This document shows positions 1 to 64,000 of a stretch of 64,000 nucleotides of DNA, one piece after another; the stretch's first letter is position 1, and the number at the start of each line of letters is the position of its first letter. The translations under genes were made by a program, and so were the position numbers. The notes beneath the pieces are model-generated. The model was not told the DNA's origin, did no database searches, and was given only the letters and a program-made list of their open reading frames with translations. The DNA comes from a virus (taxonomy: Duplodnaviria > Caudoviricetes), in IMG/VR virus record IMGVR_UViG_3300050645_000010, positions 2,234-66,233 of that record. One strand, given 5' to 3'.

Positions 1-17
1 GCAATGAAATCAAGATC

Positions 18-641
18 GTGTACAAAAACGTTGACGAGGTTGTGCCGTATGAGAACAACCCACGCAACAACGATGAGGCTGTATCAGCAGTCGCAGACAG
101 CATCAGAGAAAACGGGTTCAAAAACCCGATCGTGATCGACCGGAACAACGTCATCGTGTGCGGGCATACGCGCATCAAGGCAGCGAAGAACTTGGGGATG
201 ACGCGGGTTCCTTGCGTGGTCGCGGACGATTTGAGCGACGAGCAGATACGCAAGTTCAGGCTTCAGGACAATTACACGCACGAGCTGGCATTGTGGGACG
301 AAGCGAAGCTGGCGGATGAGGTCGCGGCGCTCGAAGCGGCGGGCGTGGACATGGAAGGCATGTTCGACGAATTGCTCGCCGGCAGCGAAGAGGCAGAGGC
401 GAAGGAGAAACCGGAAGTCGAGTTCACGGAAGAAGTGCTGGAATCCCATAACTACGTGGTGCTGTTTTTCGATAACGACGTTGATTGGCTGCAAGCGCAG
501 AGCGTGTTCAACATCAAGACGGTTGCGGGGTTCAGCACGAAGAAGGACGGGAACGGGAAGCGCAAAAAGCGCGGCGTCGGGCGCGTGATTCGCGGTTCGG
601 AGTTTTTGAAGCGGATCACGGAAGGGGTGTTCAATACGTGA
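18..641 (+). CDS. ParB/Srx N-terminal domain protein; frame is open to the window edge so the true start may lie upstream
   Basis: PYENNPRNND...GFKNPIVID...IVCGHTRIKAA...FRLQDN is the typical phage ParB-N signature. Confidence 0.85.
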   Translation: MYKNVDEVVPYENNPRNNDEAVSAVADSIRENGFKNPIVIDRNNVIVCGHTRIKAAKNLGMTRVPCVVADDLSDEQIRKFRLQDNYTHELALWDEAKLADEVAALEAAGVDMEGMFDELLAGSEEAEAKEKPEVEFTEEVLESHNYVVLFFDNDVDWLQAQSVFNIKTVAGFSTKKDGNGKRKKRGVGRVIRGSEFLKRITEGVFNT

Positions 642-1420
642 ACATCAGCGTGAATTGCCCGTCATACAAGCGCCCGAAGGTTCGGACGTTGAGCTACCTC
701 CCCTTCTGCAAGGTTTGGGTCTGCGAGACAGAGTATGAGGATTATATATATAATAACAAGGGGTATGAAAAGAACATAGTATCGTGTACAAGAGGGATAC
801 AGGGAAACGTGTGCAGGATACGGAACCACATACTCCGGACTGAGTTCGAGAACGGCGCAGATGTCGTTGTGATCGTCGATGACGATATGAAATACATGGC
901 GTACTTCGAGAGCGTCGGAAGATTCGGGTACAACGACATACGGCTCGAAACGGAAGACTTCCTGCCGTTCGTCGAGGAATATTCGCTGATGGCGACGGAC
1001 CTTGGCGCGTTCCTTTGGGGCGTGAACCTCAATTACAACAAAGACGCATACAACCACTACACCCCGTTTTCAACGAATAACGTCGTGCTCGGGCCGTTTT
1101 CGTGCCATATCAGAGGCGGCGGGATCTGGTACGATGAGCGGTTGCCCCTCAAAGAAGACTATGATATTTGCATTCAGCATTTGAACAGGTATCGGGTCAT
1201 ATTGAGGGTGAACAAGTATCACTATTACTGCAAGCAGTCGGAACAGGACGGAGGATGCGCGACATATCGCAACATGGACCGGGAGCGCGAACAGCTTGAA
1301 TTGCTGCGCAAGAAGTGGGGTTCGGAGATCATCGCGACCGATAAACGGATGCGGGGCGGTGTTGCGGTTGATGTGCTTGACTACAATCCCATCGTGCGTG
1401 TTCCCATCAAAGGCGTGTAG
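638..1420 (+). CDS. GREB1/TAGT-like glycosyltransferase
   Basis: GTG start overlapping the ParB stop (GTGA); motifs PSYKRP, RNHIL, VIVDDDM (DxD), KEDYD, GGC, LRKKWG. Confidence 0.7.
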   Translation: MNISVNCPSYKRPKVRTLSYLPFCKVWVCETEYEDYIYNNKGYEKNIVSCTRGIQGNVCRIRNHILRTEFENGADVVVIVDDDMKYMAYFESVGRFGYNDIRLETEDFLPFVEEYSLMATDLGAFLWGVNLNYNKDAYNHYTPFSTNNVVLGPFSCHIRGGGIWYDERLPLKEDYDICIQHLNRYRVILRVNKYHYYCKQSEQDGGCATYRNMDREREQLELLRKKWGSEIIATDKRMRGGVAVDVLDYNPIVRVPIKGV

Positions 1421-1458
1421 CGAAATCGCCAATCAAACACGAACAGAGGTGGGAGGCG

Positions 1459-2307
1459 GTGGAAGAAGGCAAAGGCGATGCGCGCACAGAAGCCCGGTTG
1501 AAGTACATTCGCAGCAGCGGAAAAAAAACCCTACGACAAATTGCCGAGGAAGTCGGCGTGCCGCTTTCAACTGTGAAATCGTGGAAGCAGCGCGACAAGT
1601 GGGACGATGAAGCGAGTATCGCAAAGGGTGCAACCGGACGCAAAGAACCGGATGCAGATGCGGACGCAGGAAAACGCGGACGCAAGACGGATGCGCCCCG
1701 AATCGCCGAAACAAAAAAGCGCGGCGGTCAGACCGGAAACAAGAACGCATACGGGAACAAGGGCGGCGCGGCCCCGGTCGGGAACAAAAATGCGATGAGC
1801 ACGGGCGCGTATGAACGGATCATGTTCGCGACGCTATCGGAGGACGAAAAGGAATTGATTCGGGACATGCCCCTTGAAAGGGATTTGCTCCTGATCGATC
1901 AGATACGCATATTGACGATTCGGGAAAAGCGGATGCTCGAACGGATCGACGAAGTAAAAAAGTCGGCGAAGTCAAACATGATCCCAAGCAGCATGCGAAT
2001 TGTGAACCGGGGCGAGACGGCGAAGGCGACGGATGGGTACAGCGAAAACGTAATGTACATGTTGAACAGGTTAGAAGAGGCCCTAACGCGGGTTCAACAA
2101 CGCAAGCAAGCGGCAATTGATGCGTTGCATAGATACAGGATCGAGGATACGAGATTCATGCCGAAGGGCGGTGCGCAGCCGGGCGACGTTGGCGATGAAT
2201 TGGACGATGTTCAAATATCGCGCGTGTTGGCGGGGATGAGCGACGAAGAGCTGCGAAGGTACGCTTCGACGTGCGATGACTACAACTCGGGAGGCGGTGA
2301 ATTGTGA
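1459..2307 (+). CDS. terS: Terminase small subunit
   Basis: N-terminal HTH (TLRQIAEEVGVPLSTVKSWKQRDKWD), GGQxGNKNA repeats, directly upstream of terL. Confidence 0.75.
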   Translation: MEEGKGDARTEARLKYIRSSGKKTLRQIAEEVGVPLSTVKSWKQRDKWDDEASIAKGATGRKEPDADADAGKRGRKTDAPRIAETKKRGGQTGNKNAYGNKGGAAPVGNKNAMSTGAYERIMFATLSEDEKELIRDMPLERDLLLIDQIRILTIREKRMLERIDEVKKSAKSNMIPSSMRIVNRGETAKATDGYSENVMYMLNRLEEALTRVQQRKQAAIDALHRYRIEDTRFMPKGGAQPGDVGDELDDVQISRVLAGMSDEELRRYASTCDDYNSGGGEL

Positions 2308-3833
2308 GCGGATACGCGAGCACGATACCGCGCGAGGCAGTACAACGCGAGTTGGAGCGCAGGGAGGCAGAGCGGCAGGAGCAAATAGCCCGGAACGCAT
2401 GGCGCATATTGGCGCGGCGGAGCATGGCGGACTTCGCGTTGTACACGGACGCAAGATACCGCATGAATTGGCACCACAAGGTGATATGCGATGCGCTGGA
2501 TAGATGGATTCGGAAGGACATCAAGCGGTTAGCGGTATTCACGCCGCCGAGACACGGGAAGTCTGAATTGGTGAGCCGCAAATTGCCCGCATACCTGTTC
2601 GGGGTCGATCCTGATACATCGGTCATATCGACGAGCTATTCGGCGGACCTCGCAAGCCGGATGAACCGGGATGTGCAGCGGATCATTGACAGCGAGAGAT
2701 ACCGGGACTTGTTCCCCGATACGCGATTGTTCGGGAGGAACATTCGAAGCCTTGCGCAAGGGAGTTACCTGCGGAATTCGGACATATTCGAGATCGTCGG
2801 GCGCAGGGGCGTATACAGAAGCGCAGGCGTCGGCGGCGGTATTACGGGCATGGGCGGCGACTACATCATCATTGATGACCCCGTGAAGAACCGCAAGGAA
2901 GCGACGAGCGAGACGTACCGGAATACGGTTTGGGATTGGTACACTTCGACGCTGTACACTCGCCTTGAAAAAGACGGGTGTATTTTATTGACCATGACGC
3001 GGTGGCACGAAGATGATTTGGCCGGGCGCGTGTTGGCGAAGATGCAGGAGGACGATTCGGAGCAATGGACGGTCGTTGATTTACCTGCAATTTGCGAAAA
3101 AGAAGGGTTGCACGATTACGACATACGGCGGACCGGTGAAGCCCTGTGGCGTGGCAAGTACAACGAAGCGGCTTTACAGAACATCAAGCTGACGGTCGGC
3201 AGCTACGATTGGAGCGCGTTGTATCAGCAGCAGCCGCACCCAGCAGAGGGCGGTATCCTGAAAACTGCGTATTTCAGGTATTGGGATAAGCTGCCGGATC
3301 GTTTCGATGTGATAATTCAAAGCTGGGACTGCGCGTTCAAAGACGGCGACAACAACGACTTCGTTGCGGGGCACGTGTGGGGACGATTGGGCGGCGATTT
3401 TTACCTGATCGACCGGATTCACGATCGGATGGGGATCGCGAAGACAATGCAATCGATCACGGCGTTGTCGGAGAAGTGGCCCAGGGCGCGGGCGAAACTG
3501 ATCGAAGACAAGGCGAACGGAACAGCGGTAATTGAGTTGTTGACGCACAAAGTTCCCGGGCTTATTCCGGTCGAACCGCAGGGCGGAAAGGTCGTGCGGG
3601 CGCAAGCGATAGCGCCGTACTTGGAGGCTGGGAACATATATTTGCCGAACACGAAAAACCACCCTTGGATACACGACATGATAAACGAATGCGCAAACTT
3701 CCCCAATGGCTCGCATGATGATGATGTTGACGCAATGACACAGGCGATCATAAACATGTCGGATTACGTTGTCAGCGGTTTGCCGCCTTCGGAGTACACG
3801 AATCAGCGCGACAGCTACTGGCTGCAAAGGTGA
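2304..3833 (+). CDS. terL: Terminase large subunit
   Basis: Walker A PPRHGKSE, Walker B IIIDDP, C-terminal nuclease motifs SWDCAFK and HDDDVDAMTQA. Confidence 0.95.
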   Translation: MSGYASTIPREAVQRELERREAERQEQIARNAWRILARRSMADFALYTDARYRMNWHHKVICDALDRWIRKDIKRLAVFTPPRHGKSELVSRKLPAYLFGVDPDTSVISTSYSADLASRMNRDVQRIIDSERYRDLFPDTRLFGRNIRSLAQGSYLRNSDIFEIVGRRGVYRSAGVGGGITGMGGDYIIIDDPVKNRKEATSETYRNTVWDWYTSTLYTRLEKDGCILLTMTRWHEDDLAGRVLAKMQEDDSEQWTVVDLPAICEKEGLHDYDIRRTGEALWRGKYNEAALQNIKLTVGSYDWSALYQQQPHPAEGGILKTAYFRYWDKLPDRFDVIIQSWDCAFKDGDNNDFVAGHVWGRLGGDFYLIDRIHDRMGIAKTMQSITALSEKWPRARAKLIEDKANGTAVIELLTHKVPGLIPVEPQGGKVVRAQAIAPYLEAGNIYLPNTKNHPWIHDMINECANFPNGSHDDDVDAMTQAIINMSDYVVSGLPPSEYTNQRDSYWLQR

Positions 3834-3847
3834 GGTGATGACGCGAC

Positions 3848-5245
3848 ATGCCAGCAATGAACGAGATCGGGCGCATTGGTCAACGCAGATATGGCGGACA
3901 GTTCAGCGAGGAATTCCTTCGCGAGCTTCAGGGCAAAAAGGGCATTGAAACATACCGCGAGATGAGCGAAAACGACGATGTATGCGGCGCGATTCTGTAC
4001 GCGATCGAAATGCTGATACGGCAAAGCTCGTGGAATGTGCAACCGGGCGGAAGCTCGCGCACGGATGCAGAATGCGCCGAGTTCGTCGAATCGTGCATGC
4101 ACGACATGCAAGATACGTGGGTCGATACCATATCGGAGGTCCTTTCGTTTTTGACGTTTGGTTGGTCGTATCACGAAATCGTATACAAGCGGAGAACAGG
4201 CGACAGCAGGGACCCGAGGTTGCAATCGAAATACACTGACGGGTTCGTAGGGTGGCAGAAATTGCCTATCAGAGCGCAAGAAACCCTATGGCAATGGGAA
4301 TACGACGCGAACGACAATTTGCAGGGCATGACGCAGATTGCACCGCCTCAATACATCATGGCGACGATCCCAATCAAGAAAGCCTTGCATTTCAGGACCA
4401 AATCGCGGAAGAACAACCCGGAAGGCCGATCGATACTGCGGTCTGCGTTTCGCGCGTGGTATTTCAAACGGAGAATTCAGGAAATCGAGGGTATCGGGAT
4501 TGAACGCGATTTGGCCGGTTTGCCTGTCATGAAAGCACCGCCCAACTCGCACATATGGGACGATACGCCGGATTCAAAAGACATGCTGAACCGCGCCGAG
4601 GCGATCGTGCGGAACGTGCGGCGCGATGCGACAGAGGGCATTGTATTGCCGGCAGAATGGGAGCTTTCGTTGCTTTCGACAGGCGGGCGCCGACAGTTTG
4701 ACACGTCGGGGATCATCGAGAGATACGACACGCGCATAGCGATGAGCACGTTATCAGATTTCATCCTCCTTGGGCATCAGAAGGTCGGGTCGTTTGCATT
4801 GAGCAGCGATAAGACGGAGTTGTTTTCGCTGGCGCTTGGGGCGTATCTGGACATAATCTGCGAGACGTTCAACTCACAGGCCATTCCCCGATTGATCGCC
4901 ATGAATGCGGAGCATTTCAACGGCATCACGGATTACCCGAAGTTGGCGCACGGGGATGTCGAGACGCCGGATTTAACGCAGATCGGAACTTACATCAAGG
5001 ACATGACGGGATGCGGCGTCATTATCCCCGATCAGGCGCTCGAAGATTACGTGCGGCAGGTGGCGAGTTTGCCGGAACGGTTGGAATCGCAGGAGTTTGA
5101 CGAGGCCACACGGCGGCAGCAGAGGCAGGACACACGAGAGAAGCAGGACGCCGAACAAGATATTGACATGGACGATCCCGAAACAGAAGACGCAGAGCAA
5201 GCGCAGGAGGCAAAGAAGAGGCTCGGAAGAGGCGGCACGCAATGA
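3848..5245 (+). CDS. Portal protein (DUF935/Mu gp29-like)
   Basis: 465 aa right after terL; NPEGRSILR and EGIGIERDLAGLP motifs. Confidence 0.85.
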   Translation: MPAMNEIGRIGQRRYGGQFSEEFLRELQGKKGIETYREMSENDDVCGAILYAIEMLIRQSSWNVQPGGSSRTDAECAEFVESCMHDMQDTWVDTISEVLSFLTFGWSYHEIVYKRRTGDSRDPRLQSKYTDGFVGWQKLPIRAQETLWQWEYDANDNLQGMTQIAPPQYIMATIPIKKALHFRTKSRKNNPEGRSILRSAFRAWYFKRRIQEIEGIGIERDLAGLPVMKAPPNSHIWDDTPDSKDMLNRAEAIVRNVRRDATEGIVLPAEWELSLLSTGGRRQFDTSGIIERYDTRIAMSTLSDFILLGHQKVGSFALSSDKTELFSLALGAYLDIICETFNSQAIPRLIAMNAEHFNGITDYPKLAHGDVETPDLTQIGTYIKDMTGCGVIIPDQALEDYVRQVASLPERLESQEFDEATRRQQRQDTREKQDAEQDIDMDDPETEDAEQAQEAKKRLGRGGTQ

Positions 5246-6192
5246 ACGCGGGCGGCAGAGTGTTGGAGTTGTCGAAGGCGGACCTTTCAATGCTCGAACG
5301 ATTGTCGGCGTTCATCGACGAGGAATCCCCGGAACTAGCGGAATTCCTGACCCGGACTTGGGATGACCAGCAGAAGGCAATCACGTACCGCGAACTGCGC
5401 GAAGCGATATTTAACGGCGAGATTTCGAAGGCGCAGATATTGAACTGGCAGCAGGATTACAGCGTGTTCGTTTCGACGGTGTACGCACCCGTCGCGGAAA
5501 AGGCAATCAACAAAGCTGCGATGGAGCTTGCACAGAGGTTCGGCGGATTGGTGCATGATCCTCAAACGTTCGCGATGCGGCAGTTCATCGAGAGCCGGGG
5601 GGCGCAGTTGGTTCGGGAGATGAGCGCGGCGCAAACGGCGGCGATCAATACGATTGTCAAACAGGCGTCGTTGTCGGGCACGTTGACGGTAAACGAGTGC
5701 GCGCGCGCCATACGGCCTTGCATTGGCCTCACGAAGCGTCAGACCCAAGCGACGTACAATTTCTACGAGAAGCTGCGGGAGCTGGGAGTGCCGCCTAAAA
5801 CGGCGTTAAAAAGGCAAGCAACGTATGCAGAGATGACGCACAGGAACAGGGCAGAGACGATTGCTCAAACCGAGATGGGGCGAGCATACAACGAAGGCGC
5901 TGCAATTGCCGTTCAAGAAGGGCAGCAGCAAGGGTTATTCGGAAAGTTCAAAGAACGATGGTTGACAGCGGAAGACGAGCGCGTATGCCCACAATGCGGC
6001 GCGCTGCACGGCGTCACAATTGAACAGGGGGGCACATTCCCCGGTGGCATAATCCTCCCCCCTGCCCACCCACGTTGCCGGTGTGCGGTCGCATATGACA
6101 TTGAGCCGATCGAGGAAACGGGCGGCGTTCAGTTCACATTGCAGGAGATCGAAGATTTGTATAACACGTACATGACGGCCCCATTTGTATAG
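5242..6192 (+). CDS. Minor head morphogenesis protein (Mu F/SPP1 gp7-like)
   Basis: RAETIAQTE, WLTAEDERVCPQC and PPAHPRCRC motifs. Confidence 0.8.
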   Translation: MNAGGRVLELSKADLSMLERLSAFIDEESPELAEFLTRTWDDQQKAITYRELREAIFNGEISKAQILNWQQDYSVFVSTVYAPVAEKAINKAAMELAQRFGGLVHDPQTFAMRQFIESRGAQLVREMSAAQTAAINTIVKQASLSGTLTVNECARAIRPCIGLTKRQTQATYNFYEKLRELGVPPKTALKRQATYAEMTHRNRAETIAQTEMGRAYNEGAAIAVQEGQQQGLFGKFKERWLTAEDERVCPQCGALHGVTIEQGGTFPGGIILPPAHPRCRCAVAYDIEPIEETGGVQFTLQEIEDLYNTYMTAPFV

Positions 6193-6206
6193 CGGGAGGC
6201 GGCAGC

Positions 6207-6674
6207 ATGGCAAAGACATTCAAGGATTACATGATTCACAAGCAGCTACCGAGGGCTGACCCGTGCGGCGGTACATTGCAATGCTTGTTTCACATATCGA
6301 AGGCGGATGACGAAAAGCGTCTGGCGTTCGGGTGGGCGAGCGTCGCGGAACGCAAGGATGGACAAACGGTTGTCGATTGGCAGGATGACATAATCGACAT
6401 TGCCGAGTTGGAATCAGCCGCCTATGATTTCGTGCAGTTCTGGCGGGAAGGCAGCGACATGCACGAGCGGGGCGGTTTTGATATTGCGGTGCTCGTCGAA
6501 AGCATGGTGTTCACGCCTGAAAAAATGTTGGCGTTGGGCATCAAGGAAGGCGACGTGCCGTGCGGATGGTGGGTTGGGTTCAAAGTCGTTGACGATGACG
6601 TATGGGAGAAAGTCAAGGACGGCACTTACAAGATGTTCAGCATTGAGGGCGAAGCGGTGCGCGAAGAGGTATAG
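6207..6674 (+). CDS. XkdF-like putative prohead serine protease
   Basis: RLAFGWASV...VVDWQDD...MHE...WWVGFKV...MFSIEG. Confidence 0.75.
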   Translation: MAKTFKDYMIHKQLPRADPCGGTLQCLFHISKADDEKRLAFGWASVAERKDGQTVVDWQDDIIDIAELESAAYDFVQFWREGSDMHERGGFDIAVLVESMVFTPEKMLALGIKEGDVPCGWWVGFKVVDDDVWEKVKDGTYKMFSIEGEAVREEV

Positions 6675-6692
6675 GAACGGAGGTGAAAAAGA

Positions 6693-7886
6693 TTGCCGAA
6701 TGTGTTGCGAAACATGCGCATAAAGCGGGTCGCGTTTGTCGATGAGGGCGCGAACCCGGATGCGCATATCAGATTCGCAAAGAACAAAACGGGCGGCGAC
6801 AGCGGCGGACAGACCGAACCGGAAGCAGACGATGGATTCATGAAGCGGATGTTCGCGGCGTTCATGAAGACGTTCAAGCCGTTCATGAAGGAATCAACGT
6901 CGTTCAAAGAAGAGATGGTGCGGCGTGAGTATTGGGACGTTCAAGACGAAATGTATCGGGCGGCGTGGGCGTACCTCGATTCGATCGGCACTATTCTTTT
7001 CGACGATGAAACACAGCCCGAGGAAAAGGCGCGGCTGATGCGCGCGAGCACGAAGGAGTTTTTCGATATGATCGAGGCTTCGACCGATAATTGGTCGAAG
7101 GCCGAGGCGACGGAAGTTTCGTTTGTCGCGGATAACGGCGGGGTCGATGTTCTCGTGAAGATGCGCGATATGCTCAATGAGCGCATCGAAAAGGGCGGCA
7201 GCGAACCCAAGAAGCCGACGAAGAAGGCAGAGGATGAGGACGGCGACGAGGGCAGCGAGGAAGAAGAGCAGGAAACGGGAACGGCGAAAAAAGTGCAGAA
7301 GGGAGTTTCACAGAATATGGATCATCTGGTGTTCGATGAATCGAAGATGACGCCGGAAGAGAAGGCGACGTTCGACGATTTGAAAAAGCGGTTCGGGACC
7401 ATTGACGCCGGCGACGATGGCGACGAAGGCAACAAAGGCGCGGAGGGCGCGAAGCAGACGGAAGAAGAGGACGTGTACAAGGGCTTGCACCCCACCGTTC
7501 GCGCGGAGCTTGAGCGGTTGAAGAAGTTCCATGAGGACACGGAGAAGCGCGAACTGCTGGGGATCGCGAAGAAGTACGAGTTGCTCGGGCACAAGCCCGA
7601 AGCCCTCGCGGTCGTGCTGAAGAACCTCAAAGACGCGGGCGGCACGGCGTATGCCGACATGATTGGCTTGATGGATAGCAATCTGGCGGCGCTGGAAAAG
7701 TCGGGGCTGTTCGGCGAGATCGGAAAGCGCGGCGATACTGCGAGCGGCGACCCGTGGGCCAAGATCGAGGCGGCGGCGCATGAGATCGTCAAGGCGAAGC
7801 CTGACATGAGATGGGCCGATGCGGTCGATACGGCGTGCATGCAGCACCCCGAACTCGTGGCCGAGTATGAAAAGGACCGCGGTTAA
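6693..7886 (+). CDS. Capsid scaffold protein with protease-like N-terminal strand
   Basis: TTG start after GGAGGTG; N-terminal IKRVAFVDEGANPDAHI; acidic/charged helical body; position before the capsid genes. Confidence 0.65.
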   Translation: MPNVLRNMRIKRVAFVDEGANPDAHIRFAKNKTGGDSGGQTEPEADDGFMKRMFAAFMKTFKPFMKESTSFKEEMVRREYWDVQDEMYRAAWAYLDSIGTILFDDETQPEEKARLMRASTKEFFDMIEASTDNWSKAEATEVSFVADNGGVDVLVKMRDMLNERIEKGGSEPKKPTKKAEDEDGDEGSEEEEQETGTAKKVQKGVSQNMDHLVFDESKMTPEEKATFDDLKKRFGTIDAGDDGDEGNKGAEGAKQTEEEDVYKGLHPTVRAELERLKKFHEDTEKRELLGIAKKYELLGHKPEALAVVLKNLKDAGGTAYADMIGLMDSNLAALEKSGLFGEIGKRGDTASGDPWAKIEAAAHEIVKAKPDMRWADAVDTACMQHPELVAEYEKDRG

Positions 7887-7918
7887 GACGAGACAGGCAG
7901 AAAGGAGAAGATAAGAAC

Positions 7919-8533
7919 ATGGCGTATATGAATGCGGCGATCAACGACAGCCCGACGATTGTTGACAAAGCGGCGGGGTCGATGACGAACCCCGCGATGT
8001 TGGCGGCGGTATACAGCGGCGGGAAGCTCGCGATTGCGAGCGCGGCGGGCGCGGTTGTGGTGGGCATTGTCCTCCCCGATGCGCCCGATACGGTAAGCGC
8101 GGACGATGATTTGACCGTGGCCATCAAGGACATTGTGCTGTGGAAAACAGGTGACGCAATCGCAAAAGGAGCAGAGCTTGCTACGGCGAACAATGGTAAA
8201 GCGGTCACGGCGACATCAGGAGCGTTCATCGTGGGTTTCGCGCTTGATGCTGCCAGTGCGGCGGATCAGGTCATCCGCGTACAGATCACAAAGGCGGGGT
8301 ACAAGAGCGGCGGCAGCGTAAGCCCGCTTACCCTTGCGGGACTGACCGACGTGGACATTACCAGCGTACAAGACGGCGACGTCATCGCGTATGACGCTGC
8401 GGCACAGAAGTATGTCAACAAGGCTCTTGCCCTCAAGGATTTGAGCGATGTTGACCCGACACTTAATCCCACGGACGGCCAGACGCTTACATATGACGGC
8501 ACGACCGACAATCAGTGGGAAGCCAAGACGTGA
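7919..8533 (+). CDS. Head decoration/cement protein with C-terminal fibre-type repeats
   Basis: Ala/Gly-rich DUF2190-like N-domain before the major capsid gene; two (L.)DL.DV...DG..L.YD repeats at the C-terminus. Confidence 0.6.
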   Translation: MAYMNAAINDSPTIVDKAAGSMTNPAMLAAVYSGGKLAIASAAGAVVVGIVLPDAPDTVSADDDLTVAIKDIVLWKTGDAIAKGAELATANNGKAVTATSGAFIVGFALDAASAADQVIRVQITKAGYKSGGSVSPLTLAGLTDVDITSVQDGDVIAYDAAAQKYVNKALALKDLSDVDPTLNPTDGQTLTYDGTTDNQWEAKT

Positions 8534-8561
8534 TTCACGGATGGAAAGGAGCAATTAAGAG

Positions 8562-9587
8562 ATGAGAAACAGGGCAAGCAATGAGGCGATCATGGCTGAA
8601 ATCGCCAAAGGCTGGAAACCCCATGCGTATTTGACAAACATGTCTATTGCGTATTTTCAGCCCAGCGATTGGTTTGTGGCACCGGCGATTTTCCCGATCC
8701 TCCCCGTCCCCCTTTCGACCTCATATTACTATGAGTTTTCGAAGGCTGATTTGGCGCGCGACAATGTTCAGAGGAAGCCGCCGCACGGCAAGGTCACGCC
8801 GATGATCTTCGGTCAGACGGAGAAGATCTATCGGTGCGATTGCGATCAGGTCATTGTCGGAATCGATCAGATTACGACGCTGGACTATCAGCGCGCGCGC
8901 ACTCCGGGCATGGCCGACCCGCGAAGGGCAAAGGTCAAAATCGCCACGGAACAGTTGATGCTTCACATGGACAGGATGTTCGCTGGCGGGTTCTTTGGTG
9001 CGGGCATTTGGGCCGACGAGTGGGCGGGCGTCGCATCGAACCCCACTGGCAAGCAGTTCTTCAAGTTCGGCGACAGCAACTTCGACCCGGTGGCGTTTTT
9101 CGGCGCAAGAAAGGTTGAGATGATGCGGCGCGGGCGCAGGAAGCCGAACGTATTGGCGTTGGGCGTCGAAGCATACGAAGCGTTGAGGGTCAACCCCGAC
9201 TTGCTGGATCGCGTGAAATACTCCGGCAGCACGCCGAACCCGGCGACGGTCAACACGAACGTCCTTGCGCAGCTGCTCGAAGTCGATAAGGTGGTTGTGT
9301 TGAACAGCGTGTTCAACAGCGCGGGTATCGGCGAAACCGAGAACATGCAGTTCATTTGCGATAGCAAAGGCGCGCTGCTGTGCTACTCGGTGGCAACTCC
9401 GGCAATCGATGAGGCGACGGCGGGATACATTTTCGCGTGGGATATGCTGGGCAATGGTCAGTACATCGCGATGGATCAGTGGGAAGGCGAGAAGGGCACG
9501 CATACCGAATTCGTCGAAGGGCTTATGTCCTACACGATGAAGATTGTGTGCAACGATCTCGGCACCTACATGAAAGATTGCGTGTAA
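8562..9587 (+). CDS. Major capsid protein
   Basis: 341 aa, position after scaffold/decoration genes; RKPNVLALG motif typical of phage capsid proteins. Confidence 0.85.
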   Translation: MRNRASNEAIMAEIAKGWKPHAYLTNMSIAYFQPSDWFVAPAIFPILPVPLSTSYYYEFSKADLARDNVQRKPPHGKVTPMIFGQTEKIYRCDCDQVIVGIDQITTLDYQRARTPGMADPRRAKVKIATEQLMLHMDRMFAGGFFGAGIWADEWAGVASNPTGKQFFKFGDSNFDPVAFFGARKVEMMRRGRRKPNVLALGVEAYEALRVNPDLLDRVKYSGSTPNPATVNTNVLAQLLEVDKVVVLNSVFNSAGIGETENMQFICDSKGALLCYSVATPAIDEATAGYIFAWDMLGNGQYIAMDQWEGEKGTHTEFVEGLMSYTMKIVCNDLGTYMKDCV

Positions 9588-9620
9588 TGGGCACACGCTC
9601 GAAGAAGGCGAGGTGATGAA

Positions 9621-9962
9621 ATGCAACACATATGTTTGCGGGCAAGTATGATAAGCGGCGTTGCCTACAATGCGGGCGACGCCGTTCCTTATGAGGCCGT
9701 CGAGCAAGCGCGCAGGAAGCGCCTTATCAGCATGGGCATTATTTCGGAGCCGTTCGAAGCGAAGCGCGCAGAGGCCAGAGACGCCCCCAGCGATGGAGCG
9801 GCGGAACAGCCGCAGAGCGGCGAGCAGATTACGCCCGATGCGTCAGCCGAGCCGGAACAGCCTGTACCCGGCGATGGAGCGGCGGACGATGAATCACAGC
9901 AGCCGGAAGAAGAAGGCGGCTTAAACGGCGTTAAAAAGCCCGCTAAAGGCAAAGGGCGGTGA
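9621..9962 (+). CDS. Hypothetical head-associated protein with low-complexity acidic C-terminus
   Basis: SD GAGGTG; fits between the capsid and neck genes. Confidence 0.55.
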   Translation: MQHICLRASMISGVAYNAGDAVPYEAVEQARRKRLISMGIISEPFEAKRAEARDAPSDGAAEQPQSGEQITPDASAEPEQPVPGDGAADDESQQPEEEGGLNGVKKPAKGKGR

Positions 9963-9967
9963 CTTGC

Positions 9968-10381
9968 ATGGCTACATACACATACAACCCCGCAAACATC
10001 ATGGGAGATGGGGTTGATGCGATGCGCTTTCAGCTTGGCGATACGTTGGTTGCGAGCGGAGCGGATACGGCGTTTTTGTCGGACGAAGAGATTAACGCCG
10101 TCATATCTCATTTCAAAAGCTGGAGCGTAGCGCGGTATAGGCTGATCGAGGCAGTATGTCACCGCCTTTCGTTTGAGGTCGATGTAAGGAACGACGGCAC
10201 GGCATATTCGCTCAACCAGCGGGCGCAACGATGGTTCGTGATGCTGGAAGAGGCAAAAAAGGAATTGCCATGCATGCCATCGAGCGGAGCGGTTGCGGCG
10301 TCAATGCAAGGGAGCGACGGCGGACACTATTTTAACGCGGGGATGCTCGCAAACCCATACGCAGAAGGTGAACGGCGATGA
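9968..10381 (+). CDS. Head-tail adaptor (neck) protein
   Basis: YNP...DAMRFQLGDT...FLSDEEI motif; synteny. Confidence 0.6.
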   Translation: MATYTYNPANIMGDGVDAMRFQLGDTLVASGADTAFLSDEEINAVISHFKSWSVARYRLIEAVCHRLSFEVDVRNDGTAYSLNQRAQRWFVMLEEAKKELPCMPSSGAVAASMQGSDGGHYFNAGMLANPYAEGERR

Positions 10382-10755
10382 GGATCGGCGCAATTGGAAT
10401 GATGAGGCCGGAGCAGTTGCCGAAAGAATTCGCCGTGTATGGGGCCACGAGCGAAACGTCAGAAAGCGGGCGCGAGCTTGTTAAAGACGGAGTGGAAAAG
10501 GCGCGGATAAAATGCGTCTTGTCGGAAGCAACGGTGGATGAGCGCGAGTTGTTTAACCAGTTGCAGAAGACGGTCACACATACGTTATTGCAGCGAGGAA
10601 GCCCGGTTGCGAGCGAGAACGACACGTTGGTCCTCACAAAGAACGGCAGCATCACGAAGGATTGCCGAAAGTTCAGGGTTCAAGGCGTTCACGACAAAGG
10701 CGATATGGGGATTGATACTGCGTATTACTGCATGGAATGGAGTGGTGGCGGATGA
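10378..10755 (+). CDS. Head closure/neck protein
   Basis: Synteny; beta-rich 125 aa; start overlaps the upstream stop. Confidence 0.5.
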   Translation: MRIGAIGMMRPEQLPKEFAVYGATSETSESGRELVKDGVEKARIKCVLSEATVDERELFNQLQKTVTHTLLQRGSPVASENDTLVLTKNGSITKDCRKFRVQGVHDKGDMGIDTAYYCMEWSGGG

Positions 10756-11228
10756 ACATTCGCATTTCCACTTACACGAAGCAGATTTTTTCGCAGGTCG
10801 AACGGCAATTGCGGCAACGTTCAGCGATAGCGGCGCAGGAATTGCGCAACGCATCGCTTGAAGTGTTGAGCGGAAGCCGTGGTGGGCGATCGTATGTTGT
10901 GCCCGGCACGGGCCGAGTGCGGTATTACAAGCGCACGAAAACAGCGGTCATTACCCACAAGCGATACACAGGATCATCACCCGGAGAACCGCCAGCGGTA
11001 CGGACGGGCACATTAAGGCGAAGCTGGCGACCGATCACGTTCGGCGAAAGCAGGTTGGGCGCGGCGATCGAATCAAATGTGCGGTATGCCGGATGGCTTG
11101 AACACGGAACACACAGGAAAGACGGCGGGCAGAAGATGGCACCTCGACCGTTCGAAGAAAAAATCATCGAAACGGCAAAACCCAAAATCGAAGAGGTGTA
11201 TTCACGCCCGTTCAACATCAGTTTGTGA
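10752..11228 (+). CDS. HK97 gp10-like tail completion protein
   Basis: PPAVRTGTLRRSW...YAGWLEHGT...MAPRPF motif. Confidence 0.7.
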   Translation: MNIRISTYTKQIFSQVERQLRQRSAIAAQELRNASLEVLSGSRGGRSYVVPGTGRVRYYKRTKTAVITHKRYTGSSPGEPPAVRTGTLRRSWRPITFGESRLGAAIESNVRYAGWLEHGTHRKDGGQKMAPRPFEEKIIETAKPKIEEVYSRPFNISL

Positions 11229-11249
11229 GCGCGTAAGGAGGCGTTGTAA

Positions 11250-12263
11250 TTGGGAATTGAAGGCATGCTCTTTACGCGGCTCGTTCATGATACACAACTC
11301 GCGGAAATGGTGACGGTGTTCGATGGGCGCGCGGCGGTGTTTCACCAACGCGCGCCCGCCCCAAACAACGCAAAATGGCACGACAGCCAAAAGCAGTACC
11401 CGCGTGTTGATTTTACCGTGGACATGCAAGAAGAACCGGCTCGTAATTCGAGCGGCACGCTTACGGTGAATGTGTGGTGCAGTACCAAATTCGGACAAAT
11501 GCCGGAATCGATCGAAGCGCGCATTCGCGCTTTGCTGCATGCAACGTTCGCACAACCGGAAGACGGCCCCCCATATTGCTTCGTGTGGGCGCGGTCTGAC
11601 CCATTTGAAGTTACGACGGAAACGCAGAGCGCAGAGGAAATGCCGAGCGTGATAGGCTGCACACTCGCGTTCGATATAATGGCGTTCCCGTCGCAATTGA
11701 CGATATATCCCGATCCCATTCAAGCGATGAACGCATGGACGAAAAAGATATTGCCGCAAGCGGTGGTTATTGGCGTCGATACGATAGATGGTTGGTTGGA
11801 GCCGACAAAAGAAAGGCCCATCATCTATTGGCGCATCACGGCACAGGCACCGCAAAAAAGAACTTTCGTGTGCGTTTGGTTCAATACGACAATCGAAGGG
11901 CATGTTTTTGCGCACGGTGCGGATGAACGATTGTATACGCTGCGGAAGATCAATACGGCGGCGGCGATGGAACACCATATCACGATGGAAGACAGTTCAC
12001 CAATGTTCATATTGAGGTTCGGGATAAACCCAAACATGAACTACCTCGCAACGGGCCAGATACAGGCGGAAACGCAATTCGGGGTATTGCGCGAGCAATA
12101 TGCAAACCCGCCATCAGGCCCGAAGCTGGTACATGTCAATTTGCCGCGTGAGCAGATCGAGAGCGAGACAAAGACGGCGAATGTTCAGAGTAACGGCACG
12201 GGGCATGTATTCCCGTACACGGCGGCGGGAACGTCGCGGACAGGTCAAACAGAAACGGGGTGA
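11250..12263 (+). CDS. Putative tail terminator/neck protein
   Basis: TTG start after AGGAGG; position before the sheath gene. Confidence 0.5.
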   Translation: MGIEGMLFTRLVHDTQLAEMVTVFDGRAAVFHQRAPAPNNAKWHDSQKQYPRVDFTVDMQEEPARNSSGTLTVNVWCSTKFGQMPESIEARIRALLHATFAQPEDGPPYCFVWARSDPFEVTTETQSAEEMPSVIGCTLAFDIMAFPSQLTIYPDPIQAMNAWTKKILPQAVVIGVDTIDGWLEPTKERPIIYWRITAQAPQKRTFVCVWFNTTIEGHVFAHGADERLYTLRKINTAAAMEHHITMEDSSPMFILRFGINPNMNYLATGQIQAETQFGVLREQYANPPSGPKLVHVNLPREQIESETKTANVQSNGTGHVFPYTAAGTSRTGQTETG

Positions 12264-12267
12264 AATT

Positions 12268-12504
12268 ATGGCCGAAAAGAACGGCAGGAAGATCGAAGCC
12301 GAAGTCGCGGATGCCGCCGAGGTTGCGGCGGCGCCCGAAGAATCGGTATACACGGCGCGCGAGCTCGCGGCCAATGCACGTGCGGTATTCGGAGTGTGTC
12401 AGGATTTGGCGGCAGCGGCGCTTGGATACGCGGGAATTCAGACGTGCACGGTGAACGAGGCGAAGCAAATCATCAAGAACTACGCGGAAAGGAAGGTAGT
12501 GTAG
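12268..12504 (+). CDS. Hypothetical tail-region protein
   Basis: SD GGGGTG; fills the gap before the sheath gene. Confidence 0.55.
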   Translation: MAEKNGRKIEAEVADAAEVAAAPEESVYTARELAANARAVFGVCQDLAAAALGYAGIQTCTVNEAKQIIKNYAERKVV

Positions 12505-12505
12505 A

Positions 12506-13939
12506 ATGGCTGGAAGCTTCAAAAACGGCGAAACGAAGGTTCGCCCCGGCGTGTACTTTCGCATTGAAAAAGGCAGCGGCAATGAACTCGCGGGTGCGAG
12601 GAACGGAATTGTCGCTGTCGCTTTCAAAGCGAACTGGGGGGCGCTCAATCAGGTAATGACGCTCGAATCGCCGGATGAGATTTACGGACTGTATGGCGAT
12701 GACGGCCAGAGCAATTCGAATGTCGCGGTACTGGAGAAGATTTTCAAGGGCGGCGCGAGCGTCATCAAGGCGGTGCGCGTGGGCTCGGGCGGAACCAAGG
12801 CAGCGCATACGCTCAAGGACACGACGGGCTCGCCTGTCGATGTCGTGGCATTGACGGCAAGGTATGCGGGCACGCGGCCTTTGTCGGTTACGATTCGGGA
12901 TAGCCTTGCCTCCCCCACCACGCTTCGCGAATGCATCATCTACACGGGCACGAAGATTCTGATGCAGGTGGAGTTTGCGAAAGGTACGTCTGAGGTTGAC
13001 GCGCTTGTTGCGGCGATTAACGCCGTAACGAACGGCGTCGTGACGGCGGCAAAGGTCGCGGCGGGCAATGGCACGTTGGCGGCGATTACGCAGGTCGCGT
13101 TTTCGACGGTTGGCGTAAGCCCGACCATCGCGACCGCTGATTACAGCGGCGCGTTTACGGCGCTTGAAGCGAGTAAGTGGGGCGTGTTGTGCGTTGATAC
13201 GAACGACGCCGCGGTTCATGCTTTGGTGAAATCGTACATCAACCGCGTAAACGATGCGGGCCTTCTGGCATTTGCGGTTGTCGGCGAACCGGTGTCGGTC
13301 GCGTATGCGACGCGCAGGACAAACGCGGCTGCGTTCAATTCGTGCAATGTCGTGTACTGCTTGAATGGCGGGTATGATTCGAGCAACGTCTTGCACGATG
13401 GGTTCAATGTGGCAGCGGTCGTTGCGGGTATGCTGGCGGCGTTGCCGTCGAGCGATTCGCCCACGCATAAGCAGGTCCCCGGGCTGGTGTCGATCGCCGG
13501 CGCGCTTACGAACACGGAAGTTCAGGAGTGCTTGCAGAGCGGCGCGCTTGTGCTCACCATGTCGGCTTCGGGTGTCGTGTGGATTGAGCAGGGTATCAAC
13601 ACTTTGGTTTCGCCTTCGGCGGATCAGGATTCCGGGTGGAAGAAAATTCGGAGAACGAAGACGAGATTCGAACTCATTTCGCGCATCTTGGAGAGTTCGG
13701 AAAGCATCATTGGCAGCGTGAACAACGACAGCAACGGGCGTGCGACGTTCATTGCGATCGCGAACGGCGTCGGCAAGGCAATGATTGCCGAGGGCAAGTT
13801 GCAGAGCTGCACGGTCAGCGAAGACCCGAACAACCCGCCGAGCGGCGATAGCGCGTGGTTCATCATCGACGTTATCGACAACGATAGCGTCGAAAAGGTG
13901 TATGTCACGTATCGGTTCCGCTTTAGCGCGAGCGAGTAA
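12506..13939 (+). CDS. Tail sheath protein (XkdK-like)
   Basis: GETKVRPGVYFRIE N-terminus, IEQGINTL, WKKIRRTK motifs. Confidence 0.92.
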   Translation: MAGSFKNGETKVRPGVYFRIEKGSGNELAGARNGIVAVAFKANWGALNQVMTLESPDEIYGLYGDDGQSNSNVAVLEKIFKGGASVIKAVRVGSGGTKAAHTLKDTTGSPVDVVALTARYAGTRPLSVTIRDSLASPTTLRECIIYTGTKILMQVEFAKGTSEVDALVAAINAVTNGVVTAAKVAAGNGTLAAITQVAFSTVGVSPTIATADYSGAFTALEASKWGVLCVDTNDAAVHALVKSYINRVNDAGLLAFAVVGEPVSVAYATRRTNAAAFNSCNVVYCLNGGYDSSNVLHDGFNVAAVVAGMLAALPSSDSPTHKQVPGLVSIAGALTNTEVQECLQSGALVLTMSASGVVWIEQGINTLVSPSADQDSGWKKIRRTKTRFELISRILESSESIIGSVNNDSNGRATFIAIANGVGKAMIAEGKLQSCTVSEDPNNPPSGDSAWFIIDVIDNDSVEKVYVTYRFRFSASE

Positions 13940-13960
13940 GAAGGAAAGGAGCAATAAAAA

Positions 13961-14428
13961 ATGGCAATTCTGAACACAAGGCCGGTTGTCGATATTCGCA
14001 AACCCATGAGCGGCAAGGACGGCGCTTTGTTCGACGGCGACGGAACCTTGATGGCGAGTGTCGAAAGTTTTCAGTCGCAAGCAGCGATCACGAACCAGAC
14101 GTTTCAGCCGCTTGGGGATGCGCAGGAACACGGCGTGATGACCTCGTTCAAGATCACGCTGACGCTTTCGGAAATCGTCGTTGAGGACAGCAGATTGTTC
14201 AGGTACTTCATGGATGCGATGGCGGGGCACAGGATGCCCGTCCTCAATTTCCGTGGCATGGTGCGGTCGCCCTACGATGACAGCGAAGAGCAGATCGTGT
14301 ACAGGGATTGCGTCCCCGATGGGACGATTGACATTCAGAACATGCAGGTCGGCGAATTGTACAAGCGCAGCTGGACGTTCATCGTCAATCAGGTGCCGGA
14401 CATGCAGAGCATGTTCCAGAACGCCTAA
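13961..14428 (+). CDS. Tail tube protein (XkdM-like)
   Basis: 155 aa after the sheath; SGKDGALF and EQIVYRDCVPDGTIDI motifs. Confidence 0.85.
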   Translation: MAILNTRPVVDIRKPMSGKDGALFDGDGTLMASVESFQSQAAITNQTFQPLGDAQEHGVMTSFKITLTLSEIVVEDSRLFRYFMDAMAGHRMPVLNFRGMVRSPYDDSEEQIVYRDCVPDGTIDIQNMQVGELYKRSWTFIVNQVPDMQSMFQNA

Positions 14429-14455
14429 GCGCGGCGAATCACTCGACAAGGGAAC

Positions 14456-14495
14456 ACACAGGCAGGACGGCTATAAGCGCGTCCTGCCTGTGTTT
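14456..14495 (+). terminator. 14-bp perfect stem-loop after the tail tube gene
   Basis: ACACAGGCAGGACG (14456-14469) pairs with CGTCCTGCCTGTGT (14480-14493); only a short T tail follows. Confidence 0.6.
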
Positions 14496-14530
14496 AACGG
14501 GCTTAAAACACAATGAAGGGAGCAAGGCAC

Positions 14531-15049
14531 ATGGCGAAGCAGACGCAGGATTATGAAAACGTGACCCCCATCACCGCAGAGGAACAGCAAGCGGAAATCC
14601 TCATGAACGAGGCGGAAATCCTCAAAGCGTTGACCGACCCGACGCAGCACGACGATAGAACGGAAGTCATCGAAGTGACATTCGGGAAGGCTGTGTTTCG
14701 TTTCAGAATCAGGCCGTTGTCAGAAAAAGAGTGGGACCGGTGCCGTGAACGCAGCACCAAATACGCGAAGAATCGTCGTTTGGGCGGCATGCGGTTGCCC
14801 GAATCGACGGATACCGTGGGCTATCATTCCCTGCTGATCTACACGGCAACGGTCGATGAAGACAAAAGGAAGCTGTGGGACAACCAAGCGTTTTGGACGG
14901 CGTGCAACGTCGTTACCGGCGTTGATATGGTTGATCGGCTTATTCCCTACGCCGGGAAAAAGGCGCAGATCATCGAGCGGATCGAAGCGTTGAGCGGATA
15001 TGACGAGGAAGAGGCAAGCGATTACGAGGGCACGGTAAAAAACTCATAA
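14531..15049 (+). CDS. Tail assembly chaperone (XkdN-like)
   Basis: FRFRIRPLSEKEWDRC motif; position between tube and tape measure genes. Confidence 0.75.
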   Translation: MAKQTQDYENVTPITAEEQQAEILMNEAEILKALTDPTQHDDRTEVIEVTFGKAVFRFRIRPLSEKEWDRCRERSTKYAKNRRLGGMRLPESTDTVGYHSLLIYTATVDEDKRKLWDNQAFWTACNVVTGVDMVDRLIPYAGKKAQIIERIEALSGYDEEEASDYEGTVKNS

Positions 15050-15255
15050 CCGCTGGCGGCAAGACGCGATTGCTCCATCACATATTTCAGCGTACAGGCA
15101 TCACGCCTGACGTTGTAATGGGGCAGTCGCGTTTCATTCGCACGTTCATGCTGAAAAGCATGGAAGTTCAGTTGGAAGAGGAAGCGGAGATTGCCGCAGC
15201 GAGGAACAGGCAGCGCAATAACAACACGAGCAGCAGACCGGCAAGACGGCGTTAA
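15037..15255 (+). CDS. -1 frameshift extension of the tail assembly chaperone (G-T type)
   Basis: In-frame slippery heptamer A AAA AAC at 15037-15043 just before the stop; the -1 frame is open to 15255 (KLITAGGKTRLLHHIFQRTGITPD...). Confidence 0.75.
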   Translation, partial: KKLITAGGKTRLLHHIFQRTGITPDVVMGQSRFIRTFMLKSMEVQLEEEAEIAAARNRQRNNNTSSRPARRR

Positions 15256-15270
15256 AGGGGGTGAACATTG

Positions 15271-18200
15271 ATGGAGCAAATTTTCAGAATCGAAATTCCT
15301 GTTGAGGCGATCGATAAAACCGATAATGCATCCCTTCGACAGCTCGAAAGCACGCTTCAAAAGATGTTCACCCTCTTTGCGGAGAGCAAGTCGAAATCAA
15401 AAGATACGTTTAGCGCGGTCGATAAGGGCGCGAAGGAAGCGGCTGATTCGATCGAAAAGGTATCGGCGGCGGCAAAGGACACGACCCAATCATTCGAAAA
15501 GATCGAGCACGCGGCGGATGGCGCGGCGTCGGCGCAATCCGAATCGGGCAGCGAGGCAGAGGCTGCGGGTAAAAAAGCGGAAAAAGCGGTTGAGGGCGTA
15601 GCGGAAGCATACGAGGACACCGCGAGCAAAGCGAAGAAAGCCGGTCAAGCGACCGGCTCTTCTTTCGATGGTGCGGGACAAAGGGCGGATAAGTTCACCG
15701 AGCGCATGGAGAAATCGAACCAGCAAATCCAGAAGATGAACAACACGAAGATTCGGCTCGTGATGGAGGCGCTGGACAGGGCGACGCCCGTATTGAAAGA
15801 GATTTGGGGATACGCGAGCAAGTTCGGCTCAAAGGTGTGGAGCGTTGCGGTGCGCATGAAGGACCTTATCACAGCGCCGTTTCGCAAATTGTATCACATG
15901 CTCACCAGCCCCATAACGGTTGCTCTTTCGGTGGCGGGCATCGGATTAAGCGCAAATGACCTTGTTACGACGTTCAATGGGTTTGAAAAGGGTATGTCGG
16001 CCGTTCGCGCGTTGACAGGTGCGACAGACGAAGAGTTTTTGTTGTTAAAACAAACCGCGAAGGATCTCGGTGCGGAAACCGCGTTTTCAGCAACCCAAGC
16101 AAGCGAAGGCATGCAATACCTTGCCTCTTCGGGGTGGAATGCAAACGAGATTGTGGCGGCAATGCCCGGCTTACTGGATTTAGCGGCGGCGGGCGCAACG
16201 GAACTCGGAACGGCTGCGGACATCGTGGCAAGCGTCATGACCGCAATGGGGATGAAGGCGAACGAGGCCACGCGCGCGGCTGACGTGTTCGCACAGACGG
16301 CATCTGCAAGCAATGCGTCGGTCGAAGACCTCGGCGAGACGCTTAAATACGCGGCGCCCATTGCACACAGCTTCGGCCTTTCCCTCGAAGAGGTATCGGC
16401 AATCGCGGGCATGATGGCGAATGCCGGTATTAAGGGATCGATGGCGGGCACAGCGATTCGCTCTTCGCTGTTGGGCATGGCGTCCCCTTCAAAAGAAGCG
16501 GCAAAATTGCTGAAACAATTGAAGATGTCCTTCACGAACACCGATGGCACGATGAAGGATATGTCGGTCATTGTCGGCGATTTGACGGAAAAGTTTTCGA
16601 AGCTCACGGAAAAGCAGAAACTTCAATATGCGGAAACGCTGTTCGGCACATATGGCGCGTCGGCATGGTTGGGCGTTATCGATCAGGGGGCGAGCGTGTA
16701 CGACAAATTCACCTCGTCGCTTGAAAACTCCACAGGCGCGGCAAAAGAAATGGCTACGATCAGGCTCGACAACCTCGCGGGCGATATGGAAGCATTGGGC
16801 GGCGCGGTTGAAACGGCGAAGTTGGAAATCATGGATAAGCTCGACCCGTACCTTCGCAGCGCGGTTCAGTGGTTGACGGGCAAGATTCCCATGATTCAGG
16901 AGAAAATCGAAAGCGCCATTGATTCGGTCATTGAGAAGGTAAAGGCGATCAAAGACCACGTACAAGGTGTTTTCGACAGCGAAGAGTTCAAGGACGCAGA
17001 CGGGTTCGCGGAAAAGTTGTTCGTGGCATGGGACAAGATCATTGTCGAACCGTTCGAAGGATGGTGGAACAGTGGCGGCAGGGAAACGGTGCTCGGCATA
17101 TTGTCGCGCGTCGGTACGTCGATGGGCGAAATGCTCAAAGGGCTGTTTCTCGGTGCGTTTTCGGCAATCACGGGCCAGAACGTAGATTTCGAAGGCTTCA
17201 ATATGTCGGGGATCGCGAAGGCGGGCATTGAATCAGCGACAACGTTTGTATCGTCGTTCATCAATGCAATTGACTTCAAAGGGTTGGCTGCTAAATTGCC
17301 CGCGCTGATAGGCGCGATCATCAGCGACGCATTGAAGCTGATCACAGGCGGAAGCCCCACAAGCATCATATCGGCGCTCCTTGTCGGCAAGGGCGCTGTC
17401 ACGGCGGTTAAGGGCGTGAGCACAGTATCACGCCTTTTAACAGGATTAAAGACGGCGCTATTTGGGGTTAGCACGGTCGCAGGGACAGCGGGTACGGCAA
17501 CCGCAAGCGTAGGGGCAACGGCAGCGACGGCGGCGACGGGCGTTGCGAAAGCAACGACGGTGCTCGGGGGGTTGAAGACCGTCCTTGCGGCAATTCCTGT
17601 ATGGGGATGGGTCGCAGCGGCTGTGATTACGGCGGCGGCAATCGGGATCAAGTTATACACTGACGCGCAAGAACGGCACAGGCAGCAGCTATTGCACATG
17701 GGCGATTCGGTGGAAGAGGCGGCGGATAATTGGCGCACGTCGGTCGATCACGTCAATGAAGCAACGGCGATTATCGATGATGTGAAGGAAGTTCAGTTGA
17801 AGCTCGAAGTATCCCAAACCGGGTTGAGCACGCAGGATGTTCAGAACCTCAAAACCGAGTTGAGCCAGCTCGAAAGCCGAAAGGCGGAAATCGAGGTCAT
17901 GCTCGCGGAGAAGGGGTTGACCATCGAAGAAGTGCGGAGCATGAACGAAGAGTTAAAGGCAATCGCTGACAAGAAAGCGCAGATTGACGTAACGTTGACG
18001 GAATCGGGGTTGACCGCCGATGAGGTTACGCAACTCGCGGGAGAACTTCAAAGCATTCAGGACCGGAAAGCGGAAATCGAAGCAAAGACGGCAGCGGGCG
18101 GGCTTACGTATTCTGAAATTCAAGCGTATGCGGAAGAGTATGATAGAATCAGTGACCGCGAAGCAGAGATCAATGCATACCTTTCGGAAAAGGGCCTCAC

Positions 18201-21200
18201 GGCGGAGGAAATCAAGACGCTTGCGGCTGACATTCAGGATATTGAAGGGCGCGAGGCGGTTATCAATGCCAAGCTGGATGAAGCGGGCATGACTGCGGAA
18301 GAAATTTCGGCAATCGTTGATGAACTTGACCGAATCGAGAGCAGAACAGCGGAGATAAACGTACTGCTGTCTGGAAATTCGCTTACGATGGAACAGATAA
18401 GCGAGTTGGTCAAGGAATTGAATGCGATTCAAAGCCAAAAGGCAGAGGTCGAAGCAAAGATTGCGGAAACCGGATTGACCACCGAGCAGTTGACGGCATA
18501 TGCTGACGAGCTCAATTCGATCGATAGCAAGAAGGTTGTCATTGAGGCGATGCTTGCTGATGGAAGCTTGACGGAAGCGGAGGTTGCAACGTATTCGGCG
18601 GAACTCGCCAAGATCACGGACAGGCGCGCAGAGATCGAAGCGGAGCTTGCAGAACAGGGATTGACAGTCGAGCAGGTACAAAACCTCGCGGACCAGTTAA
18701 GCGCGATTTCGGACAGAGAAGCGGAAATCAAGATTACCCTATCATCTGGCGGTTTGACGGAAGAGGAAGTCGCATTGATAGCAAGCTACTTTGCGGAGAT
18801 TGAGAGCAAAGAAGCGAGCATTACGGCGACGATGAGCGAAAGCAGCTTGACTTCGGAAGAGATCACGGCATATGTCGCGGAGCTTGAGAAAATCACTTCT
18901 CGGAAAGCGGAAATCGATGTGATCCTTACAGCCGCAAGCCTTACGACGGAGGAATTCGCTGCGCTGGAAACAGAATTAAACAGCATTAAAGACCGCAAAG
19001 CAGAGATCGAGATGAAGATAGCGGCGGGCGGTTTGACGCAAAGCGAGCTGTCTTCCCTGCGGTCGGAATATGCGAGTTTAACCGACAGAGAAGCGACGAT
19101 AAAGCTGATGCAGAGCGCCGAGGGCATGACGCAAGAGCAGTTGGGCGCACTCAATGAAGAGCTTGACGGGATTTACAGCCGTGAAGCCGAGATAAAGGCG
19201 TCGATGTCGAAGGCTGGAATGACCGAAGAAGAGATTGCGAAGGTGTCGGCGGAAGTTTCAAGTATTGCGGATAGAAAGGCAACGCTCAATATCCTTTTGT
19301 CAGAAAGCAGCTTGACTTCGGAAGAGATACAAGCATACCAAGATGAATTGGATGCCTTGTATAGCAAGCTCATCGAAGTTTCAAACGGGCTGATTTCGCA
19401 GAAGGACATTGAGAACGGGAAGGCCGAAGAGCGTATCGCATTGCTCGAAAAGCAGTTGGAATTGGAACGCGAAATCGCCCGGATCAACCTTGAACGCGAG
19501 GTGATCGAAGGGAGAAAAACAACTGGCGAGCGTGGCGAGAAGCGCGACGAGTATTACGCGAATTATGAGCAGACGCAAACGGAATCCTCTGAAATCGCGG
19601 ACGCGCGCGCGAACATGATTATGTATCGCACGCAGTACGAGCTTATTCAATCTCAGTTGGATTTGATGTTTACGAAAAATAAGCTCAAACCGGGGCAAGA
19701 AGGGTACGTTTCAGATGAAGCACTCGGCGCATGGATTGAGAGCACGTACTACCCGACCATCGACACCATTTCGACGGGGATAGACGAAAACGTTAGGCCG
19801 TATGCCGGAACGGGGATTGGCTCCTACGAAGAACACAAGCTCATTGATTTCGGAACGGATACGATCCTCGAAAACATGGATGCCGATATTCAGTCGATCA
19901 TGGGTGCGGAGGAAAGAGGCGCACAGGATTCGGCATATTGGTATGAGCAGTACAGAACGAAGAATGCCGATTTGGTCAAGCAATACATGGGTGAGAAGAG
20001 CCTTATTGAGATGACCGCTTTCAAGGGGACGGGGCTCGAAGGCAAGACGCTCGAAGAAGTTGCTGCGCAATACAATACGCTCGGGTACAAAGAGCGCGAG
20101 TTGTTTTCACAAGCGATGCAAGCGTTCACTGAAATGACCGCTGGCATAGACTATTTGGCCGATGCGGACAAGATTCAGCCGATGAGCATATGGAAGACGG
20201 CGTATGAATCTACCGCGCAGCCCGAGGCGGAACCGGGGACGCCGGCAACGGTGCACCAGAGCGCGCGCGAAACAATTTCGGCGTTGCAGTATCGGAACGC
20301 GACTGACGAGAACAACGATACTCTGTTCACGCAGTTGCTGAAGGACAACGAAACGGCCTATGGCAAGCTGTCGGAATTGCAGACGGCATATGCGGAGGGC
20401 AAAGACACAAGCGAGCTTTTAACGTATTTTAAGGAGCGTTACGGGCAGGAATTCACGGAAGAAGACATTGCCGCGATACTGGAAAAGATCAAGCTAGAAA
20501 GGCAGCAGATTTTCAACGATCAATACGAGGCAATCACCAAGACGGCGGATACGATTTCGGCGATTGATGAGCAGATCACGGCAACGCAGCAGAAGATAGC
20601 GGAACTGACGGAAAAGGCGCAGAAATTGCAGGAAGCCTATGATTTGGTCGAAAAGCTCAAGACACAGTACGGCGCTTTGACGGAAGAGGGCAAAATCGAA
20701 TTTGCGAATTCGGAGGAAGGCGCAGCGGCCCTTAAAGAAATCAATACCGCATTGGAAGGTCTTGGCCTTGATAAGATCACGTCATTGGAGGATCTGTCTT
20801 CGGCGGTGGCATCGATTCAGGGCGCACAGGGCGAGAACACAAATGCAATCGACGCATTGAATCAGTCGCTTGGTGAGCTTACGACGGACAAAATCGAAGC
20901 ATTGATCGCGATAGAAGACGCGCTGTCAACCGTGCAATGGAACGCTACGAACGCGGACAGGTTGAAGCAGATACCCGAAGCGTTGAAGATGAGCGCGGAA
21001 GACGTGAACAGGTTTTCGCAGGTGTCGGAGAACATCGGCAATTGCCGGGAGCAAGTGAAGCAGCTGAAAACACAGCTTGACGATTTGAAGGGCACGTATG
21101 ACGTTACTGTGAACGTCAAGTACAAGTTCAGCACGGCGAATTATACGCCCGGAAGCGTCGGGAAAAACGCGGAGGGCGGCATATACGACGGCAGAATGCT

Positions 21201-21615
21201 TTCGTGGGTCGCGGAAGATGGACCGGAAGCGATCATACCGCTTGGGTCAAATCGGCGCGAACGGGGCTTGCAGTTGTGGCTGCAAGCTGGCGAGATGATG
21301 GGCATCACGGAATTCGCAGACGGCGGCATATTCGCGCCATACGCCGGGGCGTTGTCACAGGCGAGCGAATACCTCGATGATGACGATGACGGCGGAAACG
21401 ATAGGATACCCGCCCGTAGCGGCGTATTCGTGGGCGGCGGCGACGGGACAAAGGAAATCAGCGTGAGCGTTGCGGCGAACCCAACGTTCATCATTCAGGG
21501 TGGCGACGGCGGCGACATAGTGGCGAAAATCAAAGAGAAGCAAAAGGAAATCGCCGATATATTGGGCGAAGAAATCGCTGAAACAGTCGAGGACCTTGTT
21601 TCAAATATGGTGTAG
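15271..21615 (+). CDS. Tape measure protein, about 2114 aa
   Basis: TP901-type core (FSATQASEGMQYLASSGW), TM-like segment, long helical repeats, C-terminal AEGG...VAEDGPEAIIPL. Confidence 0.95.
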   Translation: MEQIFRIEIPVEAIDKTDNASLRQLESTLQKMFTLFAESKSKSKDTFSAVDKGAKEAADSIEKVSAAAKDTTQSFEKIEHAADGAASAQSESGSEAEAAGKKAEKAVEGVAEAYEDTASKAKKAGQATGSSFDGAGQRADKFTERMEKSNQQIQKMNNTKIRLVMEALDRATPVLKEIWGYASKFGSKVWSVAVRMKDLITAPFRKLYHMLTSPITVALSVAGIGLSANDLVTTFNGFEKGMSAVRALTGATDEEFLLLKQTAKDLGAETAFSATQASEGMQYLASSGWNANEIVAAMPGLLDLAAAGATELGTAADIVASVMTAMGMKANEATRAADVFAQTASASNASVEDLGETLKYAAPIAHSFGLSLEEVSAIAGMMANAGIKGSMAGTAIRSSLLGMASPSKEAAKLLKQLKMSFTNTDGTMKDMSVIVGDLTEKFSKLTEKQKLQYAETLFGTYGASAWLGVIDQGASVYDKFTSSLENSTGAAKEMATIRLDNLAGDMEALGGAVETAKLEIMDKLDPYLRSAVQWLTGKIPMIQEKIESAIDSVIEKVKAIKDHVQGVFDSEEFKDADGFAEKLFVAWDKIIVEPFEGWWNSGGRETVLGILSRVGTSMGEMLKGLFLGAFSAITGQNVDFEGFNMSGIAKAGIESATTFVSSFINAIDFKGLAAKLPALIGAIISDALKLITGGSPTSIISALLVGKGAVTAVKGVSTVSRLLTGLKTALFGVSTVAGTAGTATASVGATAATAATGVAKATTVLGGLKTVLAAIPVWGWVAAAVITAAAIGIKLYTDAQERHRQQLLHMGDSVEEAADNWRTSVDHVNEATAIIDDVKEVQLKLEVSQTGLSTQDVQNLKTELSQLESRKAEIEVMLAEKGLTIEEVRSMNEELKAIADKKAQIDVTLTESGLTADEVTQLAGELQSIQDRKAEIEAKTAAGGLTYSEIQAYAEEYDRISDREAEINAYLSEKGLTAEEIKTLAADIQDIEGREAVINAKLDEAGMTAEEISAIVDELDRIESRTAEINVLLSGNSLTMEQISELVKELNAIQSQKAEVEAKIAETGLTTEQLTAYADELNSIDSKKVVIEAMLADGSLTEAEVATYSAELAKITDRRAEIEAELAEQGLTVEQVQNLADQLSAISDREAEIKITLSSGGLTEEEVALIASYFAEIESKEASITATMSESSLTSEEITAYVAELEKITSRKAEIDVILTAASLTTEEFAALETELNSIKDRKAEIEMKIAAGGLTQSELSSLRSEYASLTDREATIKLMQSAEGMTQEQLGALNEELDGIYSREAEIKASMSKAGMTEEEIAKVSAEVSSIADRKATLNILLSESSLTSEEIQAYQDELDALYSKLIEVSNGLISQKDIENGKAEERIALLEKQLELEREIARINLEREVIEGRKTTGERGEKRDEYYANYEQTQTESSEIADARANMIMYRTQYELIQSQLDLMFTKNKLKPGQEGYVSDEALGAWIESTYYPTIDTISTGIDENVRPYAGTGIGSYEEHKLIDFGTDTILENMDADIQSIMGAEERGAQDSAYWYEQYRTKNADLVKQYMGEKSLIEMTAFKGTGLEGKTLEEVAAQYNTLGYKERELFSQAMQAFTEMTAGIDYLADADKIQPMSIWKTAYESTAQPEAEPGTPATVHQSARETISALQYRNATDENNDTLFTQLLKDNETAYGKLSELQTAYAEGKDTSELLTYFKERYGQEFTEEDIAAILEKIKLERQQIFNDQYEAITKTADTISAIDEQITATQQKIAELTEKAQKLQEAYDLVEKLKTQYGALTEEGKIEFANSEEGAAALKEINTALEGLGLDKITSLEDLSSAVASIQGAQGENTNAIDALNQSLGELTTDKIEALIAIEDALSTVQWNATNADRLKQIPEALKMSAEDVNRFSQVSENIGNCREQVKQLKTQLDDLKGTYDVTVNVKYKFSTANYTPGSVGKNAEGGIYDGRMLSWVAEDGPEAIIPLGSNRRERGLQLWLQAGEMMGITEFADGGIFAPYAGALSQASEYLDDDDDGGNDRIPARSGVFVGGGDGTKEISVSVAANPTFIIQGGDGGDIVAKIKEKQKEIADILGEEIAETVEDLVSNMV
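17821..19390 (+). repeat. 16 complete plus 1 partial 93-nt (31-aa) tandem repeats in the tape measure gene
   Basis: (G/S)(L/M)TxE...EL..I..R.AEI units start at 17821, 17914 ... 18844 ... 19309, an exact 93-nt period. Confidence 0.9.
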
Positions 21616-21628
21616 GGAGGTGCGCAAG

Positions 21629-22660
21629 ATGGACATCTATTTGACTTCGATCAAGTCGGGTGAACGGATACGCATACCCCTACTCCCCGACCGCGTGAAT
21701 GTCAAAACCGGCGCCGCGACAATTTCAAGTACAATCATCAACTTGGGCGAGGTCAAAATACCCCGTGGGAGCAATCTCACGGGGTATTCATGGAATGGCA
21801 CTTTCCCCGGCGCGCATTTGCAGAATGCGCAGTTCGTGAAAGGTTGGCAATCCCCGGACAAGCTCATTGCTTCGATGATAAATTTCATGGAGCAGGGGGA
21901 AACGCTTCGCTTGATGATAACCGAATTGACGGTCAATGATGATGTGTTCATTGACGGATTCAATTATGAGTATTACGGCGGTGCCGGGGACGTGTCCTAC
22001 ACGTTGTCTTTAACACGACGCCGCGCGGTGACAATATCGACGGTGCCTCCGCAGCCGGTAACACCCCCACCGCCCACGGGAGGCGAGCCACCGTCAGACA
22101 CGCCGAAGAAATACGGAACGGTAAAGCTCAATAACAAGAACAGTCATTTGAATGTGCGGAAAAAAGCATCGACGAGCGCGGCGATTGTCGGCAAATTGAA
22201 GCACGGCGCAACCGTTGAGATCATTTCAAAAACGGGAAATTGGTATCAAATCGTATACGCGAAGGGGACAAACGGCAAGGCGTATGTGTATGCGAGCTAT
22301 ATCAAGGTGAATACGACAACGACTTCGACGAGCGGTAGCAGCGCAAGCAGCGGGTCGAAGACATCAACGTCTACAAGCACGGCCCCCAAAGCGGCGGCAA
22401 GCACAACGACCGCACCATCAACATCAACAACCTACACGGTGAAGAGCGGGGACACGCTCTATTCGATCGCGAAGGCGAAGCTCGGTGACGGCAGCAGATA
22501 TACCGAGATTTACGCACTCAACAAAACGACGATCGACGCGAAGAACAAGGGAAAGAAGTGTTCAAAGTACACGGTTTATGTCGGAACCACGCTTCGCCTT
22601 CCCACGCAAAAGGCGTCAGTCGGCGGCGGAGGCGGTAAGGTTGTGGCGGCCGCGTATTAA
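21629..22660 (+). CDS. XkdP-like tail/baseplate protein with SH3 and LysM domains
   Basis: SHLNVRKKAS...WYQI (SH3b), YTVKSGDTLYSIAK (LysM), Pro-rich and Thr/Ser-rich linkers. Confidence 0.85.
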   Translation: MDIYLTSIKSGERIRIPLLPDRVNVKTGAATISSTIINLGEVKIPRGSNLTGYSWNGTFPGAHLQNAQFVKGWQSPDKLIASMINFMEQGETLRLMITELTVNDDVFIDGFNYEYYGGAGDVSYTLSLTRRRAVTISTVPPQPVTPPPPTGGEPPSDTPKKYGTVKLNNKNSHLNVRKKASTSAAIVGKLKHGATVEIISKTGNWYQIVYAKGTNGKAYVYASYIKVNTTTTSTSGSSASSGSKTSTSTSTAPKAAASTTTAPSTSTTYTVKSGDTLYSIAKAKLGDGSRYTEIYALNKTTIDAKNKGKKCSKYTVYVGTTLRLPTQKASVGGGGGKVVAAAY

Positions 22661-22672
22661 GGCGGTGATTGC

Positions 22673-23668
22673 ATGACGGTTGACCTGCCGAACATCGTTT
22701 ATAGCGTTGTAGCGGTTTTGTCAGACGGAACACAGGTGCATTTGACCAAGGCGGCAAGCAATATCGGATGGGAAGAAAACGACAAGGAACTCGCGGTAAG
22801 GTTGAACCTTACAATAAGCGACGTTCAATTCGGAAACAAGCGCCTTGCGGCGGTTTTGTCATTGTGCACCGTCATTTATTTGTATGCGAATTACGGTATC
22901 GGGGATGTTGAAATATGGCGCGGTACTATTTGGGAGTGGGAATATTCGCAGATCAACGACAGCGATATAGTTGTTACGTGTTATGACCAATTGTATTATT
23001 TGCAGAAGTCGCAAGACAACAAATACTATGCAAAAGGGAAAGGCACAAAAACGATCATAACCGATATTCTCACATCATGGAGTGTACCGATTGGGACATA
23101 TGCGGGTCCTGATGTCAAACATGCAAAGATATTGTACAAGAACAAAACAATATCTTCAATGATTATCGAAACGCTCGACGATGCAAAAAAGTTGGGTGGC
23201 GGGAAGTCGTTGGTTCGCTCGTCAAAGGGCAAGGCTGAAATAGTAAAGTATGGCGCGAACGAAGATGTGTTTGTGTTCTCTGCGGACCATAACCTTGTGA
23301 TGAGTTCTGATAAATATAGTATGGTCGATTTGGTGACACGGGTTGTCATCGTCGGTAAAGAAGACAAGAACGGAAAGCCCAAGGTTCAGGCGACATTGAA
23401 TGGGAAAACAGAATACGGAATTTTGCAGCAGATTCATTCGCGTGGTGATTCATCGCTTTCAGAAGCAAAAAAAGAAGCGCAGGAAATACTCGATGAAAAG
23501 GGATCGCCGAAACGAACGACAACGCTTCGATCCCCGGATTTGCCGTTTTTGCGGAAGGGCGATAAGATTTACGTCGAGACAGATTCGATGACGGGATACT
23601 TTTTCGTCAAGGGCGTTTCGCACAGCGCGACAAATGGACAGATGAACATGGAGGTCGAGCCGGTATGA
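22673..23668 (+). CDS. Baseplate hub protein (XkdQ/YqbQ-like)
   Basis: Synteny; YDQLYYLQKSQD motif. Confidence 0.75.
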   Translation: MTVDLPNIVYSVVAVLSDGTQVHLTKAASNIGWEENDKELAVRLNLTISDVQFGNKRLAAVLSLCTVIYLYANYGIGDVEIWRGTIWEWEYSQINDSDIVVTCYDQLYYLQKSQDNKYYAKGKGTKTIITDILTSWSVPIGTYAGPDVKHAKILYKNKTISSMIIETLDDAKKLGGGKSLVRSSKGKAEIVKYGANEDVFVFSADHNLVMSSDKYSMVDLVTRVVIVGKEDKNGKPKVQATLNGKTEYGILQQIHSRGDSSLSEAKKEAQEILDEKGSPKRTTTLRSPDLPFLRKGDKIYVETDSMTGYFFVKGVSHSATNGQMNMEVEPV

Positions 23669-24042
23669 GTGGCGGACAGAATTCCCCGGGATTAAGCAAA
23701 CTTGCGAGCGTAATTAAGGGGATCGCAAAAGGCGAACAAGACACGACGCCGGTATTGGACTTCGGGGAGATTCGAGAGGATTACAGTTTGCTATGCAACA
23801 TGTATTCCATACCGATACCCAAGAGCGATTACCAGATATGCAGGTATTTGACGTATGGCGACAGCGAAACAAAAACGACGAGCAGCGTTTCGGTGGGCGA
23901 TCATGGCGGACACAGCCACACGGTGAGCATCGTTCGCGGGAAAGATAAGAAAGTGAGCGCCGGCGACCGCGTTTTGGTGGCTTGGGTCGGCGATGATCCT
24001 GTTGTTATCGACGTGATATTACCTGCGGAAGACGTGTTTTAA
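23665..24042 (+). CDS. Baseplate spike protein (XkdR-like)
   Basis: LDFGEI, HGGHSH metal-binding tip, GDRVLVAWV. Confidence 0.7.
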   Translation: MSGGQNSPGLSKLASVIKGIAKGEQDTTPVLDFGEIREDYSLLCNMYSIPIPKSDYQICRYLTYGDSETKTTSSVSVGDHGGHSHTVSIVRGKDKKVSAGDRVLVAWVGDDPVVIDVILPAEDVF

Positions 24043-24056
24043 TTGGGGGTGCTAAA

Positions 24057-24500
24057 ATGGCGGACGCATTGTATCCCGTGTTTGAAATCCCTTCGGTGAC
24101 GGCGATCAGCACGGAAGCGCAGCGCGAGTATAAGCCGTCGCCTATGTTTGATTACGAAAAGGGCGATTTCGTCAGAGACGGCGCGAACCGCATTGTAATG
24201 TGCGATGGGTACGAGGGGTTCAAACAGTGGTGCATTAAAGCCCTTAAAACGGAGCGTGGCTCGTGCTTGACATATTCGGGTGTAGGAATAGAGAGCGAGG
24301 CGGCATCAGCCGAGAGCGGGCGTCTGGCGGTTCAGGCGGCTTATGAGCGGACCATTACGGAAACGTTGCTCATGAATCCCAATACGGAGCGGGTGAAAAA
24401 CTTCGAATTCGAATGGGATGCAAATGAGCTTCAGATCAGCTTTACGATTCAGGCGCGCGATTGGGTCGCGTTCAACATCGAACTTAGCGTTGTGGCGTAG
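24057..24500 (+). CDS. Baseplate wedge/gp25-like protein (XkdS/DUF2634-like)
   Basis: QWCIKALKTER...ITETLLMNPNTERV motif. Confidence 0.75.
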   Translation: MADALYPVFEIPSVTAISTEAQREYKPSPMFDYEKGDFVRDGANRIVMCDGYEGFKQWCIKALKTERGSCLTYSGVGIESEAASAESGRLAVQAAYERTITETLLMNPNTERVKNFEFEWDANELQISFTIQARDWVAFNIELSVVA

Positions 24501-24512
24501 GAGGTGAACAGC

Positions 24513-25649
24513 ATGGAAACGGATACCACATATACGCCGCCCGTGATGCTCGAAGAGATTGACGATGAAGTGATTCACGCGCGGATGATGGAGGCGTTGC
24601 CCGGAGACATTGACAAAACCGAAGGCGGATTCGCATATGACTTCACGAAGCCCGCGGCACTAGAAAAAGCGTCGATGATGGTTGACTTGAACGAAGCGAT
24701 TCAATTGTTCTTCCCTGCGTGGTCGTATGGCGTATGGCTTGACCAGATCGCATCGACGGTCGGGTTGAGCAGGAAGGCGGCAAATCCCGCGACGGGAGTA
24801 TTGACGATTAAAGGCGTCGAAGGTACGACGATCGCGGCGGGCTTTTTATTCGCAACGCCATCGACAAGCGCAAACCCGAACATAGAGTTTGAGGCGACGG
24901 AAACGGTGGTCATTGGAAGCTCGTTGTATGCGTCGGTTCCTGTAAAATGCGTGGAGGCGGGACCGGTCGGCAACGTACCGGCAAACAGCGTTACGCTCAT
25001 GGTTTCCCCTATCGGCGGAATTGCGACGATCACAAACGAATCAGCGTTCACGGGCGGCGCTGACGAAGAAGACGATGATACATTGCGCGAGCGGATACAG
25101 GAGCGCGACCTTGATTCGGAAGCGTCTTTCGTCGGCAACATCTCGGATTACAGACGGTGGGCGAAAGAAGTATCTGGTGTCGGGGATGTCATAGTGATGC
25201 CGGAATGGATGGGCAAGGGAACAGGAACGATTAAGCTCATTATCATGGACAGCAACGGATCACCGGCAAATCAGACCATATTGGATGCGGTGTATGAATA
25301 CATCATGTCGCCGGAAGATGAAGACGGTCGCAAAGCTCCTGTCGGAGCAATTTTGACGGTCGCGACAGCGCAGCTTGTTGTGATTTCAATCGGCGCAGAG
25401 GTTTTGCTTGAAGATGGTGCTGATGTCGGGACGGTCACGGCGGCTTTCAAGTCGGCGTTCGAAGCGTATTTCGCGGAGGCAAAAACGGAAGGCGCGGTGC
25501 GGTATACGCGCGTGGGCAGCATTTTGAGCATGACGGAAGGCATTGTTGATTACGCATCGCTTACTTTAAACGGAGCATCAGCAAATATCGCCATTGACAA
25601 AGACGAATACCCCGGAACCGGGGATATAAGTTTGGTGGTGGCGACATGA
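24513..25649 (+). CDS. Baseplate J-like protein (XkdT)
   Basis: DIDKTEGGFAYD, FTGGADEEDDDTLRERI, GNISDYRRWA. Confidence 0.9.
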   Translation: METDTTYTPPVMLEEIDDEVIHARMMEALPGDIDKTEGGFAYDFTKPAALEKASMMVDLNEAIQLFFPAWSYGVWLDQIASTVGLSRKAANPATGVLTIKGVEGTTIAAGFLFATPSTSANPNIEFEATETVVIGSSLYASVPVKCVEAGPVGNVPANSVTLMVSPIGGIATITNESAFTGGADEEDDDTLRERIQERDLDSEASFVGNISDYRRWAKEVSGVGDVIVMPEWMGKGTGTIKLIIMDSNGSPANQTILDAVYEYIMSPEDEDGRKAPVGAILTVATAQLVVISIGAEVLLEDGADVGTVTAAFKSAFEAYFAEAKTEGAVRYTRVGSILSMTEGIVDYASLTLNGASANIAIDKDEYPGTGDISLVVAT

Positions 25650-26344
25650 TCGAATTGCAGGAAAGAATCTTGACAACTGAAACTTCGAAAAGAATGCTCA
25701 AAATGGTATCGCCCATATACGACAATAGCTATGTCGGGTTATGGCTCATCGAAACCATCGGGCGCGAGTACGAAGGATTATGGGGGATCATAAATTCGTT
25801 CCCATTGCAGTTGGCGCCGGACACCGTAACATGGGCAATTGAGCTTTGGGAAAAGCGGTATGGGATTTCGCCGGATGAAACAAAAACGATTGAGCAGCGG
25901 CGAGCGGCCATAATCACGATGCGAAGTGTGCCAAGGCCGTTGACGCCCCATTCGTTGCGCGCGCGGCTCTTTGATTTAACGGGACGATGGGCGGAGATCG
26001 ACGAACACATTGGGGATTTCACATTTGGGGTCTACCTCGAATCCTCGGATGGCATGCAAATTTCGGATTTTACGGGCCTGTTGAAGTACATCGACAAGCA
26101 CAAACAGGCGCACATGTCATACGAACTTTGGTTTCAAACGTCCCAAAGCATCAGAGTGTCGGTAAGCACGGGATATTGGGCATTGCAATACCCGATGACC
26201 GGCACGGCAGATGCGGGCACGCTGCCGGACACAAGCATGATCGGAGGCAGCGTAAGCCCAGGCATTCGCGCGTCGCCAGCAATCAGCGGGTACAAATACG
26301 ATTACGGGATGTGCGGAACCTTGGCGTGCGGCGCGAGCGGATAA
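25646..26344 (+). CDS. Baseplate protein I-like (XkdU/YmfQ)
   Basis: TWAIELWEKRYGI...IDKHKQAHM. Confidence 0.75.
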   Translation: MIELQERILTTETSKRMLKMVSPIYDNSYVGLWLIETIGREYEGLWGIINSFPLQLAPDTVTWAIELWEKRYGISPDETKTIEQRRAAIITMRSVPRPLTPHSLRARLFDLTGRWAEIDEHIGDFTFGVYLESSDGMQISDFTGLLKYIDKHKQAHMSYELWFQTSQSIRVSVSTGYWALQYPMTGTADAGTLPDTSMIGGSVSPGIRASPAISGYKYDYGMCGTLACGASG

Positions 26345-26361
26345 GAAAGGGGTGAGAAGGT

Positions 26362-26667
26362 ATGTTGACAGCGACCGCGTTGAATTCGTTGCGCGATTGC
26401 ATACAGAACAATATTTCGTATGCGAGATACAAAGTCGGCAGCACGTATTATACCGCAGAGATACGGAGTTCGTATGTGATGAGCGATGGAAGATTGGCGA
26501 TAACGTTTATCATCGATCACACGTTGCCCGGCGACATAACGGTATCGGAAGTGCAATTGTACGACCATAACGGCGTGATGTGGGCGAGCAAAGCTGAAAG
26601 CATTGTGCGCAAGGCGTTGCAGCAGGGCATTTTGTATCGGTTTACGTTTTCGGTCGCGGAGGGATAG
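26362..26667 (+). CDS. Hypothetical baseplate/tail fibre-associated protein
   Basis: SD GGGGTG; synteny. Confidence 0.6.
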   Translation: MLTATALNSLRDCIQNNISYARYKVGSTYYTAEIRSSYVMSDGRLAITFIIDHTLPGDITVSEVQLYDHNGVMWASKAESIVRKALQQGILYRFTFSVAEG

Positions 26668-26680
26668 GAGGTGAAAACAG

Positions 26681-27190
26681 GTGCCATACAAGATTACGGG
26701 ATGGAAAGATCACGTCGTGCAAAGGCCCAAGACGTATACAATCGTCGATAACCCGGATGGATCAAAGACGTTGGTTGACGCTCCGGGCGAAACCATTCAG
26801 CAAGGCACACCGATGAGCGCGACAAATTTCAATAACGCTGAAACGGGCGTGGCAAATGCGAATTTCGGATTTGATGCGCTTTTTTCATACGTGTTCTTGA
26901 AAATCGGGCACTCCGGGTATTCGCTCGAAGGGTTAGAGGTGGCGTTGAAGGCTTACGCGGACGCGGCGAAAGCAGAGGCAAAAACATACGCCGATCAGGG
27001 CAAGGCGGAAGCAAAGAGTTATGCGGACGGGATTGTAGCCCCGGTATCGGCAAACGTCGCAACGCTGTTCAGGGAAATGGTATGGCTGAAAACGGCGGTC
27101 AATTTGTTCATTTCGACCACTCAAATGGAGCAGCGCAAGCAGGATGACCGAATCGTGGCGCTCGAAGCGTATGTAACGGCGCACCCATAA
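26681..27190 (+). CDS. Tail fibre proximal/adaptor protein
   Basis: WKDHVV...PGETIQQGTPMSATNFNNAE motif of phage tail proteins; C-terminal coiled coil. Confidence 0.6.
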   Translation: MPYKITGWKDHVVQRPKTYTIVDNPDGSKTLVDAPGETIQQGTPMSATNFNNAETGVANANFGFDALFSYVFLKIGHSGYSLEGLEVALKAYADAAKAEAKTYADQGKAEAKSYADGIVAPVSANVATLFREMVWLKTAVNLFISTTQMEQRKQDDRIVALEAYVTAHP

Positions 27191-27208
27191 CAGAATGGAG
27201 GGGTTTTC

Positions 27209-27460
27209 ATGTACCAGGTTTTGAGGAATTACCTTGAAAACGCCGCATACACGATGGACGATGCGCGCGAGCGCATCAATTACGCCGTGTCAAGCGGCGT
27301 CATCACGGCGGCACAGGCCGAAGAACTTTTGACGTTTGCGGAAACGCATGCGAGCGGCGGCACGGTTGGCGAGAAGGTGCGCACGCTCGAAGAGCGCATG
27401 GATGATGTCGAAGCGGCACTCGTGGAACTGGCGGGCATCATTGCCGAAATTGCGGGTTAA
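27209..27460 (+). CDS. Hypothetical protein (tail fibre assembly region)
   Basis: SD GGAGGG; LEERMDDVEAALVELA coiled coil. Confidence 0.6.
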   Translation: MYQVLRNYLENAAYTMDDARERINYAVSSGVITAAQAEELLTFAETHASGGTVGEKVRTLEERMDDVEAALVELAGIIAEIAG

Positions 27461-27474
27461 CGGAGGTGCGAAGC

Positions 27475-27636
27475 ATGGCTAAAATTTATTTTCGTAGGAT
27501 CAAGGCGGAGCTGATGACCATTGAGGAAGTGCCCGAGCGGTGGCGCGCGGAGGTACAGCAGATGCTTGACGAAGAAGGCATTTCGCCTCCGCAGAGCGGG
27601 AGCGGCGGCGAAGGCGATGCCGGAACGGAGGGATAA
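27475..27636 (+). CDS. CD1375/XkdX-like small protein, 53 aa (absent from the ORF track)
   Basis: SD GGAGGTG; MAKIYFRRIKAELMTIEEVPERWRAEV. Confidence 0.7.
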   Translation: MAKIYFRRIKAELMTIEEVPERWRAEVQQMLDEEGISPPQSGSGGEGDAGTEG

Positions 27637-27639
27637 GAA

Positions 27640-28872
27640 ATGCCTACGGCTTTAGACGCATTGGAGTTCCTCGCACAACAGCTTGGAAACGTGGTGAAGT
27701 ATGACGCCAGCGGCAACCCGTCGATTTTCGTGCCGTTCCCGAAGATCAAAGCGATTGATTTGGACGCGAGTTTGCCGGATCATGTACACCCCGCTTTCAT
27801 CGTGAATGGCGTGGAATATGACAGGCTCCTTATCGGGAAGTACATGGCATCGGAACTTTCGGCTGGCGGTACGCTATACAGTTTGCCGAACATGCCGCCC
27901 CGCGTTGAATTCACAGCAGATACATTCCTTACGCGCATGCGCGCGTTCGGAGGCGGGGCAAGCGGGAAGACAGTTGCGGAGAGCGGCCTCATTCTGTTGA
28001 TGGCAAAAAAGTACGGGTGGGTCCCGAAGGGCAACAACAACTACGGCGTCGATTACCGCGACGGTACGATGTGGGAATTGGCGAAGGCGTACACGGTCGG
28101 GACGAAGCGCGTATTTCAGGGCGTTGAATATAGCTGCTTGGTCGCGCACACGTCGGCATGGGAGAACAGGCCGGACATAAAGCCGACGTATTGGCAGCGC
28201 GGAAACCGCATCGGCGGCGTGCCTGTTGCATCGCAGATTTCGAGCACTGTACCGAACGGATACAACACGCTTACGGGATCTGGACCGATGAGTTGGATGC
28301 TGGACGGCACGGCCCGCAGCCTCGCGGATATTGTGGGCAATGCATATGAGCAAGACTACGGGTACAGGATTTTCGACGGCGAGATTCAAATCATTCAGGA
28401 CAACAACGCAGCACATCCCACCGCTGACTTGTCGGCGGGCAGCGCGGCATGGCGCGCAATCTTGCCGAACGTCGGGGACAATGGGCATACGTTGGTTGCC
28501 CCCGGTACACCGGGCACGCTCAAATGGGATGCGAGCGCGGCGACGAGCGGATACCCGATCCTTGATACGGTCGTGAACATTCGAACGACCGATTCGGCGT
28601 CGCGTGCGTTCAAAGACCTTACGCGGAACACGACCAACGTACCTTACGTGCCGTATATCCTGCAAGAGCTTGGGTTGTTCCCCATCAGCGGCGACACAAC
28701 GCAAGGCAGCGTATACATTCGCAATGATGCGGGCGCGGAGTTCTTCCCGCGGCGCGGCGGCTACTATAAATACGCGAGCAGCGCGGGGTTGGGCTGCGAG
28801 AGCGTCAACGGCACGCGCGGCGGCACTTACATCTACAACGGCGCGCGGCCCGCTTTTGTAGAACTGGCATAA
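27640..28872 (+). CDS. DGR target protein, Mtd-like CLec (FGE-type) fold; probable receptor-binding protein
   Basis: LIGKYMAS...LYSLP, ADIVGNAYE, C-terminal RRGG...GARP variable region matching the TR. Confidence 0.9.
   Translation: MPTALDALEFLAQQLGNVVKYDASGNPSIFVPFPKIKAIDLDASLPDHVHPAFIVNGVEYDRLLIGKYMASELSAGGTLYSLPNMPPRVEFTADTFLTRMRAFGGGASGKTVAESGLILLMAKKYGWVPKGNNNYGVDYRDGTMWELAKAYTVGTKRVFQGVEYSCLVAHTSAWENRPDIKPTYWQRGNRIGGVPVASQISSTVPNGYNTLTGSGPMSWMLDGTARSLADIVGNAYEQDYGYRIFDGEIQIIQDNNAAHPTADLSAGSAAWRAILPNVGDNGHTLVAPGTPGTLKWDASAATSGYPILDTVVNIRTTDSASRAFKDLTRNTTNVPYVPYILQELGLFPISGDTTQGSVYIRNDAGAEFFPRRGGYYKYASSAGLGCESVNGTRGGTYIYNGARPAFVELA
28738..28854 (+). repeat. DGR variable repeat (VR), 117 bp
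   Basis: Aligns ungapped to 29369-29485 with 13 mismatches, 12 of them at TR adenines. Confidence 0.97.
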
Positions 28873-28893
28873 CTGGATACTGAGCACTGGAAA

Positions 28894-28915
28894 GGGGCGC
28901 GCTTATGCGCGCCCC
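28894..28915. promoter_or_regulatory. DGR cis-acting hairpin/cruciform downstream of VR
   Basis: GGGGCGCGC-TTAT-GCGCGCCCC, perfect 9-bp stem 21 nt after the target stop codon. Confidence 0.85.
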
Positions 28916-28977
28916 CGGTCCCCCGTTCCCCGTTCCCCTCACTTAGCGGTCAAACAAGCATCGCGGGAGGTTTATAT

Positions 28978-29346
28978 ATGGCTGACTTAGCTATAAAAAC
29001 TAAAATATTGGATATGTTGCCGTACATGGATGACAGGCTCAAAAATTTCCCGAGGGAACAGAAAATGTCGTTGACGGTGCGCATACGGAACACCGGATAC
29101 GACATGCTGGAATTGAGCAGCAACATAGCGTCGGGATATTTCAATGCGTCAACGGTCAACGCATTGGACAAGAAAAACGCGGAGTTGAAATTGTACATAG
29201 AGTACGCAATGAAGCGACAATACATATCGACGCACCAATATAAGGTTTGGCTTGCGATGCTGGTTGAGATCGGAATGATGATCGGTGGGCTGAAAAAGGC
29301 ATTAGACGCGAAGCGTGTTCGCAATAATGCGGGGAATAAGCCATAA
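28978..29346 (+). CDS. avd: DGR accessory variability determinant
   Basis: 122 aa helical protein, KNFPREQKMSL and EIGMMIGGL motifs, located between VR and TR. Confidence 0.9.
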   Translation: MADLAIKTKILDMLPYMDDRLKNFPREQKMSLTVRIRNTGYDMLELSSNIASGYFNASTVNALDKKNAELKLYIEYAMKRQYISTHQYKVWLAMLVEIGMMIGGLKKALDAKRVRNNAGNKP

Positions 29347-29368
29347 GTTTGTGCGCCTTTGGTGTTGT

Positions 29369-29485
29369 GAGTTCTTCCCGCGGCGCGGCGGCAACTATAA
29401 CAACACGAGCAACGCGGGGTTGGGCTACGAGAACGTCAACAACACGCGCGGCAACACTAACATCAACAACGGCGCGCGGCCCGCT
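29369..29485 (+). ncRNA. DGR template repeat (TR), 117 bp
   Basis: 11 AAC codons and 31 adenines in the VR frame; matches VR. Confidence 0.95.
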
Positions 29486-29557
29486 CTACCACCTGCCAGA
29501 TGTTGCGCGGCTACGGCTACGCTCCCAGCGCGGGTAGAGGTAAAGGGGCTTATTTCC

Positions 29558-29585
29558 TTTGACGATGCGGGAACGCATCGTCAAA
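29558..29585 (+). other. 12-bp stem with GGAA tetraloop in the TR-RT spacer
   Basis: TTTGACGATGCG-GGAA-CGCATCGTCAAA. Confidence 0.75.
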
Positions 29586-29653
29586 AACATGTAGTGCCGC
29601 GAAAACGCCCGAAGGAGGCGACGCAGAAATGCGACGCGCGGCGAGGTGGCAAT

Positions 29654-30835
29654 ATGCGTAAGGAAACGAACGTGATCGAGAGGATAGCGGATTTTGATAA
29701 TCTGCTGAACGCGGCAAGGTTGAGCTCAAAGGGGAAGCGGTATCACAGCGAGGTTTTGAGCTATCAACAGAACATCGGCGAGAACCTTCTTACTTTGGAA
29801 AGACGGTTTTTGAACGATGAGTATGTGACGGGGCCGTATCACGAGCATTACGTATTTGTACCCCAATGGAGGCTGGTTCATATACCGCCTTTCAACGACA
29901 GAGTAGCACAGCAAGCGATATATCAGGTCATCGGACCGATTCTCGACAAGCAGTACATTTACGACAGTTACGCATGCAGGAAGGGCAAGGGATCGCTTGC
30001 CGCAGCGGACAGACTGCAATATTGGCTTCGGCAGATAAGCAGAAAACCGGACGCGGAGAAATGGCATGCTTGCAAGATGGACGTTGCGAAGTTCTTTTAC
30101 CGGATCGACCATGATAGTACGTTGTCGATATTATCCCAATATGTCGATGACCGCATATTCATGAACACGATGGAAAGGATTATTCGATGCGAGCATACGC
30201 CGTTCGGATTACCGGAGGGCAGAACATGCAGAAACACGACAAGAGAAGAGAGGTTGTTTAATGTCGGTATCCCGATAGGAAGTTTGATGAGCCAGACGGT
30301 CGCAAACATGGACATGAACGAAGTTGACCAGTATGCGAAACACGTTTTGCACATTCACTTCTATGTTCGATATATGGATGATATTGTGATACTGCACAAC
30401 GATTTGAAGCAGCTTCACGAATGGATGGAGGCAATTAAATCATTCATGTATGATCGATTGAAGTTGAAGTGCAATAGCAAGACAGGCATTGTTCAATTAT
30501 CACACGGAATTGAATTTGTCGGCTATCGCATTTGGGCAACCCATAGGCTCCTTCGGAAAAAGACAGTTCAGCACATGAAAAACAGCTTGAAGCAACTCGT
30601 TCAAGTGTATGCGCACGGAGATATTCAACTTGATTACGTGCAGCATGTGCTTTCGTCGTACTTCGGATTGTTGAAGCATTGCGACAGCTATTCGATTCGA
30701 CGATGGATTTCAGACAACATCGTTTTTTCGAGGGACGAAAAGACAAACGATGTACCAGAGTTGCAAAGCGGAGAAATTGGCTCGTTGATTCGAGATACGG
30801 AGCCGGAAGAGGGTGATTTTTGTGAGACCGCATAA
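29654..30835 (+). CDS. DGR reverse transcriptase, 393 aa
   Basis: SD GAGGTGG; FNDRVAQQA, SYACRKGKG, MDVAKFFYRIDH, GIPIGSLMSQ, YVRYMDD, EFVGYRI. Confidence 0.97.
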   Translation: MRKETNVIERIADFDNLLNAARLSSKGKRYHSEVLSYQQNIGENLLTLERRFLNDEYVTGPYHEHYVFVPQWRLVHIPPFNDRVAQQAIYQVIGPILDKQYIYDSYACRKGKGSLAAADRLQYWLRQISRKPDAEKWHACKMDVAKFFYRIDHDSTLSILSQYVDDRIFMNTMERIIRCEHTPFGLPEGRTCRNTTREERLFNVGIPIGSLMSQTVANMDMNEVDQYAKHVLHIHFYVRYMDDIVILHNDLKQLHEWMEAIKSFMYDRLKLKCNSKTGIVQLSHGIEFVGYRIWATHRLLRKKTVQHMKNSLKQLVQVYAHGDIQLDYVQHVLSSYFGLLKHCDSYSIRRWISDNIVFSRDEKTNDVPELQSGEIGSLIRDTEPEEGDFCETA

Positions 30836-31058
30836 GCTGAAAACAAATTCGCCGCGAGATCAGCCCGGCAAACGGTTTTATGCTATTACGGTAAGCGAAG
30901 ATGGGTTAGTGGACGTGTACCTTTTCCCAGCCGGAAGCAACCCAACGCCTATCGCGCGCGTTGTTCGTGGCATTGAACCACAAAACGACCTCGAAACCGA
31001 CATACGCGCCCGATTCGATGCGCGGTGCGCGAGCGGAGAAGCGATTACGATATTTTGA
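30813..31058 (+). CDS. Small hypothetical protein overlapping the RT 3' end
   Basis: GTG start at 30813 or 30822 after GAGGGTG; 78-81 aa. Confidence 0.6.
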   Translation: MIFVRPHKLKTNSPRDQPGKRFYAITVSEDGLVDVYLFPAGSNPTPIARVVRGIEPQNDLETDIRARFDARCASGEAITIF

Positions 31059-31105
31059 TGAACCGGGCGCATGGGCGCCATTTTTCGTTGGAAAGGAGAG
31101 TGTCT

Positions 31106-32884
31106 ATGAACATCGCGGAAGTAAAGGAACAGGCGGTATTAGCCGCACTCGCATGCGTTGGCTTGAAGTATTCCCAGCCCAAACGCCTTCAAAAGGATTA
31201 CCGAGATTGCTCTTCGCTGGTTGCGCGGGCGTTCGGCGCGGCGGGGTATGAATGGGGATGCAACGGCAGACCGGTTCCTCGCTCGTTGGAGGAAGTATAC
31301 GAGGATGGGTTTGAATTGTTGTGGCCCGCCAGCTATGCGGACATCGGCAAGAAACTCCCTACCACAAAGTCGATTCGTGTTTCGGCTGATCCCCAGCGCG
31401 GCGATTTGCTGTTCGCTGCTACAAAGGGAACCGCATCAACACGCAAGAACAAAATCGAACACGTGGTCATGTTGACAAGCCCCACTCGGATCGTACACGC
31501 GCGCGGCACGGCATACGGGGTGCGCGAAGACAATGTAAGCCTCTATGACGCGAAGATTTGCGCTTTAACGCGCTTTAATCCTGCTTGCGACCTTGTGCGC
31601 GGGCACATCGGAAACCGCGTCAAGGCATTGCAAACCGCGTTGAATAAGGCGGGCGCGGCCCTCGCGATCGATCGCGATTTTGGCCCGGCAACCGAGGCGG
31701 CAGTCAAGAAGTTTCAGTCGGTGAACGGTTTGCCGGTGACGGGCCGGGGCGATGCGGCTACCCGGAAGGCGTTGGGCATTACGGAGGATTGGACAACCAC
31801 CAGACCGACGCTCAAACGCGGCAGCAGCGGGAACTATGTCAAGGAATTGCAAACGCTGCTGAACAAAGTCGGCGGGTATAGCCTCGAAGTCGATGGAGAT
31901 TTCGGGCCGCTGACAAATGCGGCGTTGCTTGATTATCAGGCGAAACAGGGCATAAACGACGATGAGGTTTGCGGGCCTGTCACATGGGCGCACCTGCTGG
32001 GCGAGACGGACGATGGAGAGAAACCGGCAGAGGATGATTTTTACATCAAGGTCATCGCGGCAAAGTCGGCGAACGTGCGCGTTGCACCCGGCACCGGCGC
32101 AAAAAGCCGAGGCATCGTACTGAAAGGTGCGATTCTTAGGGCGACCGGATCGGTGAAGGTGATCGACGGGACGAAGTGGTACAACGTTATTTACGACGGC
32201 GAATCGTGCTGGATATCTGGCAAGATGGCAGAGCTCCATGCGGGTTCTGTTGAAACCCCGGATGAGAACGCGCCGGTCGCGTATGAGGTCAAAGGGAAGA
32301 TACCCGACATCAGCAAGTGGAATGGCAAGATCAACTTCGCGAAAATGGCGGCGGAAGCTGATTTCGTGATTGCTCGGGGCTTGTGCCGCATCACAAAAGA
32401 TGTGATGATTGACACTTATGCCAAGGACATGACGCAGAACAAGATACCGTTCGGCGTTTACAACTTCACCTACGCGGCAACGATTGCGGAAGCCAAGAGA
32501 GACGCGAAGCTTTTCTTCGAGGCAACGCAAGAGTACAAGCCATTGTACTACGTACTGGACGCGGAGGTTTCGTCGGTCACCAAGGAAATCATTGTGGCAT
32601 GGATCGAAACCATACGCAGCCTCACGAGCGCGCCGGTTGGATGTTATGTCGCGCATCACATGTACGCAAAGTACAAGTACAAGGAAATCGCCCATTTGCT
32701 TGATTTCACATGGGTTCCCCGGTACGGGAAGAATTCGGGCGCGCCTGAGACGAAGCCCAGCTACCCGTGCGACCTGTGGCAATTTACAAGTATGGGCAAG
32801 ATCGCTGGTATACCTGGGCGCGTTGACCTCAACATGATCATTGGTCAAGGGAAGAATGTGGAGTGGTTCAGGGGTGAAAAATGA
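31106..32884 (+). CDS. Modular endolysin: NlpC/P60 - 2x PG-binding - SH3 - GH25 muramidase
   Basis: YRDCSSLV plus EHV (C40 Cys/His), DFGPATEAAVKKFQ and DFGPLTNAALLDYQ, ANVRVAPG...WY, DISKWNG...LDAE...LWQFTS...VDLN. Confidence 0.88.
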   Translation: MNIAEVKEQAVLAALACVGLKYSQPKRLQKDYRDCSSLVARAFGAAGYEWGCNGRPVPRSLEEVYEDGFELLWPASYADIGKKLPTTKSIRVSADPQRGDLLFAATKGTASTRKNKIEHVVMLTSPTRIVHARGTAYGVREDNVSLYDAKICALTRFNPACDLVRGHIGNRVKALQTALNKAGAALAIDRDFGPATEAAVKKFQSVNGLPVTGRGDAATRKALGITEDWTTTRPTLKRGSSGNYVKELQTLLNKVGGYSLEVDGDFGPLTNAALLDYQAKQGINDDEVCGPVTWAHLLGETDDGEKPAEDDFYIKVIAAKSANVRVAPGTGAKSRGIVLKGAILRATGSVKVIDGTKWYNVIYDGESCWISGKMAELHAGSVETPDENAPVAYEVKGKIPDISKWNGKINFAKMAAEADFVIARGLCRITKDVMIDTYAKDMTQNKIPFGVYNFTYAATIAEAKRDAKLFFEATQEYKPLYYVLDAEVSSVTKEIIVAWIETIRSLTSAPVGCYVAHHMYAKYKYKEIAHLLDFTWVPRYGKNSGAPETKPSYPCDLWQFTSMGKIAGIPGRVDLNMIIGQGKNVEWFRGEK

Positions 32885-33219
32885 TGGCCCTTACTGGATT
32901 TGGCATTCATTTGACATTGACCGAATTGCTCATGATCGGAATCCTGCTGGTTTTGGTGTCGTGGTTCATCGTTTTTAAGCGGTGGTCAGCGCGGATTGAA
33001 CGGCAGATGCGACAACACGCAGCGATCGAACATGCACACATTTACGCGCAACAAGCGGAGCGAATGTTTCGGGTCGGACCCAAGAACGACGGTGCAAAGT
33101 TGGAATACATCATTGAATCAATGGATATTCCCCCTGAAAAAAACGACGTGGCGACAGCCGCGTTGTTTTTTGTGCAGAGATCGACCGAGCCGTTCACGCA
33201 ATGCAGAAAGGAGGATTAG
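32881..33219 (+). CDS. Membrane protein in lysis cassette
   Basis: N-terminal hydrophobic helix LLMIGILLVLVSWFIVF. Confidence 0.55.
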   Translation: MMALTGFGIHLTLTELLMIGILLVLVSWFIVFKRWSARIERQMRQHAAIEHAHIYAQQAERMFRVGPKNDGAKLEYIIESMDIPPEKNDVATAALFFVQRSTEPFTQCRKED

Positions 33220-33225
33220 CTGTGG

Positions 33226-33642
33226 ATGGGAGAAGCGATAACGTCGTGGGGCAAATACGCTAGTTCGATTTCTGCGATAATTGCATTGCTGACTTTGGTT
33301 TTGTGGAAGCCGATTCAGAATGCACGAAAGAGGCATAAGCAGAAGAAAGCCGACGAAGAGGAATTTCGCAAGAAGGTTCTGCACGATCTCGACGGCATAA
33401 AAAGCGTTGTAGAGAGCACGCGCGATGATGTTGCGGATTTACAATGCGACAGGTTGAATCAGGCGCACGATTACTGGATTGAAAGAGGATATTGCCCCAC
33501 GGACACAAAGAACGTGCTTTGCAAGATGTACAAAAGTTACCACGGCAAGGACCGCAATCACCTTACGGTGCGGTACGAAGAAGACATATTGGAGCTGCCC
33601 AACGAGCCGCAGGAGCGGTTCACGAAAGGAGAAACGGCATGA
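33226..33642 (+). CDS. Holin-associated membrane protein
   Basis: One TM helix, coiled coil, LQCDRLNQAHDYWIERGYC motif. Confidence 0.6.
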   Translation: MGEAITSWGKYASSISAIIALLTLVLWKPIQNARKRHKQKKADEEEFRKKVLHDLDGIKSVVESTRDDVADLQCDRLNQAHDYWIERGYCPTDTKNVLCKMYKSYHGKDRNHLTVRYEEDILELPNEPQERFTKGETA

Positions 33643-34025
33643 ACATTGACCTTACTCCCATTTTCCAAGCAATCATCGCTTTGCTGGCGGCGCTTGTCAC
33701 ATACAAGCTCATCCCGTGGATCAAGAGCAAAACCACGCAGGAGCAGCAGAAAAGTTTGCTCGCCACGGTGAACATCCTCGTGTTCGCGGCGGAACAATTG
33801 TACGGGGCCGGGAAAGGCCCGGAGAAGTTGCAGTACGTCAAGGACAAGCTCGGGGAACGCGGTTACGACATCGATATTGAGGCGATCGAAGCGGCGGTGA
33901 AGGATTTGAATTTGCAGCAAGCGTTCACCTCAACCACAGGGATCACGGTTTACACCTCCGGCGAAGCCGAGATTGAAGACGAAGACGAAGAACCAAAGCA
34001 GAGCGGCGACGGCGCGGATGCGTAG
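33639..34025 (+). CDS. Holin (LL-H family-like)
   Basis: IDLTPIFQAIIALLAALVTYKLIPWIK...FAAEQLYG...IEAAV. Confidence 0.8.
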   Translation: MNIDLTPIFQAIIALLAALVTYKLIPWIKSKTTQEQQKSLLATVNILVFAAEQLYGAGKGPEKLQYVKDKLGERGYDIDIEAIEAAVKDLNLQQAFTSTTGITVYTSGEAEIEDEDEEPKQSGDGADA

Positions 34026-34051
34026 CGCCGTCGCCAACAAGTGAAGACGAT

Positions 34052-34092
34052 GCGCCCCTTTGGTCGATCAGACCGGAGGGGCGCCTTATTGT
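34052..34092 (+). terminator. Intrinsic terminator ending the late operon
   Basis: GCGCCCCTTTGGTC-GATCA-GACCGGAGGGGCGC (two G-U pairs) followed by a T-rich tract. Confidence 0.7.
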
Positions 34093-34122
34093 TTATTTCA
34101 TGTTAAATCCCAAGGTTTCCTG

Positions 34123-34160
34123 TTGACTTCGATACTCTAAAGTATTATAATCAAAATCAG
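34123..34160 (+). promoter_or_regulatory. sigmaA-type promoter with ATACT-N4-AGTAT operator in the spacer (copy 1)
   Basis: TTGACT 34123-28, 17-bp spacer, TATAAT 34146-51; 35/38 identical to 62407-62444. Confidence 0.85.
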
Positions 34161-34181
34161 AAAGAGGACAGCAAGGAGGGC

Positions 34182-34718
34182 ATGACAGTGAGCAAATACG
34201 ATTCCATCGAAACCGCCAAAGACCTCGTTCGGGAGGTCGCCGCCCACGGATTGAGCACGGCGCAGGAAGACATTAACCGGGCGCAGGACATCTTCGGACG
34301 TTCAACCATCGACGAACTTGCCGCTCTCGCGAACGACATCGGGCGCAACAACGCGAACGGCGAGCCTGACCCCAAGGGTTCGTGGAGCAGCAGCCGCAAG
34401 CCGACGCAGGAAACCTTCTACTTCATCGCTTTCAACATTTGGCATTGGAGCGACGCCGTGAGCTTCTTCAATGAACATACCGGGACCGATAAGGCCGAGG
34501 CCCGCCGCCTCGCCAAAGAAAACAAGGAACTTTCGACGGAATTGGAAGCCGTTTCTGGCGACCGCGATACGTGGATGCAGCGCGCAAACCTCAGCGCCGA
34601 ACGCGCCGTGGCGCGTGCGAATGAAGTTGACAGTCTCAACGCCAAGCTCCGAGAGAAGGACGCCGAGATCATGGCCCTGAAAGCCAAGCTCTATGACATG
34701 ATGATGGTTGGGGCATAG
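34182..34718 (+). CDS. Hypothetical protein with C-terminal coiled coil
   Basis: SD AAGGAGG directly downstream of the promoter. Confidence 0.8.
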   Translation: MTVSKYDSIETAKDLVREVAAHGLSTAQEDINRAQDIFGRSTIDELAALANDIGRNNANGEPDPKGSWSSSRKPTQETFYFIAFNIWHWSDAVSFFNEHTGTDKAEARRLAKENKELSTELEAVSGDRDTWMQRANLSAERAVARANEVDSLNAKLREKDAEIMALKAKLYDMMMVGA

Positions 34719-34771
34719 CCCCAAACGACAAGCAAAGGGGCGGCTTTCGCCGCCCCGGAAAGGGGTATGGC

Positions 34772-35119
34772 ATGTTGCAGAAAAAGACGTTGCCAGCGAA
34801 GTATCAAGTACTCACAGGCATGCTCATCAACGCACGCGAAAAGGCGGCGGCGGTGCTTGAAACGGAGGACGGCGGGACGGCGAACTTTGATGCGCTCGAA
34901 ATCAAGCTCCCAAGGTGGCGCGAGGACTACGTGAAGGAGGCGGCAGAAAGGGCGGGTTTTTCGGTTTTCACGCATGAGTATTGGGGAAGCAAGTGGTTCG
35001 TTTTCGGGTGCAGCACCGAAGGATGTCAAGGGAATGCGCGAACGCGCCATGCTGAAGCGATGGCCAAGCTCTTGAAGGACTTCGGATACGAAGCATCGGT
35101 TTATTACCAGATGGATTGA
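34772..35119 (+). CDS. Hypothetical protein (DGGTANFD...QGNARTR...YYQMD)
   Basis: 115-aa ORF in the same unit, after a GGGGCGGC-TTTC-GCCGCCCC hairpin (34737-34756). Confidence 0.7.
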   Translation: MLQKKTLPAKYQVLTGMLINAREKAAAVLETEDGGTANFDALEIKLPRWREDYVKEAAERAGFSVFTHEYWGSKWFVFGCSTEGCQGNARTRHAEAMAKLLKDFGYEASVYYQMD

Positions 35120-35218
35120 ATAGGCGTAGAGGGCATTTAAGAGCGTTAAAGGCGGTTCTGGAATATGGGCATTGACTTATTCTTTTTGATGTGGTACTGC
35201 TAAGCAGGAGGCGGTTAT

Positions 35219-35896
35219 ATGGGTTTCGAGGATTTGACGGGGAAAAGGTTTGGGCGGCTGGTGGCGCTATATTGTTGCGACAAACTCATGTCGCGCCGAT
35301 ATTGGATGTGCGAATGCCAATGCGGGAACCGCAAGCCTGTTCGTGAGGATTCGTTGAAGACCGGCAGAACAATTTCTTGCGGGTGCGCGGCACACGACGC
35401 AGCGGCTAAAATGGCAGCGGCGCAGTTTACCACACATGGCATGACAAATACCAGAATATATCGAATATGGCGCGGGATGAAAGCACGGTGTTATTGCAAA
35501 AGCGGGTCAAGCTACGGCATGTATGGCGCAAAGGGTATCACCGTTTGCGATGAATGGCGCAGAAGCTTCGAGTGTTTTTACGAATGGGCAATGGCAAACG
35601 GATATGCGGACGATCTAAGCATAGATCGCATTGACGGACGCAAGGGGTATTACCCGGAGAATTGCAGATGGGCAACAAGCAAGGAGCAAAGAGAGAATCA
35701 GCCACAGGTTGAAATTACGTTTGGCGGGATCACCCGCACTTTACAGGAATGGGAGGGCATCACGGGCATCAAGTACGCGACGCTGCTTTGGAGGTATCAT
35801 CAAGGTTGGAAGCCGGAACAGATTTTGGACAAGCGCGATTTTTCAGAGGACACACGGTTTTCAACCGATCGGAACACGGTATATCAGGCGGAATAA
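35219..35896 (+). CDS. HNH-type homing endonuclease, copy 1
   Basis: DLTGKRFGRL, WMCECQCG, SCGC, YGAKGITVCDEW, SIDRID...YYPENCRWAT. Confidence 0.85.
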   Translation: MGFEDLTGKRFGRLVALYCCDKLMSRRYWMCECQCGNRKPVREDSLKTGRTISCGCAAHDAAAKMAAAQFTTHGMTNTRIYRIWRGMKARCYCKSGSSYGMYGAKGITVCDEWRRSFECFYEWAMANGYADDLSIDRIDGRKGYYPENCRWATSKEQRENQPQVEITFGGITRTLQEWEGITGIKYATLLWRYHQGWKPEQILDKRDFSEDTRFSTDRNTVYQAE

Positions 35897-35930
35897 AAAC
35901 GTGGTAGTGGCTACCACGTTTTTACCACGC
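35894..35930. repeat. Putative integrase arm-type sites, left arm
   Basis: TACCACG at 35912 and 35923; inverted copy at 35900-35906. Confidence 0.7.
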
Positions 35931-36050
35931 TTGACGCGAACGGAATGAACTGGATGGACAAATCAAGGCAGTTGCCGAGATGACGGAGCGGCGCGACAAG
36001 ATGCAGAAGGAGCACAGAATGCCCGTAATTCAAAGGTTTTTAGACAATTA

Positions 36051-36087
36051 AAGGCCCCCTGTGAAGCCTTCGCTTCAAGGGGGCCTT
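36051..36087 (-). terminator. Stem-loop immediately 3' of the tRNA CCA end
   Basis: AAGGCCCCCT-G-TGAAGC-CTTC-GCTTCA-AGGGGGCCTT. Confidence 0.75.
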
Positions 36088-36131
36088 GGTCGAGGTGACA
36101 GGATTTGAACCTGCGACCTTTTGGTCCCGAA
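36087..36131 (-). other. attP core: 3' half of tRNA-Pro(CGG), from the anticodon loop to CCA
   Basis: Minus strand TTCGGGA-CCAAA-AGGTC-GCAGG-TTCAAAT-CCTGT-CACCTCG-ACCA; the 5' half is absent. Confidence 0.88.
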
Positions 36132-36184
36132 ACACATAGTCATAGGTGCATATTACTCAAATAACTGTGTATTCGGTGAATATT

Positions 36185-36255
36185 CGTGGTAAATTTGGTT
36201 CGGAACCGCATATTCATTCATCATCGCGATTTGCCCTACCACGTTTTTACCACGC
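36185..36255. repeat. Putative integrase arm-type sites, right arm
   Basis: CTACCACGTTTTTACCACGC at 36236-36255 is identical to 35911-35930; inverted CGTGGTA at 36185-36191. Confidence 0.7.
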
Positions 36256-36264
36256 AGGACCAAA

Positions 36265-37515
36265 TTATAGCTGAATTTCGTCATCTACGATGCAGTCGGC
36301 ATACTCATTGTAGTCGGTTTTAAACCATGCGTCAAGGTAGTTTGTGAGCAGCGCGCGGGAGGTATTTTCGCGTTCTTCGGAAAGGTGGGTGTATAGGTCA
36401 AGCGTCATGCGAATGTCGGCGTGGCCAAGGTAGTATTGCGCGGCTTTGACGGGCACGCCCGCGTCATACAAAGCGGTTGCGAAAGTATGGCGGAGATCAT
36501 GCGCCCTCGTCGAGAAAATGGTATACTCGCGCCCTTCTTTTTTCGCCTTTTCAATTTTCTTTTCAAGGGATTCCCTTCGTCCCTTTTGCTTTATGGGTTC
36601 ATTGTTCAAGATGCGCTGCATGGCAAGATTGAAGCCGTCCCATCCCCGCTCAAAGGCAGAGAGGGATAGTTGCTTGCCCTTCGCCGACACGCAGACACGG
36701 CCAATGCGTTGTTCGGACGGCACGGATTTGAGCGCGTCATAGAGCGGCTGGCAGATCGGCAACACGCGAATTCCTGCGCTGGTTTTGGTTCGGGGTTTTA
36801 CGGCAGTTTGGTTTTTCTTGACCACGGCGGCTTCCCTAACGAAGATTCGGCGCTTTTCAATATCGATATTTGACCAGTTCAGAGCGATCATTTCGCCCCG
36901 GCGTAGTCCACACAGCAACATCAACATAGCCCAAACGCCGGAGCGGTGTTCGTGCCAGTGTTCAAGGATGCAATCGGATTCCCAGCGATCAAGCGCCCGG
37001 TGCGAACCATCGGTCCCTTCGGGCATTGCAAGCTCTTCGGCGGGATTATCGGGGATGATTTTGTTGCGGCGCGCTTTCTTGAATACCTGCACTATGACGG
37101 CGTAGTATTTTTCGATGGTTGACGCCGACATATCAGCAATCGAATCAAGTTCTTCCTGTAAATCGGATTCATGTATGGACTTTATCAGGCGATCGCCAAG
37201 AGCCTTTTTTAAGCGGTTTATAGGCACTTTATACCCCGTTTCATAGTCGGGGTTGACCTTTGTTTTATAACGGGCATACCATTCATCAACCCATTCAGAG
37301 ACGGTCATTGTTTCGCGGTTGGCGGCAATGCCGAGTTTGCGGATGCGTTTGTATTCGTCGCGGTTGAAACTCGCTTCCTCGCGAGTATGCCCATAGAAGA
37401 ATTTTCGATTGGGTGAGCCGTCAGGTTTACGACCGTCAGTCCATGAGACTTGAATCAGGCCGTCAGGACGTTCGCCTTTGCGCTTCCTCTTTTTTTGCGG
37501 AGCATCAGAGTTCAT
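36265..37515 (-). CDS. int: Tyrosine integrase
   Basis: GLRRGE (R), HDLRH (HxxR), LGH and LYTH (H, Y). Confidence 0.95.
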   Translation of the reverse strand: MNSDAPQKKRKRKGERPDGLIQVSWTDGRKPDGSPNRKFFYGHTREEASFNRDEYKRIRKLGIAANRETMTVSEWVDEWYARYKTKVNPDYETGYKVPINRLKKALGDRLIKSIHESDLQEELDSIADMSASTIEKYYAVIVQVFKKARRNKIIPDNPAEELAMPEGTDGSHRALDRWESDCILEHWHEHRSGVWAMLMLLCGLRRGEMIALNWSNIDIEKRRIFVREAAVVKKNQTAVKPRTKTSAGIRVLPICQPLYDALKSVPSEQRIGRVCVSAKGKQLSLSAFERGWDGFNLAMQRILNNEPIKQKGRRESLEKKIEKAKKEGREYTIFSTRAHDLRHTFATALYDAGVPVKAAQYYLGHADIRMTLDLYTHLSEERENTSRALLTNYLDAWFKTDYNEYADCIVDDEIQL

Positions 37516-37516
37516 T

Positions 37517-38377
37517 TTATAACCATCCTAAATGAATACTTATAGATTCGATATATCGTTTACTTGTATCTGTATTGATGTGTACGCTATATAGATTCTT
37601 GCTACTTTTCAATGCGTCTAGGTTGTCAAATACATATGATGAATCAAGTAGCAAGAACGAACCATCATCGGACCGGTAGTAGTACGCTTCGTCATTATAG
37701 AACATGCGCGCTCCGGTATTTAATATTGTTACATAATCATCGATGCTTTGACCGGGATACATTCCGTTAAACAACCTAAATTCAGGAGATTTTATTTCGA
37801 TCCCAACAACCGTAATGTCATTAGTGTATGCGGCATAAGCAGATTCACAAAACGGCGTAATAACATCTTCTATTTCAGACAATCTATCGTAAAGGTCATC
37901 GCCTTCGAGTTTTCGTATTATGCGGTTAAATCCCATAATCTTAACATCTACTCCGTATTTATCATCGATGGCTTGATACATTTCATTCATTATATCTAGC
38001 AGTATTGAGTTATCATACGTGATAGTTAGCGAACCATATGATAGTTTACAGCCAAAGCCATTTATTCCAAGATCAAAAAACGAACCGAAATTCAACAGTT
38101 TTGATTCTTCTGCGGGACTTAGGCTATCGCCGAGCGTTTGATCTTTGCTTGCATTCGGCGCAGTATACGGCACCGAATCAGGCGACGCCCCAAGGATTGT
38201 TTCAACATCTTTTCGGTTCATGCCGATTGATATTGGGGAGCCATTAGGGGATAGCACGCCCAGAGCATCAACGGTTGAATGTGCCACCCACAGGTCGGCG
38301 CACGCAGAAATTCCAAGAAATGGTGCAAAAAGTAGTGAGGCACAAATCAGGATCGAAGCAACGAGCTTCATCATCAT
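37517..38377 (-). CDS. AT-rich exported/surface protein (moron)
   Basis: Signal-peptide-like N-terminus MMKLVASILICASLLFAPFLGISACA; visibly AT-richer than its flanks; between cI and int. Confidence 0.75.
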   Translation of the reverse strand: MMMKLVASILICASLLFAPFLGISACADLWVAHSTVDALGVLSPNGSPISIGMNRKDVETILGASPDSVPYTAPNASKDQTLGDSLSPAEESKLLNFGSFFDLGINGFGCKLSYGSLTITYDNSILLDIMNEMYQAIDDKYGVDVKIMGFNRIIRKLEGDDLYDRLSEIEDVITPFCESAYAAYTNDITVVGIEIKSPEFRLFNGMYPGQSIDDYVTILNTGARMFYNDEAYYYRSDDGSFLLLDSSYVFDNLDALKSSKNLYSVHINTDTSKRYIESISIHLGWL

Positions 38378-38573
38378 GCGCTCCTTTCGTCTGTCCTTAT
38401 ATTAAGGAAGAAAACGAAGCAGTAACCCGTAACGTAACCGGTTATTCATGGGTCAGTATACGGTAGTCATTTGGGGTAGTAACCCACATACCCTTGTGGT
38501 AGGTATGGTAGGTAGGTACTGGTATATATTTTCATATTATTTAAGGCCCCCTCTTATAAGCGTAAAGCGGTGT

Positions 38574-38951
38574 TTAAGATGATTCTGCCGTCGAAGAGAC
38601 GCCAATCCCCTCTGCGACAACGCGACGGCGCTCTTCAATGGCGCAATTCATCACGACATGGACCCCTTCGCGGTCAAGATCACGGAACAAAGACAGAAGG
38701 TATTGCTCATCATTGGTTAGCGCAGGGGCGGCGTCTTTGTTGCCGTGTGGATTACCTTCACCTTCAAGGAGGTATTCAGGCGTCACGTCAAGGAAGCGGC
38801 ATATCGGCATTATATAAGCAGCCGTCATCTCTTTGCCGCCTTTGATCCAGTTATTTACGGTGGAAGTTGCAGCGTTTAAGAAGTCGGATAGATCCTTTTG
38901 TGTTGCCCCTTTTTCTTTCAGTAAAGCGTGGATGCGCTCACCGATGCACAC
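38574..38951 (-). CDS. CI-like XRE repressor without S24 autoprotease domain
   Basis: IGERIHALLKEKGATQKDLS...STVNNWIKG HTH; SD GGAGGTG; divergent from a cro-like gene. Confidence 0.85.
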   Translation of the reverse strand: MCIGERIHALLKEKGATQKDLSDFLNAATSTVNNWIKGGKEMTAAYIMPICRFLDVTPEYLLEGEGNPHGNKDAAPALTNDEQYLLSLFRDLDREGVHVVMNCAIEERRRVVAEGIGVSSTAESS

Positions 38952-38979
38952 AAGCCCACCTCCTCAAAAAAATTTCAGA

Positions 38980-39051
38980 ATATGGGATAATCGGTATTGA
39001 CAAATTAGCTATATGGGATTATAATGCAGCCAATCAATCCCATATGGGATT
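38980..39051 (+). promoter_or_regulatory. Lytic promoter and three operator-like sites
   Basis: TTGACA 38997-39002, 17 bp, TATAAT 39020-25; palindrome AATCCCATATGGGATT 39036-51; ATATGGGAT half-sites at 38980 and 39011. Confidence 0.85.
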
Positions 39052-39175
39052 TTCAGGAAATCGAGAACCCCCGCGCCGAACGCAAAGCACGGCTGACAGT
39101 AAGCAGCCATCAATAGTTTACCACATTTTGCTTGTAAGGACAATAAGCAAATGGAAAAGAAGGGAGGCATACGGC

Positions 39176-39397
39176 ATGAGGAATGAAACGATCGTTGATA
39201 GGTCGTGGCTGGAGCGCGCCCGTAGAAAGCTCGGGCTGCGCCAATCGGAAGTCGCTGCGTATGCAGGTTGCGACGTTTCGTTTTACAACCGCGTTGAAAA
39301 AGGTCTGCAAACACCCGGCGTTGTGATCGCTCTAAAGATTTGCGATTGCCTTGGTGTCGATATTCGGAATTTCGAGCAGGAAGAAAAACTCGCATAA
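39176..39397 (+). CDS. Cro-like XRE regulator
   Basis: 73 aa HTH (LGLRQSEVAAYAGCDVSFYNRVEKG); SD GGGAGG. Confidence 0.85.
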   Translation: MRNETIVDRSWLERARRKLGLRQSEVAAYAGCDVSFYNRVEKGLQTPGVVIALKICDCLGVDIRNFEQEEKLA

Positions 39398-39410
39398 GGG
39401 GGTTGCTTCG

Positions 39411-39863
39411 ATGGTGCAGAACAAGATTCGCGTGAAGTGCGCCGAGGCGGGCATATCGCAAGGCAACCTCGCGGGGCAAATGCCGGATGATGTGAACGCG
39501 GTCGCGATGAGCTTCCTCGTTGCTGGGAAAGTCTTGCCGACACGGGACGGCATGAAGAAGATGTGCGACGTTTTCAGTTGTTCCCCCATCGACATTTACG
39601 AACCGGAAGACATTGATTTGCTCGGATTGGCCAACGACGGCAAGGCAGACGAGACGGACGAAGTGGAGGAACCAAAGGATCATCTGTTTGCACGACCGGA
39701 CGAAAAGAGCGGACACAAGGGCATGACCAGATTCTACACTTGGTTGAAGCCTTCGGAGAAAGAGCAGCTCGCAAAGGCTGTCGAAGCACTCGGGTATCGG
39801 AATTGTGCGGAGTGGTTCAGAGAGGCTTATAGAAGCGCGATCGACCGATACCGGCAACTCTAG
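39411..39863 (+). CDS. DNA-binding protein (HTH N-terminus)
   Basis: AGISQGNLA...KMCDVFSCSPIDIY. Confidence 0.7.
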   Translation: MVQNKIRVKCAEAGISQGNLAGQMPDDVNAVAMSFLVAGKVLPTRDGMKKMCDVFSCSPIDIYEPEDIDLLGLANDGKADETDEVEEPKDHLFARPDEKSGHKGMTRFYTWLKPSEKEQLAKAVEALGYRNCAEWFREAYRSAIDRYRQL

Positions 39864-39882
39864 GCAAAGAGGGGCAATCGCG

Positions 39883-40437
39883 GTGTTAAAACGCATTAAA
39901 AACATAACAGGGAATCGATTTGGAAGGATCGTAGCGGTTGCGTTCGCCGGAACAAGAGACGGGCATGCAATGTGGGAATGTAGGTGCGATTGTGGGCGGA
40001 TCGTCATAATTGGATCGAACCTCCTACTCAATGGTCACACAAAAAGTTGCGGGTGCTTACGTAAAGAACATACCAGAAAGCACGGACAGACAAGGACAAG
40101 GCTTTTCAACATCTGGCGCGGGATGCATCAGCGATGCACGGACCAGAACAAGAGCAATTACAAGTATTATGGTGCGCGGGGAATCTCGGTATGCCATGAG
40201 TGGAACGAATTTGCACCATTCAAGGATTGGGCGGATGCACACGGATATGATGAGGCGCTTACGATCGATCGGATAGACCCAAACGGGAATTACGAACCGA
40301 GTAATTGTCGATGGATAAGCATTGAGGATCAGCAGCGGAACCGAAGGAACAGCAAGAACCGGAAGAATGGTTTGATTCAGCGTTGTATCGAACTGCGGTT
40401 GCGGGAGCCGCAGAACGATGTCAGCCGCGACACTTGA
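39883..40437 (+). CDS. HNH-type homing endonuclease, copy 2
   Basis: NITGNRFGRI, WECRCDCG, YGARGISVCHEW, TIDRIDPNGNYEPSNCRWI. Confidence 0.85.
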   Translation: MLKRIKNITGNRFGRIVAVAFAGTRDGHAMWECRCDCGRIVIIGSNLLLNGHTKSCGCLRKEHTRKHGQTRTRLFNIWRGMHQRCTDQNKSNYKYYGARGISVCHEWNEFAPFKDWADAHGYDEALTIDRIDPNGNYEPSNCRWISIEDQQRNRRNSKNRKNGLIQRCIELRLREPQNDVSRDT

Positions 40438-40449
40438 TGTCAGGCGCAT
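40057..40449 (-). CDS. Antisense ORF with perfect Shine-Dalgarno, possibly translated
   Basis: AAGGAGGT 6 nt upstream of ATG; overlaps HNH copy 2 on the opposite strand. Confidence 0.3.
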   Translation of the reverse strand: MRLTSSVAADIVLRLPQPQFDTTLNQTILPVLAVPSVPLLILNAYPSTITRFVIPVWVYPIDRKRLIISVCIRPILEWCKFVPLMAYRDSPRTIILVIALVLVRASLMHPAPDVEKPCPCLSVLSGMFFT

Positions 40450-40573
40450 GATGCTACCTCCTTCGTCATGGCCGCTCCGCTCGGACGTGGCACAGTTCGC
40501 AAAGCGGAGCTAATGCGGCGCCCCGAACTCAAAAGGGCTACTGTAATTGTACGGGAACAGGGGGCATTTCAAA

Positions 40574-41032
40574 ATGGCGTGTTTTTCCAATACGGACATG
40601 AAAAAGAGGCGCGAATTGCTCAAAATGAGCGCCGCAGACCTCGCGGAGAAAATCGGATGTGATCCCGGCACCATTTACAAGTACGAATCACGAAAGATCA
40701 TCCCAAGCCCCGATGTCATGTATCAGATTGCCGAAGCGTTCGGCGACTTGAACGTATGGTACGACTGGATGAGGACGGAATACCCAACCAGTTACGGGCG
40801 GCTTCATCCCGAAAGTTGCGTTCGGGAATTGCCGGAAGCGGCGATGGCGATGTTCGCGGAGATCGGCGACGTGATGGACATGCAGCGCGAGGTCCTAAGA
40901 GGTTTGGCGAGCGGCGAAATAAGCGACGCCGAACTTAGGGGAACGGTTGAGAAGGAGGCAATGGAAGCACTCGGGGCCGTGCAGCGGTTTTTGAACGTCA
41001 TGAAGTCACGATGCGGAACGGGGGCGAGGTAA
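40574..41032 (+). CDS. XRE HTH regulator with CII-like helical C-domain
   Basis: LKMSAADLAEKIGCDPGTIYKYE HTH; C-terminal helical domain resembling phage 186/P2-type CII. Confidence 0.65.
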   Translation: MACFSNTDMKKRRELLKMSAADLAEKIGCDPGTIYKYESRKIIPSPDVMYQIAEAFGDLNVWYDWMRTEYPTSYGRLHPESCVRELPEAAMAMFAEIGDVMDMQREVLRGLASGEISDAELRGTVEKEAMEALGAVQRFLNVMKSRCGTGAR

Positions 41033-41269
41033 ATGCCAGCGCCAAGGCGATATTACGATTACTCGGACATTATGTCAATTTTGAGTGTGAGCAGAACGAA
41101 GGCGTGGCAGTACCTTCGGATGTTCGAGCGGTGGGGGCTGGCGTTCCGGGAAGGCAAGGTGTTGCGAGTGAGGATGGACTTTTTTGATGCGTATTTGGAC
41201 AACCCGCAGGAATACGCGGCAAAGGCAGAGGCGCAGCTACGTGCTACGGCGCGCCGCAGAATGGCTTGA
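41033..41269 (+). CDS. Excisionase-like HTH protein
   Basis: YYDYSDIMSILSVSRTKAWQYLR...GKVLRVRMDFFDAYL. Confidence 0.6.
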   Translation: MPAPRRYYDYSDIMSILSVSRTKAWQYLRMFERWGLAFREGKVLRVRMDFFDAYLDNPQEYAAKAEAQLRATARRRMA

Positions 41270-41467
41270 TTGGAGGTGGTAAGCGTGCGAATCAAGGAGG
41301 GTATCGAAGATTCGGTCAAGAGCCTCGAAGAGCGGAGGGAGGCGCTTATTCGGAGGAAAGCACCGAAAGGGGTCATTGATTCGGTCGAGAAGAAAATCAA
41401 GTTCGCAAAGCAGTTGCTTGTTGACAAGGGCGAACAGGTTTCGGAAGAGCACCACGGTCACGATTGA
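41270..41467 (+). CDS. Hypothetical protein
   Basis: Compact ORF in operon. Confidence 0.45.
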   Translation: MEVVSVRIKEGIEDSVKSLEERREALIRRKAPKGVIDSVEKKIKFAKQLLVDKGEQVSEEHHGHD

Positions 41468-41487
41468 TTTGAAGGAGGTACGGAATT

Positions 41488-41904
41488 ATGTTCATGGATG
41501 GTCGGCCGTCGCTCAAGGAGTTTGTCGAGAAGGTCGTTGCGGCGCAGGGCGAACAGTACAACGCGGTTGCGATGACGGTTGTCACCGAGGAAGGGACCTA
41601 CACGGCGGTTCTCGGAAGGGGCGGATTGTTCGGCGTCGGCGGAATCGCGGTTGATCCCGATTCGCTCATGCTCGCCGTGGCGCTCAAGAAGTTCTTGGGT
41701 AACGAATTGAAGATCGCAAGCGACCTCGTCGAGCAGATGGAAGCGGACGGGAAGATAAAGAGTGCGGGCACGGGGTTCAAGGCGGTTTCGATGCATAAGA
41801 CCGACGAATGCAGCGAGTGCGGACAGTGCTCCGGCGCAGATGGGTTTGCGGCAGACTTTGCGGAGATCATGGAAAGCATCTTCGGCGAAGACAGCAAGAA
41901 GTAG
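41488..41904 (+). CDS. Hypothetical protein
   Basis: SD AAGGAGGT. Confidence 0.7.
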   Translation: MFMDGRPSLKEFVEKVVAAQGEQYNAVAMTVVTEEGTYTAVLGRGGLFGVGGIAVDPDSLMLAVALKKFLGNELKIASDLVEQMEADGKIKSAGTGFKAVSMHKTDECSECGQCSGADGFAADFAEIMESIFGEDSKK

Positions 41905-41916
41905 AGGCGAGCGGAG

Positions 41917-42483
41917 ATGAACCCCAAAGGCAGCGAGGCGGTAGACATTTCAGGTAGGCGATATGGACGCTTGACAGTGATTCGAAGGTTTGGAACGGAT
42001 GCGTCTCCAAATGGATCGTCCTACCCTACTTGGCTATGTCGTTGCGATTGTGGGAAAGAGGCGATCGTGCGAGGGTGCTCCCTCAAAAGGGGACACACAC
42101 AGAGTTGCGGTTGCTTTCGGCGAGACGCTTCACGCAGGGCGGCACAGGAAGGAAGATACGAGAAACACGGCTTGACAAAAGCGGGACGCAAAGAGCGGCT
42201 GTACGGGATTTGGTCGCAGATGGTTCAGCGAACAACGAACCCAGCATGCAAAGATTTCGGGGCATATGGAGGGCGCGGAGTTGGCGTATGCGATGAATGG
42301 AAAAGCAACTACGAGGCGTTTAGAAGTTGGGCGTTGTCGAACGGGTATGACGAGACAGCCCCATTCAGCAAGTGCACTATCGATCGGATCGACAATGACA
42401 AAGGATACACCCCGAACAATTGCCGTTGGGTTGATATGAAAGTTCAGAACAACAACAAAAAGAGGGAGGCGACAACGAAGTGA
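41917..42483 (+). CDS. HNH-type homing endonuclease, copy 3
   Basis: DISGRRYGRL, WLCRCDCG, YGGRGVGVCDEW, TIDRIDNDKGYTPNNCRWV. Confidence 0.85.
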   Translation: MNPKGSEAVDISGRRYGRLTVIRRFGTDASPNGSSYPTWLCRCDCGKEAIVRGCSLKRGHTQSCGCFRRDASRRAAQEGRYEKHGLTKAGRKERLYGIWSQMVQRTTNPACKDFGAYGGRGVGVCDEWKSNYEAFRSWALSNGYDETAPFSKCTIDRIDNDKGYTPNNCRWVDMKVQNNNKKREATTK

Positions 42484-44462
42484 ACATGACGATAGAAAGG
42501 ATGATTATAGAGAATTTCAAAGGTGTGAAGTCTTTGACCATCGACTTCGACGAAGTGACGCAAATCGCCGGAAGGAACGGCACCGGGAAAACGTCGATAC
42601 CGGATGCGTTTTCGTGGGTGTTGTTCAATAAAGATGCGGCGGGCAACGGACCCGGCACGGATGCGTTCAGGGAAAAGCCGCTTGACGGCAGCGGGCGGGA
42701 GGTTCACAACCTCGATACGATGGTCGAGTTGCATTGCCGATTGGATGGAGCGCCGTTCATGTTGAAGCGTATTCAGCGCGAGAATTGGGTGAAGAAGCGT
42801 GGAAATACGGACGCCGTATTTCAGGGGAACGTCAGCACGTATTGGATCAACGGCGTTGAAGTCAAGCTGACGGATTTCAAGGCGCGGATTGCGGCGATTG
42901 CGTCGGAAGAGGTATTCAGGCTGATTACCGTGATGGGCGCGTTCACGTCGGGGGATTGGAAGAAGCAGCGGCAGGTGCTGTTATCAATGTCGGGGATTGA
43001 CGTTGATAGCGCGCTGCTTGCGCGCGAAGAGTATCGCAGCATATGCGATCAGATCGCAGAGCGCGGGGTTACGGTGGACGAATTGCGGCAGGTCATCGCA
43101 GATCAGCGCAAGCGGATGAATCAAGAGATCACATTGTTGCCGGCGCGGATCGACGAAGTGCGGCGCATGACGCCTACCCTCAAACCCAACGAGATCGAAG
43201 ACGCCAAGTGCGTTGAAGCCGATACGCAGAAGGACATTGCGAAGATCGACGAGTTCATAGCGGAATTGCGCGCGCAGAGCGGAGAAGGCAACAGACGCGA
43301 ACAGCTATTCGCGCTCGAATCGGAGTTGCTTTCAATCAAGCGGAGGATGAACGACGAGTTTTTCGCGAACCGGCGTTGTGCGGAAAAGGCCCGCGACGAT
43401 GCGGGCGCGGATCATCGCAGGAATACGGCGGCAATTGACGATGTGAAGCGCAGGTGCGCGGGCGCAGAGGCGCGCAAGGCGCAGAGCGTCGCGCAGCGGG
43501 ACGCCTTGCGCGAGAAGTACAAGAAGGAATACGAATCGAAGTTCGTTGAGCCAGAGGCAGAGAGCAAATGCCCTACGTGCGGACAAGCCTTGCCGGAAGA
43601 GCGTATCAAGGAGGCAATCGAGCGCGAGCGGCAGCGGTTCGCGGACAATAAGCGGCGCACGTTGCAAAGCATACAGCAGGACGGCGCGAAACTCAACGAT
43701 GAAATCAAGGAGTTCGACGCGCAGGTTTCGCGGATGCAGGGAGAATTGCGCGAATTGGAAGCGCGGGCGGAAGCGGCAAAGAAGGCATTGGAGGATGCGC
43801 AGAAGGAAATCGCCGCATTGCCGGTCGATGTGGATTATTCGGCAGAACCGCGATTCGCGCAGATCGAAGAGCAGATCGCCGCAATTAAGGAGGAAGTCGC
43901 GGCGTCGCCTGACGAGCGGATAAAGGGATACCAAGAGCGAAGGGCGGATCTGGTTGAGCAGCTACGGCGGGCACAGGAGATCATCTCGAAGAAGGCCACA
44001 CATGACGATTGCGTGAAGCGCATCGCGGAACTCGAAGGAAAGCAGCGCGACATGGGCGCGAAGTACGCCGAGATTGAGCGGATGATTATGCTGATCGAAC
44101 GCTTCATCACGGACAGGTGCGCGGCGCTCGAAGAGAGTATCGACAAGAAGTTCCCCACGGTACGGTGGAAATTGTTCGATGTGCAGATCAACGAAGGCGT
44201 AAAGGACACGTGCAGTTGCATGATTTGGTGCGATGGCGCATTGGTCCCCTACAATTCGGCGAATACCGCTTCACGCTTGAACGCCGACATTGAAATCATC
44301 AACGTGCTTTCGGAGCATTACGACGTGACGGTGCCTTTGTTCTTCGACAACATGGAGCGGGTGAATTACATCGGCGATGTTCGGGGGCAATTGATTACGC
44401 TGTCGGTGAGCAGAGACGAGCGGTTGCACATCAAGACAGGCAAGAAGAGGGAGGCGGCGTAA
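42480..44462 (+). CDS. SMC/Rad50-like AAA ATPase
   Basis: IENFKG, GRNGTGKT, coiled coils, CPTCGQ zinc hook, LFFDNMER. Confidence 0.88.
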   Translation: MNMTIERMIIENFKGVKSLTIDFDEVTQIAGRNGTGKTSIPDAFSWVLFNKDAAGNGPGTDAFREKPLDGSGREVHNLDTMVELHCRLDGAPFMLKRIQRENWVKKRGNTDAVFQGNVSTYWINGVEVKLTDFKARIAAIASEEVFRLITVMGAFTSGDWKKQRQVLLSMSGIDVDSALLAREEYRSICDQIAERGVTVDELRQVIADQRKRMNQEITLLPARIDEVRRMTPTLKPNEIEDAKCVEADTQKDIAKIDEFIAELRAQSGEGNRREQLFALESELLSIKRRMNDEFFANRRCAEKARDDAGADHRRNTAAIDDVKRRCAGAEARKAQSVAQRDALREKYKKEYESKFVEPEAESKCPTCGQALPEERIKEAIERERQRFADNKRRTLQSIQQDGAKLNDEIKEFDAQVSRMQGELRELEARAEAAKKALEDAQKEIAALPVDVDYSAEPRFAQIEEQIAAIKEEVAASPDERIKGYQERRADLVEQLRRAQEIISKKATHDDCVKRIAELEGKQRDMGAKYAEIERMIMLIERFITDRCAALEESIDKKFPTVRWKLFDVQINEGVKDTCSCMIWCDGALVPYNSANTASRLNADIEIINVLSEHYDVTVPLFFDNMERVNYIGDVRGQLITLSVSRDERLHIKTGKKREAA

Positions 44463-45323
44463 ATGGCTGATAATTCGCAGTTGCAGACGAACGGGCTGCA
44501 AAAGCTCAAGGCGATATTGAACAATTCGACGATGCAGCAGAATTTCAAGAACATTCTGGCCGAGAACGCGGGACCGTTCATGGCAAGCATCATCGAATTG
44601 TACCAGAGCGACAACACGCTGCGGGATTGCGACCCGAACAAGGTCATATTGGAGGCATTGAAAGCGGCAACGCTGAAACTGCCCATCAATAAGCAGCTTG
44701 GTTTCGCGTGGATCATCCCTTATAAGGACGGAGGCGTGCCCATCCCGCAGTTCCAGATTGGGTATAAGGGCTACATTCAACTCGCCATGCGCACCGCTTT
44801 GTACAAGCACATCAACGCAGGGTTCGTTTACAAGGGTGAAAGGGTCGTTTATGACCGGATCACTGGCATGATGGCGATTGAAGGCGAGGCATCGAGCGAA
44901 GAGGCGGTCGGGTATTTCGCTTATTTCAAGCTCTTGAACGGGTTTGAAAAGGCGATCTATTGGACGAAGGAGCGCGTGACGAGCCACGCAAAGCGATACT
45001 CGAAGTCGTGGAAGAAGGAAAATTCGCCCTGGCATACCGAGTTCGACGCGATGGCGCTGAAAACCGTGCTGCGCAACATCCTTTCGAAATACGGCGTGAT
45101 GTCGATCGAGTTCGCGAACGCGATTGCGAACGATGCGGATGAAGCCGTTGACGCGGAAATCAAGGGCAATGCAAATCAAGAAGCGGTAACGCTCCCTCCC
45201 TCCCCCGCATTCATCGAAGGCAAGATGGAAGAAGCGCCGGAGGAAGCGCAGGGCGAAGGAGAAGCCGAACCCCAGCAGGAGAAGGACACAGCGAACGAGT
45301 TCGCAGCGGTGCCGGGATTCTAG
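44463..45323 (+). CDS. recT: RecT-family single-strand annealing protein
   Basis: LPINKQLGFAWIIPY, FQIGYKGYIQLAMRT, EFDAMALKTV. Confidence 0.9.
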   Translation: MADNSQLQTNGLQKLKAILNNSTMQQNFKNILAENAGPFMASIIELYQSDNTLRDCDPNKVILEALKAATLKLPINKQLGFAWIIPYKDGGVPIPQFQIGYKGYIQLAMRTALYKHINAGFVYKGERVVYDRITGMMAIEGEASSEEAVGYFAYFKLLNGFEKAIYWTKERVTSHAKRYSKSWKKENSPWHTEFDAMALKTVLRNILSKYGVMSIEFANAIANDADEAVDAEIKGNANQEAVTLPPSPAFIEGKMEEAPEEAQGEGEAEPQQEKDTANEFAAVPGF

Positions 45324-45325
45324 CC

Positions 45326-46057
45326 GTGAGATTGTCGGTCATCGCAACGGGCAGCAGCGGGAATTGCTTTGCGCTGACGGCGGGCGAAGAAATCCTTTTG
45401 CTGGATGCAGGAATACCGATACGGCGCATCATCGGAGCTGTGAAGGATTTTCGCGCGGTGGCCGGGTGCTTGGTGACGCATGAGCATCGCGACCATTGCG
45501 CGGCGGCGGGCAGTTTGGCGGGCTTGGGCGTTCGTGTGCTGGCAAGCAAAGGCACCATCGAAGCGGCATGTTTAACAGGATTAAAGACGGTACAGGCGCG
45601 TGTCGTTGCGCAGGTTGGCAATTTCACGGTATTGCCGTTCGCAACGCAGCACGACGCGGAAGAGCCTTTAGGGTTCGTCGTGCGATACGAACCCACGCAG
45701 GAAGTCGCATTGTATGCAACCGACACGTATTACTTACGGTTCAAGTTCCCCGGCGTGAATTACTGGATCGTCGAATGCAACTACGTCGGCGAGATTGTGA
45801 ACGATCAGTTCGCAAAAGGGGTGATCGACCTTGAGCTAAGAAACCGGCTGATCAAAAGCCACATGTCGTTGAAGCACTTAAAGGATGCATTGCAGGAGAA
45901 CGATTTATCAGCGACGCGGAAAATTGTACTTGTGCATTTATCGGATGAGCGCAGCGACGAACGGCGGATGATGAACGAGATTCAGGCGGTCACAGGGATT
46001 GAAACGGTTGCAGCGGCGGCGGGCATGGAGATAGACCTTACGCTAAGCCCGTTTTGA
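45326..46057 (+). CDS. MBL-fold metallohydrolase (YycJ-like exonuclease)
   Basis: TGSSGN, LLDAG, THEHRDH, HDA, YATDT, ECNY, HLS. Confidence 0.9.
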   Translation: MRLSVIATGSSGNCFALTAGEEILLLDAGIPIRRIIGAVKDFRAVAGCLVTHEHRDHCAAAGSLAGLGVRVLASKGTIEAACLTGLKTVQARVVAQVGNFTVLPFATQHDAEEPLGFVVRYEPTQEVALYATDTYYLRFKFPGVNYWIVECNYVGEIVNDQFAKGVIDLELRNRLIKSHMSLKHLKDALQENDLSATRKIVLVHLSDERSDERRMMNEIQAVTGIETVAAAAGMEIDLTLSPF

Positions 46058-46076
46058 AGGGAGGAAGTGAAAAGGC

Positions 46077-46460
46077 GTGCCTCAGAGAGCGATTAAGAAC
46101 CTCGATGACTTGATGGATGGCGGCGTTCACGAACGGTTCAATTTGGCGCTGGATCAGGTGTTGAACAATGTATTCGACCCGAACACGAAAGCGAAAGCGG
46201 TTCGCAAGATCACGTTGACGTTCAACATCATATCGAATGACCGCAGAGATGCGGCGGAGTTTGTTTCGGATGTGAACGTAAAACTCGCGCCACCCGCACC
46301 GTTGACGCAGACGGTATTCCTCGCAAAAGCGGATGACGGAACGGTTACGGCAACAGAGATCACGAATCAGGTCAAGGGACAACTCGGCATGGACGGCTCG
46401 GAGGTTATTCCGAAGACGGTTGAGTTCAAACCCAAACTGGTGGAAAGGGGCAATGAATAA
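46077..46460 (+). CDS. Conserved phage hypothetical protein
   Basis: NVFDPNTKAKAVRKITL motif; SD GGAGG. Confidence 0.7.
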   Translation: MPQRAIKNLDDLMDGGVHERFNLALDQVLNNVFDPNTKAKAVRKITLTFNIISNDRRDAAEFVSDVNVKLAPPAPLTQTVFLAKADDGTVTATEITNQVKGQLGMDGSEVIPKTVEFKPKLVERGNE

Positions 46461-47239
46461 TGGCGAACGGCAATGACACGAGAGCCGAGAGCAGGGATTA
46501 CGCGGAGTATTTAATCGAGGTCGGCAAGAAGCTGAACAAAATGGAGAACGAACACGCAGTTGAGGAAATCAAGGGCGAAACGTATGTGTTCCACAACGGA
46601 AGAGCGGACCGGTACGCGGAGCGCGACAAGGAATCGCCGCGGACGCTGGATGTGTATTCGCTCGGCGGGTTGGTGGACTACATCATCGCGGACGTTGACG
46701 GATTGTTCAAAGACCCGGAAAGGCGGCACATCGTCAGGGTGACGGATGTTGATACGGTTGAAGTTATTTCGCCGATTTACGGGTACGGGAGCAAGCGCGA
46801 TGTTGTCGCGCGATGCGTGCAGAAGCCGCCTCGAATCAAGTTCGATACGTACATGCCGGCAGAGGATTTTCAAATCATTGTGATGACGCAGTTCATCGAA
46901 TCGGAAAACCGTTCGATGGTGCTGATGCTGGCCGGAAACCTGCGCGACGATCAGAGCGTGCAAACCGCTGATGACGGGTTCAGCCAGCGCGTGACGATCA
47001 AGCGCGGCGTCGTGCAAGTCGGCGAAACGACGGTCAAAAATCCCGCAGAGCTGATACCGATTCGCACGTTCAACGAAGTTACGCAGCCAAGTTCGCCGTT
47101 CGTGATTCGGTTTCAGGAAGGAAACCAAGTCGCATTGTTCGAGAGCGACGGCGGCGCGTGGAAGATTCGCGCGGTGGAAGCAATACGCGATTGGCTTCGA
47201 GAGCGGCTGCAAGGGTGCAACGTCGAGATCATTGCGTAA
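46460..47239 (+). CDS. Conserved phage hypothetical protein
   Basis: DDGFSQRVT, PIRTFNEVTQP, ALFESDGGAW motifs; coupled to the previous gene. Confidence 0.75.
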   Translation: MANGNDTRAESRDYAEYLIEVGKKLNKMENEHAVEEIKGETYVFHNGRADRYAERDKESPRTLDVYSLGGLVDYIIADVDGLFKDPERRHIVRVTDVDTVEVISPIYGYGSKRDVVARCVQKPPRIKFDTYMPAEDFQIIVMTQFIESENRSMVLMLAGNLRDDQSVQTADDGFSQRVTIKRGVVQVGETTVKNPAELIPIRTFNEVTQPSSPFVIRFQEGNQVALFESDGGAWKIRAVEAIRDWLRERLQGCNVEIIA

Positions 47240-47319
47240 ACGGGGAGGGGCTTTAGATTACGGGCGGCGGCAATCGGACACGAGATTGCCGCCGCTGGCG
47301 ATAGTGTGAGGTGGTAAGC

Positions 47320-48162
47320 ATGGCATGGCTTGAGGTTCACCAAAGCTTGCCTACGCACAAGAAAACAAAGAAGTTGACGCGCGCTTTGGGGCTAAAGGTG
47401 CCACGCGATATACCACAGGTGGTCGGACATTTGTGCATGTTCTGGCTTTGGTCTATCGACAACGCACCAAACGGGGACCTCGAAGGCATCGACATTGTGG
47501 ACATAGCGGATGCGGCAGGTTGGGCAAAAGAGCCGGAATCATTCATCGACGCAATGCGGGAGGCTGGATTCGTTGATGGCTATATGATTCACGATTGGGA
47601 TGCGTACATAGGGCGACTTATTGAAAGATTGGAGCATCAGAGGGAGATTAACCGCGAAAAGCAAAGGCGGTATCGCGAGCGGAAACGGAATGCGGAAAGC
47701 AATGAGGGCGACAACGGAGCGGTTACTAACCACGAAATAACCGGTGACGTAACCGGTTATTCGGAGGTAACGGATAGAGAAAACGAGGGCGGGATAGCGG
47801 AAAGCGTGTATGACCCGGAGTGGGCGCGCGTCGCGAAGGCATACGAGGCGAACATAGGGCTTTTGCCGGTGGGGGTCGCGCTTGAAAGGTTGGTTTCGTT
47901 TTACGAGGATGTCGGCGGGGATGTGATGTGCTACGCGATCGAATACACGAATTTGAAGCACCCGAGAAACCCGAAGCAGTTCCTCGATAAGGTGCTCAAC
48001 AATTGGGTCGAGCGCGGAATCAAGACATTGGAGGCGGCGAAGGCGTATACGATCGATTTTCAGCGGAATATCGAGCAGGAAAAAAACGCGAGGCACGAAG
48101 GCGCGAAGGGCGCGGGCGGCAGCGATAAAGAATCACCGGTTATAGACGGCAAGTTCTATTGA
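47320..48162 (+). CDS. Replication initiator with DnaD-like C-domain
   Basis: MAWLEVHQSL, GYMIHDWDAY, FLDKVLNNWVERGIKT. Confidence 0.8.
   Translation: MAWLEVHQSLPTHKKTKKLTRALGLKVPRDIPQVVGHLCMFWLWSIDNAPNGDLEGIDIVDIADAAGWAKEPESFIDAMREAGFVDGYMIHDWDAYIGRLIERLEHQREINREKQRRYRERKRNAESNEGDNGAVTNHEITGDVTGYSEVTDRENEGGIAESVYDPEWARVAKAYEANIGLLPVGVALERLVSFYEDVGGDVMCYAIEYTNLKHPRNPKQFLDKVLNNWVERGIKTLEAAKAYTIDFQRNIEQEKNARHEGAKGAGGSDKESPVIDGKFY
47721..47772. repeat. Putative origin iterons within the initiator gene
   Basis: Clustered GTAAC/GTTAC and TAACCGGT(G/T)A motifs in the linker-coding region. Confidence 0.55.
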
Positions 48163-49568
48163 TGGGAGGCGCGGACATGGCGGCGGTATCGGGATGGCAG
48201 CATTTGGCGATGCAGGAAGCGGCGAATACCGGATTCGCGAGCGCAGACGCGGAAGCAAGCGTAATCGCATGCTTCTTCATAAGTGCAAACACATTGAAGT
48301 ATGTTGATGAACTTACGGTTGATGACTTTACGCAGGATCATCATCGAAAGATATTCTTGGCCATTCGTCATTTGAAGGAAGCGAAGAAGCCGGTTGACCT
48401 TGTGACGGTGGATGATGTGTTGGCCGAGCGGCACAAAGCCGAAGAACCGATGCTTATGCAAACTTGCATCGAATGCACGCGGATATTGCCCACGTCGGCG
48501 AACGTTAAAGCATACGTCGATATTGTTCGGCAGCTCTCGTATAGGCGGCGCGCACTGTCGGCGATCGGGGAGATTTACCGGGATTTGCAGGACGGCGAAA
48601 ACGAAACGGCGGCAATCGTTGAGAAAGCGCGGCAGTCATTGCGGGATATGAGCATGACCACGCACAAGTGGACAAGCATGTCTGAAATGATGCTGGAAAC
48701 ATACGGGTTCCTTGAAAAGCGCGTCAAGGGCGAACTGAAAATGATTTCGTCGGGATTGCCAAACGTGGATTCAGCGATAGGAGGATTCTTTGCTGGCGAG
48801 CTTACAATCATCGGCGCCCGACCGAGCGTGGGCAAGTCGGCGTTCGGCGCAAACATTGCGTTGTGCGCAGCGATGCAGGGTTTCAAGGTCGGGATTTGCT
48901 CGCGCGAGATGACGAGCGTTCAGTACGGACAGCGCGTTATCAGCTATGCTTCAGATGTTGACGGCATGAAGCTGCGCAAGGCGGAACTCGAAGAAAAGGA
49001 TTGGGAATCGATCGTCGATATTTTAGGGCCGTGCGCAGATTTGCCCATATCGTTTTTGTTCACGGTGCGCACCGTGGAAGAACTGCGTGCAGAGGTTCAA
49101 GCGAAGGTCGATAGAGGCGAGATCGATTTGTTGGTTGTAGATTACTTGCAGTTGATGCGAACGACACAGAGGTTCAAGGAAGATCATTTGCGGGTTGCGT
49201 ATATCAGCAAAACCTTAAAAGACATGACAACCGACTTAGGAATACCGATCATTGCGTTGGCGCAAGTCAAGAGGTTTGCGGGCGGCGGGCGGTCGCGCAT
49301 GCCCACGCTTGAAGATTTGAAAGACAGCGGCGCGCTGGAGCAGGACGCGGACGGCGTGATATTCATTCATCGACCGGATGATGAGGAAGACCCCTACGTT
49401 GACCCGCGCGACAGGGAGTATTTCGGGCGGTACAAGGCGATGGGTTATCAGTACATAGCTTTCGGCATCGCAAAACAGCGGCAGGGGGCAACGGGAAAGG
49501 CGTGCGCGCTCTTTAACCCGGCCCACATGCGATACATCGCCATCGACAGGGACCGGGAGGCGGAGTAA
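48159..49568 (+). CDS. dnaB: Replicative DNA helicase
   Basis: GARPSVGKS, VVDYLQLM, LKDSGALEQDAD, AKQRQG. Confidence 0.93.
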   Translation: MMGGADMAAVSGWQHLAMQEAANTGFASADAEASVIACFFISANTLKYVDELTVDDFTQDHHRKIFLAIRHLKEAKKPVDLVTVDDVLAERHKAEEPMLMQTCIECTRILPTSANVKAYVDIVRQLSYRRRALSAIGEIYRDLQDGENETAAIVEKARQSLRDMSMTTHKWTSMSEMMLETYGFLEKRVKGELKMISSGLPNVDSAIGGFFAGELTIIGARPSVGKSAFGANIALCAAMQGFKVGICSREMTSVQYGQRVISYASDVDGMKLRKAELEEKDWESIVDILGPCADLPISFLFTVRTVEELRAEVQAKVDRGEIDLLVVDYLQLMRTTQRFKEDHLRVAYISKTLKDMTTDLGIPIIALAQVKRFAGGGRSRMPTLEDLKDSGALEQDADGVIFIHRPDDEEDPYVDPRDREYFGRYKAMGYQYIAFGIAKQRQGATGKACALFNPAHMRYIAIDRDREAE

Positions 49569-49973
49569 ATGCCGGTCGTATTCGATGAAGCGTGGTTGAA
49601 GAAGTTTTGCGCGAAGACCGGGCAAAAGAACCCACTCGAAGGCGCGGAAGGCGAAAAACCTGTAAAGCAAAACAAGTATAGGAATCGGCGGACACAGCGA
49701 GACGGGCAGGAATTCGACAGCAAACACGAAGCGGACAGGTACAGCGAGCTTCAATTGATGTTAAGAGCGGGCGAGATACGCGGGTTCGTGACCCAGCACA
49801 CGTTTTACTTACCGGGCGGGGTGAAGTACATTGCTGATTTCGTTGTGTTGCAGAACGATGGAACCTACGTCGTGGAGGACACAAAAAGCCCGCCCACGCG
49901 CAAGGAAAAGGCGTACCGGATCAAGCGGCGGCAAATGCGCGAGGTATTGGGCATCGAGATTATAGAAAGGTGA
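49569..49973 (+). CDS. DUF1064-like PD-(D/E)xK nuclease
   Basis: NKYRNRRT...FDSKHEA...YIADFV...VEDTK. Confidence 0.8.
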   Translation: MPVVFDEAWLKKFCAKTGQKNPLEGAEGEKPVKQNKYRNRRTQRDGQEFDSKHEADRYSELQLMLRAGEIRGFVTQHTFYLPGGVKYIADFVVLQNDGTYVVEDTKSPPTRKEKAYRIKRRQMREVLGIEIIER

Positions 49974-50240
49974 GTGAATCGAATGGTGGATGTGCAGAGG
50001 CGCGAGGCCCCCGAACAGGCGCGGACGAATGAAGAAGTTGAGCAGCGGTTTCGGAGCATTTCGGACAAGCTGCGCGATTCGGCCAAGGTTTACAGGCGGT
50101 TTCAGGTTCCCGAATGCACGGAATACGCCGACGTGTTGGAAGAGGCGGCGGGGATCGTTCGACGGTATGGCGCAGCGATGCATGCGGAATACCAGAACCC
50201 AACGTTGCGGATGAAGGAGATACAGCATGAGGCGGAATAG
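49974..50240 (+). CDS. Hypothetical protein
   Basis: Compact ORF in operon. Confidence 0.45.
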   Translation: MNRMVDVQRREAPEQARTNEEVEQRFRSISDKLRDSAKVYRRFQVPECTEYADVLEEAAGIVRRYGAAMHAEYQNPTLRMKEIQHEAE

Positions 50241-50436
50241 GAAGGGTTTCGGTGAGAAAAAGCCCAGCAGGGATTCGCGCGACAAAGGGTGCGAGAATTG
50301 CGCGGATTGCTCCTACATCGGCGAAGGCGATTTCGTTTGCATCAACGACGAATCGAAGGTCGTACTCGTGATAAGCAGCTTCGTACCAACGGGCGACTAC
50401 ATGAAGTGCGGCGGGAAGGGATGGTCGGAGGCATGA
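50227..50436 (+). CDS. Small Cys-rich hypothetical protein
   Basis: CENCADC...C...C pattern. Confidence 0.5.
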   Translation: MRRNRKGFGEKKPSRDSRDKGCENCADCSYIGEGDFVCINDESKVVLVISSFVPTGDYMKCGGKGWSEA

Positions 50437-50831
50437 AGGCGATACAGGAACTTCGGAAACCTCCCCGCCTCATGATCGCCCGCGAAGGCGCTGATGGTGG
50501 GATGGCGCAAGCGTACCTTTCGTGCTCGAAGAAGGAAAGGCCGTGCGCGATCGTGTTCAGCTGGGGCGGCGGATGGGAGCACGTAAGCGTATCGTTCAGC
50601 AACAGGTGCCCGACGTGGGAAGAGATGTGCGAAGTCAAGCGGATGTTCTGGCGTGACGATGAATGCGTGGTGCAGTTTCACCCGATTGAATCGGAGTACG
50701 TAAACAATTATCCGTATTGCCTTCACATGTGGCGCATCGCGCAAGGGGAATTCCCTACTCCCCCATCATGGATGGTTGGGGTGAAGAAAGGACAGTCGCT
50801 GACGCAAGCGATTCGCGAAGGGGTGGGATGA
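50433..50831 (+). CDS. Conserved phage hypothetical protein
   Basis: GGGWEHVSVS...CPTWEEMC...QFHP...YVNNYPYCLHMW. Confidence 0.75.
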   Translation: MKAIQELRKPPRLMIAREGADGGMAQAYLSCSKKERPCAIVFSWGGGWEHVSVSFSNRCPTWEEMCEVKRMFWRDDECVVQFHPIESEYVNNYPYCLHMWRIAQGEFPTPPSWMVGVKKGQSLTQAIREGVG

Positions 50832-51086
50832 GTGAAAGCGCGCACGACAGAAGGAAGAAGAGTGGTTCACATATGCGCGCGGTGCGGGTTGGAAATGGCG
50901 TACATCGAGAAGCACATGCTTTACTTTTACCGCGTTCGGAACGCACGCGCGAGCAGATACGGGAGCTTCGAATACACACGGCCTTTTAAGACCTTAAAAC
51001 TCAATCTGTGCCCCGATTGCGCGGAGTACATGCAAAAGGTCGTATTGAGCGAGTGCAGCGCAGAAGGCGAAGCAAGGCGGAATTGA
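50832..51086 (+). CDS. Zinc-ribbon hypothetical protein
   Basis: CARC...CPDC. Confidence 0.55.
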   Translation: MKARTTEGRRVVHICARCGLEMAYIEKHMLYFYRVRNARASRYGSFEYTRPFKTLKLNLCPDCAEYMQKVVLSECSAEGEARRN

Positions 51087-51100
51087 AAGGAGAAGTGCGC

Positions 51101-51262
51101 ATGGCTTGGGTGAGTTTCTGCACTGGCATAGTTGCGTCGATCGGTATCATTTTCGGGATTGCACACGTTTACGAGAAGGGCTATTTGCGAGGGCACCAGG
51201 ACGCGGAACAAGGCAAGTGGTGGGATGCAATACCGGTGAAAAAGCGGCGGAGGGAGAATTGA
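51101..51262 (+). CDS. Small membrane protein
   Basis: One TM helix then YEKGYLRG. Confidence 0.5.
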   Translation: MAWVSFCTGIVASIGIIFGIAHVYEKGYLRGHQDAEQGKWWDAIPVKKRRREN

Positions 51263-51263
51263 C

Positions 51264-51536
51264 ATGAATCAGCAGATTGAAAAGGCATTCACATATCATA
51301 AGCCCCACGGGAACCAACCCCAGCGGTACACCTTGATGCGAGATGCAGCCAAGCAATTCGCTGAATTTGTGGATAGATTTTGCCCGGACAGTCGCGAAAA
51401 GTCGCTGGCGTTCACAAAGCTTGAAGAATGCATTATGTGGGCGAATGCGGCAATCGCGAGAAATGAGGCACAGAATGAAGATGATGAACGTGGCGCGCGT
51501 ATTCCCAACGCGAACCAGCATGACCCCAACGGATGA
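51264..51536 (+). CDS. Tad1/Acb2 hairpin-like putative nucleotide-sponge protein
   Basis: FTYHKP...CPDSREKSLAFTKLEECIMWANAAIARNE, resembling the Tad1 C-terminal hairpin as recalled from memory. Confidence 0.55.
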   Translation: MNQQIEKAFTYHKPHGNQPQRYTLMRDAAKQFAEFVDRFCPDSREKSLAFTKLEECIMWANAAIARNEAQNEDDERGARIPNANQHDPNG

Positions 51537-52350
51537 ATTGGCTTTTACGAGCATTCAACCACCTTTCACGCTGGAGGATGTGGATGAAGTGCATGTAAGC
51601 GTCGCGTTCACTTGGGACATGAAACTCGCCGAGCAAATGGCGGAAGCGTGGAAGGTGTTGGGGGTTCCCGTTAAGGTAGGCGGTCGGGCTTACAAAGACC
51701 GAGGTGGCGATTTTGTGCCGGGCATGTACCTGAAACACGGAGCGGTTATCACCAGTCGCGGGTGCGATAACCATTGCTGGTTTTGTGATGCATGGCGCAT
51801 CGAAGGGCCGGTTAGAGAATTGCCGATTACAGAGGGTTGGAATGTGCTGGACAACAACCTGCTCGGGTGTACCGAAGCCCATATCAAATCGGTGTTTGCA
51901 ATGTTGGCGCGGCAGCCCCAGAAACCAGTTTTCACGGGCGGATTGGAAGCGAGATTGATGAAGTCTTGGCACGCTGAATCATTGCGCGCAATAAAGACAC
52001 AGCGATTGTATTGTGCTTACGATACAAAAGATGATTACGAACCACTCGTTGCAGCGGGAAGATTGTTGAGAGACGCAGGTTTTACGTTTGAATCGCATGT
52101 GATGGCTTGTTATGTGTTGATTGGTTATCCCGGAGATACGTTTGAACTAGCTGAACAGCGATTGACAGACACAATAAAGGCCGGATTTATGCCCTATGCA
52201 ATGTTGTACAGATCGCAGAAGGGGAACACGAATTATGAGTGGAGGAAGTTTCAACGCGAGTGGTTAAGGCCGCAAATTGTCGCACGGAAGGCACACGATT
52301 GCAGGATTGAAGAAATGAGACAACAGGGGGCGAAGACATGCGGGCGCTGA
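51475..52350 (+). CDS. Radical SAM protein with short N-terminal Rossmann-like domain
   Basis: TSRGCDNHCWFC (CxxxCxxC), VLDNNLL, FTGGLEAR, CYVLIGY. Confidence 0.85.
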   Translation: MKMMNVARVFPTRTSMTPTDELAFTSIQPPFTLEDVDEVHVSVAFTWDMKLAEQMAEAWKVLGVPVKVGGRAYKDRGGDFVPGMYLKHGAVITSRGCDNHCWFCDAWRIEGPVRELPITEGWNVLDNNLLGCTEAHIKSVFAMLARQPQKPVFTGGLEARLMKSWHAESLRAIKTQRLYCAYDTKDDYEPLVAAGRLLRDAGFTFESHVMACYVLIGYPGDTFELAEQRLTDTIKAGFMPYAMLYRSQKGNTNYEWRKFQREWLRPQIVARKAHDCRIEEMRQQGAKTCGR

Positions 52351-52440
52351 TTATCGCGGGCATTATCACGGCGCTACTCAATATCGTTGCTGTGCCTATT
52401 GCGTTTACGGTCGGGATTGAGGTTGGAAGGGGGAGCAAAC

Positions 52441-52752
52441 GTGAGCGAAGATAAGGAAGCGAAGGTAATGCCGAGCGTTTCGTCCTTTGATGAGGCTGGG
52501 AGCATGATTACAGCGAGAACGTGGGGTGATTTTCGCCAAGCCGGAATGCTGTGGTTGGTCAACACGATTTTACAAGTGTTTGGGTGGTCTATCGTCGTGA
52601 TTGTCGATAATGACGGAACGGAAATCGATGCAGTTCCGGTTCGCACGCGATTTCGCGGGTTTGGTGATGCGGAGATTACGAAAGGCCACCAGAACGTAGC
52701 GGCGTACATGGTCGAGAATGCCACTGACCTATTGCGAGAAAGCCAAGAGTAG
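52441..52752 (+). CDS. Hypothetical protein
   Basis: TWGDFRQAGMLWLVNTILQVFGW motif. Confidence 0.6.
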   Translation: MSEDKEAKVMPSVSSFDEAGSMITARTWGDFRQAGMLWLVNTILQVFGWSIVVIVDNDGTEIDAVPVRTRFRGFGDAEITKGHQNVAAYMVENATDLLRESQE

Positions 52753-52830
52753 AATTCCCGGGCGAATGTCGCACCGATATGATGCGCGGATTGAAACGAG
52801 GGATAATGGACACGGAACGGAGGCGCACCA

Positions 52831-53052
52831 ATGAGCATCGGGAAGTCAGTTTTGATTACGGTTTCATGGTTGGTGCTCGCATTCTTTGCTGGGTTCGTGG
52901 CGATGATCGCCTTTTGCTGGATGGATTGCGGAGCAACGAAGCGGACGCTCGACATTATCGGGATCGGGACAGCGGCGGCGGTGTTCGTGGTAGGGGTTGC
53001 GCATGAATTGCGGATTGGAAGCGAGGCAAAGCATGAAGAAACCGAAGTATGA
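52831..53052 (+). CDS. Two-TM membrane protein
   Basis: Two hydrophobic helices; SD GGAGG. Confidence 0.55.
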   Translation: MSIGKSVLITVSWLVLAFFAGFVAMIAFCWMDCGATKRTLDIIGIGTAAAVFVVGVAHELRIGSEAKHEETEV

Positions 53053-53221
53053 GGAAACCGTGACGGTTGATGACATTCAATGCATCTGGTGCGGTGAGTT
53101 TTTCGCAGGAGATCGGGCGACGAATTACTGCACGCAAGAGACAACGGCAACTTGCCCAAAGTGCGGTATGGAAATGTCAATATTCCAATCGGTCGAGTAC
53201 ACGGCATATTTGCCGGATTAG
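53033..53221 (+). CDS. Zinc-ribbon hypothetical protein
   Basis: CIWC...CPKC. Confidence 0.55.
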   Translation: MKKPKYEETVTVDDIQCIWCGEFFAGDRATNYCTQETTATCPKCGMEMSIFQSVEYTAYLPD

Positions 53222-53230
53222 GAGGAAGGC

Positions 53231-53605
53231 ATGAACAGGGACGATGAAATCAGGGCGCGCCATCAAGCGGCGGAGAAGGGGCCGTGGAAAACGGACGATT
53301 TCGGAATGTACATATTCCTCGAAAACGACTTGATGCTTGCGCAGATTCGCGGATGGGGGCGGATGATCGGCAATCCGGGGTTCATGAAGGAAGAAGATGC
53401 AGAGGCACAGCAGAAGGCGAACGCGCAGTTTATCGCCCACTCGTGGGACGATGTGCGATATTTGCTCGGTGAGAAGGCGCGGTTGCTTCATGAACTCGAT
53501 GAGATGAGGCGGCGGGCGGAGGCGGCGGAAGCGAAAATCGAACAGGTGCGGGAGGCGGCAAAAGAACGAGGGCGTGCATTGGCGCAGAAAGGGATTCGGC
53601 AATGA
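53231..53605 (+). CDS. Ead/Ea22-like protein
   Basis: AEKGPWK...ANAQFIAHSWDDVRYLLGE. Confidence 0.65.
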   Translation: MNRDDEIRARHQAAEKGPWKTDDFGMYIFLENDLMLAQIRGWGRMIGNPGFMKEEDAEAQQKANAQFIAHSWDDVRYLLGEKARLLHELDEMRRRAEAAEAKIEQVREAAKERGRALAQKGIRQ

Positions 53606-54057
53606 AGAGTTTGATTGATCCTGTTGAATTCGCGGCGCTGCTGGAATCGGGCAGGACCTATAAAACTTGCGAAGTGCGCGACATGATCGACGCCGTTCCC
53701 CGGATCAAAATTGCGCCTCCTGCCGGTGCTCAAGCGCGATGGGAGCTAATAGGCCCGTTGCATCATTGCTCTAATCCTAAGTGCGGATTTGCTGCGCTGT
53801 GCGATGGGAGGGAAGAAGAGTTAAGCGATTTTTGCCCACATTGCGGCGCGGTCATGAACGCCACGAGCGAAGAACAAGAGGCCGCAACACGGACGGAAGC
53901 GGAAGTAACGAACATTCGGATCAGCGAGGCGTTACAGGAGCTTGAAAGCGCCTATTTAGAGTACGACCTTGATTATGCGTTTTACATCAGAATGCACGAT
54001 TTTATTTCAAGGATCGGTGTCACGGAGCCGGAGGCGGAAGATGAGCAGGCCGATTGA
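53602..54057 (+). CDS. Hypothetical protein with zinc ribbon
   Basis: CSNPKC...FCPHCGAVM. Confidence 0.6.
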   Translation: MKSLIDPVEFAALLESGRTYKTCEVRDMIDAVPRIKIAPPAGAQARWELIGPLHHCSNPKCGFAALCDGREEELSDFCPHCGAVMNATSEEQEAATRTEAEVTNIRISEALQELESAYLEYDLDYAFYIRMHDFISRIGVTEPEAEDEQAD

Positions 54058-54229
54058 CAAAACCAAGGCAAGCAATCACAAGTGTAAGAATTGCGAGCAT
54101 TGGCAATGGTTCAAACGGTGTTATAACCCGGCATCACCAAACCACATGAAGGTGGTCGGATATAGTCAACGATGCGATGGGTTCAAATGGTCAGACGAGG
54201 GAAAGGGGATGCGCAACGATGCCGAGTGA
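54041..54229 (+). CDS. Small Cys-rich hypothetical protein
   Basis: CKNCEHW...C...C; SD GGAGG. Confidence 0.5.
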   Translation: MSRPIDKTKASNHKCKNCEHWQWFKRCYNPASPNHMKVVGYSQRCDGFKWSDEGKGMRNDAE

Positions 54230-54431
54230 CACGAACAAGCCCGACAGCGGATGCGATGGGTGCAGATTCGCAAGAGGTGCAAAGCGATGTGAAACATGCA
54301 GTCGGAGATATGCAGATCGATGGGAAGCACCGCCACCACCGAAACCTCTTTCACCCGGCGCGGTCGGAGTTCTCGCGATGGCGCTTTTGATGGTCGAGCA
54401 GACCAGAGGCGGCATTGATTATACGACGTGA
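54219..54431 (+). CDS. Small Cys-rich hypothetical protein
   Basis: CDGC...CETCSR. Confidence 0.5.
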   Translation: MPSDTNKPDSGCDGCRFARGAKRCETCSRRYADRWEAPPPPKPLSPGAVGVLAMALLMVEQTRGGIDYTT

Positions 54432-54454
54432 CGAGGATAAATGGAGGCGAGCAA

Positions 54455-54691
54455 ATGGCATGCGTAAGGAAGGGGAAAATTCTTGAAGTCCTTCGCGACG
54501 GCGGAGAAGTCATCGAGAATTATTTGATCGACCATCGCGATTTGGTTGATAAGAACGGTCAGTATGTTGGTTGGGTACGTAGTGATACGTTGTGGCGCAT
54601 GTGGAGAGATGACGCAATTATTCGCACAGAAGGAGCCGGAAAGCAGAAGTACATGCGCTATTTCAGGACACCAACCAGACGGGACGCCTAG
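54455..54691 (+). CDS. Hypothetical protein
   Basis: SD GGAGG. Confidence 0.5.
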   Translation: MACVRKGKILEVLRDGGEVIENYLIDHRDLVDKNGQYVGWVRSDTLWRMWRDDAIIRTEGAGKQKYMRYFRTPTRRDA

Positions 54692-54716
54692 AAGACACGG
54701 GAGGAAGCGAATAGCC

Positions 54717-54965
54717 ATGTATGGGATTTGGTCAACGTGGTCTCGGAAATGGTGCTTTGGGATTATCGCGCGGACAAAGGAAGAGGCATTCGAAAAGCTC
54801 GAAAAGCGCATCGGTTGGGATGCGGCGAAAGTGAGGTTTGAAGCGAGGCAGCTTTCAAAGGAGAACGTCAGGGAGATTCAGGAGCAGACGCAACGGATGC
54901 GATTCGCAAAAAAGGAGAATGCACGGCAAAGAACGAGACGCGCACCAATCAGCGAACAGCGATAG
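54717..54965 (+). CDS. Hypothetical protein
   Basis: SD GGAGG; MYGIWSTWSRKWCFGI. Confidence 0.55.
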   Translation: MYGIWSTWSRKWCFGIIARTKEEAFEKLEKRIGWDAAKVRFEARQLSKENVREIQEQTQRMRFAKKENARQRTRRAPISEQR

Positions 54966-54981
54966 GCGCAAGGGGGTGCTT

Positions 54982-55125
54982 ATGCATACAAGTTGTGTTG
55001 GCTGTGTGCATTATCTCGGCGGCGGGTGTTGCCGGATCAACCTTGAAGCCGAGTGTGCGGCGGGGGATTATGAAATGTACGAGATAGAAAAACCGACAGA
55101 GAGAAAGGAGACGGAGGATGGATAA
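54982..55125 (+). CDS. Small Cys-rich hypothetical protein
   Basis: SCVGCVHYLGGGCCRINLEAEC. Confidence 0.5.
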   Translation: MHTSCVGCVHYLGGGCCRINLEAECAAGDYEMYEIEKPTERKETEDG

Positions 55126-55489
55126 GCGGTTTTTCAAAGGAATGAGATGGCTCCCGGAAATCGTGTGCTTGTGTGGGCCTATGCGGAATTACGAGGCGTA
55201 TCGAAAGGCCGAATATGACCTTGAATTACAAGGAAAGATCGTGCTTGCACCTAGCTTCAAACCGGGAGCTAAGATACACGACGGAATGACGGGATGCACG
55301 CCGGAGCAGAAGGTGAAGCTCGACGAACTGCACAAGCGGAAGATTGACCTCGCGGACCGCGTGCTGGTTTTGAACGTAGGTGGATACGTCGGGGAAAGCA
55401 CTCGCAGCGAGATTGAGTACGCACAGACACACGGTAAACAGGTTGAATACTTGGAACCACCGATGACAGGAGGCATGCCCCATGATTGA
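55118..55489 (+). CDS. Nucleoside 2-deoxyribosyltransferase-like (DUF4406-type) protein
   Basis: IVCLCGPMR, HKRKIDLADRVLVLNVGGYVGESTRSEIEYA. Confidence 0.7.
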   Translation: MDKRFFKGMRWLPEIVCLCGPMRNYEAYRKAEYDLELQGKIVLAPSFKPGAKIHDGMTGCTPEQKVKLDELHKRKIDLADRVLVLNVGGYVGESTRSEIEYAQTHGKQVEYLEPPMTGGMPHD

Positions 55490-56015
55490 GATGATGAAGG
55501 CGTTGACCGTTTGGCAACCGTGGGCAAGCCTGATGACAATCGGGGCGAAGGAATTCGAGACGCGCGGATGGCCAACGAATTACCGCGGCAAAATCGCAAT
55601 TCACGCGGCGGCTAAGCCCCCACGCGAAGCGATGCGGGGCCTTCCCCATGACGTACAAAAGGCTATATTTGATTCTCTCTACGCGGAATACGGGGCTCAA
55701 TCGGGGGTGCTTGAGTTGCTTCCCACGGGCGCGGTTGTAGCCATCGCGGACTTAGTGAACGTCTGGCGTACCTGCTACCATCCGGGGGCGAACATCAATA
55801 GGGCGATGCACATCAAGATTGGCGCTGAGAGCATGACCTTGGACAAGCACGACCCGGACTTCGACAAGATCGTGGTCCCGAGCGAACGGGAAATGCTCCT
55901 TGGGGATTGGACGCCGGTTCGGTACGCATGGCAGCTTGCGAACGTCAAGGCGCTGGAAAAACCGATTCCCGTAAAGGGCAAGCAAGGACTGTGGAATTGG
56001 GAAGTTAGCGCGTGA
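55482..56015 (+). CDS. ASCH domain protein
   Basis: MKALTVWQPWASL...GAKEFETRGW...YRGKIAIHAA...PVKGKQGLWNW. Confidence 0.88.
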   Translation: MIEMMKALTVWQPWASLMTIGAKEFETRGWPTNYRGKIAIHAAAKPPREAMRGLPHDVQKAIFDSLYAEYGAQSGVLELLPTGAVVAIADLVNVWRTCYHPGANINRAMHIKIGAESMTLDKHDPDFDKIVVPSEREMLLGDWTPVRYAWQLANVKALEKPIPVKGKQGLWNWEVSA

Positions 56016-56028
56016 AGGGAGATCGCAA

Positions 56029-56592
56029 ATGATTCGCAACAAAAATAGACATGAGGAATATATGCTTGGCGGATATGACACGAACGAATACTTTTGCGAA
56101 GCACAGGACGTTGGAAGCGGCGCGTGGATCATGGTCGTTCGGACGATACCGGTTGAACGAAGGTATGCGCCGAAGGTTTATGGGATTTATTGGGCGTTAC
56201 CGCACGAGGAAGGAGGGCATTGCAGAGATAGATTCGGTCGGCAAGCGGTCAAGGTTTATACCCCTGTTGAGGTGGTGCTTTTGAATCATGAATATTCGGT
56301 GGTGTCAGATGAGCGGTTTGAAATGTACCGCAAGGAAGTTGGTTATGCGTTGCATGAGACAGGAGCACATATCGAGATGGCAATGAACCTTGAATACCTT
56401 GAGAAAGGCAGGAGCTTATGCGAAGAAGAACGTGAAGTCATATGGGCGTTGCAGGTTGACGGGTTGACGGAATATCAGGCTTGCGAAGAGTATTTTCTTT
56501 CACACCACACCGACACAAGCAACGTTGGTATTTACTATTTACCGCCCAAGGAAGTCATAGACGAATTGATAGCCGCGTTCGGTGACCGGTGA
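56029..56592 (+). CDS. Hypothetical protein
   Basis: 187-aa ORF with SD. Confidence 0.65.
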   Translation: MIRNKNRHEEYMLGGYDTNEYFCEAQDVGSGAWIMVVRTIPVERRYAPKVYGIYWALPHEEGGHCRDRFGRQAVKVYTPVEVVLLNHEYSVVSDERFEMYRKEVGYALHETGAHIEMAMNLEYLEKGRSLCEEEREVIWALQVDGLTEYQACEEYFLSHHTDTSNVGIYYLPPKEVIDELIAAFGDR

Positions 56593-56617
56593 TTCGGTTT
56601 GCGAGAATGGAGGTTCA

Positions 56618-56770
56618 ATGATGAGCGATTTTGCGCGAGCGTTCTACGATGGCGCGCGGGCGTGCGTGACGGTGGCGGGATTTATCGTCATGGGCGCCGG
56701 GATACTGGCGGTCCCCGCGTTGATTATTTCGGTCGTGGAGGGCATCAGGAAATACAAGGCGGATAAGTGA
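56618..56770 (+). CDS. Small membrane protein
   Basis: One TM helix; SD GGAGGT. Confidence 0.45.
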   Translation: MMSDFARAFYDGARACVTVAGFIVMGAGILAVPALIISVVEGIRKYKADK

Positions 56771-56786
56771 GAGCATGGAGGGGTGA

Positions 56787-57590
56787 ATGATGAGCGTTAA
56801 GGGGATGCCGTTAAGCACCCGCATGGTGCAGAAATACCGGGCCGAACAGAAGGACATGACGCGACGCATCATCGGCATTCCGAACGAAGCAGAGCCTTCA
56901 CGGAATGCCGGAGGCGAGGTTATCTTTTCAAGCGACAATACCGTGTTCTTTGAATGGCAAGGCGAGCCGAACATCAACCACAACGTAAAACCGCGATACC
57001 TTCCCGGAGATTTGATTTACGTCAGGGAATCGTGGCGGATTGGGGCATGGGACTGGAGCACGGGCCGATTTGCATTAGATTACAGGGATGAGGTGCGGCG
57101 CGAATGGGTTCAGGTGGCGGACACCGAGCGCGCAGAACGGTACATCATCCAAACCTATCAGGATGCGGCAAAGGCGGGATTGGTTGACCCGAAGATTCTA
57201 GAGGATACCGGACTTTGGGCAACGTGGCCTCCGGTAGGTTGGGAAGCCGGAAAAGGCCCTGCCCGTTGGAGGCCCCCGCGTTTCATGCCGCGCGAATTCG
57301 CGCGCGAATTTGGAATCGTCAAGGCCGTCAAGGTGGAGCGAGTGCAGGAGATCAGCGAGGACGATGCGGTCCGGGAGGGTTTTCATTCTGGACGATGCAA
57401 CCCGAAACGCTGCGATCCATGCGTATATGGGAGCGCATGTCCAGGCTGGAGCTCGGTTGAGGAATTCGCTTATCTATGGCAAGCATTGAATGCGAAACGC
57501 AACCCGACCTATTCATGGAATGCGAACCCGTGGATTTGGGCCTATACCATCGAGCGGATACCAATGCCGGAAGGGTGGCCGAACGTATGA
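56787..57590 (+). CDS. ASCH/PUA-like conserved phage protein
   Basis: KDMTRR, PGDLIYVRESW, FMPREFAR, VERVQEISEDDAVREG, WNANPWIW. Confidence 0.75.
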   Translation: MMSVKGMPLSTRMVQKYRAEQKDMTRRIIGIPNEAEPSRNAGGEVIFSSDNTVFFEWQGEPNINHNVKPRYLPGDLIYVRESWRIGAWDWSTGRFALDYRDEVRREWVQVADTERAERYIIQTYQDAAKAGLVDPKILEDTGLWATWPPVGWEAGKGPARWRPPRFMPREFAREFGIVKAVKVERVQEISEDDAVREGFHSGRCNPKRCDPCVYGSACPGWSSVEEFAYLWQALNAKRNPTYSWNANPWIWAYTIERIPMPEGWPNV

Positions 57591-58306
57591 AGCCTATTTA
57601 CGAGCCGCGCACGCGCGCGAAAGAGTATGGCGATTTGTGCGTGAACATCTACACGGGATGCAATCACGGGTGCGTCTATTGCTTCGCTCCTTCGGTGCTG
57701 CGAAAGGCACGAGAAGATTTCGAGAGGGTCGAGCCGAGGGCGGGCGTCGTGGATGCGGTCAAGCGGCAAATCGAGCGCGAGGGCATCACGGGCAAGCTGA
57801 TTCATTTATGTTTCGTGTGTGACCCCTACCCCGCTTTCATCGATACGACAGCGACACGGGAAGTTATCAGGGCGATCAAGAGCGCGGGCAACAACGTTCA
57901 GATATTGACGAAGGGCGGAAAGCGCGCAACGCGGGATTTCGATTTGCTGGGCAAGGGCGATCGGTTCGGCGTGACGTATACGCATTCGGATTCAGATTGG
58001 ACGGAGAAGAACGAACCGAACGCGGCAAGCCAGAGCGATCGGCTGGAAAGCCTCTTCATGGCGAAGCTCGCGGGCGTGGAAACATGGGTTTCCTGCGAGC
58101 CGGTATATGACATAGAGGGCGTTTTTCAGCTATTGAAGAGCGGCAATTACATTGACGAATTCAAGGTCGGGAAGCTCAATTATCACCCATCAGCGATCGA
58201 TTGGGCGCGGTTCGGGGATGAGTGCATGACGATCGCGCGGGCGTATGGGCGGTCGCTGTATCTGAAGCAGGATCTTCGCGACGAGATGAAGAGATCGGAG
58301 GCGTAA
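57587..58306 (+). CDS. Radical SAM protein, SPL/Rv2578c-like
   Basis: NIYTGCNHGCVYCFAP, CDPYP, QILTKG, TWVSCEP. Confidence 0.85.
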   Translation: MKPIYEPRTRAKEYGDLCVNIYTGCNHGCVYCFAPSVLRKAREDFERVEPRAGVVDAVKRQIEREGITGKLIHLCFVCDPYPAFIDTTATREVIRAIKSAGNNVQILTKGGKRATRDFDLLGKGDRFGVTYTHSDSDWTEKNEPNAASQSDRLESLFMAKLAGVETWVSCEPVYDIEGVFQLLKSGNYIDEFKVGKLNYHPSAIDWARFGDECMTIARAYGRSLYLKQDLRDEMKRSEA

Positions 58307-58308
58307 CA

Positions 58309-58560
58309 ATGGTTTTCAAGCGGACCGTGACGAACACGTACAACATCGTTGCGAGAGCGGATAAGCCCATTTTCGTGTTCAAGGATTTCATGAACGCGCG
58401 GAAAAAGTACGGAATGAAGACGGCGGAGTTTGAGCGGTGCTTCATGTGCAAGAAGGCGTTCGAGGACGAAGAAGGGGTGTATTTCGCGACGGTGACGCCG
58501 GGCATCGGGAACAGGTTCCTTTGCGGGGCGTGCGCGGAAAAGGTGGTCGCGGATGTTTGA
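58309..58560 (+). CDS. Zinc-finger hypothetical protein
   Basis: CFMC...NRFLCGACA. Confidence 0.6.
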   Translation: MVFKRTVTNTYNIVARADKPIFVFKDFMNARKKYGMKTAEFERCFMCKKAFEDEEGVYFATVTPGIGNRFLCGACAEKVVADV

Positions 58561-58792
58561 CATTGAGCGGTTGCGCGCAAAGGGCGTGCCGGAAGGAAGT
58601 ATCAAAATCGCGCAGATGGTGAACGAGAACACCGCCCGCAGAGAATCTTGCACGGGGCATGAATTTGAGCAGACGGAGAGAATCGGGCGTTACAAATGCA
58701 AGAACTGCGGATGCGAACAAGACGTAAGCTATGTGCTCGGATACCGTGACGCGATCAAGCATTTGACGTACAAGGGCGGCGAAGGCGCATGA
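58553..58792 (+). CDS. Hypothetical protein
   Basis: ESCTGHEF...YKCKNCG. Confidence 0.6.
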   Translation: MFDIERLRAKGVPEGSIKIAQMVNENTARRESCTGHEFEQTERIGRYKCKNCGCEQDVSYVLGYRDAIKHLTYKGGEGA

Positions 58793-58808
58793 ACATCACA
58801 AGGGTAAG

Positions 58809-59273
58809 ATGGGCGGAATGGATTCTGGACCGGATAACAATGCTCGGTTGGATCATGTGGGCATAGGCGGAAAGGGGTGGGCGGTGGTGTGCGGAATCCC
58901 GTTGAATATACCGGCACATACGCGATGTACGAATTGCGGCGCGTGCTGCGGCGTTTTCCCCGTTTCTGCGGCGGACATTCACAGGATCGGCGCATACATA
59001 CGCGGGCACGCGGAGGTCTTGAACGTTGTAAAGCAGGTGAAGGAAAGCGAACTTGTTTGCCCGTTCAGGGATGAAACGAAGATGCGATGCGCGGTGTACC
59101 CTGTCAGGCCGTTGATTTGCAGAATGTTCGGGGTTGTGCAGTTGATGCAATGCAGGAACGGGAATTCGGCGAACATCGACGGATTCAAGTTTAGGATGGA
59201 AGAGCCGGTTGCGTTTAGCCACATGGTCGATTGGGAGAAGGTCGCAAGCGAGGTGACGGGCGGTGATGTATGA
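58809..59273 (+). CDS. YkgJ-family cysteine-cluster protein; start uncertain
   Basis: CTNCGACCG...CPF...CAVYPVRPLICRMFG. Confidence 0.8.
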   Translation: MGGMDSGPDNNARLDHVGIGGKGWAVVCGIPLNIPAHTRCTNCGACCGVFPVSAADIHRIGAYIRGHAEVLNVVKQVKESELVCPFRDETKMRCAVYPVRPLICRMFGVVQLMQCRNGNSANIDGFKFRMEEPVAFSHMVDWEKVASEVTGGDV

Positions 59274-59532
59274 GTGCTGCGCTTGCCGGAAGAAGTTCGA
59301 GGCGCACGAGGCGCGGACGGTGACATGCGCGCATTGCGGCAAGGAACAGCGCGTGCGGCTTGGGATTTGCTCGGATTGCTTCGAGGTGTTGAAAGGCAAG
59401 GCACCCATCAAAAAGCCGTATAAGTGCCCGGTGTGCAACGGCAGAGGACAGCAGTACCCGACCGACAGCACGGCATGCCCGGCCTGTAAGGGCACAGGCA
59501 TCATATGGAGCAATGAAAACAATGGCGAATGA
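59263..59532 (+). CDS. Multi-zinc-finger protein
   Basis: Several CxxC pairs including CPVCNGRG and CPACKGTG. Confidence 0.55.
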   Translation: MMYECCACRKKFEAHEARTVTCAHCGKEQRVRLGICSDCFEVLKGKAPIKKPYKCPVCNGRGQQYPTDSTACPACKGTGIIWSNENNGE

Positions 59533-60013
59533 AGATGTGTCTGCGTTCGAGAAGACGCGAGCAAAGCCCGACGAGCGCATGGCGATGATGATGTTGGCAT
59601 CGATATTGGAAAGCGTTGAGAAGGCCGTCTCCCCTGTTTGTGCTCGTTTGGCTCACGACAAATACGCAATGCGCGGATTGAAAGCGGCAGTCACGAGCAT
59701 TCGCAGGGTGATCGACGTTGCGGCGGAAACCATCGACCAAGACAGCATCGACTATATCGTCAAGAATTCGCGCGGGTACGAGATGGTCATACGGCAAAAG
59801 ACGGTTGTCAAGGACCCGAGCTGGATGTACGTGAAGACGGATGATTTACAGCGGCTTATCAAGATGGCGACGCGCGACGAATGCGGTTTTTGCTTGCTGG
59901 ATGGCAATCAGATCAAGGCATGCAAATTGCGGAAAGTGCTGCTCAATATGGTGGACGAACCAAACTCAATGTTTGGGTGCGGGTTCAGGGGAGGCAAGAC
60001 AGAAGATGGATAA
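59522..60013 (+). CDS. Hypothetical protein
   Basis: C-terminal CGFC...CKLR...CG. Confidence 0.6.
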   Translation: MANEDVSAFEKTRAKPDERMAMMMLASILESVEKAVSPVCARLAHDKYAMRGLKAAVTSIRRVIDVAAETIDQDSIDYIVKNSRGYEMVIRQKTVVKDPSWMYVKTDDLQRLIKMATRDECGFCLLDGNQIKACKLRKVLLNMVDEPNSMFGCGFRGGKTEDG

Positions 60014-60323
60014 GGCGAAGCGGGAGTTCTTAAAACAGCATGAGAAGGAGTTGAAGGACCGGCGCGTTTCAATCGTCATCGATTCGTTTCATGGCGTGAA
60101 TTGGTGGGAGAAGACCAAGGTATTCCCCTTGTTCACGGTTTACTTTAACTCGCGTGATTTTCCCGGAAAGTTCGCGGTCAGGTTGTTCGACGGGCAGCAA
60201 CCGACGCGGCTTGTGACGGTGAACAATACGATCGAGGCGGCAAGAGGTACGATACCTCCCCTATTTCATTGTGTAGCGCGAAGCGAGAAGGACGAACCGC
60301 ACATTGTGGAAACGTGGATATAA
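60006..60323 (+). CDS. Hypothetical protein
   Basis: FTVYFNSRDFPGKFAVRLF...DEPHIVETWI. Confidence 0.6.
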   Translation: MDKAKREFLKQHEKELKDRRVSIVIDSFHGVNWWEKTKVFPLFTVYFNSRDFPGKFAVRLFDGQQPTRLVTVNNTIEAARGTIPPLFHCVARSEKDEPHIVETWI

Positions 60324-60341
60324 GATACGGAGGGTTGCGGC

Positions 60342-60695
60342 GTGGATTTTAACGATTATCAGCGGATGGCGCAGCGGACAAGCAATACGAGCATGGGAAT
60401 CGATAAGGTCGCAAACGGCGCGCTGGGGCTTGCGGGCGAAGCCGGCGAATGCGCGGAGATCGTGAAGAAGCACATGTATCAGGGGCACGAGCTTGACCGC
60501 AAAGCGATCGTCGAAGAGTTGGGCGATGTGCTGTGGTACGTCGCGGAAGCGGCAACGGGAATCAACGTATCACTCGATGAGATCGCAGGGGCGAACCTCG
60601 ATAAATTGTGGGCGCGATACCCGCATGGTTTCGACGCAGACAGGAGCATTCACAGGGAGCACCGCGCCCCGGATCAGGCGCAAGACGGCGAGTAG
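60342..60695 (+). CDS. MazG-like nucleotide pyrophosphohydrolase
   Basis: NDYQ, LGLAGEAGE, EELGDVLWY, NLDKLWARYP. Confidence 0.9.
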   Translation: MDFNDYQRMAQRTSNTSMGIDKVANGALGLAGEAGECAEIVKKHMYQGHELDRKAIVEELGDVLWYVAEAATGINVSLDEIAGANLDKLWARYPHGFDADRSIHREHRAPDQAQDGE

Positions 60696-60800
60696 TTTTT
60701 AACGGCATTAAATGCCTTCAATACGGGCTTGGGTTTATCGGGCGAGCAAATCCTTGCACGAGGCAAGGGGCGGCGCACAGGCGACTTTAGAACGGAGGTC

Positions 60801-61175
60801 ATGGACATGGACGTAAGGAAACAATTCGCGACGATGATTTCGGGGAGGCAGTACGGGAACGAGATTACGAAGGCGGAAGCGGAGCTCGCCAAGAAAAACG
60901 GCGTTGTCATTGTGTACGGATACAGCGATGACAACATGGAGTTTGAAGGGGCGATTTACGATGAAGTCGGCTGCTTCAACGGCGGGAAGTGCTATATCAA
61001 GGGGCGGGAAGTGTTTCACGACGAGCCATACGACGGTTGCCCGAGCATCACGGCGGTATGGTGCGGAGAGGGTAAGCCGCCTTGGACATACGAGACGGAC
61101 ATCTTACATGAGACGTTCGAAATCTACGAAGGAGAAGAATTGTTCTGTGTCGGTATTGTATTCACGGTTCTTTGA
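60801..61175 (+). CDS. Conserved phage hypothetical protein
   Basis: VIVYGYSDDNMEFEGAIYDE...WTYETDILHETFEI; SD GGAGGT. Confidence 0.7.
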   Translation: MDMDVRKQFATMISGRQYGNEITKAEAELAKKNGVVIVYGYSDDNMEFEGAIYDEVGCFNGGKCYIKGREVFHDEPYDGCPSITAVWCGEGKPPWTYETDILHETFEIYEGEELFCVGIVFTVL

Positions 61176-61216
61176 TTGAAAGCAGCGTGTAAAGTGAGAA
61201 ACGGAGGTCGCGAGGC

Positions 61217-61663
61217 ATGAATCAGGCATGTTTGGTCGGGAATCTGACGAAGAACCCCGAATTGAGAACTACGCAAAACGGGATCAGCACATGCACGTTC
61301 ACGATTGCAGTCAACAGGCGCAAGGGCGCGGACGGCGTACAAAAGGCCGACTTCATCCCGGTTGTCACATGGAGGCAGCAAGCGGAGAATTGCGCGCGGT
61401 ATCTTGCGAAGGGGCGCAAAGTCGCAGTTGTCGGCAGCATTCAGACCCGCAACTACGATGCGCACGACGGCACGAAAAGGTATGTGACGGAGATCATCGC
61501 GACCGAAGTCACGTTCTTGCCGAACGGCAGCGGGAACAATGCGAGCGGGAATCAGCAGCAGGGGCAAGACAACGGATACGACGATGGAGCGGCGAACGCG
61601 AGCGCAGGTGCGAGCGCGGGCGACGGGTTCACGCAAGTATCTGACGATGAACTGCCATTTTGA
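61217..61663 (+). CDS. ssb: Single-stranded DNA-binding protein
   Basis: LVGNLTKNPELRTT, ADFIPVVTW, C-terminal DDELPF. Confidence 0.95.
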   Translation: MNQACLVGNLTKNPELRTTQNGISTCTFTIAVNRRKGADGVQKADFIPVVTWRQQAENCARYLAKGRKVAVVGSIQTRNYDAHDGTKRYVTEIIATEVTFLPNGSGNNASGNQQQGQDNGYDDGAANASAGASAGDGFTQVSDDELPF

Positions 61664-61838
61664 GATATAGTAATGCAAAAGTTGTAAGTACAGTTTGCAT
61701 TATATACAGCAAAGATTGTAAGTACAGCTACAAGGTGCAGGGAGAACGGCGGCAACCGTCCTCCCTGCGGTAGGGCATTGCACGTCCCAGCGCGCAATAC
61801 CGCTATGCGAATTATATCACGAGCGGAGGGATAAGGCA

Positions 61839-62339
61839 ATGCTGCCGGAGCAGGTCGATGAAATGTTGAAGTCATATCGCGAGTGCGTCGGAAGATGCGG
61901 GCACCTCAAATCGGAGATCGAAGAGACGGAAAAGCTCATCACGGAATTGAGCGCGACGGCGCTTGCAGATGCATCAGTTCGCGCGCAACAGTACACGGGG
62001 ATGCCGCACGGGTCGGGCGTGAGCAACCCGACCGAGCAAGTGGCGTGCATGTTCGCGGACGGATATATGCCGGAAGAAATCAGAAGATTGCAAAAGGAAC
62101 TGGCAGACATGAAGCGCGAGTTCAGGGAGCGATACCCCACCGTGCATTTCGTTGAGGCATGGTTGCAAGGGTTGACGGAAAAAGAACGGTGGATCGTCGA
62201 ACAGCAGGTCATAGACGGGGTGACGTGGCGCGATGTGATGACGCGATGCAGGTTGAAGTTCGGCATTGAGTACACGAAGGACGGATTGAAGCGGATCAAG
62301 GCAAAGGCACTCGACAAGATATACAGAATCGCAGCATAG
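61839..62339 (+). CDS. ArpU/RinA-like transcriptional regulator (likely late-gene activator)
   Basis: C-terminal sigma region-4-like LTEKERWIVEQQVIDGVTW; position at the end of the early region. Confidence 0.7.
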   Translation: MLPEQVDEMLKSYRECVGRCGHLKSEIEETEKLITELSATALADASVRAQQYTGMPHGSGVSNPTEQVACMFADGYMPEEIRRLQKELADMKREFRERYPTVHFVEAWLQGLTEKERWIVEQQVIDGVTWRDVMTRCRLKFGIEYTKDGLKRIKAKALDKIYRIAA

Positions 62340-62371
62340 CGGGATGCGGCGGGCTGCATGCCCGCTTTTTT
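62338..62371 (+). terminator. Intrinsic terminator
   Basis: AGCGGG...CCCGCT stem enclosing ATGCGG/CTGCAT, then a T run. Confidence 0.75.
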
Positions 62372-62406
62372 AGACCAAATCTTAACAATTATCCTCACCA
62401 AGCCTA

Positions 62407-62444
62407 TTGACTATGATACTCTAAAGTATTATAATCAGAATCAG
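62407..62444 (+). promoter_or_regulatory. sigmaA-type promoter with ATACT-N4-AGTAT operator (copy 2)
   Basis: TTGACT 62407-12, 17-bp spacer, TATAAT 62430-35; 35/38 identical to 34123-34160. Confidence 0.85.
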
Positions 62445-62476
62445 CAGGAGGGCATGGGCCGCAAGGAGGAAAGCAT

Positions 62477-63733
62477 ATGGCAACGGAAAAGTACACCATC
62501 CCCGCCATCGCACGGGAAACGGTTGAAGCAGAGCTTCGGAAGGTTCAGCGCAAGGCGGAGAAGTACGGGAAGACCCTCGCGTGGAGCTTTGGGCCGGAAA
62601 ACGCGAAGAAGCGCACCATTTGGAAGCAACAGCAATGGACGCAGAACACCGTAAAGACTGAGAAGATCGGCGAAGAGCTTGTCGAGGCCATCGACATCAC
62701 CATCGAAAGCGAGATCGTCAAGATTGACGGATACAATGTCATCGCCAAGATTGAGCATTTAGAGAGTGCCAACATCGTAACAAGGATCGACCGAGAAGCC
62801 GAGATAGACAGCAAGTGGACGAAGGCCGATGCGCATTGTGAGCATTGCCGAACCACCCGTCCCCGCACTGTTACCTTCATCGTTCGCAAGGATGGCACCG
62901 ATAAGCAGATCGGGAGTTCCTGCTTAAAGGACTATTGCGGGATCGACCCGCAGATGACGGCTATCAGGAATCAGCTTACAGAAACCCTCACGCTCTACGA
63001 CATGGAAGCCTATGATTTCGATCGCGCAGCCGAACATAGTTACCGCGCATACGAGGCTTACAAATCGCTTGCTCTCGCCGTTGATGTTTACAAGGCGCAA
63101 GGGTATCGCAAGGCTGATGAGCCGGATTCCAACAAGGATAAACTCCGTGAAGCGATGATGGATGTCGCGCAGCCCACGGGCAAGGCGCTCGAGGCGGCGC
63201 AAGCCATCACTGAATTTCTGGCCGCGCGCGGATATGAAGACCTCGACAACATCCTTTGGAACGTCAAGACCATAACAGAAGCAGGATATTGCAAACTCTC
63301 AAACGCGGGTATTCTCGCCTACGCCCCCGCCGCGTATGAACACCAGATTGAAGAAGAAGAGCGGCAACGCGCGCGCAAAGAGCAAACCGCCAAAGAAGCC
63401 GCTGCGTCTTCGTACATCGGGGAACTCGGACAGCGCATCATGATCGACATCGCGGAATGCAAGCTTTTAACTTCTTGGGATGGCGATTACGGAACCACTT
63501 ACCTCTACAAAATGCTTGACACCGAAGGCAATGTATTTATCTGGTACGCTTCAAAGCGTTTCGGCGAGCAGGTCAAGGGAAGGTGCATAGAGAGCGCGCA
63601 CGATGAGCGCGGGTACTTCTATGAGACGAATTTTCAGGAGTTCGTTACCGGGAAGATCAAGGCCACCATCAAGGACCATACGGAGCGGGAAGGAGTAAAA
63701 CAAACGGTTATCACGCGGTGCAAGACGGCGTAG
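62477..63733 (+). CDS. Hypothetical protein with Cys cluster and probable C-terminal OB fold
   Basis: SD AAGGAGG; CEHC...GSSCLKDYC; C-terminal beta-rich SYIGELGQR...TRCK. Confidence 0.8.
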   Translation: MATEKYTIPAIARETVEAELRKVQRKAEKYGKTLAWSFGPENAKKRTIWKQQQWTQNTVKTEKIGEELVEAIDITIESEIVKIDGYNVIAKIEHLESANIVTRIDREAEIDSKWTKADAHCEHCRTTRPRTVTFIVRKDGTDKQIGSSCLKDYCGIDPQMTAIRNQLTETLTLYDMEAYDFDRAAEHSYRAYEAYKSLALAVDVYKAQGYRKADEPDSNKDKLREAMMDVAQPTGKALEAAQAITEFLAARGYEDLDNILWNVKTITEAGYCKLSNAGILAYAPAAYEHQIEEEERQRARKEQTAKEAAASSYIGELGQRIMIDIAECKLLTSWDGDYGTTYLYKMLDTEGNVFIWYASKRFGEQVKGRCIESAHDERGYFYETNFQEFVTGKIKATIKDHTEREGVKQTVITRCKTA

Positions 63734-63770
63734 GACCCTACGAGCAGGAGCGAAACAGGAGGGACAGCGG

Positions 63771-63938
63771 ATGGACGCTTACAAGGAGCACGGGTACGCG
63801 AACAGGAAGGCTTACTTGCGGTCGGTTTCGGAGGAATACGGGGTCCCCATCGTGATCGTGTATCAGGCGGCGGCGATGTTGGGAGAAGAAGAGGATTTCG
63901 ACGGGCTGATTTCGATGGTTCAGGATTTCGCGTTTTAA
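63771..63938 (+). CDS. Small conserved phage protein, 55 aa (absent from the ORF track)
   Basis: SD GGAGGG; YKEHGYANRKAYL...EEYGV...LGEEEDFDGL. Confidence 0.7.
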   Translation: MDAYKEHGYANRKAYLRSVSEEYGVPIVIVYQAAAMLGEEEDFDGLISMVQDFAF

Positions 63939-63954
63939 GGAGGTCGGGGGCGGC

Positions 63955-64000
63955 ATGGCGGGTTGGAAGGACAATGTACGGCCTGAAACTGTGGAGGCGG
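63955..64000 (+). CDS. Start of a CDS truncated by the window edge
   Basis: AAGGAGGT upstream; MAGWKDNVRPETVEA... Confidence 0.5.
   Translation, partial: MAGWKDNVRPETVEA

Follow-up and report, generated by a model that had tools for sequence, protein, structure and literature searches.

The DNA analysed here comes from IMG/VR record IMGVR_UViG_3300050645_000010 (66,233 bp; Caudoviricetes) and corresponds to its positions 2,234-66,233; this whole stretch of 64,000 nt is called the window below. It contains a complete diversity-generating retroelement (DGR), consisting of a template repeat (TR) and variable repeat (VR) pair with adenine-specific differences, an Avd protein and a DGR-type reverse transcriptase (RT). 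The target gene (27640..28872, + strand, 410 aa) is tail-fibre/adhesin-like and carries a CBM_5_12 module; Baseplate_J and Mu gp48-like genes are found upstream of it (ORF list and Pfam in both cases). The VR (28738..28854, + strand, 117 nt) ends in a GC-rich, IMH-like segment, ...GGCGCGCGGCCCGCT, which is also where the TR/VR homology stops. It is followed by four phased CTG motifs on the + strand (at 28864, 28873, 28880 and 28887, spanning 28864..28889), by the DGR target hairpin/cruciform (28894..28915; 9-bp all-GC stem, loop TTAT), and by a four-tract array (28912..28938), whose + strand, C5-GGT-C5-GTT-C4-GTT-C4, is i-motif-capable and whose minus strand carries a G-quadruplex (G4) motif. 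Further along the + strand come the ribosome-binding site of avd, GGGAGG (28965..28970, recognised by sequence inspection), avd itself (accessory variability determinant, 28978..29346, 122 aa; Pfam bAvd PF22296, E 1e-13), the TR (29369..29485, with 31 adenines), a spacer RNA region between TR and RT (29484..29641), and the RT gene (29654..30835, Pfam RVT_1), for which the ATG at 29654 is the probable start in a frame that is open from 29315. The spacer region gives a weak match to the Rfam RT-14 RNA (RF02921): the full model is aligned at 29484-29641 with 40.7 bits, below the gathering score of 48.1 (E 6.6e-4), and this segment is probably a structured DGR spacer RNA. GC skew is positive throughout the 66-kb phage (+0.04 to +0.24 per 3 kb, mean +0.17) and never changes sign; with the genes lying on the + strand, this would fit co-directional replication.

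The VR and the TR align without gaps and differ at 13 positions, 12 of which are TR adenines; the sole mismatch at a non-adenine TR position is 28770. Some 20 public runs, from about as many studies and sampled mostly from anaerobic digesters, contain the same stretch of DNA, and we compared the window with contigs of four of these runs. Two contigs from two other studies, record 4 of run X2 (28507-28990) and record 12 of run X4 (28832-29170), span both the hairpin and the array, while those of runs X9 and X11 leave 28696-28940 uncovered. The VRs of the other samples differ from that of the window at 17 positions. Sixteen are TR adenines and the 17th is again 28770, where the window VR has an A, and the TR and the other samples a C. 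As this C is found in contigs of two other runs, the A is a private point mutation of the VR in the window assembly, and not a DGR product. Neither of the two spanning contigs has a listed substitution or an indel in 28855-28972. The VR has thus varied at TR-adenine sites while hairpin and array stayed unchanged: target diversification by the DGR has taken place in lineages with a TTAT hairpin and four tracts, and judging from these assembled contigs the DGR has evidently been active in populations with the array. That the array does not vary between samples carries little information in itself, since the strains are nearly identical outside the VR. No RNA run containing the phage was present among the public runs found.

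For comparison, 398 loci with related RTs were gathered; TR/VR pairs were located by script in 194 of 240 loci of a first batch and in 126 of 156 loci of a second one, which yielded 172 non-redundant relatives. A blastn search of the phage against phage records returned no match, and the best RT homologue is 61% identical, so that the nearest comparison for the array is with relatives at 56-61% RT identity.

The hairpin is formed by GGGGCGCGC (28894-28902) and GCGCGCCCC (28907-28915) around the loop TTAT (28903-28906), with nine perfect base pairs, all G-C. It starts 39 nt past the VR end and 7 nt past the last CTG; in the relatives, the hairpin mostly starts 34-46 nt past the VR end, has a stem of 7-10 bp, and usually begins with GGG and has GC closing the loop. 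It follows the VR and not the TR: the homology between the repeats ends at 28854 and 29485, respectively, the sequence after the TR is unrelated, and no similarity was found between 28855-28977 and 29300-29660. A target hairpin/cruciform with the same stem and loop size, and with a GRNA loop consensus, was described for the Bordetella phage BPP-1 by Guo et al. 2011 (PMC3240598). The preliminary description had placed a DGR hairpin 3′ of the VR, and from its sequence and position, which matches that in 128 related DGRs, this hairpin is the homologue of the one of Guo et al. 2011 (PMC3240598). Like the BPP-1 hairpin, it is a GC-rich 9-bp inverted repeat with a 4-nt loop, located shortly past the end of the TR/VR homology and missing after the TR. 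Unlike it, the window hairpin has TTAT in place of GRNA and is preceded by the four phased CTG motifs, and its stem shares 4 bp with a G4-capable tandem array, a situation not described in PMC3240598.

The loop deserves attention. TTAT has the usual 4 nt, but violates the sense-strand consensus 5′-GRNA-3′, which is followed by 63 of the 69 four-nt loops in our first set of relatives and by 98 of the 128 canonical hairpins in the extended set. In BPP-1, the GRNA consensus is essential, and a CTTT loop nearly abolished homing (PMC3240598). Because TTAT breaks a consensus that is essential there, something may compensate in the window phage. Residues just downstream of the BPP-1 hairpin were altered in two constructs of the same study (PMC3240598). 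The VR of the window DGR was diversified between samples despite the TTAT loop. An association of non-GRNA loops with additional C tracts was considered and not retained: in a hand count, 3 of 16 relatives with a non-GRNA loop had an extra tract, versus about 7 of 63 with a GRNA loop, a difference that is not significant. An exact-pattern scan for the window hairpin returned only unrelated terminator-like hairpins. In 58 of the 128 relatives, a run of at least 4 T is found within 14 nt past the hairpin, and in these the target gene may use the hairpin as an intrinsic terminator as well; the window phage and its sisters have no such run.

The CTG motifs located between VR end and hairpin are, from their distribution, a family-conserved periodic array. 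At least three CTG are present in 116 of the 128 relatives, versus 3.6% of control segments, at a spacing of 7 or 8 nt (7-nt autocorrelation 0.45). The successive distances are 7, 7 and 8 nt in the family, and 9, 7 and 7 nt in the window. Phased motifs occupy the same interval in the close relatives L002, L163 and L164 and in most of the loci L001-L399, and no such array follows the TR. No description of them was found in Guo 2011 or Wu 2018.

The four C tracts occupy 28912-28916, 28920-28924, 28928-28931 and 28935-28938 and are separated by the loops GGT, GTT and GTT, exactly as first reported for 28912-28938; the overlap by 4 bp of the first tract with the hairpin arm of 28894-28915, announced at the same time, is also seen in the sequence, as four of its five C (28912-28915) are the final four base pairs of the 3′ stem arm. 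The minus strand reads G4-AAC-G4-AAC-G5-ACC-G5 (numbers being tract lengths), and fits the canonical G-quadruplex motif (G>=3 N1-7)x3 G>=3. No other quadruplex motif, defined as four runs of at least 3 with loops of at most 7 nt, exists on either strand of the 64-kb window. Dinucleotide shuffles of the window contain 2.2 motifs with runs of at least 3 and 0.01 motifs with four runs of at least 4, and when the local 180 nt were shuffled 20,000 times, the four-by-four form never appeared. Moreover, the + strand is G-rich genome-wide (skew +0.17), so that an array of C runs opposes the strand composition. Tandem Repeats Finder reports the array as CCCCGTT in 2.6 copies (100% match) and as CCCCCGGT in 2.5 copies. 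Since the array is thus called as a repeat, its non-randomness is that of a small duplication array, which alone is no proof of function.

We then considered what structures the two overlapping elements are predicted to adopt. The minus strand, folded as single-stranded DNA without a quadruplex term, forms the 9-bp hairpin at -19.0 kcal/mol (z -4.7). When the quadruplex term of ViennaRNA is included, the single minus strand is predicted to adopt a four-layer G4 abutting a 6-bp GCGCGC hairpin, at -37.6 kcal/mol, a value that comes from a rough energy model for G4 and concerns a single strand, not duplex DNA in the cell. The preliminary description had proposed that cruciform and G4 compete. The overlap and the preference for the G4 on a single strand go along with this, but the two structures are not exclusive in the energy model, as the 6-bp hairpin remains: predicted competition concerns three stem pairs only, and is partial, not all-or-none. 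The operon transcript carries the C-rich strand, which excludes an RNA G4 for the sense transcript. An extended cruciform, in which the CTG array would pair with the C-tract array, was rejected because shuffled flanks fold equally well (z +0.4 for DNA, +0.5 for RNA). Also rejected was the idea that the post-VR region pairs with, or resembles, the DGR RNA (avd 3′ end, TR and spacer), local alignment scores being within the range of shuffles. No Rfam family is found at the array site.

How far the array extends beyond this phage was examined in the relatives. Its sister group in the RT tree (support 100/100) consists of L163, L164 and L002, whose RTs are respectively 58%, 56% and 61% identical to that of the window phage. 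After the stem, L163 has CCCCC-GGT-CCCC, L164 has CCCCC-GTCT-CCCC and L002 has a single tract. The closest relatives therefore share the start of the array (stem-CCCCC-GGT/GTCT-CCCC), with only two tracts, or one. The preliminary description had advised a search of related DGRs for conserved tracts between hairpin and avd, and such conservation is not what we observe: the nearest relatives have 2, 2 and 1 tracts, and a motif located after the hairpin is found again only in L001. The window has 62 nt between the end of the hairpin and the start of avd, where 53 relatives have a median of 32 nt (mostly 26-38 nt). Post-hairpin periodicity at 7/8 nt, measured by autocorrelation, reaches 0.74 in the window, the highest value of 128 loci, against a family mean of 0.28, which is the baseline. 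From this comparison, the full four-tract form of the array appears to be restricted to the window phage among the DGRs compared.

When any quadruplex motif made of sense-strand C runs is counted, within -20..+160 of the VR end, four of the 172 non-redundant relatives have one. Shuffles of the relatives give 0.78 motifs, and four were reached in 0 of 300 rounds. The antisense counterpart, with the motif on the other strand, was found near the VR end in 0 of the 172. Three of the four relatives, L001, L085 and L153, fall with the window phage into one RT clade of nine members (support 100/96), so that 3 of the 8 relatives of the window phage in this clade have the motif, where 0.33 are expected and where three were reached in 0 of 3000 shuffle rounds. 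Sense-strand runs of at least 3 C near the VR end are also more frequent in the clade (mean 4.9, versus 1.9 elsewhere) while G runs are equal, and the GC content of the clade is 52-60%, against 50%. L001 is the only relative with the motif after the hairpin. Its hairpin loop is non-GRNA, and its array, a weaker one, has a unit, CCCGGTT, that resembles that of the window. In L085 and L153 the motif is made of a C-rich IMH and of CCCTGA array units. Their IMH (in the interval -20..+60 of the VR end) is CCCGCCCCCGCTCCC, and their CTG-array units contain C runs (CCCCTGA). As the motif of these two loci overlaps the TR-homologous IMH, it would also occur in the cDNA strand; and as they share the C-rich IMH by descent, the independent events are at most three. 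The recurrence of C-run motifs within the clade is suggestive of selection, or at the least of a propensity shared across the clade, and not of a one-off accident. Overall, the comparison of sequences lends weak support to a role of the array.

We lean, if by a small amount, towards reading the array as a lineage-specific tandem expansion produced by slippage, a largely neutral add-on rather than a part of the core machinery. Slipped-strand duplication is its most likely origin: the shared motif (stem-C, GGT, CCCC) would have been expanded by two units in the window lineage, and the resulting 3.5 units of CCCCGTT/CCCCCGGT would lengthen by about 23 nt the spacer between hairpin and avd, which normally measures about 32 nt. 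The array would then be dispensable for the basic retrohoming mechanism, and its action, if any, would be exerted on DNA, as an add-on to the hairpin. Three observations oppose the expansion. The motif is found in 3 of 8 clade relatives, with a similar unit at the same place in L001; the array runs against the strand composition, and an equally strong motif is otherwise missing from the phage; and the TTAT loop violates GRNA, so that compensation is possible. An unlikely alternative is that the antisense quadruplex (or its i-motif counterpart) has been selected in the clade as an enhancer of retrohoming, which would stabilise the unwound or extruded state or pause the fork, and may compensate for the TTAT loop. 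The array does abut the conserved target hairpin of an active DGR, the C-run motifs of the clade (4 of 9 members, in -20..+160 of the VR end) are all on the sense strand, with an excess restricted to C runs, and on single-stranded DNA the G4 is predicted to win over the full hairpin. The window loop, TTAT, may also be set beside the CTTT loop that nearly abolished BPP-1 homing (PMC3240598), and the orientation of the motif agrees with the lagging-strand/open-state model (PMC12875486). Against it, the position of the motif varies: the runs lie in the IMH and CTG array in L085 and L153, and after the hairpin only in the window phage and L001. The three closest relatives and about 98% of the family do without a four-tract motif, the clade is more GC-rich, and L085 and L153 count as one event by descent, leaving three at most. 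The array is lacking in about 98% of 172 related DGRs, and therefore cannot be a general requirement. The structural switch or strand-opening aid for retrohoming imagined in the preliminary description does not hold as a general requirement, given this absence and the one or two tracts of the nearest relatives; within the clade, where C-run motifs recur in 4 of 9 members, it may still apply. That an antisense G4 next to the target hairpin is a selected and recurrently evolved enhancer of retrohoming, which in the window phage compensates for the loop that breaks GRNA, is in our opinion doubtful.

Two other readings appear weaker. The units of 7-8 nt (GTTCCCC) might be read as sequence by the Avd-RT complex or by a host factor, as the CTG array might be, the G4 being incidental. 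The array has a period (8, 8 and 7 nt) equal to the one seen in the conserved CTG array (7, 7 and 8 nt), and L001 has a similar unit. The unit is nevertheless unlike CTG, no protein partner is known, and past the hairpin the rest of the family shows baseline periodicity (mean autocorrelation 0.28). We consider this reading improbable. Slightly less credible again is a role at the RNA level, in which the C-rich transcript would regulate avd-TR-RT expression as an anti-Shine-Dalgarno sequence, a Rho-loading site or a substitute for a U-tract. Its attraction is that, in the MFE fold, CCUC within the last tract is base-paired to the GAGG portion of the avd ribosome-binding site, with a similar pairing in L164, and that the window hairpin, at which no terminator is called, has no counterpart of the T-run (at least 4 T within 14 nt) of 58 of the 128 relatives. 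This pairing is missing in L163 and L002, and the energy of the duplex between spacer and Shine-Dalgarno sequence is no better than with shuffled spacers (z +0.85 in the window; mean z +0.16 over 53 loci). Pairing of the last tract with GGGAGG of avd was rejected on that basis, as composition explains it (z +0.85 against shuffled spacers). A promoter or an intrinsic terminator at the array was rejected too, none being called. Altogether, an RNA-level or promoter/terminator role of the array is not detectable in the sequence.

Returning to the expansion, the most plausible contribution of the array once it had arisen, if it makes one, can be pictured as follows, even if we think it rather unlikely to be real. 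In a reconstitution study published in PLoS Genet in 2026, editing was favoured when the sense strand was the lagging-strand template, and an open-state model was put forward, in which a secondary structure beside the IMH prolongs the single-strandedness of the target for cDNA pairing (PMC12875486). In the window phage, the duplex would be opened, for instance by a replication fork travelling with the genes. The antisense strand, which would be the template both for the leading strand and for transcription, would then fold into a four-layer G4 beside a 6-bp remnant of the hairpin, just beyond VR and hairpin. This G4 would hinder re-annealing or pause the fork, and the VR sense strand upstream would stay single-stranded for longer, allowing it to pair with the mutagenised cDNA. 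An opposite-strand G4 would have the same kind of effect as the stem-loop of the open-state model; unlike here, only the BPP-1 stem-loop is considered there, with no quadruplex (PMC12875486).

The route by which mutagenised cDNA enters the DGR target is still an unsolved problem. To our knowledge, the IMH and the hairpin are the only defined cis signals of DGRs. The window phage provides a naturally occurring variant of a DGR that is evidently active, with a non-consensus loop and a hairpin fused to a very strong quadruplex motif; as this motif is on the strand opposite to the one that pairs with cDNA, it offers a ready test case for the open-state idea. If the array proves dispensable, it would still follow that insertions are tolerated in the post-hairpin region and that the GRNA loop rule has exceptions.

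A parallel exists in Neisseria gonorrhoeae, where the pilE G4 is reportedly a recombination-initiating quadruplex for pilin antigenic variation (work attributed to Cahoon and Seifert, 2009/2013). Transcription of a small RNA from within the motif is said to be needed there, displacing the G-rich strand, and the quadruplex is said to drive RecA-dependent gene conversion. As at pilE, a single strong G4 motif lies here in cis beside a locus of programmed sequence diversification. Unlike at pilE, the G-rich strand serves here as template for the target-avd-RT operon, diversification takes place by reverse transcription, and no promoter-like site is seen on either strand: a sigma-70 consensus scan of 28600-29700, whose reach does not extend to other promoter types, returned none. 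Our literature search found no paper linking DGRs with quadruplexes, in agreement with the preliminary description, which knew of no G4 in a DGR. If the enhancer role is true, a quadruplex would for the first time be implicated in a DGR, and pilE would be joined by a second G4 that serves programmed diversification.

Lastly, among the relatives collected, two loci (L084 and L100) have RTs of this Clostridia-type family on contigs binned, in one and the same study, as an Alphaproteobacteria MAG and a Nanoarchaeia MAG; these may be mis-binned phage contigs.
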